Origin: Plasmodiophora brassicae
Lineage: Eukaryota
Reading direction: 5' to 3'
Length of the DNA: 64,000 nucleotides
Assembly (NCBI GenBank): GCA_036867785.1
Contig: CP145412.1
Location: forward strand, 496,001-560,000
How positions within the stretch are numbered: the stretch's first letter is position 1; each line of letters begins with the position of its first letter. The notes under the pieces are model-generated. The model worked only from the letters and a program-made list of their open reading frames with translations, had not been told where the DNA came from and searched no databases. Shown here in pieces: positions 1-64,000 of this stretch. The translations under genes were made by a program, and so were the position numbers.

Positions 1-134
1 ATAACGAACTGATGTATTTGGACAGGATCGTCACAGCAAGGGCCGCTGCGGGGTCGAGTACGGTCATGATCATGTGACCGGGTGGCAGCAGCATCTGAGC
101 AGCATCATCTGAGTACTGGTACTCTGGATGAACA
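1..134 (-). repeat. 3' LTR (partial)
   Basis: Identical to 5140-5273 over all visible bases. Confidence 0.93.
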
Positions 135-143
135 CTCCCCGTG

Positions 144-3100
144 TTAGAAATCTGCTAACAGTCGTGAGCAGAGCGGGTCTCCTTCGGCTTGTCGTTCGAG
201 GAAGGCCCTGACGATATCAGGAACATCGGCCGCCATGACCGAGTAAGGTTCCCATGAATTGTCGGTGGCATCGAATCCGATCCAGTTGATCAGTAGTTCA
301 GTGTCACCTGACGTAGAGTTGACTCGAATGTCCTCGACTGCGTTGACTTGGTAAGCCACGCCGGTGAGCGCGATGTTGTGCTTCAGGGAAGAGGTGACAT
401 TCAAGTGCGCATCTGCATAGAACATTAAGCGCTGGGCGTGTACATCTGAGATACGATCAGTCAAGAGATCTCGAACTCGATACACCCAGTCGTTGATGGT
501 GTCGATAATCTGGGCAGGTCCAGTCCAGTTGTACTCGGACTTGGAGTGCTTGCCATGGTTGGCCACGAGAACATAGTCGCCCGTCGTGAAGTTGATCTCG
601 CGAACATTGCGTCGGCGACGCCGGGCGCGTTGCTTGAGATCACGTAGATGGGTGCGTGTACGTGCCACTGCTTTGTGCATGTCCTCGAGAGAATCGATAA
701 GTTCCGTCGTCATTTCCTTGAGACGGTCAGGGGTCAACGGTACGTCGATAACCGCGTCGATGCGTTTGTTGAAGATAATCGAGATAGGTGTCGAGGGTGG
801 CAAACCCGTAAACATCGTGACAGGCGCGTAGCCCACACTTGATCGAACAGTGTGATTTACCGTCATGTTGATCAGCGGAAGGACATACGGCCAATCCTGG
901 AATGGAAGATTTAGCTCGGAGAGGAGGGACTTCAGCAGAAAGAGAAGCCGCTTGTTGACAACCTCAACCGTGCCGTTCGCCCAAGGTGTGTAGGCAGTTG
1001 TGAAATGATGGTTGCAGTGTAACCGGCTATTAAGCTCGGCGATAACCGCGTTTTTGAAGTGTGTGCCGCGGTCAGAGACATGTTGGAAAACAATGCCGAA
1101 ACGTTTGAACCAATCCAGAAGAGATTCGGCGACAACGCTGTGATCCGCGAATTGACAAGGAATTAACTCGACGAATGCCGTGGCGTCGTCCTTCAGAACC
1201 AGAACATAACGAAGTTGATGAGAATCGCCTGGACGAGGTTTGGATAAGAACAGAAAGTCATAGTGGATGACCTTATTGGGCTTGTCCGCATGCATAGCCG
1301 TGCCAAAAGGTCGGGGAATCATCGAATCTTTGTTGCGTAGGCAGTGTAAGCATTTGTCCACAAATGCACGAACAAAGGAATCCAGATCAGGCCACCAGAA
1401 GAGTTGTGCGATGCTCGAAATAGTCGATGCAGCAGGTTGATGACCAGACAGTCCCATATGTGAAATCACTGCGATGCGTAGCTGCAGTGCATGTGATGGT
1501 ACCCAGAGTTGATTGTCTGGAGTACGCCAGCCAGATTCCGGGCTAAGGTGGAGAGACATGTCCCCTTCGAGTTGGAGAATATCGGAAACGGCAGATAGGT
1601 CGTGTTGGCGAATGTAGTCGGTCTGAGCGTTACTAATCTCGTCGACAGACGGCCAGATAAACTCATCGGTCATCTTGTAATCGTCGAAGTCAAGATTAAT
1701 TGCCATATGACGAATAGAACGGAACGATGGAGGGGAAAATGAGGAGAGTGGTTGCAGGGCGACGCCCCACCGCGTGGCGAGGTCGGCCCAAACGTTGTCC
1801 TCCCCAGCAATGTGCTCAATGTGAAAATCTAGGTCGATAATCTGAAGTCGCCAGCGCTCCAAGCGATCGCCGGTCGTCCGACTAATTCGTGCAACCGAGG
1901 CTGGGTTCAGAATGAAAACCAAATTACGGTGGTCTGTGAAGATTCGAAGTGCCAGCTTTGACATAGAGATGAAGTGTCTGAGGCGATAGCAGCCTTCAAT
2001 GATGGCGTAGGCCTCCTTCTCAATGGTCGCCCACTTCAATTGAGAACCACGGAATGTCCCCGAGATGAACGACAAAGGTTCGTGGTGTTGCTCACCGTAC
2101 GGGAGATCAATATCTTCCGGAGGGATCTGCGACAGGAAAACAGACCAGAAACGGTCACTCGCATCCGGAAAGAGACACATGATCCATTCGTCCTTGGTGT
2201 GCGCCAGCGTCATGGCCTCCGATAGTCGATGCTTCAGAGAATTGAAACTGGTGAGATGGTCAGTGGTCCAGCCGATGTCGGCTAAACGAACTCGACGTAG
2301 GTGTGATTTCTTCAGACTGCTGACAGAACGAGAAGCGGACAGAAGTAGATCCTGTAGCGGATGAACATGTGCCGCGAATTGAGGGATAACAGAACGGACC
2401 CAATTGAGGCCCGAGAGGAACTGTTGGAGATCAGCAGCCGTGATAGGAGTTGATAGATCGTGCAAGGCGTTGAGATACGAGCGATCGAACGACACTCCAT
2501 CAGCGGATATAACGCGACCGCACCATGTCACTGAAGTGAGATATAACTGGCAGCGATCAGGGTTGAGTTTAACTCCAAACTCGTCGAAAGCGTTGAGAAG
2601 AGATTCGAGTGTGTCCATGTAGGCTCCGAATCCAGATACGTAGCCGAGGATATCGTCGATCCAGAGTAGGGCGCAGATATATAGAAGTTTCCCCAACACC
2701 TGTTGCATTCCCGCCTGGAACGCAAACACGCAATCAGCGATTCCCTGGATGATGCGCCTGGGTGTAAACGTGGCGATGTGCGTCATGAACGAGCAGGCCT
2801 CCTGCGAATCAGGGTGCAACGGAAATTGCCAATAGCCTTTAAAGGCATCGAACAGCATGAAGATGGTCGCGGAACGTAGGTAGGTCAGGATGATGTCGAT
2901 GTGAGGCATCGGCCATGCAATGCGTTCGGTCTGTTTGTTGACGGCTTCATTGATGTCGACGGTCAGCCGATGGCCGCGAACCTCCGTGTCCTTCTTGTCG
3001 ACGACCAGACACGGCGACGCGTACCTGCTGTGCGGATTGCGGTACACAAAATCGTTTTCCGCCAAGGTTCCTACGTGATCATCCATGAATTTTTGATGTT

Positions 3101-5033
3101 CGAGGGTATACCTTCGTGTTCGGCAACGAACAGGACGAGCATCTGCTTTGAAGTGTAGTTTCAGTGGACTTACTTTCGCAGGTGGATCACGGCCAAGCTT
3201 CGTTCGCCATATGTCTTTGTGTCGATTGACAGTTGTGCGTAGACGCGGGACTTGATCGTTAGGGAAACCGGAGTCAGTTGCACGTTGTATCATCCGGTCT
3301 ATTGCCCTGTCCACGTCTGTATCGGAGTGTTCTCCGATTTCGACATCATAGTCGTCACCCGGATCATTGGTGTCCAATTGGGGCTCATGATCGCGAGTTG
3401 TTCCACTTACCTCCGGGTGTCTTACCGCTCTCATCGTGATCCCTTGACCACCTGGGGCGTGACGTTCCGGGGTCGGATCCGCTTCGATGATGATAGGACC
3501 ATTTGCCTCGATTAACATCTCCTTCAGTTGTGTAGCTGGATTGATACCCAACGCGTCCAGTTCCGGGGCTCCTAAAAGGACAATGTCATCAGATAGGTCT
3601 TCGCGACATACGTTGATTTCCCGCCCGCGTAGATGTGCAGGTTTGCCATGCGAAGGTGGGACAATGGTGATGTCCACGATCGCTGTGGCGACAATTGTTG
3701 TCGTAGCCCCGATCGTTGCAAGTTTCGCCTCCGTTGGATGGTCGAACACTTTGACTGGGACATGCTGGATGGCTTGAATCCGTAGCAGTTGCGATTGCGA
3801 AATGACGGTCTTCGTCGCACCACTATCGGCTTCGAATGGAAGGTCGAGCGAGTTCTGGAAGCGAAGTCTCATAGGGGACGGTGTTGACGGCGACGGCGGG
3901 CCCATGCGCTTTGCCGTGTCTGCGTTGCCCTTACTCTCCTCCTTCTCTTTGCGCTCTTTCTGGAACTTTTCAATGGCAGCTTTGCGTTCTCCTTGAGTTG
4001 CCTTCGGGCACACTTGGACCCAGTGCTGCTCCTTGCAGATTAGGCAACCTGCCTTTGGAGGATCCTTACCTTCGAAACGTTTTCGGATGTGCTCGGGGAT
4101 GTCCCTCGATTCGTCTTTCGTTTGCGATGTGGACGATTGAGCTGTCTTCAGTCCGATCGGATTTGTCGGATGCTTGCCGCCATTCCTATTCGGAGCAACA
4201 ACGTCCTTACCTTTCTTACCTGCAGGTGGGGACATGGTCTGCGCTGGAGACTTCTTCTTCTCAGCTTGCAGCCGGAAGTGTTTGTCCTGCTCTTTGGCAA
4301 GACGGTCGACGAGGTCGAAGAATTTGAGCTCGTCCTTCTCAGCGTCCCTGCACCCTCCGAACTCGATCGCGCGTTCGACTAGAACCGCAAGGTCAGTGGG
4401 ACGGATACCTCCGCGTAATACCTTGATCTTGCGCTTGGTTCCTTTCGTTCCTTTGGCGTATGTGTCTTGTAGCCCATAGTCGTCGATTAGCTCATCGAAC
4501 TTGGCGAAGAAAGACGTGACACGTTCCTCAATACTCTTGATTGACAGGTTCATGACCACTGTCTTCGTGAGAAGCGCCTTGATGTCTGTCGAACTCTCGA
4601 CATCAGCCTCCCTGCGTTGGACTGACCTCAAGTAGCTCATGATGTCGCCATCCGTGATCGTGCTGGCGGGTTGACGTAGGCGATATTTCGACATCCCTCT
4701 GAGGACGTCCTCGGTAATGCATGACTTCACCGTTGGCGGATGAATATCCTCCTTGTAGATCAGTCGGCGCTCGTTAACGATCTCGACGTGTTTCCTATAT
4801 TTCTTGAGGAAATCGTTAATTCCGTCCTTGGCCGTAAGGCTCAGGGTACGTAGGATGGGCGGTTTCAAAGGCATAAAGATCGGGCTCTTACCGTGCAGGT
4901 TTGTTGACTGAAGCCCTCGATCGATTTCGTCATCTGTCGACGATTCATGCTCCTTGGCCTCGGCGTCGGAGTTGGTCCTGGCGTCGTCCTCCATCTGTAG
5001 ACGAACGGGCGCTCTGCGGCCACCTCCTGCCAT
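144..5033 (-). CDS. Gag-Pol polyprotein (Gag zinc knuckle, protease, RT, RNase H, integrase, chromodomain)
   Basis: CLICKEQHWVQVC knuckle; ADSGA protease motif; RT motifs FDAFKGYWQF and LLWIDDIL; RNase H DASD/EKEAYAI/TDHRNL; integrase H-H-CLHC, SDRGTHF and NGTVE; C-terminal chromodomain LINWIGFDATDNSWEP. The PR-RT-RH-IN order is Gypsy-type. Confidence 0.96.
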   Translation of the reverse strand: MAGGGRRAPVRLQMEDDARTNSDAEAKEHESSTDDEIDRGLQSTNLHGKSPIFMPLKPPILRTLSLTAKDGINDFLKKYRKHVEIVNERRLIYKEDIHPPTVKSCITEDVLRGMSKYRLRQPASTITDGDIMSYLRSVQRREADVESSTDIKALLTKTVVMNLSIKSIEERVTSFFAKFDELIDDYGLQDTYAKGTKGTKRKIKVLRGGIRPTDLAVLVERAIEFGGCRDAEKDELKFFDLVDRLAKEQDKHFRLQAEKKKSPAQTMSPPAGKKGKDVVAPNRNGGKHPTNPIGLKTAQSSTSQTKDESRDIPEHIRKRFEGKDPPKAGCLICKEQHWVQVCPKATQGERKAAIEKFQKERKEKEESKGNADTAKRMGPPSPSTPSPMRLRFQNSLDLPFEADSGATKTVISQSQLLRIQAIQHVPVKVFDHPTEAKLATIGATTTIVATAIVDITIVPPSHGKPAHLRGREINVCREDLSDDIVLLGAPELDALGINPATQLKEMLIEANGPIIIEADPTPERHAPGGQGITMRAVRHPEVSGTTRDHEPQLDTNDPGDDYDVEIGEHSDTDVDRAIDRMIQRATDSGFPNDQVPRLRTTVNRHKDIWRTKLGRDPPAKVSPLKLHFKADARPVRCRTRRYTLEHQKFMDDHVGTLAENDFVYRNPHSRYASPCLVVDKKDTEVRGHRLTVDINEAVNKQTERIAWPMPHIDIILTYLRSATIFMLFDAFKGYWQFPLHPDSQEACSFMTHIATFTPRRIIQGIADCVFAFQAGMQQVLGKLLYICALLWIDDILGYVSGFGAYMDTLESLLNAFDEFGVKLNPDRCQLYLTSVTWCGRVISADGVSFDRSYLNALHDLSTPITAADLQQFLSGLNWVRSVIPQFAAHVHPLQDLLLSASRSVSSLKKSHLRRVRLADIGWTTDHLTSFNSLKHRLSEAMTLAHTKDEWIMCLFPDASDRFWSVFLSQIPPEDIDLPYGEQHHEPLSFISGTFRGSQLKWATIEKEAYAIIEGCYRLRHFISMSKLALRIFTDHRNLVFILNPASVARISRTTGDRLERWRLQIIDLDFHIEHIAGEDNVWADLATRWGVALQPLSSFSPPSFRSIRHMAINLDFDDYKMTDEFIWPSVDEISNAQTDYIRQHDLSAVSDILQLEGDMSLHLSPESGWRTPDNQLWVPSHALQLRIAVISHMGLSGHQPAASTISSIAQLFWWPDLDSFVRAFVDKCLHCLRNKDSMIPRPFGTAMHADKPNKVIHYDFLFLSKPRPGDSHQLRYVLVLKDDATAFVELIPCQFADHSVVAESLLDWFKRFGIVFQHVSDRGTHFKNAVIAELNSRLHCNHHFTTAYTPWANGTVEVVNKRLLFLLKSLLSELNLPFQDWPYVLPLINMTVNHTVRSSVGYAPVTMFTGLPPSTPISIIFNKRIDAVIDVPLTPDRLKEMTTELIDSLEDMHKAVARTRTHLRDLKQRARRRRRNVREINFTTGDYVLVANHGKHSKSEYNWTGPAQIIDTINDWVYRVRDLLTDRISDVHAQRLMFYADAHLNVTSSLKHNIALTGVAYQVNAVEDIRVNSTSGDTELLINWIGFDATDNSWEPYSVMAADVPDIVRAFLERQAEGDPLCSRLLADF

Positions 5034-5135
5034 TAAGTGAGTTCGTTTGCTTGGGGCTCTTTGCGCAAGAAGCTTCTGTGCTAACGCCGCCGCTGCCCAC
5101 TACGGGGGCGGTCGGTCGCAAGAGTCGGCGCCTGG

Positions 5136-5273
5136 TGATATAACGAACTGATGTATTTGGACAGGATCGTCACAGCAAGGGCCGCTGCGGGGTCGAGTAC
5201 GGTCATGATCATGTGACCGGGTGGCAGCAGCATCTGAGCAGCATCATCTGAGTACTGGTACTCTGGATGAACA
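5136..5273 (-). repeat. 5' LTR (probably 138 bp, TG...CA)
   Basis: 5140-5273 match 1-134. Extending 4 nt gives a CA terminus on the minus strand. The inner boundary cannot be confirmed because the other LTR is truncated. Confidence 0.85.
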
Positions 5274-5674
5274 GTGTCGTTATTGCTCTGGGAGCCGTCG
5301 AAGGCTTCCCCGGCTGTGTAGTACATGGGCAGTCAGCTATCGACTACCTTCTAACCTGCCGTTGAGAGTCGCTCATTCACGACCCGCTGCTCGACTGGAC
5401 ATTCGGTTCTTGATACATTACCTTGCTGTGTAATCTGCATGCGACCGGGTGCGCGCCTCGCGGCCTTGAGCCTGATCCCGACCTGCCAGGGGTAGGTGGT
5501 GGAATGCGATGAATGGCCGACCAATTAGACGGCCCGCATTAGGCCACGCGCCCTGGCGAGAACTCAGCGTGACAAGGCGAGACAGCCCAGCATGACACGT
5601 TGTTGGCCGTTGAATCATCGACTGATGGGCAGAGCAATACCATCTTCGACAACAAAGTGAACCACCTTCGCACG

Positions 5675-6697
5675 ATGAACCACGCTCGGCTCGTGACCAG
5701 CATCACCACGCTGATGCTTGCCACGTCAGCGACAGCCTTCGATGAGGCCCGCGCGTTCTCGTCGTGCGGCCGAGACCGAAAGCTCGTTGCCCTGACGTTC
5801 GACGACGGCCCGTTTACGAGTAAGGGCGGGACGGATCGAATCCTGCAACAGCTTCGAGGCCTGGGCATTGCGGCAACATTCTACGTTACGCCGACCGCCA
5901 TGGGCGACAACGAGCTTGAGCTGGGCAAACGCTGCGACTTGATCAAGAGGCAGGTCGCCGACGGGCACTCGGTCCAGATGCACAGCTGGGAGCATGCGAT
6001 GGTCACGCCGGACACGCCGAACGATGTCATCCTGGAAGACATTGCAAGGGTCGGCAGGTTCCTGCACAAGTGTGGAGCGAGTCCGAGCCAGTACCGGCCC
6101 CCGTATGGCGTTCTCACTGCTCGGCAGGCCGACATCGTAGGGCAGGCCGGTTTGATCGTCGCCATGTGGAACGTGTCGCCAGGTGACACGGAATCCAAGT
6201 CGCTGACGTCGCAGCAGCTTCTCAACAGGGTCATGGATGCGTTCAACAACAACGTCGGGCTGGGCAACAGCGCCGTCGTCCTGCTGCACGACCACATGTT
6301 CGTCCACGACGAGCGCGCCGGCTTCCTGCCCATGGTCTATCATCAGTTCACATCCATGGGGTACGAATTCGTCACCGCCGACGAGTGCTACCGCCGTTGC
6401 AATCGCCCGATCTGCACGGGCGCGGGCGGGCCGCCCGGCGATCCCGGCGTCTTCGACCCGAAGCTGTACGTTGGCAGCACCACCACTGCCGCCGGCACCC
6501 GCCCGGTCGACGAGACGCCTGCCCCCACACGCCCGTCCTCGTCCGCCCCGCCCATGTGGGCACCCTCGTCTGCCCCGCCCATGTTGCCGCCCTCGTCCGC
6601 CCCGCCCATATCACCGTCCTCGTCCGCCCCGTCCATACTGCCGCTCTGCCTGGCCGTCGCCGTCATCACACTCACCGTGTTTATATATTCCCAGTGA
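5675..6697 (+). CDS. Secreted/GPI-like polysaccharide (chitin) deacetylase, CE4/NodB family, copy 1
   Basis: Signal peptide from ATG 5675; TFDDGP, HSWEH, RPPYG and LLHD motifs; Pro/Ser linker with PSSAPP repeats; hydrophobic C-terminus. Confidence 0.92.
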   Translation: MNHARLVTSITTLMLATSATAFDEARAFSSCGRDRKLVALTFDDGPFTSKGGTDRILQQLRGLGIAATFYVTPTAMGDNELELGKRCDLIKRQVADGHSVQMHSWEHAMVTPDTPNDVILEDIARVGRFLHKCGASPSQYRPPYGVLTARQADIVGQAGLIVAMWNVSPGDTESKSLTSQQLLNRVMDAFNNNVGLGNSAVVLLHDHMFVHDERAGFLPMVYHQFTSMGYEFVTADECYRRCNRPICTGAGGPPGDPGVFDPKLYVGSTTTAAGTRPVDETPAPTRPSSSAPPMWAPSSAPPMLPPSSAPPISPSSSAPSILPLCLAVAVITLTVFIYSQ

Positions 6698-7213
6698 GCT
6701 ATATACATACACCCGCATACAGACTGCCCCGAAGATGCCTTCGCCGCTGACCTTCGCACGTGCCTATTTGTTGCACTCGTCCGCAGCAGTCGTGCAGATC
6801 GGTGCCGCTGTATCGCGTCGGGGAGATGGTGTGTTGCACCCACGTGTGGGTTGTGTGTAGTTCGCAGTTCGCCGTGTGTGTGTGACGTGGCTGGCGGCCT
6901 GTATGTAGCGCGTGCGCGCCACCCGTGCCTCGAGGCTCGACCCTTGCTGTACCTATGTAGTGTCTGCACCGGCCGTTGTCCGGCGCAACCCGTTTCGTGT
7001 GTGCGGGTGATCCCTTCCGTGCGCCAGCCTGTATTTCGTTGGCAACGGCTCAACGTGTGACATGTTGGCAGTTGACTCATCGTTTGGATATAGGTTGGGC
7101 GGTTCGGTCGTGTGATGCTGACAGAACGATACCACTCTTATTGCACGATCATCAGCAGCGAACCACCTTTGGATTTCCTTGGCAATCTGTGGGCCCATTA
7201 ACGCAGACGCACG

Positions 7214-8158
7214 ATGAACCACGTCCGGTTCGTGACGTGCGTCACCACGCTGATGTTTGTCACGTCAGCGACAGCCTTCGATGGGGCCCGCGCTTTCTCG
7301 TCGTGCGGCCGAGACCGAAATCTCATTGCCCTGACGTTCGACGACGGCCCGTTTACGGGTAGAGGCGGGACGGAACGAATCCTGCGACAGCTTCAAGGTC
7401 TGGGCATTCCGGCAACATTCTACATTACGCCAGCCGCCATGGGCGACGACGACCTTGAGCTGGGCAGACGCTGCGACCTGATCAGGAGGCAGGTCGCCGA
7501 CGGGCACTCGGTCCAGATGCACAGCTGGGAGCATAAGATGATCAAGCCCAACACGACGAACGATGCCATCGTGAAAGACATTGCAAGGGTCGGCGCGTTC
7601 CTGCACAAGTGTGGAGCGAATCCGAATCAGTTTCGGCCCCCGTATGGCGTTCTCAGTGCTCGGCAGGCCGACCTCCTAGGGCAGGCCGGTTTGGTCGTCG
7701 CCATGTGGAACGTGTCGCCAGGTGACACGGAATCCAAGTCGCTGACGTCGCAGCAGCTTCTCAACCGGGTTATGGATGCGTTCAATAACTACGTCGGGCT
7801 AGGCAACAGCGCCGTCGTCCTGCTGCATGACCACATGTTCGTCCACGACGAGCGCGCCAGTTTTCTGCCCATGGTCCACCGTCAGTTCACATCCATGGGG
7901 TACGAATTCGTCACCACCGATGAGTGTTACCGGCGTTGCGACAGCCCGATCTGCACGGGCGCGGGCGGCCCGCCCGGCGATCCCGGCGTCTTCGACCCGA
8001 AGTTCTACAATGGCAGCACCACCGCCGCCACCGGCACCCGCCCCGCCGACGCAACGCCTGCCCCCACACGCCTGTCCTCATCCGCCCCACCCATACCGCC
8101 GCCCTGGCTGTCCGTCGCCGCGTTCACGCTGACGGTGTTGTTTATATATTCCCAATGA
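7214..8158 (+). CDS. Secreted/GPI-like polysaccharide (chitin) deacetylase, CE4/NodB family, copy 2
   Basis: Close tandem paralog of copy 1 with the same catalytic motifs and a shorter linker. Confidence 0.92.
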   Translation: MNHVRFVTCVTTLMFVTSATAFDGARAFSSCGRDRNLIALTFDDGPFTGRGGTERILRQLQGLGIPATFYITPAAMGDDDLELGRRCDLIRRQVADGHSVQMHSWEHKMIKPNTTNDAIVKDIARVGAFLHKCGANPNQFRPPYGVLSARQADLLGQAGLVVAMWNVSPGDTESKSLTSQQLLNRVMDAFNNYVGLGNSAVVLLHDHMFVHDERASFLPMVHRQFTSMGYEFVTTDECYRRCDSPICTGAGGPPGDPGVFDPKFYNGSTTAATGTRPADATPAPTRLSSSAPPIPPPWLSVAAFTLTVLFIYSQ

Positions 8159-8229
8159 GCGGCACGCACTGCCCCGACGATAAAGTATACATTCACCGCT
8201 GCCACTTGCATGTGCCTGTTTTGGTGCTC

Positions 8230-8376
8230 GTCCGCAGCAGTCGTGCAGTTCGTGCAAGTCGGGACTGTGTTACAGACGGTCCGCAGCAGTCGTGCAGTTC
8301 GTGCGAGTCGGGACTGTGTTACAGACGGTCCGCAGCAGTCGTGCAGTTCGTGGAAGTCGGGGCTGTGTCACAGTCG
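8230..8376. repeat. Tandem minisatellite, 3 x 49 bp
   Basis: Unit GTCCGCAGCAGTCGTGCAGTTCGTGCAAGTCGGGACTGTGTTACAGACG starts at 8230, 8279 and 8328. The third copy is diverged. Confidence 0.9.
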
Positions 8377-8392
8377 GAGCCGATTCGGCAAA

Positions 8393-9238
8393 ATGGACCA
8401 TCGTTATGTGAGCCTGCGGGCGACGACGCCGGCGTCGTCGCCCGCCCGACAATGCGTGCCGACCACGGATCTGGTCGGGCGGGCGCGACCGAGGTATTCG
8501 GCATGGCTGCAAGGTGGACCTGTGTGCGCCCGCGCGCGTGTACCGCGCCGCGTTCTGACGGGGCCGAACGACACAGGTCGCATCTGGATATCCATCCTGA
8601 TCGCGTTGTCGGTCGCCGTCGCCGCGTTCCTGGCGTTCTTCTTTGCCCCGAGATCCGTTGAGCTGTCGACCGTACAGATGAACATGGTGGATATACTGCC
8701 GTGCCGCGCACGTCCCAACCGGCTCTCACTGTTCGCAACGCCAGGAAATGTTCAAGTTCCACACCAAGACGCCGTCGATATCCACGAGGATTGTTTCGAA
8801 GCTGTCCGTGTCGAACCCGAACTTTGTCCAAGCCCAGGTGCACAGTATCGTCATTACCATGGTCTACCTGTGCAAAGAGTGTCGCAACGCAGACGGGTTG
8901 AACCTTGGCGAGCGATCCGTCGTGACCGACACGGTGTTCCCGCCGAGGACGCTCTCGGCAACGGTACACACGCCTGCGTTGCCGTCCTTCGACGTAACCT
9001 GAACGCTGTCGTTTAGCTGCCATGGACGCTCAATTTCGAATCGACGTTCGTCGACGCCAGCAGGTACGCCGACTTCCAACGCGACTTCAACTCGAATTGC
9101 ACACGCGACGGCATCTACTTCATCCACCCGACCTGCCTGGCGGATGTCTCCTACCTGGGCATGCGACGGAACGTGTCGTTCCCTGCGCCCCGAACGCGAA
9201 TCATTTGCGACGACCCTGTCCCGCCCGATGCCATATAA
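8393..9238 (+). CDS. Type II membrane protein, TMEM106/LEA_2-like (3 exons)
   Basis: TM helix ending FFFAPRSV, then a beta-rich domain with VSNPNF. Two GT-AG introns join the frames. Confidence 0.6.
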
Positions 9239-9288
9239 CACCCGTCACCCGTTGGGCACCTGGTTACGATGTAGTATGCCGGTTTTAG

Positions 9289-9825
9289 TCAGGCGAATCC
9301 TGTCAGGGCGGCGAGCGCCAGCGCCAGCGAGCCTAACCATGACCCGATGCCCGGCGTTATGGGCGAACTAGACGCTGGCACTGGTTTTGTAGCCGGTTTC
9401 TGCTGTGGTGGCGGCGCTGCCGGCGGTGGCAGGCCTGGAGCCATCGCTGTTCGTTTGCCCAGCAACGAGGCGACGATGTCGAACTTCAGCAGGCCCGGGG
9501 CAGCAATTATGAGCGCCATGGGCAGCAGATACTGGCTGTGTGCGGGCGGTCGGAGACTGTTGACGTTGAACAGGCAGCGAACGACGCCGAACGCAACGGC
9601 CAGCATGCCGCCGACGATCTTCCCGATGATCCAGGCGGGCCCGAACTCGACGAGGAGCCTGACAACGGCAGGCGACAGGAGCACATGAATGCCGATCAGC
9701 AGGAGCACGGTGGCCTGATGGCCAATGGCCGTCACCAGCAGAGCCACGTTGGCCACAGCCGCCAACATCGACGACGTTCCTATAACGAGAACGACGTTGA
9801 TCGCACCCGCGTGTTCGCTCGCCAT
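9289..9825 (-). CDS. Hypothetical multi-pass membrane protein
   Basis: Open frame with several hydrophobic segments. No family recognised. Confidence 0.5.
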   Translation of the reverse strand: MASEHAGAINVVLVIGTSSMLAAVANVALLVTAIGHQATVLLLIGIHVLLSPAVVRLLVEFGPAWIIGKIVGGMLAVAFGVVRCLFNVNSLRPPAHSQYLLPMALIIAAPGLLKFDIVASLLGKRTAMAPGLPPPAAPPPQQKPATKPVPASSSPITPGIGSWLGSLALALAALTGFA

Positions 9826-9875
9826 CAAACCCATCAGCCTGGGGAGCGCACTAACAGCCGTGATCGGCGACGAGA

Positions 9876-10572
9876 ATGGCGACGGCGTTGCTGGCCAGGT
9901 CGCTGGCGCTCGTCGACGACTGGGCGACCATCGCGCAGCGTCTGTATGGGCTGTCGGCGACGTTAAGCGGCCTGTGCCACCGGATCGGGCTGCTGTCGTC
10001 CAGCGCAGGTCGGCCGCTGGGTGATTCGTCGTTGCCGGATGCAATCTGACAGTGTGTGTTTGTGTGGCAGGCGAGAGGTACCTGGGCGATCTGGCCGGCA
10101 TCGACGGGATCCTGCCGGCGCTCGTCCTGGCGCATGCCGATCAGATCCAGCTGGTCACGTCGGTGGTGCATACGACGATCACGGTCGAGTTGCAGGCGTG
10201 CTTGACCGGCATGGACGCCTGCCTGTCCCGAGCCGTCACCCAGCGCCTGCCGATCGACGCGCAAGCCGACGTCCATACCCTCGGTTCGTCGCGCGAATCG
10301 TCATCGTTGTTTTCATTGCCCATCGAAGTCGTGTGCCCAGTGGCCATGTACCAACGTGAAGCGGTCCGCCTGAGGGCGTCGCTTGCCAAGCTGGTCGACG
10401 GTCGCGATCGTCAGGACTGGCGACAGATGCAGAGCGTTGCCGACGGCCTGCCGGAGACATCCGTCGACGATCGATACGGTAGGCGGGCGCCGGCTCTGCC
10501 CCTGAATAATCGGGCGCTAACTCGTCGTGCGCGCCAGTTGATCGCCTGCGCCTGCGCCTGGCGTCCTCATAG
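9876..10572 (+). CDS. Hypothetical helical protein (multi-exon, 3' end uncertain)
   Basis: ATG 9876 exon joined through a GT-AG intron (about 10009-10070) to the GERYLGDLAGIDGILPAL frame. Confidence 0.45.
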
Positions 10573-10886
10573 GTATTCACCTGCCGCTGACGGCTGCGAA
10601 CGTAATATAATTAGGGTGATGGACGCTTCCCGACGCGGTGCTGGGCGCGACACGTCACCACCAGATGTTATCGGTAGTGTGCCAGGCAGATCAGGCAGCG
10701 CCCGGGGCGCGGTAGGTTGCCCTGAAGCGATCCGACCAGGTGGCGCGCAGCGTTGGCGGGCAACGCGTGTGGAGTGGGCGCCATCTGTGAGCACAACGAA
10801 GTACTGGCTTGCTGGCGCAACTGATAACAACCTGACGTGTGTCTGTGTAGTGGACTGATACGAAACGACCGGGGGAAGCGCGGGCG

Positions 10887-12307
10887 CTAGTACGTATCGA
10901 CGCGGACGTAGCTGGGGATCTTGCCGTTGGCGACGAGGCTGCTGGACGCGTTGAACGCCTTGAACGTGAGGCGGCTGTGGAACGCCTCCAGGTCCCGCCC
11001 GTTGCTGATGTTCGCCGGGCTCTGCATCTTGAAGAACGCGAACGTCACGTCGATAACGTGGTCCTTGGGGTGCAGATGGCCGGTCGTCCCCATACCAAAC
11101 AAGCTGACCTGCGCGATGCACGTGCTCTCGACCATGACGTCGATGTGGCCCTGGGCCTGCGTCGACATGACCTGCGGGACCATCAGCAGGACGTGCGCCT
11201 TTGGCGGCAACGCACGTCGTTCCGTCCGGGTCAGGTACCGATCGGCAGTGACCATTGTCGTCGAGTTCACCACCGTGGTGATCATCGTCGACCGCTGCAC
11301 CAGCGCCGACCCGTTCGCCAGCATCTGGACGCCCGTCGTTGCTGTGTTCGCCGACACCACAGACGGTGCCGACTGCGCCACGACCGGCTGCGATGCAGAT
11401 GGCGACGTGGCGGCAGGTGGTGTGCGCTTCCTCGCAGCGTCGTCGTCGTCTTCAACGGGCGTACGCTGCCAGCCGGACAGGTCACGTACGACGGTCAGGC
11501 TGTCGAACGACCCGGTGCCGTCAGTCAGGGTCAGGTTCGCCATGGACGCGTACGAAACGTTGGCATGCGTCGTCTGCCACCGGTAGCAGATGCGATCGGT
11601 GTTCACGTGGACGGCCCACTGACAAACAGTCAGACCACCGCTCAACGGGACGAACGCGCAGTCTGCTTACGAAGAGTGGGTCGTAGGCGGCGTAGTCGAG
11701 GTCGCCCACTGCGAGATGCAAGCGACGTTAGTGGAATTGCACGGGAATCCTACCCCACGAACGTACTGTCGCCGCCGATGCTGGTCTGTACCAGGCACTG
11801 AGCGTCTTCAAGAACGGACGAGAAGTCGCCGAAGGTGCCCCGTGACAGCGCCAGGGCCTCGGCGTCGGCGAGCTGCCCGGTCGGGAACTGGTTCATGATC
11901 CTCCGGGTCGTCGTCGTGCCAGCCGAGGCCGGCTTGCGGCCGCCCAGCAACGGGTTCGGCCAGACGTTGCCGCTCATGTCCGTGTAATTCAGGTCCAGGT
12001 AGGCCTGCGGGACCGGGTCACTGGCGCTGTCCCAGAAGGGCATCGTCGTCCCCAGGGCTTGCTCCATACGCGCCAGCGCCCGACGATTCCACACGAGGCC
12101 TGCGGCGGGCCCATCTGGGCTGAACGCGGCATGGTCACCCGCGATCTTCTCGAAGGCCCCGGTGGCGAGCGCCATCCGCATACGATCCCGGAACATGCAC
12201 AGCTGGTCGCCGGACATCTCGTTCACGTTCACGCGCGCGTGCATCGTCATCGCCGACGTCAGCGCGGCGCCAGCGCACACAATCGTCACGATCCGCCTCA
12301 TCATCAT
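10887..12307 (-). CDS. Secreted tyrosinase-like protein lacking 4 of 6 copper-binding histidines (probable pseudoenzyme)
   Basis: Signal peptide; tyrosinase scaffold PFWD, PNPL, GGD-M, YDPLF-WAVH-x-N-x-DR; C-terminal domain homologous to that of 21535-23423; two introns. Confidence 0.85.
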
Positions 12308-12528
12308 CACGCAGTCGTGTTGTTCGCGTGGCCTGCCCAGACGCAGATCGAATTCGTTGTGCCGAGGGGGAAGATACAGAGTGCAGCGACGGTGCGCTGC
12401 ACCGTGACGGCGTCAACTGCAGCTCGCCGCCCCGTGACGGTGTCAACTGCAGCTCGCTGCTGCGCGTGACGTCATGGCTGCATTCCCCACCACAAAAACC
12501 GCGCGACTGCACCAGCGGCTGCTGCCGG

Positions 12529-13373
12529 ATGATCCGGTCGCAGCGCCTCGTGCAGACGGTGCGGGTCAGCGATCGCCTGTCGGTCGGCGTCCTGAAGGTG
12601 CTTCGCGACAACTACGCGTACGTGGTGATCGGGGGCGGTGGACGGCACCGCGCCGTTGTGGATCCCGGCGATCGGATCGACCTGCAGCCGGCGCCGACCG
12701 CCATCTGGCTGACGCACCATCACGACGATCATGTCGGCGGCGTCGTCGATCTCGGACCCGATATCCCGGTGTGGGCCGCCTTCGCTGGACGCCACGTGCC
12801 GTTCCACGTCGAGCATTCCGTACGCGCGGGCCAGACGTTCGCATTCGGTAGTGACGAGGTCGGTCAAGCGACCAAATGCCAACGGGGTGAACCCCCCTAA
12901 CGCCCGCTAAGCGCTGCCGCTAGGTTCGCGTGATTGACGTGTCCGGGCACACGATGGACCACGTCGCGTATTACGTCCCCGGTGCCGTGTTCTGCGGCGA
13001 CGCCCTGTTCAGTATGGGCTGCGGGCGCGTGTTCGAAGGCAGGCCGGCGGATTCGATGGCGGCGCTCCAGCGCCTGGCCTCCCTGCCCGAGGACACGCTC
13101 GTCTTCTGCGGCCACGAGTACACGGATCGCAATGCAGAGTTCGCGATGACCGTCAATCCGACGAACGAAGCGCTGGCGGAGCGCATCAGTCAGGTTCGCG
13201 ACCTGCGGCGCAAGGGTCTGCCGACGATCCCGACGACGATCGCCATGGAGAAGGCCACGAACCCGTTCCTGCGCACATGGGATAATGAAATTCGAACCAG
13301 TCTGAAGCTGGGCAGCGAAGCCAGCGACCTCGCTGTGTTCACCGCCCTCAGAAAACGAAGGAACTGGTTCTAA
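12529..13373 (+). CDS. GLO2: Hydroxyacylglutathione hydrolase (glyoxalase II)
   Basis: DNYAY, THHHDDHVGG, GHT, FCGDALFSMGCG, CGHEYT and EKATNPFLR motifs; one intron at about 12859-12923. Confidence 0.93.
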
Positions 13374-13430
13374 CAATGTCACGTGTCACATTTACACCGG
13401 CAACGGACTCGTGTACGTCTCCATTTCAGG

Positions 13431-14505
13431 TTATCGTTTCCGTATCTCGACGATCTCGCGTATGTTTGACTGGCCATCTTCGAGGGTGGCGATCACGGCA
13501 CCGTGCAGAGCCCCATCCGCCTGATTCACCGTATCGAGGAACGCTTGAACGGAACCGCCCACCCCAAAGTAGTACCTGCAACGAGGTCAACACGGCGCGA
13601 CACTTATTCGCGCAAACGGAGACGCACGTCTTGGCGGCCACGAAGGCGATTCCGTCACGTTTCAAACAGCGGTCTATCATGCGCACGAGGCTCGGGTACG
13701 TGGCCGCTGAATACCTAACCGCACACGCAACCTAATGTCATTTCGTGCATCGGTGCACGTCGCGAGTGGATAGAACGTTACAAGGTGTCGCAGGAGAATA
13801 CCATGTCAAATTGGCCATCGGCACAGGCCGCACTGACAAGCCGGTCGTCGCGCCAGTCGCCAGCGAGGAAGCGCGCGCCGCGCAAACATCGGTTGGCCGA
13901 AGCATTCGGAATCGTCACGTGCTGCAGGACGGACGCATTGAGGTCCTACACGTTGCGTCAGCTGCCGCGCGATGCCACCACGAGGCGTTCCATCCGAACC
14001 TGGAACACAGCGCGAGCAGCTCCATGTGACAACGCGAATATGCCCGGGAGGCCATGGCCACACCCTAGGTCCATGACCTGCATGCCGGATAGGTCGACAG
14101 CATTGGCTTGCAGGTACTGCACTGCAGCAGCAGCAGCAGCAGCAATCAGAAAGGTGGCACTGTTCCTTGAATGGCAAGGCCAGCAAACCTACCGAGGTCC
14201 ACCGCGCACTCCCACAACTTGAACCCGCCTTCGTACACGTTTGGAAGCAGGTCAGACGCATGCAGCAGCGCCTTCAGCGATGCATACTCGTCGGATAATT
14301 GTCGCCTGTCAAAGACGGTCTGGCGAAACTCCCAGCTGGCAACTCGCACGACCTGCGACGGGGCAGACGTCGACGTCCTATTCGGCGGAGCGACCTCCTC
14401 GAAATGCGCCACGAAAGCGCCCGCCGCAGGACTGCCTTGCACGGCCTCTACTCGGTCGTCGTCGTCGGCGGCGTCACCGAACCCGAACCTGAACGATGAC
14501 GCCAT
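13431..14505 (-). CDS. METTL18: Histidine protein methyltransferase 1 homolog (multi-exon)
   Basis: SDLLPNVYEGGFKLWECAVDL, VMDLGCGHGLPG, AAK-x-YYFGVGG and SNIREIV motifs across the exons. Confidence 0.85.
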
Positions 14506-14706
14506 GCCGCACCGGCAGACTGCTGCGATCCGTCCTGCAGATTGCGTGGCGCGCGCGCCCTTGCGCACGCTATAAATAGAGGAGCGCGACCAGAACCCTG
14601 ACATGGTCGTGGGCAGCGCCCGGGGATGCGAGAGGTACGATGACAATATTATAGGTGGTAGGCAGCGGCGTTCACCAGCCTGCTCGAGGTACTGGAACAC
14701 CGGGGA

Positions 14707-17074
14707 TCAGGTCAGGTCGACGGCGGTGAAGGGCGACGTGTTGTTCCCGAGGGCGATGTCGTCCAGGAACGAGGTCGAATTGTGGAACGTGGTCCCGCCG
14801 AGCAGGAACTGGCAGTCCCTGTTGTCCTTGTTGATCTGGGCGATGCACGCCGCCTCTTCATACGTCGCACCGCCGACAATAAAAATGAACCTGCAGGGAC
14901 AGACGCTCAACATTGCCCATTTCGTGTCCAGTCAGGTCCACGCGACACCGTACACTTGTTTCGTCGAGTGCTCCAGTTGAGGATTGGAACCAGCGATGGG
15001 GAACTCCGTTGTCTTGAGGCGCCCTTTCCGGATAGCATCCGCTGTCCGCGCCAGGAGAGGGTCGTGCTGGGTAAATATGTTCTACGTTGCCTCGGGCGTC
15101 AGCAAAGCACTGGCAGTTGCCATACGCGCGCAGCAAACCTCGACACCCTTGATGCCGGATGACAGCAGATTCGTCGCCTTCGCAAATATGTCCTTGTTCA
15201 GGTACAGGTCTTGGGTACGCACAGAGCTTCCCGCGTATCGCAGAAGCTGACTGACGAGCGCCACACGGCTTCGGAACTGGTCGAGGAGTCAGTTTGCGAT
15301 CAACTGCGGCGGATGGTGTGGACGTATTAGATCACAGTTTCGTCGGTTGACCGGTCCCGAAGCAACGATAAGCATGTGGCGGTGTCGTTCTGCTCCTGCT
15401 CATACCGAAGCGCATACAGGCACACAATTCGAAGTTTGTCTTCGTCATGGAACTTGGGATCCTACGCGCAGCATGTAAGTAGACTATGCCACGGCCACCA
15501 GCAGCAATACCTTGATTGTGTCGAGAACACTTCGCAGGGCCTGCGTGTGAGAGTGCTCGCAGGACAAGGACTGCTGGATGGCAGACAGTTCCATTAAGTT
15601 CCGTTCCTCGACAATACGGGAAAGCTCAGACACGAGCCCAACATGTTTCGACACTGGAGGAACGGTTCAGACAGCCCATCCCCGTCTGGGCTGTGCTCAC
15701 GCGACATCGTTACCGCTGGTACTTTCGGCAAGGTACTCAGAGTAGTTCTCCACAAACCGCTGCATTGCTTCGATCGTATCAAGCTGACGGTCAGTCTTGG
15801 TCTTCTTCTGATATCCTTGAACCATCGCCCTGACGGCAACGCCCAGGTCTCCAAAGTTCAGAAGCGCACTTGATTTGTAGAAGGCGTCATCGTCGCCCAG
15901 GACAACTTCCTATATAACACGGATTCTCCGGATTCAAACAGGATACGATGCCACATGGACCTTCACGGTTACCTTCTTGCCGACCTTGCCCTGCTTGTCT
16001 TCTTTATCCCTGATAGAGAGGCGATTGTTGTGCATACCAATCACTTCGTGGAGAATTGATCTGAACAGTGAGTGCTTCAATTGTGCTCCACCAGCAATCT
16101 CATGGGCGCCCAACCGACCTGTAAGTCCACTGCATAAGCAGCGGCGTGACCGGATCCTCTCTCCGATCGAGAACCAATAGCAATGGGCGGACGTTCGAGT
16201 CGCTGCCAAACGAGAACAAATCCCGCTGCCCAGCCATCACCTGTTCGACCCTCTTCGCGATTCTATCGCATAACGGCGAAGATCCTAGGACAACGTTAGC
16301 TCTCATGCCTCCGGTCCTCCGACGAGGTCCCAATCAGTTCCTGACCTTGGTACCGGACGACAGGCCTTGTTTTCAGCGATAAAGCCAAGGATAGCAAGCT
16401 ATCGCATATCCGGTTAAATTTGGCGTTCTCAGCATCTCCCCAGCTGTCGCCAAACAGGCTGAACGTCAGCGGCATGTTCACAGAGAACAGATCGCTTCCG
16501 ATTGCGAAATAGTCTGCATAGTACTCATGAACCTGCGTGTACAGAGACGCACAAGGTTCAACGCAGAGACCCACCAGCTTGTCCTCACATGGGTACCTCT
16601 TTGACAAGGTCGTACGCGTCTGCTTCAGCCAGGTCGCGAAGCATCTCCCGTGGCAAGATGTTGCTGAAGACTACGACCAGGTCAGAAATATAACGCCGAG
16701 CGCACCTACGTCAACGACGCACAAAGGTGGAACTCTTGGTACTGGGGGTTCTTCAGCAGCCCTTTCAGCAGGCCGATATTGGGCATTGTCGGGCGGACAA
16801 ACACGACCGCCTTCAGATGCGACATCATCTCCTTCGATTTCGCATCAATCCTCTCGACAATGTAGACGCTGTTGTCCAGCGCCAGCGTCTGCGTATAGGC
16901 CAGGCCGACGATGCCGCTCTGCCCGCCCACCCCCGCGTGTCAGCGCCGCCATCGACGACGCCCAAACCCGCCGATTACCGTCTCCTGGTCCAATATGAGC
17001 GATTTCATGCCCTTGACGGACGGCAGCGACACCATGCGCTTGACGTAGTCGGCGACGGCATCGGTCAGCGTCAT
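14707..17074 (-). CDS. VPS45: Sec1/Munc18 family protein Vps45 (many short introns)
   Basis: GMKSLILDQET, MSHLKAVVFVRPT, VHEYYADY, LLLVLDRREDPVTPLLMQWTY, FIVGGATYEEA and LGGTTFHNS. Confidence 0.93.
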
Positions 17075-17286
17075 GGCCGTCGCCCGTTGTGGTCGTCTCC
17101 TGAACAAAATATAGTCCGCGCGGGCACCGCTTCTCCCCATCGCCGTGTTGTATATTATACTCCAGATGGGGCTGCACTACCTACATAGGCAGTCGATCCA
17201 CCCGATACGAGGGGGTGTCCTCGTCCGCACCGATGCCCGGGTAGTGTGGCGAGCAGTGTATATGAGATCGCCAGATGTGCGCGCCC

Positions 17287-19281
17287 CTATACGTCAGGTT
17301 TAATGGGGAACGCTTCATCGGACCCTCGCTTGCGTGGCGTTATCGATCCGGGGTGCGATCCCCTGTCTGCTGTTACTGTCTCACCAGTGAGGCCTGCCTC
17401 CGCTGCGATGCGCTCACCGCTGCTCTGCGCCGGAACAGCAACGTGGTCGTCGTCGGGGAAGGGTGCAATGCAGGCGGTGGGCTCGAGCGTGGCACGTCGG
17501 AACAGGTGCTTCAGGAGGTCGGGAGGACCGGCAGCCGCAGTCCCATCCCGTGCTGACGGAGGCAGCGCTTCGATGTACGCCGCCCATGACACCCAGTTGA
17601 TGTCGTTCGACGTGTACAGCGGATGGTTCGCCTTCAGGGCGTGGCTCCTGGCGCGGATAACGTCGGCCGGTGGGTGCCCATCAGGAGGCCGATCCCCAAG
17701 TCTGCCAACGCCACCGAGCAGGTCGTGTTCGAACGTCGACCACGACATCCAGCTGAAGTCGTCTGCTGTGATATCCCGGCGACCGAGCCGATCAGACTGA
17801 TTCGCCGATGGCGGTGGGGATTCGTCTCGTGAGACGACAGGGTGAGGTCCGGGATCAGAGGGAGGTGGCCGACAACGGTCGTCACTCTGCAGGGTCGCTT
17901 TGAACCTGGCGAACGACAGCGCCGAGTCCACGGCGAGCGAGTACCGGAAGACGGTGACAACCGCCCTGTGCATACCCGTCCGACCAGCCGACAACCTCTT
18001 GCTGAGGGTGCTTGGCGACAGACCCTCGTCGCCGCGCGCCGGTGTCACCAGGACGAACTTATCGATATCGTCCCGAGTCGCCGGACGCGGCGCCCACGAC
18101 ATCCGACGGTCGTGGTCCACGACCACCTCGTGCCTGATGTAGCGCGCCGCTATGGACCAGACCAGCGCCACCGGATCGTGTACGTTCTGGCGGACGGCCA
18201 CGCCGAACGTCGACGACGCCTTGTGCTGGCCCTTGTAGTCGCAAACGCGAACAGTGAATCGAAGCATCCGATCGCGCGCGGGCACGCCGGCGCGACGTGC
18301 AAGGCCAGGTCGTGGCGACGGCGACCCGCAGGCATTGTCGACGTCCGCGTTCGCGTTGATGAGCTCCTCGCAGGCTCTGTCGAAGACGTCCTTCGACGTG
18401 ATCGATGTCGAATACCGGTAGATGGTCAGGTTCACGGCACGCTCATCCTGCTCTCGCAGGACGACCATGGACGACGCGAGGCGCGACAGCAGGCAGGGTG
18501 CGCCGCCGACCGGATCGTAGATCGTGACGAACCTGTCCAGGTCGGCGGCGCTCGGCTCGTCGTCGCCCCATTCCATGGACCCGTCGTCATGGACGACGAT
18601 CTCGCGAACGACGTACTCCCTCGATTTGGCCCGGACCTGGGCCAGGAGATCGTCGGCGCCGGCGTACTCCACGTGCCAGGACGCCTGCGCCACCGCCTTG
18701 CCTTTCTTGAAGTCGCGTACATGAATATGGAATCGCAGCGTCGAGGTGCGGACGGCCAGCCCCAGCAGGCGACCCGATTCGCGAAGGTCGCGGGTGACGC
18801 GCGCGTACACGTCAGCGGTGCGGACGGCGCGCGAGTACCGGAAGACGTTCATGCGGAACGACGGGCGCGTTTCGTTCCGGAGGACGGGCGCCAGCAGCAG
18901 CTGAGAAGGGCTGTAGAACCGGTACGAACGATGGGCGTCCCAGAACGTCACGAACCTGTCGATGTCGCCTTCGTTGAGGTCGGCGGCCGGGCGCCACGTT
19001 AGCGTGGCGTCCCTGTCGTCGACGGCCGCCTCGCCGACGACGTCCTGCAGGGCTTTCGCCCAGAGCTTCGACAGCAGGTCCCGCAGGTCGGCGTACTGTA
19101 TAACGAGCCAGGTGTCGGCCGGCGGCGACGCCCGCTGGCTGACGAAATCGCGGGCAATGACCGTGACGCGAAGCGACTTCGGCGCCGGAGCGCCCCCACG
19201 TGGCCCTCCGTCATCGTCGTCATCCGTCGGACGCGGCGGCGTGGCGCGGTCGCGCGACGAATTGCGCGCGACGTCCAGCAT
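17287..19281 (-). CDS. Hypothetical protein with three copies of an unrecognised ~110-aa domain plus a C-terminal INWxxWAxxI...PP.LL..LF module
   Basis: Long intronless ORF with strong coding-like codon use and visible internal repeats. Confidence 0.8.
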   Translation of the reverse strand: MLDVARNSSRDRATPPRPTDDDDDGGPRGGAPAPKSLRVTVIARDFVSQRASPPADTWLVIQYADLRDLLSKLWAKALQDVVGEAAVDDRDATLTWRPAADLNEGDIDRFVTFWDAHRSYRFYSPSQLLLAPVLRNETRPSFRMNVFRYSRAVRTADVYARVTRDLRESGRLLGLAVRTSTLRFHIHVRDFKKGKAVAQASWHVEYAGADDLLAQVRAKSREYVVREIVVHDDGSMEWGDDEPSAADLDRFVTIYDPVGGAPCLLSRLASSMVVLREQDERAVNLTIYRYSTSITSKDVFDRACEELINANADVDNACGSPSPRPGLARRAGVPARDRMLRFTVRVCDYKGQHKASSTFGVAVRQNVHDPVALVWSIAARYIRHEVVVDHDRRMSWAPRPATRDDIDKFVLVTPARGDEGLSPSTLSKRLSAGRTGMHRAVVTVFRYSLAVDSALSFARFKATLQSDDRCRPPPSDPGPHPVVSRDESPPPSANQSDRLGRRDITADDFSWMSWSTFEHDLLGGVGRLGDRPPDGHPPADVIRARSHALKANHPLYTSNDINWVSWAAYIEALPPSARDGTAAAGPPDLLKHLFRRATLEPTACIAPFPDDDHVAVPAQSSGERIAAEAGLTGETVTADRGSHPGSITPRKRGSDEAFPIKPDV

Positions 19282-21168
19282 TGGTACTATGCAGGGGACG
19301 CGGCCGCACAGCACCCGCCGGCGTCGACCTGTTCCCCGTGCAACTGGTCACACAGCGCTGGGGCTTGGGCGCGCGGAGACACCGCTGTGTGTGCAGGTCA
19401 ATATCGGTTGATTGGGGGGCCAGCGGCAACCCGAAACGAAGGTGTGCCTCGACCGTTTCGTTGTATTGCGGGGTCAGCGCCTCAGCGGTGGACCAGCCCA
19501 ACGGAAGTCCCGACCTCTGGGCGCTCTGAACGTCACAGCAGAACGCGGTGCCCGCCTGGATTTGACCCTTGTAGTCGCGAGGTCGAACGGTGGAACGGAC
19601 CACATACGTCGGCGGTGATCGCGATGCGGTGCGGCACGAGGAGAACCGCCATCACCGACGATGCTGCGACCCCTGGGGTTTCTGCAAAGAGAAGTGCGGT
19701 AACGGGTGGTTCGTGAGACATAATAAACTCTGCTGTGGCGTGTTCTGCAGGACGAGGGTGTCCGCACAAAGTCGAGCAAGGCGCGTTGCCGGTGCCGGCA
19801 AGGGATTCACGCCGCACGTTTACGTATCGCAGAGACAGGTGGAACTTTCCGTGCTTAAGATTCCTTGTCGACCAGGGCACGGGTGAACTCCCCATCGTTG
19901 TCGGCGTTCTGCTCGTCAAGACATTTGAGCATTACGCCGGCAACGATGAGGAGTTCATCCATGCCTGGTCAACAAGATAGGTTAAACACGGAAAGGCCCA
20001 CATGTCTATCTGTCTCCCCCGGAATCACCACGCGTCATCGATCGCGTCAACGGCAGAAGCCAGGACGGGCAAGCACAGCGAACAAATGAGGATGGGTTTA
20101 TGTACAAATGGATGCTAACTGGACAGGGGACAGGGTGGACGTGTGACACGACGACGGACGGTCTCCATGCCGACTGTTGCGATGACGCACCGACATGGGA
20201 AGAGCGCTCAGCAGCTGATCGCCTTCAGAGACCCAGTGCGCTTGAGTGCCTAGACGGGCGAGGTCCCCCTGTGGGGCGCCTTCTGGGTTAGTGACGATCG
20301 CCCTACTCAGGCACAGACACCGTCAGACAACGAACGCACATCAGTCCTGCAATTGCATACGGAGACGTCGCCTGAATCGGCAGAAGCAGAGGTCCAGCTG
20401 CGTCCTGGGTTTGCAATCCGGCACCGATCTGCGATGCGATAGGTATCAGCAACCGAGCGCGCGCGCACCCCCATCACAGCTAGCTGGACTTGCCGGTCCA
20501 GGCGTGCCCGTGTCGTCGCGCGCACCCGACTGTGAGTCCTTGGACGATGCGCTCGCCTAATGCAACGTCGTTCCCACGTCAGACGTACGGGTCGGAACCG
20601 ACATCGGCTCGCCGCCTATCATACCGCCTCTGACGTTGCTGTCGGGTTCTCTTCCGTTGCCTGGTCCGCAATGAAACGTCAGCATTGGAGATCTGTTGCA
20701 TCGCCTGGTGCTGCCGTACCTGAAGGTAGGAGACCGCCAGCGTCAGTTTCTGCTGACGAGACAGGCCGCCCGCAGGATCCCGGCGAGTCATCAGCGCGAT
20801 CAGCGAGGCGCGCGGGTCGCCAGCTGTACTGCTCTGGTCGGGGCACTTCCCACCGACGGTAACTTGGGCGCTGTCCCCAGCCCTGTTCGAATCAGATCGT
20901 CAGGGCCCTCCAGGCGGCAGGCGACGTCCTGCGTACCGGTGCGATTTGGACTGGGCTTGTGACGATCGTCGCGATCGCGACACCCACCGACGGACTGGAA
21001 CAGAGAGGTCAGCGGTCACCTGTCAGTACGGGCACCGTTGCCGGGACGGACGTACGCGCTGCCCCTGCGCCGAACCGAGCACGTAGCGTCGACCAGAACC
21101 CCATGCCGCCACCGAGCAAACGCGCGTCCACGAACTGACCGACCTGCAACTCAACTGGGCCGGCGTAA

Positions 21169-21252
21169 CGTACCCTGGGATCGACCGATCGAATCTAGGT
21201 ACGGTACGGGACAGTACGTACCTAGACTCGGTCGGTCGACCACAGGGGTACG
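21169..21252. repeat. Imperfect inverted repeat/hairpin (about 35-bp stem, 13-nt loop)
   Basis: CGTACCCTGGGATCGACCGATCGAATCTAGGTACG pairs with CGTACCTAGACTCGGTCGGTCGACCACAGGGGTACG. Confidence 0.8.
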
Positions 21253-21534
21253 CTTGTCGATCCCTACCAGACAGGTATGTACCGTATCTAACCTGGATAT
21301 CTGGGTCCTCGCCGGAGGATGGCTTAGTCGCTGCGAATCATCGCTGCTGAATAGCCATGCATCTCGTCCTCCCGAGGAAGCCCAATGCAAGTTGCGAATG
21401 AACGAACAGCGGCCACGACGATTCATCTTGTGACCCGTTGACATGCGGCCCGATGCTGCAAGGGATCCCACTACGTCCCGGGAGGCTCTTGCCCCGACGT
21501 TCGGCAAAGGGATTGTAATATTAACTTGGATGGT

Positions 21535-23423
21535 TCAGTACCGCATCGGGACGAACTTCACCTGGTAGTTCGGCATGTCCATGGGCGCCTTGGTATCCAG
21601 GTTGATCATCTGCATCTTGAACTGATCGTTGACCTTGTCCAGGTCACAGTTGTCGAGCAGCTGCGCGTGCGGGATCGTCACATCCATGTACCGGTCCATC
21701 GTGTAGAACATGCCTGCCCAAACGTGCTGCGGTCAGTCGGGGTGTCATCCATGCGGTCGCCAGCAGACCGACCCGAATTGCCCATGCCCAGGTTGTAGAG
21801 GATGCCGATACGGGTGCCTTTCATGTACGCGTCTATACGGGTCGGCGGTCGCGTCGACTGGACGTCCTTGATGATGCAGACGACACGAGCGGTGGCGCCG
21901 CGCTTCTGCGACCCCAGCATCTGCGACTTGTCAATCTGGCTGTCTTCCAGGTTCATCGGGATCTGCAGGCGCGACGGCGATGGATCCGAATAGTTCGCGA
22001 TGAAACGTCGCTCCATGACGTTCAGCTCGGGAGCGGGCGGGTCCACTGCATCAGTGCCCTCCTGCACACCACCACCCGCCTGCGATTCCGCTGACGCTGA
22101 AGGCGCCGCCGCCGGTGCCACCGGGTCCGCGCTTCCCGTCGAGATTGCAATCGGCTGCGTCGTGGGCGGCGAAGTGACGATCCCGGGCTGCATCGTTGTG
22201 TTCGTACGGTTGCCCCCATGCACTTTGCCGTTTGCCGTCTTGGTCGCGTTGCCGGTCGCGTTGCCGGTCGCGTTCTTGCCATGCGATGCCTGCGAGGCCG
22301 GCTGTGTCCCGTTCCCGTTCTTTGGTGCCTGCGTTCGGACCGCAGGTGGGAACTTGGGCGCCGTTGGTTTGGGGGTGGTTCGCCTTGGCGTTGGTGGCGG
22401 CGTCGTCCCAGTTGGAATCGGCAGGCCGGCCTTGTCGACCGTCCCGACACTCTCCTCCCTCGTTGGGTCGTTCTTCCCGACCTTCATGTCGGGAGCGCCG
22501 CGCATCCAGCCGGTCAGGTCCTTGATCTGGTCGTCGCCCGAGAACGTGCCCAGTGAGTCCTGCGAACGTCATCATCAGCCGGCATGGAACACGGTGCCGC
22601 AGGAGGGATCGCAACCTGCAAAGGCCCACGTGCCTCCTCCGGGTACATGGCGAACTTGTTGACCAGCTGCCATTGCCACCAGATACGATCGACATTGTTG
22701 TGGTTCAACCAGAAGATCGGATCGAACGCAGAGTAGTCGAGCGTGTTCACTGAAAACGAAGACGCTGAGTACAGGTCGTCGCCGGTCCAAGCCAATGCAG
22801 AACGTACTGTCCCCTCCAACGGACCCATGTACGTCATTGTGTGCACCCTCCAGGGCTGCTGACATTTCTTCAAAACTCTCCCGCGTGATCGTCAGGGCTT
22901 CTTGATCAGCCAGCGACTTGAACGGGAAGTCGGCGTTCATGTCTCGTTTCGTCATGCCATCACCTGCAATGACCCAGTTGGTTAGCGTTGACGTCGTCGT
23001 CCGCACTATGCAGAAGGGATCACCTGCTTTCGGCCCGGCCAGGAGCGGGTTGGCCTGGACGTTGCCCTGGGCGTCGACGTAGGTTGCGTCCAGAAGCGCT
23101 TGAGGGATGGGCCCAGTGGTCCAGTCCCAATAGGGCAACGGGACGCCGAGAGCGATTTCCAAACGCGCGATGAATCGTCGATGCCATGGCAGGAATTTCT
23201 TCGAGCCGTGTGGGCAGAACGAATGAGGGACGCCGTGGTCGCCGGCAACGGCAACCCATTGGCCGTTCTGCTGCAGCGTACGAACGGCGTCCCGAAACCG
23301 GGTCAGTTCATCGGGACTTAGGTCGGCCAGGTTCTTCCTGGGGCCAAGTTCACCATCAGCAATGGCAACGATGGCCGTTAGAACGACACCAATCCAGAGC
23401 GGTGCGGCTGCCGGTAGGTGCAT
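21535..23423 (-). CDS. Secreted tyrosinase / polyphenol oxidase with Pro/Thr/Asn-rich linker and C-terminal domain
   Basis: Signal peptide; CuA GDH...CPHG...FLPWHR; CuB LEGAHNDVH...DPIFWLNHNNVDR. All six His are present. Several introns. Confidence 0.92.
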
Positions 23424-23728
23424 GTCGCGGTTAGGTAATATGGTTTAGCTGGCAGGCCGCCGTCCCTGCAAATGGCTCGTTTAGGGTGTGCCCCCAGCAA
23501 TCAAAAGGCGTGGGTCATCGATATCATCCATGTTGACACACACTGCGAACATTGCTCGTCGTAGTGGAGTCACGACATGCAAGCTGAAGCAAATTCGTGA
23601 CCAACCGCGTTGGCTGTGTCAGTGGGGTCACCGGTTCAGATTTCAGGCCGGGAATTTGGCGCGCGCCCCCATCCGCTCTACGTGACGATCGGAATCTTGG
23701 GCTCCGTTCACCATGCCATATCCAGTAA

Positions 23729-26014
23729 ATGTTGCTCTTCGTGTTGGCAGCGGCGCTGGCGCCATGGTCGATGGCGTGCCCCTGTCCAGACGTGCAGCGG
23801 GTCACCGACGCCTCCCTCGACGGCCAGGTGATCCGCTTCCAGGTTGCTGCCGGCGCTGGCCTGCAGCAGCCCGCCTGCATTGATGTCGTGGGGGGATCGC
23901 CGGTCGCGCCCGGCGCCCAGCTCAACCTGTGGGCGTGCCAGTCCTCCTGGCCATCGCAGCAGTTCACGATCAAGGCCACGTTATCACCTGGCGTCTACCA
24001 GATACGCGCTGGAGCCGCATCCGCAAACCTGTGCCTCGACGCAGGGACAACGACTATCGCGAACGGGCAACGCCCGACCATAGGAGTCTGCTCAGACGAG
24101 GCGGTCGCCCAGCGATGGATACTGGACGCGTCCAATCCAGCCGGGTTTCGCGTCATTGCTGCTGGGACGTGCTTCGTCCTGGACCTATACCAGCAGTCGC
24201 TGTCTCTTGGGACTCGCATCCATCTATGGTCAGTCAGCAGCGCCAGCACCCAGCTCTGGAACGACGCGTCCCCGTCCCGCTCACCGGCATCCTCTGACGC
24301 CGACCTGGCAACGTGGGCGCACGCCAAAGTCGACACGAACAACGTCGGCGTGCTGGCGTCGCCTAGCGCCGTTCGCGGTTCGTCGTTCTACAAGGTGTCC
24401 GTCGCCAAGCGATCGTCACCCGTTCTGAAGTACAGCGCGTTCGTGTACGCTGCGTTGCCAAGGTCGGGCGGCCCTATGGTCGGTAAAGAGGACGGCGCCG
24501 AAACGAACGGGCAATCGTTTCACTGGTGCACGATCCCGCACAACGTCGACCTGTTCGTCGACGTGACGTTCCTGCAAGGGCGCCTGACGTCGACCACGAA
24601 CGTCACCATTCGCCCAGCGCGGTTTCAGGAGTCCCTCGCGACCTACGTCCTCGACCAGAGCACGTTGCGGGTGGCCATCCCCAGCCAGGTCGGCGGCATT
24701 CGCATCTCCATCGAGCTCAACGGCGCCAGCCAGTGGGTGTCTCCTGGCGGGCAGGTCGAACCCACGCAGGCCTTCATGCTGTTCACCATGCCATACGATC
24801 TCGGCGCCGCCAGCAGCCCGATCTCAGCGAACGTGCCGTACACCAGCGTCGCCCCGGGCGCGTCCGTCGACTTCACCACGATCCAGACACAGGCGATCGT
24901 GTTCCAGGCGGGCCTGTACCGCCTGGGCGCAGGCGCCCAGGCGAACCTGTCGCCCAACGTGAAATGGGTCCACCTGGCGCCGGGCGCCTTCGTCAGGGGC
25001 GCCTTCGTCTTCAACGCGCCGGCCGGGTCCAAGCTGCGCATCACGGGCGTCGGCGGCGTCATCTCCGGCGAGGAGTACGTGTACGAGGCGGACACGCGCA
25101 ACGCGAACTTCTCGCAGAACACGCAGGCCGACTGCTACGCGACCTGCGTGATCATGCTGCGCGTCAACAATGCGAACGGGGGGACTTTGACCATTCGAGG
25201 CGTGACGGTCAGCAGCCCGCCGTACCATTCGTTCGTGGCGTTCCCGGACGGGGCCAGGATGCTGATGCAGGTGGAGTACTACCACCAGGTGGCGGCCTAC
25301 TACTGGCAGACCGATGGCCTGGAGCTGTTCTCCTCGCCCGTCGCCGGGGCGGTCACCACGATGCGATGGTCGTTCTTCCACTCGAACGACGACGTCATCA
25401 AGGTCTACTATTCGAATCTCGTCGTCAGCGATATCGTCGTCTGGAAAGGGTTGAACGGGCCTGTCATCCAGTGGGGCTGGGCGCCACGAAAGATTTCCAA
25501 CGTGAGTCTAACGCGGATCGATGTCATTCATAACCGGATGCAGTACGACAACCACAACCTGTGCCTGATCAATGCCGCCAAACACTACATCGATTCGTAT
25601 CGGGCGGCGAATTCAGGAGCTGACGGATCCATGATCGTTGCCAACATTTCCATTACCGACCTGCGCGCTGAAGGCAAGGTGCCGTGCACGATGCGCATCT
25701 ACCCGCTAACAACATTGATTGGCCTGAGGATCACAAACCTGCACATCGACGATTGGGTTGATTCGGCGCACCTGGTCTCGAACGACCTCGCGGTACAATC
25801 GGGCGTGAACGGTGCGGCTAACGGGTACATTGCCGACGAGGTGTCGCTCTCGGGCGGTCCTGCTCCTGGCCAAGGTATCCACCTGACTGCCTATACAGTC
25901 GGAGATAAGGTCGTCGTCAAGAACGTCGACGGTACCGGCACGTACAATTCAGCGGGTCGCCTGCCCTGGTTCAGCGCGTACTGGGGCAAATGGAACGCAT
26001 CGGCATCTGCATGA
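23729..26014 (+). CDS. Secreted ricin-B lectin (CBM13-like) + glycoside hydrolase family 49 (dextranase/isopullulanase-like)
   Basis: Signal peptide; CIDV, QQF, CLDA, QRW and QLW ricin motifs; GH49-like WVHLAPGAFVRGA, ISGEEYVY, WQTDGLE, FFHSNDDVIKVYYSN and GPVIQWGW; intronless 761 aa. Confidence 0.85.
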   Translation: MLLFVLAAALAPWSMACPCPDVQRVTDASLDGQVIRFQVAAGAGLQQPACIDVVGGSPVAPGAQLNLWACQSSWPSQQFTIKATLSPGVYQIRAGAASANLCLDAGTTTIANGQRPTIGVCSDEAVAQRWILDASNPAGFRVIAAGTCFVLDLYQQSLSLGTRIHLWSVSSASTQLWNDASPSRSPASSDADLATWAHAKVDTNNVGVLASPSAVRGSSFYKVSVAKRSSPVLKYSAFVYAALPRSGGPMVGKEDGAETNGQSFHWCTIPHNVDLFVDVTFLQGRLTSTTNVTIRPARFQESLATYVLDQSTLRVAIPSQVGGIRISIELNGASQWVSPGGQVEPTQAFMLFTMPYDLGAASSPISANVPYTSVAPGASVDFTTIQTQAIVFQAGLYRLGAGAQANLSPNVKWVHLAPGAFVRGAFVFNAPAGSKLRITGVGGVISGEEYVYEADTRNANFSQNTQADCYATCVIMLRVNNANGGTLTIRGVTVSSPPYHSFVAFPDGARMLMQVEYYHQVAAYYWQTDGLELFSSPVAGAVTTMRWSFFHSNDDVIKVYYSNLVVSDIVVWKGLNGPVIQWGWAPRKISNVSLTRIDVIHNRMQYDNHNLCLINAAKHYIDSYRAANSGADGSMIVANISITDLRAEGKVPCTMRIYPLTTLIGLRITNLHIDDWVDSAHLVSNDLAVQSGVNGAANGYIADEVSLSGGPAPGQGIHLTAYTVGDKVVVKNVDGTGTYNSAGRLPWFSAYWGKWNASASA

Positions 26015-26429
26015 GTGCCCCCTGACGATGTACGCCTAGTACGCCGGGATTCCATCCAAATTATACATACATACGTCTTTGCCATTGCGCGCACGTTGAA
26101 TCATCATGGTGGAGGTTAGGTCCATCAGTTAGCGAACCTGGCCTTCCCCGGGGTCTACTACATGACAGCGAGCGGGGGGACGAGCTTCCCTTCATCAACC
26201 GACCGGCGCCATGCTCGACGGCAACCGCTTCCCAGCCCGCACCCTGGCTTCAGGGGGCGTTTGCCTCTGGTTTGTCCCCAAACGTGTACATGGATTTCGC
26301 TATTGATAGCGATCCCCACCATGGCGCATCTGGCGGCCTGCGGCCAGTACATTTGCGTCCGCTCGGGGGGTGGGGGGGGGGGGGGGGAGGGGGCGGACGC
26401 CGATTCATTGTTGAAAAAGCGTTGCCAGC

Positions 26430-26780
26430 ATGCGACTCGTATATGTCGTCGTCATCGTGACCGCTGCCATCCTGGATCTCGCCAACGGCGGCAACTGCTG
26501 CGGCTGCTTCATGATTGATACGGAAAGCATCGCAAGTTCTGAGTCGTCGACGTCGAGCGTATACAGCCCCGTGCCGACATCGCAAGCGAGTCCCCCAGCA
26601 CCTGCTTCAGTGAACCACCCTGGTGATACAAACACGACCCTGACAGGACATAGACGCGCCCGCAGAACCCGCAGGCAGCGAGGTTCAACCCGGGGCAGGC
26701 CGGTGTCGTCACGTAGCCAAGATCCGGCGCAGCGACCAGGAGTACTTGAACGCCGCGACAGCCCCTGTATCGTCTTCGTA
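26430..26780 (+). CDS. Small secreted protein (candidate effector), paralog A
   Basis: Hydrophobic N-terminus MRLVYVVVIVTAAILDLANG; shares SSxYxSPVPxSQ with 28587; possible GC-AG intron at 26587-26647. Confidence 0.55.
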
Positions 26781-27395
26781 GAGTACTGAGCCGCGAATCC
26801 AATGACGTATGCAATGAAACGAACTAATCAATGATTGGCCAGACGAAATTGGAGCCGTGTGTGGGTACGCAGGGAGCACCTCCTGCTGCGCCTGGATACA
26901 GCGGCTGCTGGGTGCCCGCCGCCGTCCCACACGCTCCGAGTCTCCGTCCAACCTTGATCGTCGTGGGACGCCCGTGCAAGCGGCGTCGTCAGTTGTCGCG
27001 AACTAAGCGGGCCGCCGTGGATCGCGACGGCACGGGCGCTGCTAGCGCTCATGTCGTCGACAAATCGGACAATGCGCACGTCGGCCAGGCCGCTGCGGCA
27101 CGCGCGACCGACTATGACAGTTACTACGACGAAGTTTGGCAGCGAGCCGACGACGACGAGCCGTGCGCTGATCCTGACCGCATGTGGTATGACCACATAC
27201 GTGCGCGTACCTGACGAAACCGCCGCTGGGGCTGGACACCCCTGCCCAACATGGGCGCGCAATTGGGCCAGCGGCGACGTCTCATTCCGTGTGAACCGTA
27301 CCGTCCGATACAGGTCCCCCCCCCCCCCCCCCAAAGTCCAGTCAGCCGGTGATGAGTTCCAACTCTGTGCCTTCATTAAAATGGGCGGTGCTTGC

Positions 27396-28172
27396 TCATT
27401 TCTGGATCTTGTGGCGACAGCTCTTCTCGTGACTGCACAGGCGGTCTTTGCGGTTGTACGATTTCGGACATGTGCGATTTGGGCAATGGTACCGCTTGCG
27501 AACTAGAAGAACCTTGCAACTGTGATCCTGGTGCCGATTGAGGTGACTTGTGTTGGATACCTCCGTGCCGCAATAGACACACGTGCACGTGACCTTCGGG
27601 GCCGTGCTGGATGTTGTCGCCCCAAGTCGGCGCCCATAACACATAGGGGAAGCGTTTTCTCAATTGAGAAAACGCTTCCCCTATGTGTTATGGGCGCCGA
27701 CTGCCCCAGCATCAAAGTTAAATGTTGTGAGCTGGTCGTGATCGCACGACACCCACGTCTGCCTAACGAAGTCTAACATGCTGCTGTCGACGTCGGATGG
27801 TGCCCAGGTTGACACGCCGCTGAGCTTGTGATCAATGGCGTGCGACGCTGGGTCATGCATCGTTTCGTCGTCAGAGGTACCGGTCAGTACTGCTGTGTGC
27901 TCGATCCGCTCAATGTGACGTCCTGTGCTCGACGCTGCCGTTGACATCGCCACATCGTCGCCGACGTCATGCAGGTTGCCGATATTGTCGTTCTGGCAGG
28001 GAATTATGAGCGACTCGTACATGCCACAATGTAGGTCTTGATGATCATCTGGGTACGCATTCAGGTCAAAGTAGGCCTTGACTGCGTCGCCGTCGACGTC
28101 GTCATCGGCGCCGAGAGCGCAACGTCCAGCTAAGAACGCGAAGAGCAACGCGTACGATTTCCCAGGTGCCAT
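27396..28172 (-). pseudogene. Signal peptide + acidic region + two C2HC zinc fingers, interrupted by an 84-bp insertion containing stop codons
   Basis: ORFs 27681-28205 and 27396-27644 are in the same frame. Removing the palindrome plus one TSD restores ...FDAG-ATTSSTAPK...CVYC-x12-H-x4-C...CPNRTC-x12-H-x3-C (230 aa). Confidence 0.8.
27625..27702. mobile_element. 78-bp perfect palindromic insertion (two abutting 39-bp TIRs, AG...CT termini) with 6-bp TSD GCCCCA
   Basis: AGTCGGCGCCCATAACACATAGGGGAAGCGTTTTCTCAA followed directly by its exact reverse complement; GCCCCA at 27619-27624 and 27703-27708. Confidence 0.92.
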
Positions 28173-28586
28173 TGTCGATGTCGCTCGTGGATGCGCCAGC
28201 AGCAACGTGCAGATTGAGCCCGGCGCCAGGCCGTACCGCAGTTTCCAGGGCCTGGGCGGCGCCCCCGCGTACTGTCCGCGGTATACCAGTCGGGAACCTC
28301 GGTCGCCTTAATAATTAGCTGGCCAGAGATGAGGGAGGCGTGGCACCCCCAGCGCTGATCGCTGTTCCTGTTACGGATGCCCCCCCAAAGTGTCCCAAAC
28401 CTTTACCTCCGATCCTGCAGGCTATAATGCAACGCGTTTTCCCCAGTACCTATCGGCCCACTATTAATAGCAATACGCCACTGAGCTTTGTGGAGCTTCC
28501 GCTGCGGCGACTCTGTCCCGGGAACTGGGGACACCCCGTTTGACGACCACGGCGGTTTCCGATCCATTGCCGCAACCAACGTCTAA

Positions 28587-28880
28587 ATGAGGCTAGCTCT
28601 CGTTATCGTCATCGCGGCCGCCTGCGTCCTGGGCCTCGCCAGCGCTGGCAACGTCTTCTGGAAAGGCCGGGGGCACAAGCCGTGGTGTATTCCGTCGCTG
28701 TCATCCGCGTACCAGTCCCCTGTACCAAGATCGCAAGTGAGGCCAGCATATCATGGTTTCAGCCGCAACATGACGGAACGAGGCGCCCGATCGAGGAGCC
28801 GACAGGAGGCGCCCTGCATCCCCGACGTGCAAGTATCTCATCGAGTAAGGCCCCCCGCGTCTGAGCCGTTCGTTCAATGA
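28587..28880 (+). CDS. Small secreted protein (candidate effector), paralog B
   Basis: Signal peptide MRLALVIVIAAACVLGLASA; SSAYQSPVPRSQ followed by a GTGAG donor at the same position as paralog A's candidate intron; 3' end uncertain. Confidence 0.55.
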   Translation: MRLALVIVIAAACVLGLASAGNVFWKGRGHKPWCIPSLSSAYQSPVPRSQVRPAYHGFSRNMTERGARSRSRQEAPCIPDVQVSHRVRPPASEPFVQ

Positions 28881-29235
28881 AATCATCGGGAACCGACGAC
28901 GACCGATTGCATATTGGCGTGATTTGCCCCAGGGGCTATGCTCCATCTATTATATTATAGACATTCTGAGGATGCCGTACATGTTTCGTCAACTGTAGAC
29001 GCATGCTAAGGATATGGCATATTTATATACGTCCTAGCCAGACCGACCAGCTGGCCTATATCGCTGGTAGTTGACACCCGGCCTGCCAGCTAGGTAGTCT
29101 GCCACCACCCTGTAGCACGTCTGCCGGGGTTAATGTCGGTGGGAACACGGCCAGCACCAGCATCCCAGTCGGGCGCAAGCCCTGATCAGGTGGGCGCCAC
29201 CACGGTTCGGACTTCGCCGGCAGCGAGAGCGTCAA

Positions 29236-30132
29236 ATGGGCGTTCTGTCCTGGGTGCTGCTTGTCGGCATGGCGGCGGCGACCGCCGATCCCGTGCGGAT
29301 CGCTGTCCGGTCGTTCAACATTCGCACGGGATGGGCGCCGGACCTGTGGAACGCGTGGCCGTTCCGCGCTACGGCCTGCCTGCAGGCGATCGGTGATCCT
29401 CCCGACGGCGACCTGTCGCCCGACATCGTCGGCCTGCAGGAGGTCCTGTCGTTCCAGTTATCCAGGATCCGGGACGCGTTCCCGTACTACGTGTCCGTCG
29501 GGCATGGTCGCGGCGACGGTGGTACGCGCGGCGAGTACGGCCCGATCCTGTTTGATGCCCGTCGATGGTCGCTGGTCGACAGCGGCATGTTCTGGCTGAG
29601 TGATACGCCCACCGTTCCTGGAAGCAAACCGGCAGGCGCCAGCGGCTGCCCGCGCATCCTAACCTGGGCGCGTCTGCGACACCGCGCTGCCGGCGTCGAC
29701 GTCCTCGCCCTGAACACGCACCTCGACCACGTTTCTTCGCGGGCGCGACTCGACGGTGTGCATCGCATTCTGACGTTCCTTCGCGAATCCAACGTCGACG
29801 CCCTGCCCGTCATTCTGACGGGCGACTTCAACAACGACGTGGAGGATGCGCCGGAGATCACCGCCGTCAAGCAGGCCGGGTTCGTCGACAGCTACCGGGT
29901 CGTACACCCCGACGACGACGACGACGACGCCGGCACGTTCCACGCGTTCACCGGTCGGGCCGCGTCCGCCAAGATCGACTTCGTGTTCGCCACCCGCGGC
30001 CTGGCCGTCGTCGACGCCGGCATCGACCGGCAGAAACGATGCGGGCGGTACCCGTCGGATCACTTCCCGATTAGCGCCACCCTTGAACTGGATCCCCGAC
30101 GGGTATCACCACCACCGCCCACGGCCACCTGA
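29236..30132 (+). CDS. Secreted endonuclease/exonuclease/phosphatase (EEP) family protein
   Basis: Signal peptide; SFNIR, GLQEV, GMFWLSDTP, NTHLDH, GDFN, IDFVF and PSDHFP motifs; intronless. Confidence 0.92.
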   Translation: MGVLSWVLLVGMAAATADPVRIAVRSFNIRTGWAPDLWNAWPFRATACLQAIGDPPDGDLSPDIVGLQEVLSFQLSRIRDAFPYYVSVGHGRGDGGTRGEYGPILFDARRWSLVDSGMFWLSDTPTVPGSKPAGASGCPRILTWARLRHRAAGVDVLALNTHLDHVSSRARLDGVHRILTFLRESNVDALPVILTGDFNNDVEDAPEITAVKQAGFVDSYRVVHPDDDDDDAGTFHAFTGRAASAKIDFVFATRGLAVVDAGIDRQKRCGRYPSDHFPISATLELDPRRVSPPPPTAT

Positions 30133-30341
30133 CGATGACGGGCAGGGTCAGCGGTGGACCACGACCTACCGACGGTAACCGCTGTCGTCGCGCGGCGGCG
30201 CCGTCCCGTCACGCGTCGTCGTCATAAGACGGTCCCCGTTCAGACGCATACACCGCGTACCCACCATACCCGCCCGTGCAACCTGGGAAGGCGATGATCG
30301 CTTAGTACGATCAATAGCCGTTGGGCTAAGCGTCAGCAACC

Positions 30342-31690
30342 ATGTCGCGGGTCGTCGTGTCGCGCGCGTCGTCGCCGTCGATGGCGTTGAAGAGTCGCCC
30401 GATGTCGAACGTCCGCGGGCGGGTCCATCGTGGGCGTAGCGTGCCCCGAGCGCGGCCGTCGTCGTCGAACGGCCTGACCCGATCGTCGCCGGGATCATCG
30501 CGACCCAAGAGTGCCCCAATCTCAAGTCGTCCAGCTTTCCGCCGCATCCAGCTGTCGTCCGATTCGTCGTCGTCTTTGATTGTGCTCGATAACGGCGTCA
30601 CGCTGCCGCCGCCGATGCGCCTGCGCTTCCGACCCCGCTTGGCGACCATCGTCGAGGAAGAAGACGGCGAGGACGACGACGACGAAGACGACGTCGACGA
30701 TGGTGATGTCGAGGACGTCGACGACGCTGTCCCTGGCACGGTCGAGCACATGCCGGAGGAGGGTCCAGTGGCTTCGTCGACGCCGGACGCGTTGCGTTTC
30801 GTCCTGCAGCGTTGCCCGAAGGGAACCCGCCCTGCCCTGGTCAAGGCGTTAACAAGGGCGTCGCTGGTGCCCGGGTCTGACGACGCCCTTGTCGATCTGC
30901 TGTGGAGTGGGTCGCGCCTCCCGTTGCCATCGTCGGCGTTCGACGGCGCGCCCGACCTGCTGGTGAACCAGTTCCCTGGCCTGCAACGCGTCATGTCCCG
31001 ACGGGATTTCATCCACCATCGCCTTCGCGCTGTACGACATCTGCTGCCGTTCCTCCCCGACGTCGTCTTCCTGCCACAGTACCGTCGGCGTCATTCGTTT
31101 CCCTAAACGACGGTGCCCTAACGACAGTGAGCAGGCCTAACGCCGCCATGTTCGCCAAAGGGTCCTGGAAGTTGTACCCGGTGCATTCCAGGCGGCGTGC
31201 ATCGGTCATGACCGCGAAATCGTTATCGAAAGCGACCTCTGGTGTCGCAGTCGCCGAACGCAACGACGTCGTCGGCCAGGTGCAGGCCTGGGCCGTCGTC
31301 ACGTCGATCGTCCCGCTACGCGTCTACGTGTACCATGGGGAAGCCATATCGGTGCCGTCGTCGTGGTCGTCGATCCACACTGTCGTCGCCTCCGTCATCT
31401 GCAGCATCGTCACGCCCGACATGCATCGCGACGGTTCGTTCCAGGTCGTGCGCGTCACCGTTAAGATCGGGCGCGATGGCCGCCTGTGGCTGGCTGACGT
31501 GCAGAGCGGCGTCCCCATTCGTGGTCGCCCGGCCGCGCAGGTGGTCACCGATGTTGTCAGGTTCGTCGTCAGCCATCAACGACGACGTCAGCAGGATCGC
31601 AACCCGCTGTTCCATCGGGCCGATACGCCGGCCGACCTGCTCTCCGCCATGCGGCGCTTAACGATTCAGGCGCCCGCTGTCCACTCATAA
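30342..31690 (+). CDS. Divergent tubulin-tyrosine-ligase-like (TTLL) protein
   Basis: LLVNQFPG, FLPDVVFLP, VVTSIVPLRVYVY and FQVVRVTVKIGRDGRLWLADVQ resemble TTL-family segments; one intron near 31080-31133. Confidence 0.55.
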
Positions 31691-31695
31691 ACGTA

Positions 31696-32313
31696 TCATT
31701 CACTCGTCACGTTTAGCGAAGGGTCGTGCCAGGGTGCTCGATCGCGGTAGCACTTTCTGAACAGGGATCGCACCAGCCTGGCGCCGATTCCCGGGAAGTT
31801 ATTCTGTCGTAATCAGTAACCATTGTCTGGCATGCAAACGGAGTTGCCTGTACACCTCAGCAGCAGCAGCGGCGACTCGATGAACGCAGTGTTTCCTCTG
31901 GGAGTCGTCCTGCACTCGAAGGCATTCCCCCTGTACTCTGACGTCAGCCACCATTGGTTGCCGTGCGCCTTGTGATCCATAACCCAGAAGGCCGCTCGTA
32001 TCTCGCTGCACGCCAGGTCGTCAGGGTTCGACAGGTCCAATCGTGGCTCCTTGACGACTGCATCGTAAACATGAACGAACTCGTGGCAGAGTGCGTCCTC
32101 TAGGGCGGCAACGTCCCTGATGCGATTCCGACACAGCGTGACCCGCCCGGTCCCGCTATCAAACGTCGCCCGTGCGTTGTTATCATCGCTGCAGTCCTGG
32201 CAGACGATCCGCCGTCTGACATCCCCGGGGATGTACCGCGTCATCAACCGGCCGCGCTGCCCCTCGAGGACCGCCTCCAGGAACCTCTCACACGACGCCC
32301 CCTCATCGTTCAT
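31696..32313 (-). CDS. ATP23: Mitochondrial inner membrane protease ATP23 homolog
   Basis: LCRN, HEFVHVYD (HExxH), ACSEIRAA and C-terminal CYRDRAPW; introns near the 3' end. Confidence 0.85.
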
Positions 32314-32577
32314 CACGGGTTGCCCTGTGTGCCTGTGTGACCTCCCACAGTAGCGTGATCCATACCCGTTCGACTGCAAAACGGGTCCAGACATTCTTCC
32401 AGCACAGATATGCGCACTGCCCCCCAGTGGGGAACTCCACCGTGGATCGACTGGCCGGCCGCCGTCCTTCAAAAATTCACCATCCGGCCCAGTGGGGAAC
32501 TACATACCCCTACTGCACCGTGGAGCGGACCGACTGGGCGGCCCGTTGCGTCATTTGTCATTTGGGTGGTGGGGCCG

Positions 32578-33666
32578 ATGCTGTCGCGTTGGGCGGGTCG
32601 TCATCGGGCAGTGAGCACGCGTGCGGCGGTCGTATCGGGATATGGGCCCGCCGACAAGGTCGTATCGATTGCGAGCGTCGACCTGCCGGATCGCCCGGCG
32701 CCTGATTGCGTCCGGGTGCGCGTCCATGCCGCCTCGATCAACAGCCTCGACGTGCGCATGCGCGACGGCTATGGCCGGGCCTGTTTCGAATCCATGCGAT
32801 CGTCGCCATCGACGTTCGTGACGGGCTTCGACTGCTCGGGGGTTGTTGAGGACGTCGGCGCCCACGTCATGTCGTATCGCCGGGCCGACGCCGTCTTCGG
32901 CGTCTGCTCGCCATTACGTCACAACGGCCGTGGAACGTTCGCCGACCTCGTCGATCTCCCCGTTGAATTCGTGGCGCCGAAACCCGAGCACTTGTCGGAC
33001 GTGGAGGCGGCGGCGATCCCGTTTGCGGCGATGACGGCCGCTAGCGCCATTCATGGCATTGATGCGGACCGAGTCGCCGTGCTGGGCGGGAGCGGCGGCG
33101 TCGGCCTGTTTGCCATCCAAATGCTCAAGCATGCCGGCCGCAGTAATTCCTTCGTTGTGGCGTCGTGCAGCCAGTTCAACAAGGGGTTCTGTGCGAAGGC
33201 GGGCGCAGACAAGGTCATTGATTACGGGTGCGAGGCCTTGGACGACGTCGTTGAGCACGGTTCCCTGGATGCTGTTATTGACGCCAGCGGCCAGTGCTTA
33301 GACCTGCTGTCTGATGAGCGACCCATGAAATGCCTGAAGCCAGGCGGCGTGTACCGAACGCTGTCGTCACCGCTGCTACGATCGTGCGATGAGCATGGCA
33401 ACCCCATCGTCGGTGCAACTTTCGCCACTGCTGATCTTGTTCGGCAGGCGGCACGCGTCTATGCTGAACGGTGCTTAAAGTTCCAATGGTCGTTTTTCAC
33501 GCCGAGGCGATCCATCTGGGACAGTGTCGTCCGGATGACGCAGGACAACGTTCTGCGGCCGCACATTGCGAGCGTGTTCCCGCTGGAGGACATGGCGCGC
33601 GCCCAGGAACATCTCGAAGCACACCATCCGCCGGGCAAAGTTGTAATCGACCTCACCCAATCCTAG
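32578..33666 (+). CDS. MDR-superfamily NAD(P)H quinone oxidoreductase, RTN4IP1-like
   Basis: VRVHAASINSLD.RMRDGYG, GFDCSGVV, AAAIPFAAMTA, GGSGGVG and GKVVI. Confidence 0.88.
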   Translation: MLSRWAGRHRAVSTRAAVVSGYGPADKVVSIASVDLPDRPAPDCVRVRVHAASINSLDVRMRDGYGRACFESMRSSPSTFVTGFDCSGVVEDVGAHVMSYRRADAVFGVCSPLRHNGRGTFADLVDLPVEFVAPKPEHLSDVEAAAIPFAAMTAASAIHGIDADRVAVLGGSGGVGLFAIQMLKHAGRSNSFVVASCSQFNKGFCAKAGADKVIDYGCEALDDVVEHGSLDAVIDASGQCLDLLSDERPMKCLKPGGVYRTLSSPLLRSCDEHGNPIVGATFATADLVRQAARVYAERCLKFQWSFFTPRRSIWDSVVRMTQDNVLRPHIASVFPLEDMARAQEHLEAHHPPGKVVIDLTQS

Positions 33667-33994
33667 AACGTGGCCCAACTGCTACTGTAGTAATTTATAT
33701 CAAATTGTTCCGCGAGCGTTGACCTGCTATTTCATGTCTCGATGGCAGAGCACGCGCCGGCTCGCTGCTGCTGCTGCTGCCATCACATGACTCGTCCCGC
33801 CTCCGGCAATGGCCACAGAGTCGCGGCGCATTAACTGTATACGATGATGGTTGTCACAGGGAGCCCCGTGCTGGGCGCCCCAGGCTCCCACTGTTGTGAC
33901 TGTACGGTCTGCAGTGGCTCGCTCACTGTCAGTCTTCGCCGGGTCATCTTCGCCATCCCCAAGAGAGAGACGATTCGGAGGCGTCGTCAGATCC

Positions 33995-36407
33995 ATGGGG
34001 AACTGCCTCGGGTGCTCGTGCGAGGAGAAGGGCGACACTCCGCTGTTCGAGATCAAGAAGAAGCGAGGATGCACGGATGTCCCGTTCCTGTTGCTGTTCA
34101 TTGCGTTCTGGGCCGTCGTCGTCATCATGCTGCAGTCCGCGTCGAGCATGGGCGCCGACCCGAAGCGCCTGATTCGCGGCGTCGACTGGAACGGCAACAT
34201 CTGCGGGGTCAGCCCAGGGTACACTGATACGCCTCTGGTACGCCACGTCCCTGACCACGTGCCGGCACGCTGACTGACCTCGCCGTTAGGCCGCCTGGCC
34301 GATGATCCCCGTGTCGCCGGATCTCGAGAAGGTCAAGGTCTGCGTTGCTGACTGCTCGCAGACGCAGACCGATGCCGTCTTCCGTGGCCCCGTGTACCAG
34401 AAGCTGCACGGGTACTCGTCGCAGAAATGTACGCACAGATGGCCGAAGTACTGCGGAGCTGCACTGACCTGTCCGCGCCCCCATTTTTGTCCAGTCCTGT
34501 ACTACTGCATGCCTGAACTGACCGGCAACTTATCGGCGCTGACCCTGGCGGGGTTCGGCACCGAGGCGCAATCGGCAACCGCCGCGATTGGTGATTTACT
34601 GACGACGGCGAACGTCATCGGGTAACGCCTGCCACTCCCCGAGCGCTGACTGGCACGCCGACTAACGGAAGAATGCAGGATATCCGCGGGAGTCGCTGTG
34701 CTCCTGTCGTTCTTCTATCTGTGGTTCTGCAAGCGCATGGCCGGTGTCCTCATCTGGTCGTCCATCCTGGTCGTGCTGGTCGGCGGGTTCCTCATCGGAT
34801 ACGGGTTCCTTCTGGTATAACAACGCGACCGCGTAACATTCGAAACACTAACGCTTCGTCGTGCACAGCAAGCGAAACAAGCCAATGCTTCTCCGGACGC
34901 ATCATCGGACCCTCAAAAGGCCCAGGTCCTGCAGTACATTTCGTACGCCGTCTTTGCAGTAACGCTGCTCTACCTCATTGTACGGTCTACGGTCCTGGAT
35001 AGCGCGGATTGCATATTCTGAGCATGCGACAGGTCATCATTGCCCTGCGGAAGCGGATCAAGATTGCCGTCGAGGTCGTCAAGGAGGCATCGAAAGCCGT
35101 TGGCGACATGCCTATGATGATCTCGGTACCGTTCACACCGTTCGTCTTCTCACTGGGCTACATCGCGTTCTGGATCTACGGCGCGCTCATGATCTTCTCT
35201 GTTGTCACCGTAACTCCTGTCGAGTACGCCCTTGGAGAACCTGGCTGGATCCGCCCTCTCTCATTCGTATTGCGATAGCTGGAGCACGGTCGACCCATCC
35301 GGGACGATGCAGACCCTACCAGGCGCTCCATCCCAGTTCCAGCAGCGCAGTTGGAACCAGAGCATGCAGAACTTCTTCGCCGCCCACTTCTTCCACCTGC
35401 TCTGGAACGTCCAGTTCTTCATCTACTTCGGATACATGGGTATATACGTAGCTATCGCTCCGACGGCCCTCGCTGACGTTCAGACAGTCATTGCCGGGTG
35501 CGTTGCCAACTGGTACTTCACACCGTACAAGGACAACGGCAAGAAGCCTCGTGGAAGCGGTGAAGGAGAACTGCCGAAGTATGGTGAACGCGTGAACGCG
35601 CACATGACTTTGCAGTATGCTGACAGGTGATGCCTAGGGCGGCCGTGTCCAAGTCGTTCGGTCGCGCGGTGCGATACCACCTGGGAACGATTGCCTTCGG
35701 GTCGCTGCTGATTGCCATCGTCGAGTTCATCCGCGCCGTCATCACGTATATCGAGAAGAAGTCGAAGAAGATGAAGGACAACCCGATCCGCAAGGCAATC
35801 TTCTGCTGCATCCAGTGCTGTCTGAAGGTGAGTGGTACCCGGTGGTCTTGTCGCTCTACCGTCCTGATTCGCAATGTGAAGCTCGTGCAATGCTGCCTGG
35901 ACAAGCTATCCAAGAACGCGTTCATCTACTGTGCCATCTACGGCGACCCGTTCTGTGTGTCGGCGTGGACGAGCTTCGCGATCCTGTGGCGGAACCTGGC
36001 ACGCGTTGCCGCCATCAACATGGTCGGCACCTACATCTCCGTCCTCGGCAAGCTTCTGGTCGCGTTCGGTACGGCTGGCATCGCTGTCCAGGTACGTCTG
36101 GGCATCATCTAGCAATGTATCCCCGGGCTCTAATACGTTGCGATAGATCATGACGAATTTCGACCCCTGGAAATCGACCGTATCGTCGCCGTACCTGACA
36201 GTCTTCGTTGTTATGCTTCTTGGGTACGTTGTTGCCGCCATTTTCATGGTTGTCTACGAGACCGCTATCGACACGATCTTCCTCTGCTTCCTGCTCGACG
36301 AGGAGCAGAACAAGCACGGTCAGATGCTGGCCAGCAAAGGCCTCCTGGAGATCATCAACCGCTACACTACCAAGCCGGAAGAGAAGCATCCTGAAACTGC
36401 CAAGTGA
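33995..36407 (+). CDS. Choline transporter-like protein (CTL/SLC44), multi-exon
   Basis: RGCTDVPFLLLF, DWNGNICG, RKRIKIAV, RYHLGTIAFGSLL, NAFIYCAIYG..FC.SA and IDTIFLCFLLD. Confidence 0.93.
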
Positions 36408-36505
36408 CCATTCGGCCAGGCCACGACATCCGCCCGTTCTGAATACAGCGCCCACGTTCATTGCATATCGCGTCGTGTAGGTTTATCAACGTTTTAGCAT
36501 AGGGG

Positions 36506-37308
36506 TCATGACGTTGGTCTTCGAATGGACAGCAGCGCCTGCAGGCGCAATCTGGCGGCGCCAACGGTGCCCCCGGACGTCGACGTCCTTCGGAACTCGT
36601 CCAGAGCGCGTCTTGCCGCCTGTTCCATCGGGTAATCGACGCACAAGGTGTCGAATCTATCAGCAAGATGCGATTGGTATTTGGCCAAAGCACAGCCACG
36701 CCGCCCGGACCTAGTTTGAAGTCGTCTGCTAGGCGACAGTATCGACCTGCGAAGAGCACGCGACGTTGGCGACCTGCCTCTGTCGTCGTTGTTACTATCA
36801 TGCTCGTCGTCGTTGCCACCATCGTCGCTGAAGCTGAACGAATTTCGGTGGTGCGACCTGTTGGACGTAGGCGGGGGCGTCAAGGCACTCCGTGCAGATG
36901 TGCCCTGCGAGGGGATGGCTCAGTGGCTGGGTCGCTAGCGGGCACCCGACCCACGTACGTGCAGACGGGCCTGGATTTCGGCCTGCTTCTGGATGGACAG
37001 CTTGGCGCTCGTGTTGAACGTGCGAATCGCCGTCGTGTTCGATCGGCAGTGCGCCCCGATCCGGTCGATACGCGCCGACAACCGTTCCAGGCGTTCATCG
37101 AGGTCAGCAATCAGGTCTCGCATGGCGTCATCCTCCTATACGCGTGGGCATGAACGACGTGTCGCGCCCCGGCCCGACAACGACGACGAATACGGACGCG
37201 CTGCCATCGATCCGCCTTCCGTCGTCGGTACGAACGCAACCAGACCATGACGGCCACCGCTCCGCCGACGACGGCCGTCAGCGCAGACACGACTGCTGCC
37301 CTTCTCAT
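36506..37308 (-). CDS. Hypothetical protein with N-terminal TM helix and coiled coil (multi-exon)
   Basis: MRRAAVVSALTAVVGGAVAVMVW exon, coiled-coil exon DLIADLDERLERLS, and a terminal ORF at 36506-36883; splice joins inferred. Confidence 0.45.
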
Positions 37309-37740
37309 TATCGGCTCATGGGCCCCGCTGTCACATTGACCGGGCGGCGCCGGAGGGCCCCCAACGGTTACGGCCCCCGTCACCCGCGCACAAAACGCCC
37401 CATTTGCCGAATGTCGGCACGACCTGGGTGGGGGCAGCTGCAACACGCAGCCCCGTCAGGCACTGGCGACTGCAGCCGACTGGTGCCAGTCGGAACGCGT
37501 CACTCGCGGCTCCAGTAACCCTGATCCTGTATCGTACGTTGTATGGCCGACCCCCGGAGTCGCCGTTTTAGGCCAAACTTCTGTAGCCCATAATTGATCC
37601 AAAACTCGTGAAAAATTTACCTTACGGCAGAGTCGTTGCACACTATGCAGTGCCGGCAAGAGAGTGAATGTTGTGCAGACAGACTTAGAGTTCCAACGTT
37701 TCAAAGTCATCGACCTATATTATAGGTCTGTGACAAGCCC

Positions 37741-38710
37741 TACCGGGATGCGGCGCGGCGGATCATGCTCCAGCGGGCCGGGCGACTCCGGAATCGGCGG
37801 TAGCGTCGTCGTACGGGAAGCGAGGCCAGCGGTGGGGCCGCGGGCACCAGTGGTCACAGGCTCGGTCTGCGACCATGACTATCGGCACTCGCCGGTGAGG
37901 ATCGCGATCGGTCGGGGCCTGCGCGGTCCTGGAGGGCGGCGATCCTGGCCTGCACGATCCGGCTGCGGGCGACGCGACGACGAGCGGCGGTGACGACGCG
38001 GGCGTCGACGACGGCGGCGGCGGGCGTTGTCGCGGCCGGGCGCGGCGAACTCGGTCGACGATGTACGCGATTCCAGGATGGACTGGAACGTGCGCCTGAG
38101 CGACGGACGCAGCCCAGACCTCGCCGACATCTTCTGAAGGCGGGCCTCGAACTGCGCCTTTGCCTCGGCTTCACGTTGCTGCCGGGAACGCGGGGAAGTG
38201 TGGGTCTACACCCACGAGCGCGCCGTGGTCGTCGAAGCGTTCGAGCGCGCCGGCTGCCGGGTCATGATTGACCGGAAGCCGGACGACGCCGACCTGGTCG
38301 ACTGGGCTGCCAGGAACCCGCGTTCCCGGCAGCAACGTGAAGCCGAGGCAAAGGCGCAGTTCGAGGCCCGCCTTCAGAAGATGTCGGCGAGGTCTGGGCT
38401 GCGTCCGTCGCTCAGGCGCACGTTCCAGTCCATCCTGGAATCGCGTACATCGTCGACCGAGTTCGCCGCGCCCGGCCGCGACAACACCAGCAGCCGGATC
38501 GTGCAGGCCAGGATCGCCGCCCTCCAGGACCGCGCAGGCCCCGACCGATCGCGATCCTCACCGGCGAGTGCCGATCGTCATGGTCGCAGACCGAGCCTGA
38601 CTGGTGCCCGCGGCCCCACCGCTGGCCTCGCTTCCCGTACGACGACGCTACCGCCCATTCCGGAGTCGCCCGGCCCGCTGGAGCATGATCCGCCGCGCCG
38701 CATCCCGGTA
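37741..38710. repeat. Long inverted repeat: arms 37741-38194 and 38317-38710, 122-bp spacer
   Basis: Arms are near-identical reverse complements. The left arm carries an extra segment of about 55-60 bp and a small indel. Confidence 0.92.
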
Positions 38711-38882
38711 CCGCCGTCACAGCCGTCGCCGAGCCGCCTATCCGCCGACGCTCAGCCCGAGGGCGCAGAGCCGTCGCCACGACGTCGTCCGTCACCACCC
38801 GTCGAGGCCGCCGCCGACGAGTCGGTCGCGACTCGCGCGTTGCAGGTCCGCGGCATCGGGGCGACTCCGTGGCGCGGTGACG

Positions 38883-40397
38883 ATGTTTGGTGGCGGCGGG
38901 TTCGGGTCGACGACGCCGGCCCCGACGCCCGGTCTGTTCGGGGGCGGCGGGGGCGGAGCGGCCGGTGCTGCGCCGTCCGGTACGGCTCCGTCGTTGTTCG
39001 GCGGGTCGACCGCGGCGGCGCCGTCCACTGGGTCGACGCTGTTCGGCGCGTCGACGACCGCTCCGGGTTTCGCCGGTGCGACTGCTGCCGCCGCCCCTGC
39101 CCCCACCGGAACGACATCGCTGTTCGGGACGTCGGCACCGGCGACGACGTCATTCGGAGCTGGTGGGACGACGTTCGGTGCGGCACCAGCAGCGTCAACG
39201 GGACAGATGTCGACAGCGCCCGGCTTTTTCGGGACGTCGTCTGGCAACCCGTTCGGGCAGGGGACCTCAGGCGGTGGAATGTTTGGTCAAGCACCCTCCG
39301 GCGGGATGTTCGGACAGGGGACAACGTCCGCTGGAGGCCTGTTTCCAACGCAAACGCAGACGCAGCAGCAAACAGCGTCCTTATTCGGGGCGCCAGCGGC
39401 GTCGTCGTCGCTCAGCGTCCTGCCAGGCGCTCTAACAATCGCTGGGCAGCAGCAACCTCAGCAGCAGCAGCAGCAGCAGCAGCAGGGTACGTGATCTGCT
39501 GCGTTCGTGTGTCGCGTTGTGTCGCTGAGTGGCATCGGCGTTAGCTTGGGAGAGGGAGGTGCGCTCCATTGTGGAGGCGTACGACCCGAACAACCCGTCA
39601 TGCCGGTTCCAGTTCGTGCTGTACAACAAGGTCGACGATGCGTCGGTGTATGATCCTGCGCCTGCGTTCAGGATCCACCCGGGTTTGTACCAGCAAGCGG
39701 TTCGAGAGAACCCGGATCCCGCCAAGCTGGTCCCGGTCCCCGCGCTCGGTGGGTCGCGCTCCCGTGCTTGCATTGCTGGAGGTGTGTAACCTCTGATACG
39801 GTGATGGCAGGGTTCGACGCGCTCAACCAGCGCATTGCCCAGCAGTCCCTAGCGAGGTCGCATCACGCCAAGGAGCTCGAGATATGTCGGGAGCGGATCA
39901 ACGTGCTCGACCAGGAATACGAGTGCATTAAGAAGGTGACGATACCGGGATACAGGCAGCGGCATGCCGACCTGTCGTTGAGGCTGCTGAGGATCGCGCG
40001 CGCCCTGGACATGCAACAGGGGCGAGGGTTCCCCCGAAGCGACGGCGAGCTGCGACTGTCGAAGGAACTCGACGCGCTGGAGCGATCGTGCGAGAAGCTA
40101 CGCGTCAGCGTCGAGGGCATTGCCTCCAGCGTACCGATGCACGAATCGGGTGATCACGTCCTGGACATGTTCCGGCTGAACTCGTCCGACCCGAACTACA
40201 AACGAATCTACGAGGTACGGGGCATGGCCGTACGCTCAGCGCCTGGCTTCGTGTATCTGACCCCTGTTCAGTTCCTGGACCAGCAGCGCCGGTCGCTACG
40301 TCACCTGATCGACCTTCTCCACAGCGACACGCGCGACGTCAACATCATGGTCAAGGGGTACACAGCCAAGTTGAACCCTGACCGCGTCGCAGGGTAG
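38883..40397 (+). CDS. NUP54: FG-repeat nucleoporin Nup54/Nup57
   Basis: GLFG/SLFG/GMFG repeats and polyQ, then PNNPSCRFQFVLYN, QAVRENPDPAKLVPV..GFDALNQR and a coiled coil. Confidence 0.88.
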
Positions 40398-40523
40398 CGC
40401 CCGTATATAAACTCGACTAAATTCCGCTGCACGACAACGTCGCCTGTGTCGCATGCGACTTCGTGTTCGCGTGTGTGGCCGAATCGCTAGCGACGCTTGG
40501 CAGCGCGACAGATCCTCGTGCAG

Positions 40524-41662
40524 ATGACGTCGGGCGTGGTCCTGGTCAGCGCGGGCTGCGCCGGCGGGTACCGACAGCGTTCGCCAATGACGGAATGTCT
40601 GGCGTGGCGAAGTGGGAAGGGTGCCTGCAGGCGCGATCGGCCGCAGGCGCCCCAGCCACAGCGACAGGTGACGAGGCCGGCACCGAAGAAGACACCGAGG
40701 CAGGCCGGCGACGACGCCACGCCGACCCCCTCCGTGCAAGGGGAGGCTCGCGTCTCGCAGCTATGCCCCGAGGACAAACAGAAGATTGGTGATGAGAGCG
40801 CCATCCCGTTGTACGTGCGCCCTGATCAGCAAGCTGCTGCTGTGCAGGCGGGCTGATTCGCCGTCTCGTCGACATGAAGGAGCAGCATGACGGCGAGTCG
40901 CGCCAGGCCCGCGAGGAACGGGAGCGGCTGGACGTCGAGCTGAAACGGGCGCACGAGCAGAACCTCGAGATTCTGTCGCACACGCACGGTACGGGCACAC
41001 GAATGGGCCCTGCGAGCACCCGCTCACGACCGGCAGACCTGCGCCAGCGCTTCTCGTCGTCCCTGGCGATCCTGAAAGCGTACAAGGACCGGTTGCACGC
41101 GCAGGAAGCGCGCCGAACGCAACAGGAGCAGGCGGCCCAGGACCTGCAGGACGAGCTCGAGAAGACGCGGGCGGAGCTCGACAGGGCGCGCCAGCGGAAC
41201 GCGACGAGCGACGCGCAGGCGTCCGCCGCCCGCCTGCAGCGCCTGCTGGACATCCAGGATCAGCGGCATCGCCCGGGCAAGGTCGACACCGTCGACGAGG
41301 CCGTCCAGATCGACGTCCCGCATCGGACCGTGTCGCTGTCGCCCATGCCGCGTCGTTCCCGGAGCCCCGGCGGCGCCGTCCAACGCGACGTGTTGCCGCC
41401 CGAACCCGTCGACCTGGACGAGGCCGACGGCAGCGGGTCGGACGACTCCGACAGCGGCCGGCTGGTCGTGGAGCTGAACCGGCACCCGGCCGACTTTGAC
41501 CTGCTGACCGGCGGCGGCCGCGCCTTCGGCCGCGACTTCTTCCGCGTCCTGGACGCGATCGACCCGCGCACGCCCGCCGCCGCGCCGTGCTCGCCCCCGG
41601 CCAGCGACGACGACGACGACATCGCGCATCTCGCGACACAGATCAACACGATCCGCTATTAA
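40524..41662 (+). CDS. Hypothetical coiled-coil protein (start and exons uncertain)
   Basis: Coding-like 262-aa terminal exon at 40874-41662 with coiled-coil composition; upstream exon joined by an intron near 40811-40847. Confidence 0.5.
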
Positions 41663-41781
41663 ATCGAAGGGCAACGGCTGGCTTGGCTGAGCGACATGGA
41701 CAGGCGCATGCGGTGGGCACCCTGAGCCGTGGCGAGTGCGTACGGTGCGTGCGGGTGGACACGGGTGCACGCGCGCTCGTC

Positions 41782-42637
41782 ATGGTGTCCGTCTACCTGT
41801 GGTGGCCCAATCTCATCGGTACCGCCCAGCCCCTCCCCGCACGCTGCGTCGGGGTCATCGCTGGGTTGACGGATTCGCGTACGCGCAGGCTATGCCCGCA
41901 TCGTCAGCCTGGGCGTCGCCCTGTTCTACGCGATGCGGTCGCCGATGCAGGCCGGCCTGTGCTACGCCGTCTCGCAGCTGCTCGATGCCGTCGATGGCGT
42001 TGTCGCCCGGGCCGTCAATCAGTGCTCGAAGTTCGGTGCGTAAACGGGTGCCGCGTTCGCGTGCGGTTTGTGACGCGTGTGTGCCGCAGGCGCCCTGCTC
42101 GACATGCTCACGGATCGCATGTCGACGACGTGCCTGCTGGTTGTCATCGCAACGAAGGACCCCAGCCGATGGGCGTTCTTCACGTTCATCATTGTCCTTG
42201 ATCTCGTCGCGCACTGGGCCCAGATGTACAGGTACGGCGGTGCATGGTTGGACCGGACGTCGCCGAACGCGTCTGATACGCTGGCGGCAGCTCCCTGATG
42301 GCTGGTATCCAATCGCACAAGGAGAACACGAATCCCATTCTCAAATTCTACTACTCGTTCCCGTTCCTGCTGCTGTTCTGCGTTGGCAACGAAGCGTTCG
42401 CGATCGCCAATTTGCTGTGGTGGCAGGACCGCTGGGCGCTAACGCGATCGTAGGTTCATCATCGGCACCTACCTGGAGCTGTTCCCGGCCGCGCTGCCGC
42501 CTGCGTTCCTGACGGCTGTACGCGCCATCAAGTACGTCTGCCTCCCCGTGTTCCTGGGCAAGAACTTCTTCAACGTCGTCCAGCTGGTCGAATCGTCCAA
42601 TCGCCTCGTGCGACTTGACCGCCCCAAACCGCACTAG
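41782..42637 (+). CDS. CDIPT: Phosphatidylinositol synthase (CDP-alcohol phosphatidyltransferase)
   Basis: PNLIGYARI, LLDAVDGVVARAVNQCSKFGALLDMLTDR and DLVAHW; several introns. Confidence 0.93.
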
Positions 42638-42837
42638 ACGGCATAAACCAGGGTCGCCAGCGGATCGGCGGGTTCCACGTCGTCGTCCGTTCCCAGACAG
42701 CGGGCCCCGGCCAGATGGACGGGGCGCTGTGCACCGGCGACAATGTCGACACCGGCTGCGCTCGCTGCCACCGGGCAAACCGAGAACGCGCCGACAGACG
42801 GCCGTGTATGATGATCATATTCGGGCGCCTACGCTGC

Positions 42838-43505
42838 TTACGCCAAGGTCGAGCCGTTAACGTGACGCCTGGCGTAGCAACGTGGCGAACCGTGATTACG
42901 GTGGCCGCAACGGGAGCAGGGCGGGGAAGCATCGCGTCCCGACCCGTTCTCGGAGGAACGTACGCGCTTGGCGCCTTCCGCCTGGGCCTGAGGCACTGCC
43001 GAGCCTCGTCGCAGTGCCCCGGCGGGTATCGTCCGATCTGGCGAACGCGACCGTCTGGCTGCCTGCGACGACGGCACACTGTCGGACGCGTTCGTCGGAT
43101 CGCGCCCCCGCTTGCTGCTGGTTCGTGGAGCCTTGCGCGCGTCGTTCATCGATGCAGACCGGGTCGCCCTGCTGCGAGGGTTCGGGCAGTCGTTCGCAAA
43201 GTGGCCCGCCTGGTCGCACGCGTAGCACCGGTCCTCGCAGGCAGCGAACTTCCTGCTGATGCGTACGACGCGCCCCGGACGTTGTCCACGCCGAATCGCC
43301 GCATGTACTCGAGGACCTTGGCCTCCTCCAGGAACGGGCTGGCGCTGGGGACGGCCTCGACGATCTCCACCGGGGCGTACTTGCTCGTCCACGCCGACCC
43401 CCGCCCGCGGACGTGCTCGTCGAACCGCTCCTGGACGGCCCGCGACGTCCGCCCGACGTAGTACTTGCCGGATTCGCAGCGGAACACGTACACAGTGGGC
43501 GGCAT
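42838..43505 (-). pseudogene. GIY-YIG nuclease + CCHC zinc knuckles, frameshifted near 43260
   Basis: VYVFRCESGKYYVGRT...RFDEH..G.GSAWT...E...YMRRFGVDNVRGASY lies in one frame. CYACDQAGHFANDC and CSRCGHRNH....CYARRH lie in another. Confidence 0.78.
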
Positions 43506-43649
43506 GAAGGTGGGTCGCACGAGCGCGCTGTTCAAACCAATGGGAGACACGGCCCGGTCGACCGCGTCATGGCCCGTGCATGAGCAACCCGAAACGCACA
43601 CGCGCCTGGAAGATTTCAACGAGTCGCACGCCCGCAGTACGACGAATCG

Positions 43650-45158
43650 TCACGACGCGGTGTGCTCTGGGCGTTCCCCTCTGAAGAGATTCGCCGGTGA
43701 ACAGCAACACCCACAACATGACGATTGGTTCCGCTTGTATGACATCCGACGCAGGCGCGCCCTGATCGGCGTCGTCGTGTTCTACAGGCACGACGTTGAG
43801 CCTGACCGGCGGCGCCCAGCGCTGTACAACGGGGCGATTCTAGCCAGGGCCTCCCGGAAGTAGGCGCGATGATCGTAGTGCAGGCCTTGGGCCTTGGGGC
43901 GGGCGTGCTGCCGCAGCCAGGCGATAGACGGGATCAGCAACGGCGGCGTCTGCATCGCGACGCGGTCGGGCGGGCGGCGGATCCCGACCGGGACGCTCGC
44001 CACGAAGTCGTCCGCCGACTGCCCGAAACTGTGCCCCATCGTCGGCAGCGTTCGCAGGCGGGACGCCACAAGCGGCGCGATCCGCTTCGACGACGACGTC
44101 GCCAGCGACCCCGGCGTCCAGACGATGTTCGCCGGTGACGACCCTGGGCCCGACGTCGGCCTGCAATGGCCGATCGACACGACCGTCAATCGTCGCGACG
44201 AGGACCGGCGTCGCTCCATGGCCAGGACTTCCGGCACGGTCGGCACGCGGCACAACCCCGGGTACATCTCCGGGACCGGCCCTGTCGTGTCGAACGCGAC
44301 CTTGTCGAGGTCGCTGCCGGCGATGACTGGGCGCAGGTCGCCCGGCACCATCCAGGTCCCCGTTTCCGTTTCGTCCGCCACCCGGACGCGCCACTCCCCG
44401 TTGACAAACGTCACGTCGCCGAACTCGTCCTGCCGCCGAACGCGTCACCGACGAACGCTCTCTGTCGGGCCTGGTGTGCATACCAATCGGAAGCCTTTGC
44501 GAATGGCAGCAGACCGCCTGCGAATGTCCTCGGCGGCGCTGACCGCGCGGTCAGCGTTGATCCGTTCGATGACCTCCCAGCGACGTTGCTGTTCGCTCTG
44601 TTCGCGTTCAGCGCGCTTGAGCTTCCAGGCGGCGGCCAGCTCCATCTTGGACAGGCGCACGGCCGCATGCCGCTCCTTCACGGCCTGCGCCCGCGCTCGA
44701 CGATCCGCATCCTGCTCCTTCATCGCCTGCAACCGCTGCCAGCGCGCGTCCTCGTCCGCCTGCGCCTGAGCTCTGCCGACCGCCATCGTTCAGCACCTGG
44801 CAAGGACGCCCGCGGACACGTGACGGCGTTACTCCCGTTGCTGGCGTCGTTCCTCCTGGGCACTTGGCGACTGCCGCTCGGCGATGGGGCCCAGGGCGGC
44901 GTCGAGGAACTCCTGGAGCACGCGACGGGATCGGTCGCCAGGGACGGCGCCGAGGTAGTCGTAGGGCGCGCAATGCAGAAGGGCGTCGTCGTGGGCGGTT
45001 GGTCGGCGCGACGTCCGCGGCTCTATCGGGCCGAACACGTACGGGCCGGGCGTGCCGGGCGGGGTCTCCCCCAGCGACCCGAGCGACCGCGCCGACGACG
45101 CCGGCGACCCCTGCCGGCCGCCGCCATCGTCGCCGGGCGAGTCGACCGGTGCCGACAT
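43650..45158 (-). CDS. Hypothetical multi-exon protein with central coiled coil
   Basis: Consecutive coding-like minus-strand ORFs (44829-45251, 44445-44786, 43782-44414) separated by GT-AG-like gaps. Confidence 0.45.
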
Positions 45159-45387
45159 GATGGGCCCGTCAGATATATCTGTCGCCGCCGTACACAAGAT
45201 CGATATCGTCTCGTCGCCGGCCCGCGCACGACGGCACCTCGACTGGCCCATGCAGGGGCGCGATCCCGAAAAACGTGCGAACTGCGCGACTGCAGGTCGA
45301 CAAGTGCGTCAGACGGCGCTCTTTTGGGCAGGCCTTCCGCACATGTTGCCGTCGCTCACAGCCGAGCTCATGCGGCCGGGCACAGGT

Positions 45388-46659
45388 TTACTGTTTGCCC
45401 TTCTTGCCCTTCTTGCCCTTGCCCTTCTTCTTCTTGCCAGGAGCGTCACGCGAGGCGCGCACCTCCTGGCGGACGCGGTGGCCCCGGAACACGGCCTGGA
45501 TTCGCGTCGCCGCCCGACGCTCCGCGATCTCCCGTTCCCGCGCCCGGCGATCCTGCTCGATGCGCTTGGCGCGTGCGATCTGCTCCCGTTTCAGGATGGC
45601 CTGGCATCGCTCCAGGTCCTTGACCTGCGCGTCCCGATCCGCACGTAGCTGCCCCACCTTGCGTTCCGCGTTGCTGACGTCGTCCGCACGTCGTTTCTGC
45701 CATTCGCTCAGGTCGACCTCGCCCGTCTCCGTCCTCCGCTTCAGGTACGCGTCGACGAACGCGAACGCTTTCGTCTGCGTCGTCAGTTCGGAATCCGCCA
45801 CCGCGATCTTGTTGCTCATGTCCTCGCCGTCGGCCTGCGCCAGGCGCCGCTCGCTGCGAACGCGGGCCGCGTTCTGCGCCTCGATCATCGCCTGGTCGCC
45901 ATCCAGCGCCTTCCGGCACCGCTCCAGCTCGCTCTTCAATGCAGCAATCTCCGCTGCCCTCTTCGCGTCTTCAGCGTCGCCCTGCTCGCGCTCGCTGGCC
46001 AGCTGCTTGCTGAGGTCGCTTGACGACGCCAACGTTCGTCGAACGGCGTCGACGAGCTCCTTGTACCGGCGCTCGTGTTCGCGCTCTTCTTCCAGGACGC
46101 TGACCAGGGACAGGCACTGGCCGTCCGCCTCGAGCTCCTTGACGGCCTTCTGCAGGATGGCGAGCGCTCGCGTCTTCTCCCGCCGGATCTTGGCGGACGT
46201 CGCTGTGGACAGGGCCTTCTCGTTCTGAACCCGTTTCTGCATGGCGAGGTCGCTGGCACGAAGCGACCTGGCGACGCCTTCGACGGCGGCCGCGTCGCTG
46301 GCAGCGGTGCGACGGTTCCAGGTGGGCGCCTGCTGCGCCCGGCGGTCCATCAGGCGCTGGTATTGCGCCTGCAGGATGCGACGCTGGGCGAGGATCGATC
46401 CGATCGACTCGTCGAGGACCGCCGTGGACGGCGGCGTCAGGTGCGAGACGATGTCGAGCTTGTCGATGGCGCTCTCGACGATCAGGTGCACGACGATCAG
46501 CTTCGGGTCGTCGGCGAGCATGACGCGCCCGTCGACATGGTGCAGCATTGCGCCCGAGACGACGGCGGCCCGCCCGCCTGTCAGATTCACCCGATCGCTT
46601 CCAATGGGTACCCACCCGCCAGACGCCGCTAAGACGTGACTCACGCCCGGTGAGGCCAT
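45388..46659 (-). CDS. IQ-domain coiled-coil protein, dynein regulatory complex DRC9/IQCG or DRC10/IQCD-like
   Basis: Long coiled coil, C-terminal IQ motif ATRIQAVFRGHRVR and a KKKKGKGKKGKK tail. Confidence 0.75.
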   Translation of the reverse strand: MASPGVSHVLAASGGWVPIGSDRVNLTGGRAAVVSGAMLHHVDGRVMLADDPKLIVVHLIVESAIDKLDIVSHLTPPSTAVLDESIGSILAQRRILQAQYQRLMDRRAQQAPTWNRRTAASDAAAVEGVARSLRASDLAMQKRVQNEKALSTATSAKIRREKTRALAILQKAVKELEADGQCLSLVSVLEEEREHERRYKELVDAVRRTLASSSDLSKQLASEREQGDAEDAKRAAEIAALKSELERCRKALDGDQAMIEAQNAARVRSERRLAQADGEDMSNKIAVADSELTTQTKAFAFVDAYLKRRTETGEVDLSEWQKRRADDVSNAERKVGQLRADRDAQVKDLERCQAILKREQIARAKRIEQDRRAREREIAERRAATRIQAVFRGHRVRQEVRASRDAPGKKKKGKGKKGKKGKQ

Positions 46660-46722
46660 CACCTTCCGCCCGTGCTCACGCCGTCGTCCCAATTTCCAAC
46701 CCGCTCGACACCTCGTACGACC

Positions 46723-47277
46723 ATGACGAAGGCAACGCTTGCTACTGCTGCGACACTACTGCTGCTGTCCGCGTTCGTTGTCGCTGAGCCGCAGGGCGAA
46801 ACGGGCATCGCAATGGGACGGGTCGTCGACTCCCCGACGGACGTGGACCTTCGTTCGAGGTTTGCGACGGGATCGGACGCGGCCGTCAAGTCGGACGCGT
46901 ACGACGCCCTGATGAGGACGGCGGCGCAGCTGAACAAGGCCAAGGAGGACCTGGGCAGGCTCAACTGGTTCGACCGGCACTTCCGCATCACGGAACAGTC
47001 GCGCAAGGTGAACAAGCTCGAGATGCAGTACCATAAGGGCCTGAAGGCCATCCACGGGCTGATCGGCACCAAGTCCATATCCGATGAGCAGCAGGCGCTG
47101 CTAGACGACATCAAGCGCCGCGCCGAGGCCCTGCGCGACCAAGGCGCCGTGGCCGAGGCCAGGGACACGCGGGAGAAGCGCGCGCCGGACTACTTCGTCT
47201 GGGTCGTGACGGGCGCCGTTGGCGTGAACACGGCCCTGATTGGTCTGGCGATCCAGGCGAAGCGCATGCACTGGTAG
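46723..47277 (+). CDS. Hypothetical protein with signal peptide and C-terminal TM helix
   Basis: MTKATLATAATLLLLSAFVVA; helical ectodomain; C-terminal YFVWVVTGAVGVNTALIGLAI. Confidence 0.7.
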   Translation: MTKATLATAATLLLLSAFVVAEPQGETGIAMGRVVDSPTDVDLRSRFATGSDAAVKSDAYDALMRTAAQLNKAKEDLGRLNWFDRHFRITEQSRKVNKLEMQYHKGLKAIHGLIGTKSISDEQQALLDDIKRRAEALRDQGAVAEARDTREKRAPDYFVWVVTGAVGVNTALIGLAIQAKRMHW

Positions 47278-47362
47278 AACCCAATACATGTGGGGGACCC
47301 GCATGCCACTTGTGGTGACGTTGTCAGCGAGAGGGAAATGTATTGCATTCGCGGTTAACGGA

Positions 47363-47767
47363 CTACTGGGCGGCCACCTTCTTCAGCTTGGCGACTTCCT
47401 TGTTTACGAGGAACGACTTCTGCTTGCGGTGGATCATCGCCTCGAAGCGACCCAGGTCGGTCAGGCTGTGGCGCTTCTCCTGCTTTGCGATCTTCTTGGC
47501 GAACGACGTCTCCGCCCATTTGGCGTCTACGTCAGCGCTGGCCCATGCCTTCAGCAGTGTACCCTGGCGGATCGAGCGCGGGATGTTGAGCTTCAGCGGC
47601 GTAAGCGCCACGCGCTTGAAGACCAGTTGTTGGCGCTGAACGTTCGGTCCAGCGATCAAGGCGCGGTTCTGGTCGACGACGTCGAGGATGACGGCCAGCT
47701 TGCCGTAATCCGGGCCATAGTTGATGAAGATGACGCGGCCGACCTCCACAAACTTGTCGAACACCAT
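47363..47767 (-). CDS. RPL14: 60S ribosomal protein L14
   Basis: MVFDKFVEVGRVIFINYGPDYGKLAVILDVVDQNRALI...LTDLGRF. Confidence 0.95.
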   Translation of the reverse strand: MVFDKFVEVGRVIFINYGPDYGKLAVILDVVDQNRALIAGPNVQRQQLVFKRVALTPLKLNIPRSIRQGTLLKAWASADVDAKWAETSFAKKIAKQEKRHSLTDLGRFEAMIHRKQKSFLVNKEVAKLKKVAAQ

Positions 47768-47906
47768 GGCGGTCCTGCTGTGAAGTACGTCGACGCGATA
47801 AACGCCGCCACGGACTCCGTCGCCCTCGCTACAGATAGCGCGGCGCGCCCTAATATTGCGACCCGCGACCGTGGCGGCTATGGAAGGCACGGAGGGATGG
47901 ATGACA

Positions 47907-49481
47907 TTATTCGGTCTGATGCCGTGCCGGGTCCGCGTCATCGTAGAACTCAGACGAGTGCTGCCGCTTGCGACGGCTTCGCCCTGACCCGTCGATTTCG
48001 AGATCGGACTCGGCATCGCCGTTGATCATGTCGGTCGTGAAGAAGTCGTTCGGGACCTGCTGCATCTGCACTGATGGGGCATGCTCGATGGACGCCAGGT
48101 TCTGCAGAATCTTGTTCTTGATGTCCTCGAGATACTTGCGCGAGTTCTGGTTGGTCGCACTCGAGGGCTGGACGTGGAGCTGGAAGTCGGGCGAGTAGTA
48201 ATGGAAGAAGTCATTGTACGGGATGGAGTTCGAGATCTCAGTGTCCAGCAGGACCGACGTCTCGTAGGCCCAGCACCTCGATACGTTCCTGATATTATAA
48301 CCGCCGCCGCCCAGAACCAGCGTCGGCACGTTGAAACTCTTCACGAACCGTACCGCCTCTCCATGCCCGCGGACGGTCAGGTTGAAGCACCCGAGACGGT
48401 CGCCCGTCAAGGAGTCGGCTCCACATTGCAGGACAATGGCACCAGGTCGGTAGACCTCCATCACGCGAGAAATGATCGGCTTAAACACGAGCAGGTACGA
48501 GTCGTCGTCAATGCCCGATTCAAGGGGAAAGTTGATGGCGTAGTTCTTCCCCAGCCGAGCCCCAGTGTCTTTAACGTCGCCCGTACCCGGAAAGAAGTTT
48601 CCAAACTACGGAATGCAGGACGTGAGAAACGTTCCGCCGGAGAGCCACTGTCAAGTACCTTATGGAACGAAACGGTCATGACGCGATCGGTCGTGTAGAA
48701 AGCCTCCTCGACACCATCGCCATGGTGGATATCGATATCAATATACAACACCCGCGCATGGTACTGCCCGGCGGGCAGTCAGAGACGATACGCCCAACCG
48801 CACGGGGGACTGACCTTCAGGAGTTCAAGGATGCCCAGAACAATGTCGTTCACGTAACAGAATCCGCTTGCTTCGCTTTTCTTGGCGTGGTGCAAACCGC
48901 CGGCCCAGTTAACAGCAATATCAACTTCACCATTGTTGAGCTTCACCGCGCCATCAATCGATGCGCCGGTGTATGTCGCACAGAAATCATACATGCCGTC
49001 AAACACGGGGCAATCCGTGAACTCGCCCAGGTTATCTACAGAGGCCATGCAACGACAGGCGGTGAGAGACAGCGATGATCGGGACACGAGAATGGCCTAC
49101 ATTGCTCCAGTTGCCTCATCAGGCTCTTGTAGTTGTCGGGTGATACCCTCCTCAGGAAATCAATGTAGTCCGCAGAATGAAATTCGCTCATCTCAACGGA
49201 CGTCGCCACATGCGGGGTCTGTCTGCCGATTTCATTTCGTCGGAACGCGACGACCAGCGCGCCCCGTAACTCACATAGACATCCATCTTCTTGTACAGCC
49301 CATAGCTGAGCAACAGCGAATGCGTCATACGTAGCCGGTGCGGTTTCATCGGATGCCCCGCTCCATAATAGTACGACCCGTAATCGCCTGGCGCGCACCA
49401 AACACCCGTCAGCGACATCCAGGCGATGAGCCTATCCCACGCCCGCCCACCATCGTAGAAGTAGCAGACGCGCGACGACAT
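47907..49481 (-). CDS. Class I histone deacetylase (RPD3/HDAC3-like), multi-exon
   Basis: [66 protein letters not shown] and GGGGY. Confidence 0.96.
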
Positions 49482-49774
49482 CGACGGGCGACGGGTCGCA
49501 GAGCGCGTGCGGTCGCCCCGCACGCACTATAAATGATCGTAACGCGCCTGTCGATCCGATCCCGAATGGAATCCGCGCGTATAACCGGAAATGCGGCTTG
49601 CTGCTGCCGCCCCCCGGACGATACGGTAACGAACTAGTTAATCGAATAGGTAGGAGGTCCCTCGTTGCGTCCGGCGACAGTTACGATGCGGGCGCTGAGG
49701 CTGATCCGACGGAGCGGCTGGCGGTGCGGTTCTGAGTGGCGCTTGGTGACGGCGACGGTCATTTTGTTTTGGAT

Positions 49775-50725
49775 ATGACAACGACAACGACAACGACGAC
49801 GACGACGATAGTATACGGGCGGCATGGGCCGCCGGCATGTCGCACGGGCCAGCTCAGCATCGTGTCGTTCAATATTCTGTCGCAGACGTGCCTGGATGCG
49901 CATGTCGCCTGTGGGCAGGAGGACCGGCAGTACGGGCATGTGGCGCCCGCCTGCCGGGCCTGGCGGCATCGCCTGCCCCTGATCGTCTCGCTGCTGACGG
50001 AGATGTCGCCTTCGATCGTGTGCTTGCAGGAGGTCGATCCGGATACGTTTCACAGTGACTTTGATGAATGGATGAAGGCGCGTGGATACGCCAGCGTTCT
50101 GCAAGATAGTCGTCACGGGGTCTGGTTCGTCAACGCTATCCTGTACCGGTATGACCAGGTATCGGTAGTCTGGCAAGAATCAAGGTCACGGGCGCTGCTT
50201 GTCGAACTACGAACGGCGTCCGGCGACAGCGTACTCGTCGGGAATCTTCACCTGCAGGCCATGCCGGCGGAGGCGCCGACCCGGTTCTGTCAGGCGCGCA
50301 ACACGTTGAAACGACTGCGACATCGCTTGGAGACAACAGGGGGCGACCCGACAGCTGCGAGGATCGTGCTCTGTGGCGACTTCAACGCTGACGACGGTGG
50401 CAGCGTTTCTGAGCTGCTTCGGCAAGGCTCGATGGAGCCCCGTCACGTTGATGCAGAATCGGGGACGGTCGTGAACGACGAAGAATTTCAGCATCCGTTC
50501 CGGTTCGAGAAGGTGACCGGAAGCCCGGCACCTTCCTACGTGACACCTGGGCACAGTCACCTCGTGGACCTGATTTTCGTGCAGAACCTCAAGGTCGACG
50601 CCGTGTTGAACCCGCTCGATGGTGCGGAAGAACTGGATCAGGTCACGCGAGCCGATGTGCCGCCGTCTGCCGCGTGGCCATCAGATCATTTGCCAGTCGG
50701 CGCCCTGCTGACGATAATGAGGTAA
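49775..50725 (+). CDS. EEP-family phosphodiesterase (CCR4/Angel/PDE12-like)
   Basis: SFNILSQ, W..R..LI, CLQEVD, NLHL, CGDFN, DLIF and PSDHLPV; start codon uncertain. Confidence 0.85.
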   Translation: MTTTTTTTTTTIVYGRHGPPACRTGQLSIVSFNILSQTCLDAHVACGQEDRQYGHVAPACRAWRHRLPLIVSLLTEMSPSIVCLQEVDPDTFHSDFDEWMKARGYASVLQDSRHGVWFVNAILYRYDQVSVVWQESRSRALLVELRTASGDSVLVGNLHLQAMPAEAPTRFCQARNTLKRLRHRLETTGGDPTAARIVLCGDFNADDGGSVSELLRQGSMEPRHVDAESGTVVNDEEFQHPFRFEKVTGSPAPSYVTPGHSHLVDLIFVQNLKVDAVLNPLDGAEELDQVTRADVPPSAAWPSDHLPVGALLTIMR

Positions 50726-50751
50726 ATCAGTACGACCGACCAGTTGCGTGT

Positions 50752-51232
50752 TTATGTTCTGCCAAGGAAGGCGGCCTTCAAGGTTTCGTAGTCGATCGCT
50801 CCTGTGCCCGTGCTGTCCACCTGGTCGATCATGAGCTGGAGTTCGGCTATATGTGGCGGGTTGTCCTCGCCGGACAATGCTTTCGACAGTGTGGACGCGG
50901 TCACTGGTTGTGCCCCGCCCTGCGATAGACGGTCGAAAACCTGTCGAAGCTCATCTTCGATAACTGCGGATCGCAGCGGGTGCATTATTATCTGACGAAA
51001 CGTCTTGGTCCGTCTTAGGCCCTGCTGCTGGGTACCGTGAACCACAGCGCAGACATACCTTGAACGTTATCAGTGAATCGCCGATCTCCTGACGAAGCTC
51101 CGTCTCGCTCATCGGGCTTCCGCATGCCTTAACGAGGTCTGCCAGCTTGTCGAACGGTATGCTGCCGGTTCCGTCCCCGTCGACAGTCTTGAAGATGTCC
51201 TCCAGCTCATCGTCCTGCTCCTTGGTCAACAT
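50752..51232 (-). CDS. Calmodulin-like EF-hand protein
   Basis: FKTVDGDGTGSI and IDQVDSTGTGAIDY EF-hand loops; one intron. Confidence 0.8.
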
Positions 51233-51335
51233 CCGCCTAATCAGCACGACGCGACTGGTCCACTGCCCGTCTCACAGCGGGATTCATGCCAGATCAGTCA
51301 TGACGTTCCGGTTCCCGGTGTATTGACAACAACGA

Positions 51336-53930
51336 TCAATGCCTCCGCTTGAACCGCGTCTTCGACTTAAACGACCCTTTCCTGACCTTGCGCTTGATTC
51401 CGTCACCTTTCTTGTCGTCGTCGTCATGCCGGTCAGGAGCATCATTCGTATCCTGATAACGCCCCGCGAAAGTGTCCTTATCAACGACGTCGTCCCTATA
51501 CCTCGGCTTCTTCTTCGGCTGCGTCCTGAAAGGGGGTCACTAACGTGGGGGTGACGAAACGAGAACGCACCGGTTCACGTACACATCGGGCTCTTCATCA
51601 AGGTCCTGCTTCGTCAGGCGGCGTTTCGCCTTCTCCTTGCGCGAGGCAATTTGCATGGCAGCTGCCGCCGAAGGCCTATCGCCATTCTCCTCCCTCTGCG
51701 CCTGTTCTTCCAGGGCTTGCAGTTTCCGTCGCCTCTGCTTGCGGCTCAAACCTCGCAGCTGCTCAGCGACAGACTTACTCGACACAGTCTGAATATCCTT
51801 CTTCGGAGCAGGGGCGCTGGCTTTCAGTGGGGTGGATTCGCTCATATGCGCCTTGGCCGCCTTCTCCTTGTCGGCCTTTGAGCAGAACCACGTCTTCTTA
51901 GGCCGATTCATGATCTCGCTGCAATCGATATAAGTACTAGACAAGAAGGCGATTCCCACAGAGGCATAACCGTTCGTGGACCAGCTGGTTCTGCACCTTG
52001 TTCGCGTTCATCTCAGCGAGGCGGATCTGCTTCTCAACGTGCTCCTCCTTCTGTATGGCGACCAGTTTTTCCTTCATTGAGGCGATCAGGTCGACATGGT
52101 ACTGGATAACGGCAGGAGCCAGCTTGCGACTCTTCACACTCGCCGACGAATGCGATAAAATCTCCTGCGACGGGATAGATTACGATGTTTGCCTGGTAAC
52201 GGTAGCATCGGCCAACCTTCAGCACGCTCCTTGACTGGTCGGTGACGAGCGTAATGGCGTGGCCCGTCTTGCCCGCACGTGCTGTCCGACCGACCCGATG
52301 GACATACGTGGTCAGCTTCGAAGGGAACGAGAAGTTCACGACGTTGTGGACGTCCGCGATGTCGAGTCCACGAGATGCCAGATCGGTACACAGCAGGAAA
52401 TCGACATCGTTGTCGCGGAACTGTTCCAGCGCGGCAAGCCGCTGCACTTGTGTCAGGTCGCCATGCAATTCGGCAGCGCGCAGGCCAGCCACCCCGAAGA
52501 TGTGCAACGCTCTGTGGGCCAAAACTTTCGACCTGGACACGATTCTGTCATGCCAAGTAGCAATAGGAACGTGCGAACGCATGGTCTGACGGGAAGAACA
52601 CCATCGTCCTCGTTCGGGTTGTGCGCCGGCACAACGCGAGAATGATTGCCATTGACGTGCGTTCAGAGTTATCACGCACACGCACGAATTCCTGTGCGCG
52701 TGTCAAACGCACACCTGCGAGACGCTCGTTAATGGAAACCAACCTGGGTCAGGTTCGTCGGTAGGGTGTTCGTCGCGTCGATGGTGATCACCTTCGGGTC
52801 ATTCAGCGACAGGTCAGCCAACGACGTGACCTGAGGCGTTAGCGTAGCAGACAGAAGCAAGGTCTGTCTGCCTCTCGGACACGAGTTGACGCATTCTTGT
52901 ACCTACAGGAAACGTCTCATCAGCATCGCAGACGATGACTCGGCCATCTCAAACAATCAGAACCTCGTCCACGAATCCAAGGTCTAACAGGCGGTCGGCT
53001 TCATCGAGGACCAGAATTTCAACAGTATCGAGGTGGATACTTTGCGTATTCCTCAGATGATCGATCAACCGCCCTGCCAATATCGTATGTCAGTTGCAAT
53101 GACGCCTTGTGGCGAGCAAGGGATACTTGCCTGGAGTCGCGATGACAATATCTGGCCGTGTTTGCAGAGCAGCAGCCTGACGTTGCAACGACAGACCACC
53201 GACCACCAAGCAGGCCCGGATCGACGTCCCATCACAAAGCTTCTCGGTGACATCGAAGCACTGCGTCGCTAACTCACGTGTAGGAGAGAGAACCACAACG
53301 CGGGTTACGCTCACCCTGTTGGGGCATTGCAGAATGCGCTCCAGAATGGGCAACATAAACGCAGCGGTCTGAAGTTCGCCTAAGACGCATCGATGGGAGC
53401 CACAACCGGAAGCGTACCTTGCCGGACCCAGTGACTGCGTTGACCAACAGGTCATGCCCTTGCAGTGCGGCAGGAATTGCCATACGCTGGACGGGAGTGG
53501 GGACGGACAGACCCATCTTCGATAAGTTCACCAGAAGTGGACGCGATAGACCAAGAGACGTGAAATCCGTTGGGCCGTCAGACGCTGGAGTAGCTCCACC
53601 CTGTGTAGTCTTCGCCGCTTTGGTCCTCGGTGCTTTGGGAACCGCCGGTTTTCTCTTCTGCATAGGAACGACGTCGTCGACTTTCACGTCGACCTCGTCA
53701 TTCACCTCCACCATCTTGGACAGAATGATCGGTTTCATGCTGTTCACGCCAAGGTCGGGACCGCCAGCTCCGTCGTCGCTCAATTCGACATCAGACACCG
53801 GCTCCGCGTCAAACGCGAATTCACCAAACCGGACCACATTGTCATCGTCTACATCGGATGACGAGCAAACGTCAACGTCGGGTTCTTCATCGGAAACCAG
53901 CACAGGTGCACGAAGGCGGTCGAGCCCCAT
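51336..53930 (-). CDS. DDX27: DEAD-box RNA helicase DDX27/Drs1
   Basis: [45 protein letters not shown] and C-terminal [10 protein letters not shown]. Confidence 0.92.
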
Positions 53931-54451
53931 TCCGAGCAATTCCCGACCCAACTGGAGCCAACTCCGCCACGGAGTCCGTGGCGGACCAGTCGTGTGACGC
54001 ACTGGGGTCACTCCCGCCTGCTCGACTATTTACCTACCTACACCTACCTATCGATCACATCACGCCCGTCAATGCCGGCCAACGGCTACCGTATCCTGAC
54101 GAAACCTCTATGCGACGAAGGCGAGCGTAACTCAAAACAACATGACGGTTAGATAACTCGCTACCACCCCAGCCAGGTAAAGACTGACTGCTGTAGTTGC
54201 GCGACCGATCAGTGAACGCTTGAACCATGCCTGGCGCGTTCCCGACGGAGTCTGTTGCGGTAGCAGGATGGCCCGGAGAATCGTGCCACATCATCGCCCG
54301 TGGTGATGGGCTGATGATGGCCAGGGGTACCGGTAGCCGGGTGTATTCGTGTGGTGCGTCTCTGTCTGCGTCGATCTGCTGCCCCACGGACATTTGGGTC
54401 ACGGTGACAGGCGACGGGTCCTTGTTCGCATCGCGTGGCGTGCGTCGCGAC

Positions 54452-56120
54452 ATGCCGGCGACACCGACCGAGCGCATCGTGTATAGCAAGGCGGAACTGC
54501 GCGCCCTGTCGTTGGCGCCGGCGGCCAACGTCAAACCCGCTGATCTTCTCCATGTCGTCGACAGGTACGCGCGCCCCGTTGCAGATGATGCCGTGGCGTG
54601 TCGGTTAACGGCCACAATCGCCGCAGGGTCAGAGTACGGCCGCATCATGCCCAGGAGGACAGCCACGCGACGAAATCGTCCCGGTCGCGAACCCGGGCGG
54701 CGTCCCACAGTCAGTAGTCGCGGGGGTGTCGGCTGCGGTATCGTGCTGATCTGTATCGGTGCGATAGTATCGGGATCGTCAGGCTCGGGCGCGCGTTGGT
54801 CCAAACATGATGGCGTCAGGCATTCCTCGTCGAGCAGCGTGACTCTGTCCAGGTGCCTGGCGTTGTCTGCTTGCCGCCCGTGATTGCTGATTGCCCATGC
54901 GATATAGCCGGCATTGGGACTCCCAGCAACGCGACAGGCCGGCTGAGCGGACGACGTCGGACCGTCGCGCGGGCAACCACCATGGCCTGCGAGACGACGA
55001 CGATGCAGAAGCGCCGGAATGGGCAGATGGCACTGTGAACTTCACCGAGAACTTTGATTTCAGCCAGGCCATGCTGGACCGGGACCGGCCTGCTGTCGCC
55101 GCGCCAGCGCCCACTGTCGAACCGACTCCCCCGCCGGTGCCGACGTCCACGAGGTCGCGGTTCGCGTTTGCAACCGGTGTCGAAGAGGAGCAACAACGAC
55201 AAGAGCAAGCGCCCGTGCGTGCTACTCGTGTGGCTGCCGACCTGTTCAGACGACTGAACGTGGTGTAGGCCCCGTCGACATCGCCGACGCAGGCGCAGGG
55301 GAAGGATGACTCGACGCCGCCCGCCCGATCTCGGTTCAAGTTCGTGATGGATAGCTCGCCCGAGAAACCTGCTGCTGCTGCTGCTGAACAGCAGCCAGTC
55401 GCCCCACATTCGGAAGCGCGGTCTCGGTTCGGCTTCGTTCTTGACAATTCGCCCGAGGTGCAAAGACGGCCGTCACCGCCAGCACCACCCTCCGTTGACA
55501 TTGGCCGTCCGTACGCTCAGCCGTTAGTGCATCTTCCACCCTGCTTGCGGCCGGCGCACGCTGACAATGTGGATAGAGATGCATCCGACGCCTCGCATCC
55601 AAAGGGCACGCCAATCGAGGTCAACGCGATGTTCCAGATGTTTGCTACTATGTCCACTGCGAGTAACCTGCCTCCGCCGCCTGTGCCACCACCGGCCCGC
55701 TATCCTCCTATGCACTATGTGCCACCGCCCCCACATTTCCCGATGCCGACTCGAGCTATGCCGCCGCCTCCTCTCGCGGCGTACGCCCCAGTTCCCGTCG
55801 CTGCCGCGTCGGCGTCGTCTCCAACTGCTGCCCAACCGGCAATCGCGCCTGTTGCACAGGCCCGAACGACCCGACGAGGTGTCCCGTTGGCTAATGTCCC
55901 TGCGCGCACTGCTCCGCCGGCCTACGTCAGATCATATATGCAACTAACCGATCAGCCGGTGTCTGGTGCCGTCCAGGGCGGCTATGCGCCACCTGGCCTG
56001 ATCGTGCACCCAGGGCGTGCCGCGCCCCCGTTAGCGCCGTTCCCGACACAGGCCCCACGATATCCACCACAGCCACAGGGCGGCATGATCCCATTCAGAC
56101 AAACAGGAGCGCCACTCTAG
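54452..56120 (+). CDS. Low-complexity protein with candidate eIF4E-binding and PEW motifs (4E-T/GIGYF-like), multi-exon
   Basis: N-terminal YSKAELRAL, APEWADG...FDF, three SRFxF motifs and a Pro-rich C-terminus. Confidence 0.55.
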
Positions 56121-56220
56121 CCCCCCCGTTTGGCAGAGTTGAGAATTCGCGCCCGGCCCCACCAGTTATTCAACCACTTATACACAGCTCGGTCGAGCGC
56201 GAATTACGAAATCGGCCTTA

Positions 56221-59200
56221 TCATTGTATTGGTGAATGTCGTGAGATTTGTCGAATGTGGATGAGGCGTTGTACAGGGAAATAGAACATTCGCGGCTCAG
56301 CGGATTCATCCCGTCTCTGGTCGACCAGGAACCGCATCCGGTTGATAGCGAATACCCCAGGGTGCGTGAACGTGGCCTGCAACGCTATCGTGATCGACTG
56401 CTCCGGCTCTGTGGCATGGGGCATCACTGGTTCGTTCCAGATGACATGCGGGCAGAGCAGGTCACCTAGCGATATGCCGCTTCGACGGGTGCAACCTGCC
56501 CAGAAGGATCGCCCACGAGTGCATGGTGTACTGATTGTTGCAAATTTGCGCTCCCTGCATCGGTTCGTCATCGTCAATCCCCCACGGCGCAAGTCGCCTT
56601 ACTCTGTGTCGAAATACGTCTCCGGATTGAGTGTTTCGAAAGCGAACGAAACCGATTCCCTGCTTCCGTTGAAAATCTTAACTTCAACGGGGACACAGGC
56701 GAGCCTGCAAATGACCAGTTAATACAGGCATTAGGGCATTCAACGCGGTCGCGTCGTACGGAGCAACATAGAAGTCATGATCAACCTCGGAGGAGAAATC
56801 GACCGAAATTCGCAGGGGACATCCTGCCTGAGGCGTCGCTTCAGAGTGGTCAGCGACCCGACTTATGACGGCGCCTCGCCTCGATCCGTCGTCTGTACTC
56901 CAGAACAACACGAAGTCCAGTACGCCATCCTTGGCAGGAGAATGCCGGAACCAAACGAGGTCGGAATTGCCTGTTCAGGGCCAACAATTGGGAACGTAAA
57001 ATGCGACCTAAACACAGAACACGCTACCTGTGGCTGTTGGACTGGGCGACCTTCCTCGGCATTCAATGACACTTCTGGGCGAAGGGCCCGCCGACGGTTT
57101 GACGATCGTGTGAAACGAGAACTCTTGCCCGGGTTGAATTACCCGGTCAGTATCACCAAGCTCGTCAACATCGCAGGGACGCGAACCACTTTGCAGCAAT
57201 ACGAGGCGGTCGAGGACCATGTTTCCATCATCAGTCTCGTTGCCGACAATGAACTCAACAGCGCGATGCCTTGGAAGGTCGAATGCGCTCCGACAGCTTC
57301 CATCGACTCGGATGGAAGGAATTACCGAGACCGTCCACTTCAGATGCGCCGTCCGGAATGGAATGGCCTTGTCTCCTCCCGTTGAATATCGGAGAAGGAG
57401 CCGAATGTCGTGCACTCCTTCGTCTCCACCACGCAAGGATACCGCGATTCGATTTCTGTGGCAGTAGTGTCACCCAAACATACGTTCAGGAAGGAGGCGT
57501 TCCTTACATCCCGCTGCATAAGCGTATCGGGTCTTTGACAGTTGCAAACTCTTGTTTGGAAGACTTCACGAACAACTGGACGCCATCAGTGGCAGACTGT
57601 GCTATAATGATCCCCGAAGTAAGCTCGCCAAACCGTAACTCGTCTGGAAACGACTCCAGGGAGAATGACACATGAGCCAGCGGGGGTCGACACTCCCGCA
57701 CTTCAAATGACAGCGGCCTGGCAGGGCTTTCTTGCGGACGGTATGGAACACGAGACAGACCGCTCTGCACCCATCGTTGGACCCTCGCCTTTTGAGACGT
57801 GGCTGAGAGATCTGAGGGAAACCTTTAGGGCAATGGCCGATCGGGACGTCAACAGACCCACCTGCTGTAGCATACGGGATGGTAACCCTGGCAATAACCA
57901 TGTCAAGAAATATCCAGGTAAGGCCTCGGATCAGGACGGTCCCAGGATGTTTGGGGACAATGGACATCACGACTGTCGTTGTTTCCAGCGGCGGCAGGTC
58001 CAAATCCGTTTCAGAGAGCTCCAGTGAGCCGACATCTCGGTCCAGCTAAATGTTTAATCAGGAACGTGCTGAGACAGGCATGGGACCAAGTACCTACCGG
58101 CGTGAATTCGCAGTCCAAACGCAAACGCCTTAGGGATACGGCAATAGCGAGAGGGTTACGAATAGTGCACGTGACGGAGACAGACGATCCTAGAGGAAGC
58201 GTTTGATTCCAAAAGCACAGCGACCATATGTTTGACAAGTCTGCATGAACCCGTTAGAGAGTTCGCTCATGAGCGGGAGCGCAGTAATGCAACACACCAG
58301 CATCCGCGTATGCAGAATAATTTGACCAGACGTCGGACTCAACAGCAAGAGGAATCTCGGACGCTTCACCGAATACGAACTGGTCAAAGGTGAAGCAAGG
58401 GACATCCAGACTAGAGAACCGATGAGTGCACGATGTTGTTCAAGCCGGAAGTACATACTCAATGGGGGTCGTGGTAAGCGTAGTATGCTTGAAGACAATG
58501 AGGAACTCTTTGAAGAACGTTTCTTGTCGGGTTTGAGACTGTCGGCCGCCGCCAAGCAACCGGACAAAGTGTTGCAGTGACCCATTATAGTCGCCGCAAT
58601 TGTACAGCTCACGTCCAAGCTTGAACCTGATGTGATCTTCGATATGAAGCCAGTTATGGCCCTCGTAGACACACAGTGCATCCGAGTAGCAGCGGATCGA
58701 GTTAGACCTCAAACCAAGTTTCGTATAGAGATGCGCAGCACGGACGAGGAAGAACGCATACTCTCGACACATTGGAGGTTGGGCGCTCACCCAGACCAGA
58801 GCCGCCTGCTCCATGAATAGGGCCGCTACATTACGTGATCAGCAAACGTTGCGATAATTGAACAGCGGCACGCCACCGACCCAACTCCGAATTGTCGCGT
58901 GTTCCGAGTCGAACCAGCCAGCTTACAGCATGCCGCGCTAGACCAGGAATGCTTCGTGCCAAGATGGCTTCCCAGCCAACAACCTGAGCGGCTGACGCGA
59001 ACATCCCAAGCTCAAGGTAGCCCTTTATGGCCGCCTCGAAGCTGGACTCGATTTCACGAACGCTGTCCCCACGTCCTGTCAATGAACTACCTCACATACA
59101 ACCCCACCAAGCAGGTGACGACCTTATCTGCGCAAACGCGTCACTGATGGAGAGGGATGCCACGCAAACGGCCGTTCCCGCCTCAGCGCGGGCCAATTCG

Positions 59201-60471
59201 CCCCGCAAGCGGTCCTTACCGCGAGCATCAGCTGAGGCAGCTCGAAAATACTCCAATGCAAGATGTATGTCTCCCATAAGGTATGCATAATCTGAAAGCT
59301 GTCGCAAAGTGAGCGTATACCTCGCGAGTCTGTCGAAATCTGCAAGTACAGACCTGGCGTGTTTGGACCTCAACCGGTGCTGAAGGTTGTGCTACCGGTG
59401 CTGCCGTTGTGTCTGAGACAGCATAATGAGGTCAACATTCGCCCTGCCGATCCAGCTTCATCCCCAATTACCAGGTCTCGACGGACGCTGTCGAGGACGG
59501 AAGAAGCTTGTCAGCTGGTTCCGAAACCCCTTGCGAATTGCAACAATCGAGGAGAAGAGCGCACAGATGCGGGATGACATCTGCGGAATGATTGCAGACC
59601 GCAGTAGGTCGTGAACGAACTGGTGCACGGCCGGCGATTCCGCGGATAACTCGGATTCGAGCATCAACGTCGAACACAGCCCGGGATCGAATGCCCTCCT
59701 CATAGCTTCGAGGCCGGTACGCGCCCGTTGGGACAGTCCCCCCGTATCGTGATCGGAAGGGGTACATAGTAGAACGAACCGTGTCTTGTCAGACGTTAAT
59801 AAAGCAATCGATTTGTAGAGCGAGAAGCGCACGACGTACCTGGACACCATAGTCCGGGCAAATATCGGAATAGACATTGGGCTTTGCCAAGGCCTTATCG
59901 CGGAGCTGGGAGAACACCCTGACAGGATCAACCTCATCCTGCGCCCAGATTTCAGGTAGACGCAAACAGCAGGGCGCGCGAACGCATCACCTCTGTTGCG
60001 ACACACAGGCAGCAGACCGGCTCTTCAACGAAATGCACTGGATTGTACAGGAGAGCGTCGTTGAGGTTGCGCATGAACAGGGCGAACCAAGGAGTGGGGT
60101 CGTTTGCCAGGCTCATGAAGTCGCTGACGTCATTCTCGTCGCGTATGACGACGTCTCGACGGAAATCGGGAAACTCGGAGACCGATGGGATCATTGGCGG
60201 CCCGGGATGGTCGAACAGGCGCGACACTGGAATGAAACGGACCGACAGGGAATCGAGCTCGAACGTTCGGGTCGCTGACTGGAACATGAACTTATCTGAG
60301 CGCGGACCGTCATTCGGCAGCACTGACAGCAAACGTCCCAGGCGACTGACCGAGCACGTACACGCTGCGATTCGCCTGGAACACTTGGCATGGCGTCAGG
60401 TTGTGATCCTCGAACCGCTGCGTGACTCGGTCGGTGACAGCCAGGGCGACAATTAAGTCCCGGTCCTCCAT
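56221..60471 (-). CDS. TRAPPC8: TRAPP III subunit Trs85/TRAPPC8, many introns
   Basis: TPWF...PVCCL, LRQLSDYAYLMGD..LA and EQAA...PPMCREYAF...W.HIEDHIRFKLGR. Confidence 0.85.
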
Positions 60472-60788
60472 CGTCGTCAGCGACCGATCGCCCGCTCCCC
60501 ACCTATCCGTCGCGATGCCGTCGTCGATTGATCAACCGACAGCCCTCATTGCGAATTTCGATGCGGCACCCCAAAAAAATGGCATGGAAAATTGACTGCA
60601 CCGCCCTGCCAAATGGAACGACGAAACACTTTGCTCTGTTCCAGGGTGTCTGCGTATACGTGTGCCAGTCTCGGACTCAAATGCCGAATGCAGAGATGGC
60701 AGCCTTTATCACGGGGCAGTATGGGGAGCATGTTCTGGGACAGGATAACGCTTGCGTGTCGTCGTTCCGGGTATCGTCGGAGGGTTCA

Positions 60789-62430
60789 TTATCGACGACG
60801 CCGGCGACGGCCCCCGGCGCGAACTGATGGGGATGGCACTGCGGGCAGCGACGGCGATTCCTGCCGCGATCGTTTCCGGGAGTGTGGCGATTCGCGGGCG
60901 CCGGCCCTGGACGGCGGGGATCGCGACCGCGGACGAGGTCGGTCTGCTCTCGTGGGCGGCTTCGCCTTGGGACCTGCATTCTTCTCCCGCTCCTCCAGAA
61001 GTTCACGTCGCCGCCTGGCTTCTGCCTCGCGTTCCGCCTTGGCCTGAGTGGCAAGTCGCTCTTGCTCCAGAAGGCGCTGCTTTTCCTCGTCGACAGGAGA
61101 CGAGGGCGCTGATGCACCACGACCATTGCTGGCCTTGGAAAGGTCTTCGTCCCCAGCATTCCGATCCCGTTCACGGGACGACGTTCGACTTCGTCGCCGG
61201 GCATCATCACTCTCGGGACCTGCCTTCGCAGCAGGACCATTACCTGTTACGCCATCGTCGCGGCGCCCATCGCTGCCGCGTCGCCCATCGCTGCGCCTAG
61301 GTGAAGGGCTCCGACGCTCCGGACGAGACCGACCTGCCCGCGCGACAGATGCAGAACGCTCCCCACGACCTCGAGGTGATTCGCCTCGCCCGCGCTGTTC
61401 GGGTCCGTCCCGTGAGCGTCTGGATCGATCGTCACGGTCGCGACGATCTGCACGTATATCGTGACCACGCTCAGGGCGGTCTCTAGGGCGGGACTCCCGC
61501 TCACGTCTCGTTCGCAGGTCGTGTTCACGCTGCGCACGATCGTCCCGTTCACGCCTGGAGCGCTCTTCGCGATCACGATCGCGCTCCCGTGTCGCATAGT
61601 CTTCACGTTCGCGCTCCCGCCTGGCATGATCTTCGCGATCCCGTTCCCGTTTGGCGTGATCGTTGCGCTCGCGTTCCCGCTTGACGCGGTCGTGTCGTTC
61701 TTTTTCGCGTCTCGCTTGCTCTTCGCGCTCGCGTCGGGCCTTCTCGTCGCGTTCGCGCCGGTGTTCTCGCTCACGTGCTGCACGGTCGTCCCGCTCCTGG
61801 CCCAAGGATGGACGGTCGCTGTCACGCCGATGGCGGCCGTCTCTGGCAGGCGACCGATGCCGAGGGACAGGCGACTTTCTTACAGGTGGTTTGCTTCTCG
61901 GTGCTTCCTTAATAGGAGACTTGACTGGACTTGCCGGAGCGGCGTCGGGAACGTTGCTGGCTCTCATCAGTTTGGCTTGGGCCGGTCTGCCATTAACAGG
62001 TCGGTTATGCAAAGCGACGACAGCACGAAGTGCCGCATCGGATGACTGGAACGTGATCATAGCGACGCCAAGCGATTTCCCGTTCTTCACGGCGGCCTCA
62101 AAGTCGATCCCCGAGATGACACCGCACGACGACAGCAGGCCCCGCAAGTCGTTCTCGCTCGTCCACCATTGAAGGTTCCTGGAAATTCCCCCATGAGCAT
62201 TACGGTCGTTATTCGGCGCAGCAACAACGACCGCACTTGACAATGATCGTTTTCAGTCCGGTATCGACAATGGGGGCGGATGCGATCTCGGGCGCCAGCG
62301 GCTCAATGGTCTCGTGGAACCGCTCGAAATCCGTGGTGGCATCCGGTGCAGCAGGGGCCGCGGGTGTCTCGGCGGGCGCTGCCTGCGCCTGGGTTGGGAA
62401 CAACGCCGCGTCGTCATAGAGCCACGACAT
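60789..62430 (-). CDS. RRM + RE/RD/RS-rich protein, CPSF6/CFIm68-like
   Basis: RRM with NLQWWTSENDL...F...NGKSLGVA, followed by a long RE/RD/RS region. Confidence 0.75.
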
Positions 62431-63628
62431 GGCTGCCACACGCCGTGTGCAGCCACGGAGACCGTGGCCCGGGAATGCCGAATGCCGTTTCCTGGACTAC
62501 TACCTGCGCGTCGCCCCTCAACCGCATCATGGCTTCGAGCCGTATCGGGCCACTGACAAAACCTGCAGCCTGCACCGGAGGTTCCAGAACGCGAATCCGC
62601 TTGCATCCGATCACCTGACTCTACGATTAAAGGGTTTGAGCGCAATCGTAGGTACCTACTTGATTTGAATCCCGTCAGGTCCATCGGGGTGCAACCTTGA
62701 GACTGGTGGACCAGTTCCAGGCTCAAAAGACAGAATCCGAACGCAGGTGGCTGGACGTGCTGGGAGTTCGCCACCTTGCCCAAAGCGTCCTCCCCTTGTG
62801 AATGCTGTGTTCCGCAAGTGAGATGTGCACTAAATCACAAAGACGGCTGTTTGTGCCGGTTCAATACAAGACATCATGGTGTTACAGTGATTCTGCAACA
62901 GATAAAGCATCGGTCTCATATGGTTGTGTATAAACCGCTTGGCTGTGGATGGCCAGACGTCAGATCTTTGTGACCTCTACCTTCCCATGCAATCGTCGCT
63001 TCATCGGAATCGGCTTTGTCTTCACCTTCCCACTGTGGGTTTCGTCATGTGCCATCAGCCCATCACTCTTACTTCCCGAATGTCGGGCCTGTTCGTGTTC
63101 CCACACTTATCCATGTCGAATGATCGAACGCGCTCCTGGCACGGCCTCTTGTACAGCGTCTAGTGGCATCGTTAGCCTTTGCAGAAGAGTATCGTAATCA
63201 TCGCGAAGTCGGTGTCGTCATTCAGACTTCAATGCAACGCTCATAATCACACGATCTACGATCGTGATCGCACTTTGTGGCAGATATCAAGTACGCCTGG
63301 AAATAAAGTGGCTCGCGTTGATATACCTAAGTAGCTGTTGGAATCGCTGCAGAGGCTAGACGGGTGATTCGTTGGACATCAGTGCAGCGAAAGGCCAGGG
63401 CGCCAGCGTTGCTTCGGAATCCCAAACTACGCTGGGTCAACATATGCTTCAGTCTCCATTGTTGTGGCTTGCCGAATCGATTTCGCGGACAGCCGCAGAA
63501 AACCCCCCGTTGTTTTACCTGCCGCCCGCCAAGTAGGAATTCCTGGAAGAAAGTCACTATACCGGGTACCCTCATTGACGAATGAATATACGACGGCCTA
63601 TGGTGTGAAATTCATTTCTTGGGAAAGT

Positions 63629-63629
<1 letters not shown>

Positions 63630-63667
<38 letters not shown>
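63630..63667. repeat. (CT)n microsatellite
   Basis: About 19 perfect CT units. Confidence 0.95.
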
Positions 63668-63669
<2 letters not shown>

Positions 63670-64000
63670 ACCTTTCGGTTTCTCGGGCAGTCGTTCCGGT
63701 CCGGGGGAGAGCGTACGTAGTGGTTATTCATCTGGGAACAATACGGAAACGGCGTCGAGAAGAATTTGTAAATTGCTGTATTCAGGAGCGTAAGTACAGT
63801 ACCCATAGACAGAGTTAGGCTTAGGTGACCTGATGGGAACTGAACGGTCAAACTCGAGGAATGCATCGCCGTCGCGCTCTCTCTGGACAAAGCCTGCAGC
63901 CTGCACCAGATGTGAGCGCCCCAGGCCACACCCTCTAATCCACGTTGGACGCGTACCATAAGTGCTTCGAGCGCATCTGACCCGGCATTACGAACGGATT

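Follow-up and report, generated by a model that had tools for sequence, protein, structure and literature searches.

The window analysed here, a 64-kb stretch of Plasmodiophora brassicae DNA, holds on its minus strand, from 28205 to 27396, one reading frame into which a 78-bp perfect palindrome is set, bordered on either side by the hexanucleotide GCCCCA. The sole internal stops of this frame, a TAG and a TGA, both fall within the palindrome. The gene parts and the components of the palindrome, the latter read directly from the sequence, are as follows.

27681..28172, minus strand: upstream part of the gene, whose 163-aa product has an N-terminus resembling a signal peptide; it ends at a TAG stop (27683-27681) inside the palindrome
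27396..27618, minus strand: downstream part of the gene, with the zinc-finger-like motifs C-x2-C...H-x3-H and C-x4-C...H-x5-H
27644..27396, minus strand: separate 82-aa open reading frame, whose ATG start is supplied by the palindrome
27619..27624, no strand: left GCCCCA copy of the target-site duplication
27625..27663, no strand: left arm of the palindrome, 39 nt, starting with AGT
27664..27702, no strand: right palindrome arm of 39 nt, with ACT at its end and the left arm as its exact reverse complement
27703..27708, no strand: right GCCCCA copy of the target-site duplication, identical to the left copy

Several further genes and an LTR element share the window. Its first 5273 positions are occupied, on the minus strand, by a Ty3/gypsy chromovirus with an uninterrupted 1629-aa gag-pol open reading frame (reverse transcriptase, RNase H, integrase and chromodomain). 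As far as its LTRs lie in the window (1-134 and 5140-5273), they match each other at 100% identity, with the 3' LTR extending past the edge, and to judge by these features the chromovirus looks young and possibly active. Open reading frames in 5600-8158, 29236-30132 and 49736-50725 correspond to two adjacent polysaccharide-deacetylase and two endonuclease/exonuclease/phosphatase-family proteins, while two others code for a tyrosinase-domain protein (22575-23423) and for a GH49 enzyme that carries ricin-type lectin domains (23729-26014). Hydrophobic, signal-like starts were seen on several of these deacetylase, phosphatase-family, tyrosinase and GH49 reading frames.

The palindrome itself (27625-27702) was checked by script and consists of two 39-nt arms that are 100% complementary and abut with a spacer of 0 nt, so that its centre, CAATTG, spans 27661-27666. 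Its tips read AGTCGG...CCGACT, with the AGT/ACT unit present once. The two GCCCCA copies adjoin the palindrome ends directly and the bases outside them are unlike each other, which makes the direct repeat exactly 6 bp long. Direct reading and script therefore agree with the initial annotation, which had described two exact abutting arms centred on CAATTG, GCCCCA flanks, and AG...CT termini combined with a 6-bp duplication; the tips are more precisely AGT...ACT. When the whole 64 kb was scanned for hairpins (loops up to 40 nt, score threshold 14), four loci reached the threshold, the palindrome with a score of 39 and the runner-up with 24. A chance origin of the palindrome is excluded, two arm matches having been produced by none of 100 dinucleotide-preserving shuffles of the window, and a hand estimate puts the probability of a 6-bp flank identity, at about 60% GC, near 3e-4 (0.26^6). 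As is expected of a MITE (miniature inverted-repeat transposable element), the palindrome is small and non-coding, carries terminal inverted repeats and is flanked by a target-site duplication.

Removal of 84 bp, a multiple of three, leaves a 726-nt frame with a single terminal stop, as a script check confirmed; the earlier statement that an excision of this length restores the frame thus holds. With the palindrome in place a TAG is met seven codons into it, and the product is cut to 163 aa without the zinc fingers. This product is identical to a protein (P0001) found on three contigs in a collection of 5.8 billion proteins. Searching the collection with the interrupted gene gave 4 hits out of 78 candidates, and besides the gene's own product the only relatives were three P. 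brassicae proteins of 39-48% identity (P0002-P0004). In all three of these paralogues the sequence (...AG(A/E)(T/S)TS...) is uninterrupted precisely at the insertion site. Because the three paralogues read straight through this site, we take the 78 bp and the duplication, on comparison of the sequences, to be an in-frame insertion into coding sequence and not native gene sequence. The same had been proposed on the strength of the restored frame, and it is supported by the contiguity of all three paralogues and by the position of both internal stops within the palindrome. Two of the paralogues (P0002 and P0003) are named C2H2-type domain-containing proteins by NCBI, and their C-terminal parts align with the downstream gene part, on which Pfam zf-C2H2 scored 20.9 bits, below the cut-off of 25.2. 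The third (P0004) carries the source name 'Secreted protein', and because of this name and of the N-terminal sequence the start of the 163-aa product is probably signal peptide-like. The interrupted gene appears to belong to a Plasmodiophora-specific family and to code for a small zinc-finger-like protein with a signal-peptide-like start.

The region from 27000 to 28400 was compared with Logan contigs from four public runs: three of DNA type (X9, X11 and X13), which come from three different studies, none of them flagged as a possible source of the window, and one that is guessed to be RNA (X15). Both junctions of the palindrome were found in all three DNA-type runs, with one contig reaching from the left flank to 27654 and another from 27673 into the right flank, and the centre was crossed by a 54-nt record (27625-27678) in two of the three (X9 and X11). 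These break points match what is expected of a 31-word graph: flank contigs stop 30 nt into the arm because words wholly inside one arm are common to both arms, and the 48 interior words reduce to 24 (24 + 30 = 54). In X9 the same palindrome is retained together with a 3-bp deletion relative to the window at 27316, and X9 is therefore not the same data filed again. This deletion falls within a run of C (27310-27333), at which the X11 and X13 contigs break and which constitutes a small length polymorphism among isolates about 300 bp from the palindrome. On the other side, each of the three DNA runs shows a 37-nt contig (27927-27963) that is covered roughly two- to threefold more deeply than the contigs next to it and probably holds words common to the zinc-finger-family paralogues.

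Long-read chimeras are known to give spacer-less perfect palindromes, and an assembly or fold-back sequencing artefact was for this reason weighed as a source of the structure. Against it stand the two junctions in three of three DNA runs from three studies, the centre in two of the three, the RNA-like run, which enters the palindrome from both sides, and the prediction of the truncated 163-aa product on three contigs of the protein collection. An assembly artefact is excluded for practical purposes, and the probability that we would still grant it is negligible; the contigs answer the earlier concern that sequencing data might lack the palindrome, which is real DNA. It was present in every isolate data set examined. 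The initial annotation had also suggested looking for an empty-site allele. No empty-site joint was found in the contigs of any of the four runs, where contigs can hide rare alleles, and no uninterrupted near-identical protein occurred among the 4 hits from the 78 candidates.

The same contigs bear on copy number. The 54-nt interior record is unbranched in X9 and X11; since the presence of the arm at a second locus would branch it, there is no second context sharing the arm in the contigs of these two runs. In X11 the interior depth was 91.2 against 41.6 and 65.5 in the flanks, about twofold, as expected from the two arms of one copy. In X9 it was only 16.6 against about 70 in the flanks, for which a sequencing bias against hairpins is our guess, and X13 had no interior record. 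These data indicate one palindrome copy per genome and no donor sharing at least 31 nt of the arm, by an argument that is blind to diverged copies sharing fewer than 31 identical bases. Within the 64-kb window no further arm copy was found with up to 3 mismatches, the only two matches being the two arms themselves, and blastn-short of the arm returned only chance matches of at most 12 nt. Exact-pattern scans of metagenome contigs, prokaryote genomes and viral contigs gave 0 hits in all six scans, blastn of the arm against plasmids and phages gave no match, and a protein search with the open reading frame that reads through the palindrome yielded one candidate, with none scored. The further arm copies that had been anticipated are thus missing from the window, and the X9 and X11 contigs leave no room for one. 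The same contigs leave no room for the arm at the tips of long terminal inverted repeats elsewhere, where at least 31 nt of it are shared. Neither multiple copies with different duplications, as in a MITE family, nor an autonomous element sharing the termini was found in the window, in the X9 and X11 contigs or in the collections searched.

Two candidate sources of the arm were considered and set aside. A 10-nt identity with the arm (GGCGCCGACT) lies beside the LTR end of the window's Ty3/gypsy element (5123-5132). A gapped scan across all 64 kb gave it a score of 20, which ties for seventh place and stands twelfth in the list, against 22-24 for the best chance hits, and it was taken as chance. 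A mitochondrial or host-plant origin of the arm is unlikely, as the interior record would then be branched and, given the high copy number of such a source, raised in depth.

The arms differ at none of their 39 paired positions, and the 6 + 6 bases of the duplication are identical. The initial annotation had read this perfect symmetry as a sign of a recent event, which does not follow: 39 arm positions bound neutral divergence only loosely, limiting it to a few per cent, and arm-to-arm correction could alternatively keep the arms symmetrical. No further stop is present in the rest of the frame, which mildly favours either a young event or continued use of parts of the gene.

In the run guessed to be RNA, two contigs (27371-27646 and 27679-27893) reach 22 and 24 nt into the palindrome and take in its first in-frame stop, with the centre (27647-27678) lacking cover. 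A joint that skips the palindrome was found in none of the four runs, and in the assembled molecules of this RNA-like run the insertion is retained and not spliced. An introner reading was rejected on these grounds, in one run of guessed RNA, and for the lack of an AG at the 3' edge of the element on the gene strand. In the same run the depth of the downstream contig, in the sense of the gene strand, was 20.8 against 5.1 upstream, about a fourfold step in crude contig depths from one run, which may reflect an internal start, hairpin cleavage, 3' bias or nothing.

A 211-nt region containing the palindrome is predicted to fold at -120.2 kcal/mol (z = -10.45), and in the two predicted folds the palindrome forms a stem of 36 to 37 bp closed by a 4-nt AAUU loop. 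Because of this hairpin shape, a search of Rfam returned miRNA-precursor look-alikes only, far under the gathering scores. As described in part of PMC13547706, P. brassicae has a small-RNA pathway for which a Drosha-like enzyme is required, and miRNAs arise from at least one palindromic region. One miRNA from Table S8 of that paper, the 22-nt Pb-miR066 of strain PbJS, matches the window exactly at 19896-19917 on the plus strand and anchors it to PbJS Ctg_4 near 1.146 Mb, from which the palindrome is predicted to lie near 1.138 or 1.154 Mb of that contig. At neither position was an miRNA, phased or hc-siRNA locus present in Tables S6-S8 of PMC13547706, in the portion comprising Pb-miR032 to Pb-miR200 and all Ctg_4 rows. 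The Pb-miR066 match lies within an imperfect hairpin (19876-19965) with 39-nt arms, of which 33 positions are paired, and a 12-nt loop; another hairpin-type inverted repeat (21173-21247) has 31-nt arms, 27 positions of which are paired, and a 13-nt loop. Neither these two hairpins nor a third at 8416-8445 is related to the palindrome by sequence, and a clean 6-bp duplication is missing from all three.

How such a structure came to lie in the gene can be approached from its borders. A clean duplication abutting inverted-repeat ends is the signature of a staggered-cut transposase or integrase, and captures by end-joining normally come with loss or microhomology. Since an exact 6-bp duplication abuts the ends of the palindrome, a mobile-element origin is favoured. 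We put at about 0.6 the probability that the palindrome is the non-coding relic of one transposase- or integrase-type insertion. For the parent we favour a long-inverted-repeat element that would have collapsed in place between mirrored self-complementary motifs. A staggered 6-bp cut in the coding region of the Plasmodiophora-specific small zinc-finger gene, followed by fill-in, would have created the GCCCCA duplication around a larger element, whose inverted termini would have been longer than about 40 bp. A self-complementary motif, for example CAATTG, that is present in two inverted repeats is also a direct repeat at mirrored positions, and slippage or microhomology-mediated joining of the two motif copies could then have removed the whole interior, leaving a stub that is perfectly symmetrical, has no spacer and still lies between the two copies of the initial duplication. 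From in-place collapse there would follow one copy, no donor and no loop.

Precedents for parts of this route exist. According to portions of PMC3814204, MITEs arise through internal deletion at microhomologies of 6-8 bp after abortive gap repair, and for a Tn10-related transposon part of PMC12524634 describes nearly precise excision by copy choice between short direct repeats, for which the inverted repeats are proposed to form a hairpin. P. brassicae has both DNA transposons and integrase-bearing LTR elements (Table S5, PMC13547706), and the chromovirus that looks young lies in the window itself. Every perfect palindrome has, by its nature, a self-complementary centre, so that this feature is consistent with collapse without being evidence for it. 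Judged from the sequence, it would be the duplication, and no other feature, that marks the palindrome as mobile. Its length of 6 bp is presumably unlike the usual lengths in the terminal-inverted-repeat classes of P. brassicae (CACTA, Mutator, PIF, Tc1 and hAT). A MITE that arrived from another locus is disfavoured because the palindrome is a single copy and its donor is missing, and a Made1-like element that consisted of inverted repeats only and was inserted as such is likewise less favoured than collapse in place. The initial annotation had itself envisaged an element whose interior was deleted between its terminal inverted repeats. That part of its proposal is favoured by the single copy and the missing spacer, while the Polinton label that it attached to the element draws only on the length of the duplication and a 3-nt tip.

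This label nonetheless has several observations on its side. The duplication is exactly 6 bp (GCCCCA on both sides), and the AGT...ACT tips resemble the end motifs of vertebrate Mavericks, for which parts of PMC8097293 report 6-bp duplications and (AGT)2//(ACT)2 or (AG)3//(CT)3 ends. Polintons possess long inverted repeats, as the parent in the collapse model must; if the source was exogenous and virus-like, the missing donor would be accounted for; and the one pointer to such elements close to P. brassicae is a Paulinella preprint on rhizarian-type Polintons (10.1101/809541), which in a figure legend lists it among the taxa. Against these points, the end motif of the palindrome (AGTCGG...CCGACT) is single and not doubled, with one AGT/ACT unit set against a reference motif that comes from vertebrates only, and a 3-nt tip arises by chance in 1 of 64 cases. 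Among genes of the relevant kinds, Pfam analysis of 17 open reading frames recovered only the Ty3/gypsy polyprotein, and the window holds no pPolB, capsid or Polinton integrase. The 78-bp element is not associated with long inverted repeats around pPolB, integrase, protease, ATPase or capsid genes, nor were its termini found to be shared with such an arrangement, across the 17 open reading frames, the window and the X9 and X11 contigs, which also lack any further arm copy. Maverick or Polinton elements are unmentioned in the P. brassicae genome papers that were searched by term, no such class appears in the repeat table of PMC13547706, and a full-text literature search returned no account of them in this organism. 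The label is also not exclusive. Duplications of 6 bp are made, we assume, by other families as well, namely IS3EU, Dada and some LTR elements. The proposal of a Polinton-type element thus keeps its duplication and its tips and lacks linked pPolB, capsid or integrase genes and any other copy of the arm. A Polinton origin of the palindrome is possible but unproven, and we regard it as unlikely that the stub was left by a Polinton-like element or a virophage-like virus once integrated here, or that it is a mini-element which an integrase of this kind moved. A related and doubtful version would make the palindrome the fossil of a single exogenous integration of long-inverted-repeat DNA, for example of a Polinton-like virus or virophage, that shrank symmetrically through microhomology-mediated deletions to a tolerated minimal palindrome.

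The palindrome might also have been made without any mobile element. A snap-back, self-primed hairpin of DNA or cDNA could have been captured at a staggered break, with fill-in producing the 6-bp repeat. Self-priming, by reverse transcriptases or in repair of the polymerase-theta type, yields perfectly complementary arms, reverse transcriptases are encoded nearby, and the single copy with no family found would suit a one-off event. The template of such a hairpin is, however, absent from the genome data, where the interior record is unbranched in X9 and X11, and from the viral, metagenome and prokaryote sequences covered by the six exact-pattern scans. A capture would also need a 4-nt turn that happened to be self-complementary (1 in 16), and end-joining usually shows deletion or microhomology and no clean duplication. 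We hold such a capture to be improbable. A template-switch mutation during replication, which would build an inverted repeat from local sequence in one event, as for new miRNA hairpins, can make perfect hairpins (as part of PMC10710096 sets out), and a transcribed hairpin, given the RNA-like contigs and the predicted fold, is what results here. It should, however, leave one arm native, whereas all 78 bp and the 6-bp repeat are extra relative to all three paralogues. No source copy lies within the 64 kb, and a flanking duplication is not predicted, all of which leaves template switching very improbable.

The relic of a collapsed long-inverted-repeat insertion, which remains our preferred reading, can be set beside several known systems. 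Made1, a human MITE derived from Hsmar1 and the source of the mir-548 family, is like the palindrome in that it is about 80 bp long, is nearly all inverted repeat (2 x 37 bp + 6 bp), and as a near-perfect palindrome forms a stable RNA hairpin when transcribed (parts of PMC1784062); portions of PMC3814204 report it to be a microhomology-mediated deletion derivative. Its near lack of a spacer, as given in the same part of PMC1784062, weakens the premise of the initial annotation that common MITEs carry an internal spacer. The two differ in other respects: Made1 is a high-copy family with an autonomous parent, while the palindrome occurs once, is palindromic right through its centre and has a duplication of 6 bp, and no parent of it was found. 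The duplication of Made1 is TA, and its copy number is high.

Nearly precise excision of the Tn10 type offers a closer parallel to the proposed collapse. There a deletion joins short direct repeats that lie within the inverted ends, pairing between these ends promotes it, and a small palindromic stub is left that keeps the original target duplication, as the palindrome does (parts of PMC12524634); the element in question is a composite transposon of bacteria, its duplication is 9 bp long and the process was shown experimentally, whereas the collapse of the palindrome is only inferred. Nearly precise excision leaves a 50-bp remnant, and its original descriptions are reportedly those of Ross (1979) and Foster (1981).

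Polintons or Mavericks resemble the palindrome in the 6 bp of their duplication and in having ends of the AG(T)...(A)CT kind, and they have the long inverted repeats that the parent in the collapse model would need (parts of PMC8097293). The palindrome, unlike them, has no such genes present or linked, and its terminal motif is undoubled. The full elements are large. Polintons and Mavericks measure 15-20 kb, encode pPolB, integrase and capsid proteins, and have inverted repeats of hundreds of bp. Hairpins from template switching and palindromes in coding sequence likewise place a perfect inverted repeat in transcribed or coding DNA (portions of PMC10710096 and PMC6649704), but there either one arm belongs to the native sequence or both code for protein, whereas the arms of the palindrome are foreign, bear stops and are flanked by a duplication. 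No description of such a spacer-less palindromic insertion was found among the matches listed in our literature search.

Overall, the structure is an insertion scar, palindromic, single-copy and orphan, that probably goes back to a lost element with long inverted repeats. Palindromes of such a size are usually thought fragile. The locus provides a natural case, if one of modest importance, in which a nuclear gene of a eukaryote stably keeps a 78-bp perfect palindrome in isolates sequenced independently of one another. It further suggests that an element with long inverted ends entered the compact genome of P. brassicae in the past and was later lost, and it offers a simple rule, by which mirrored self-complementary motifs act as direct repeats and allow such elements to collapse into loop-less stubs. 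For the gene family, the truncated zinc-finger member is both a lineage marker and a natural truncation allele. For the organism, an mRNA is predicted to carry a perfect stem of 37 bp, in a species whose small-RNA pathway is Drosha-like. If the stub were the fossil of an exogenous integration, spacer-less palindromes with target duplications would be recognisable end-state scars by which past virus-like invasions could be traced in genomes without intact copies, and the mRNA hairpin would be a natural substrate for the unusual Drosha-like pathway.
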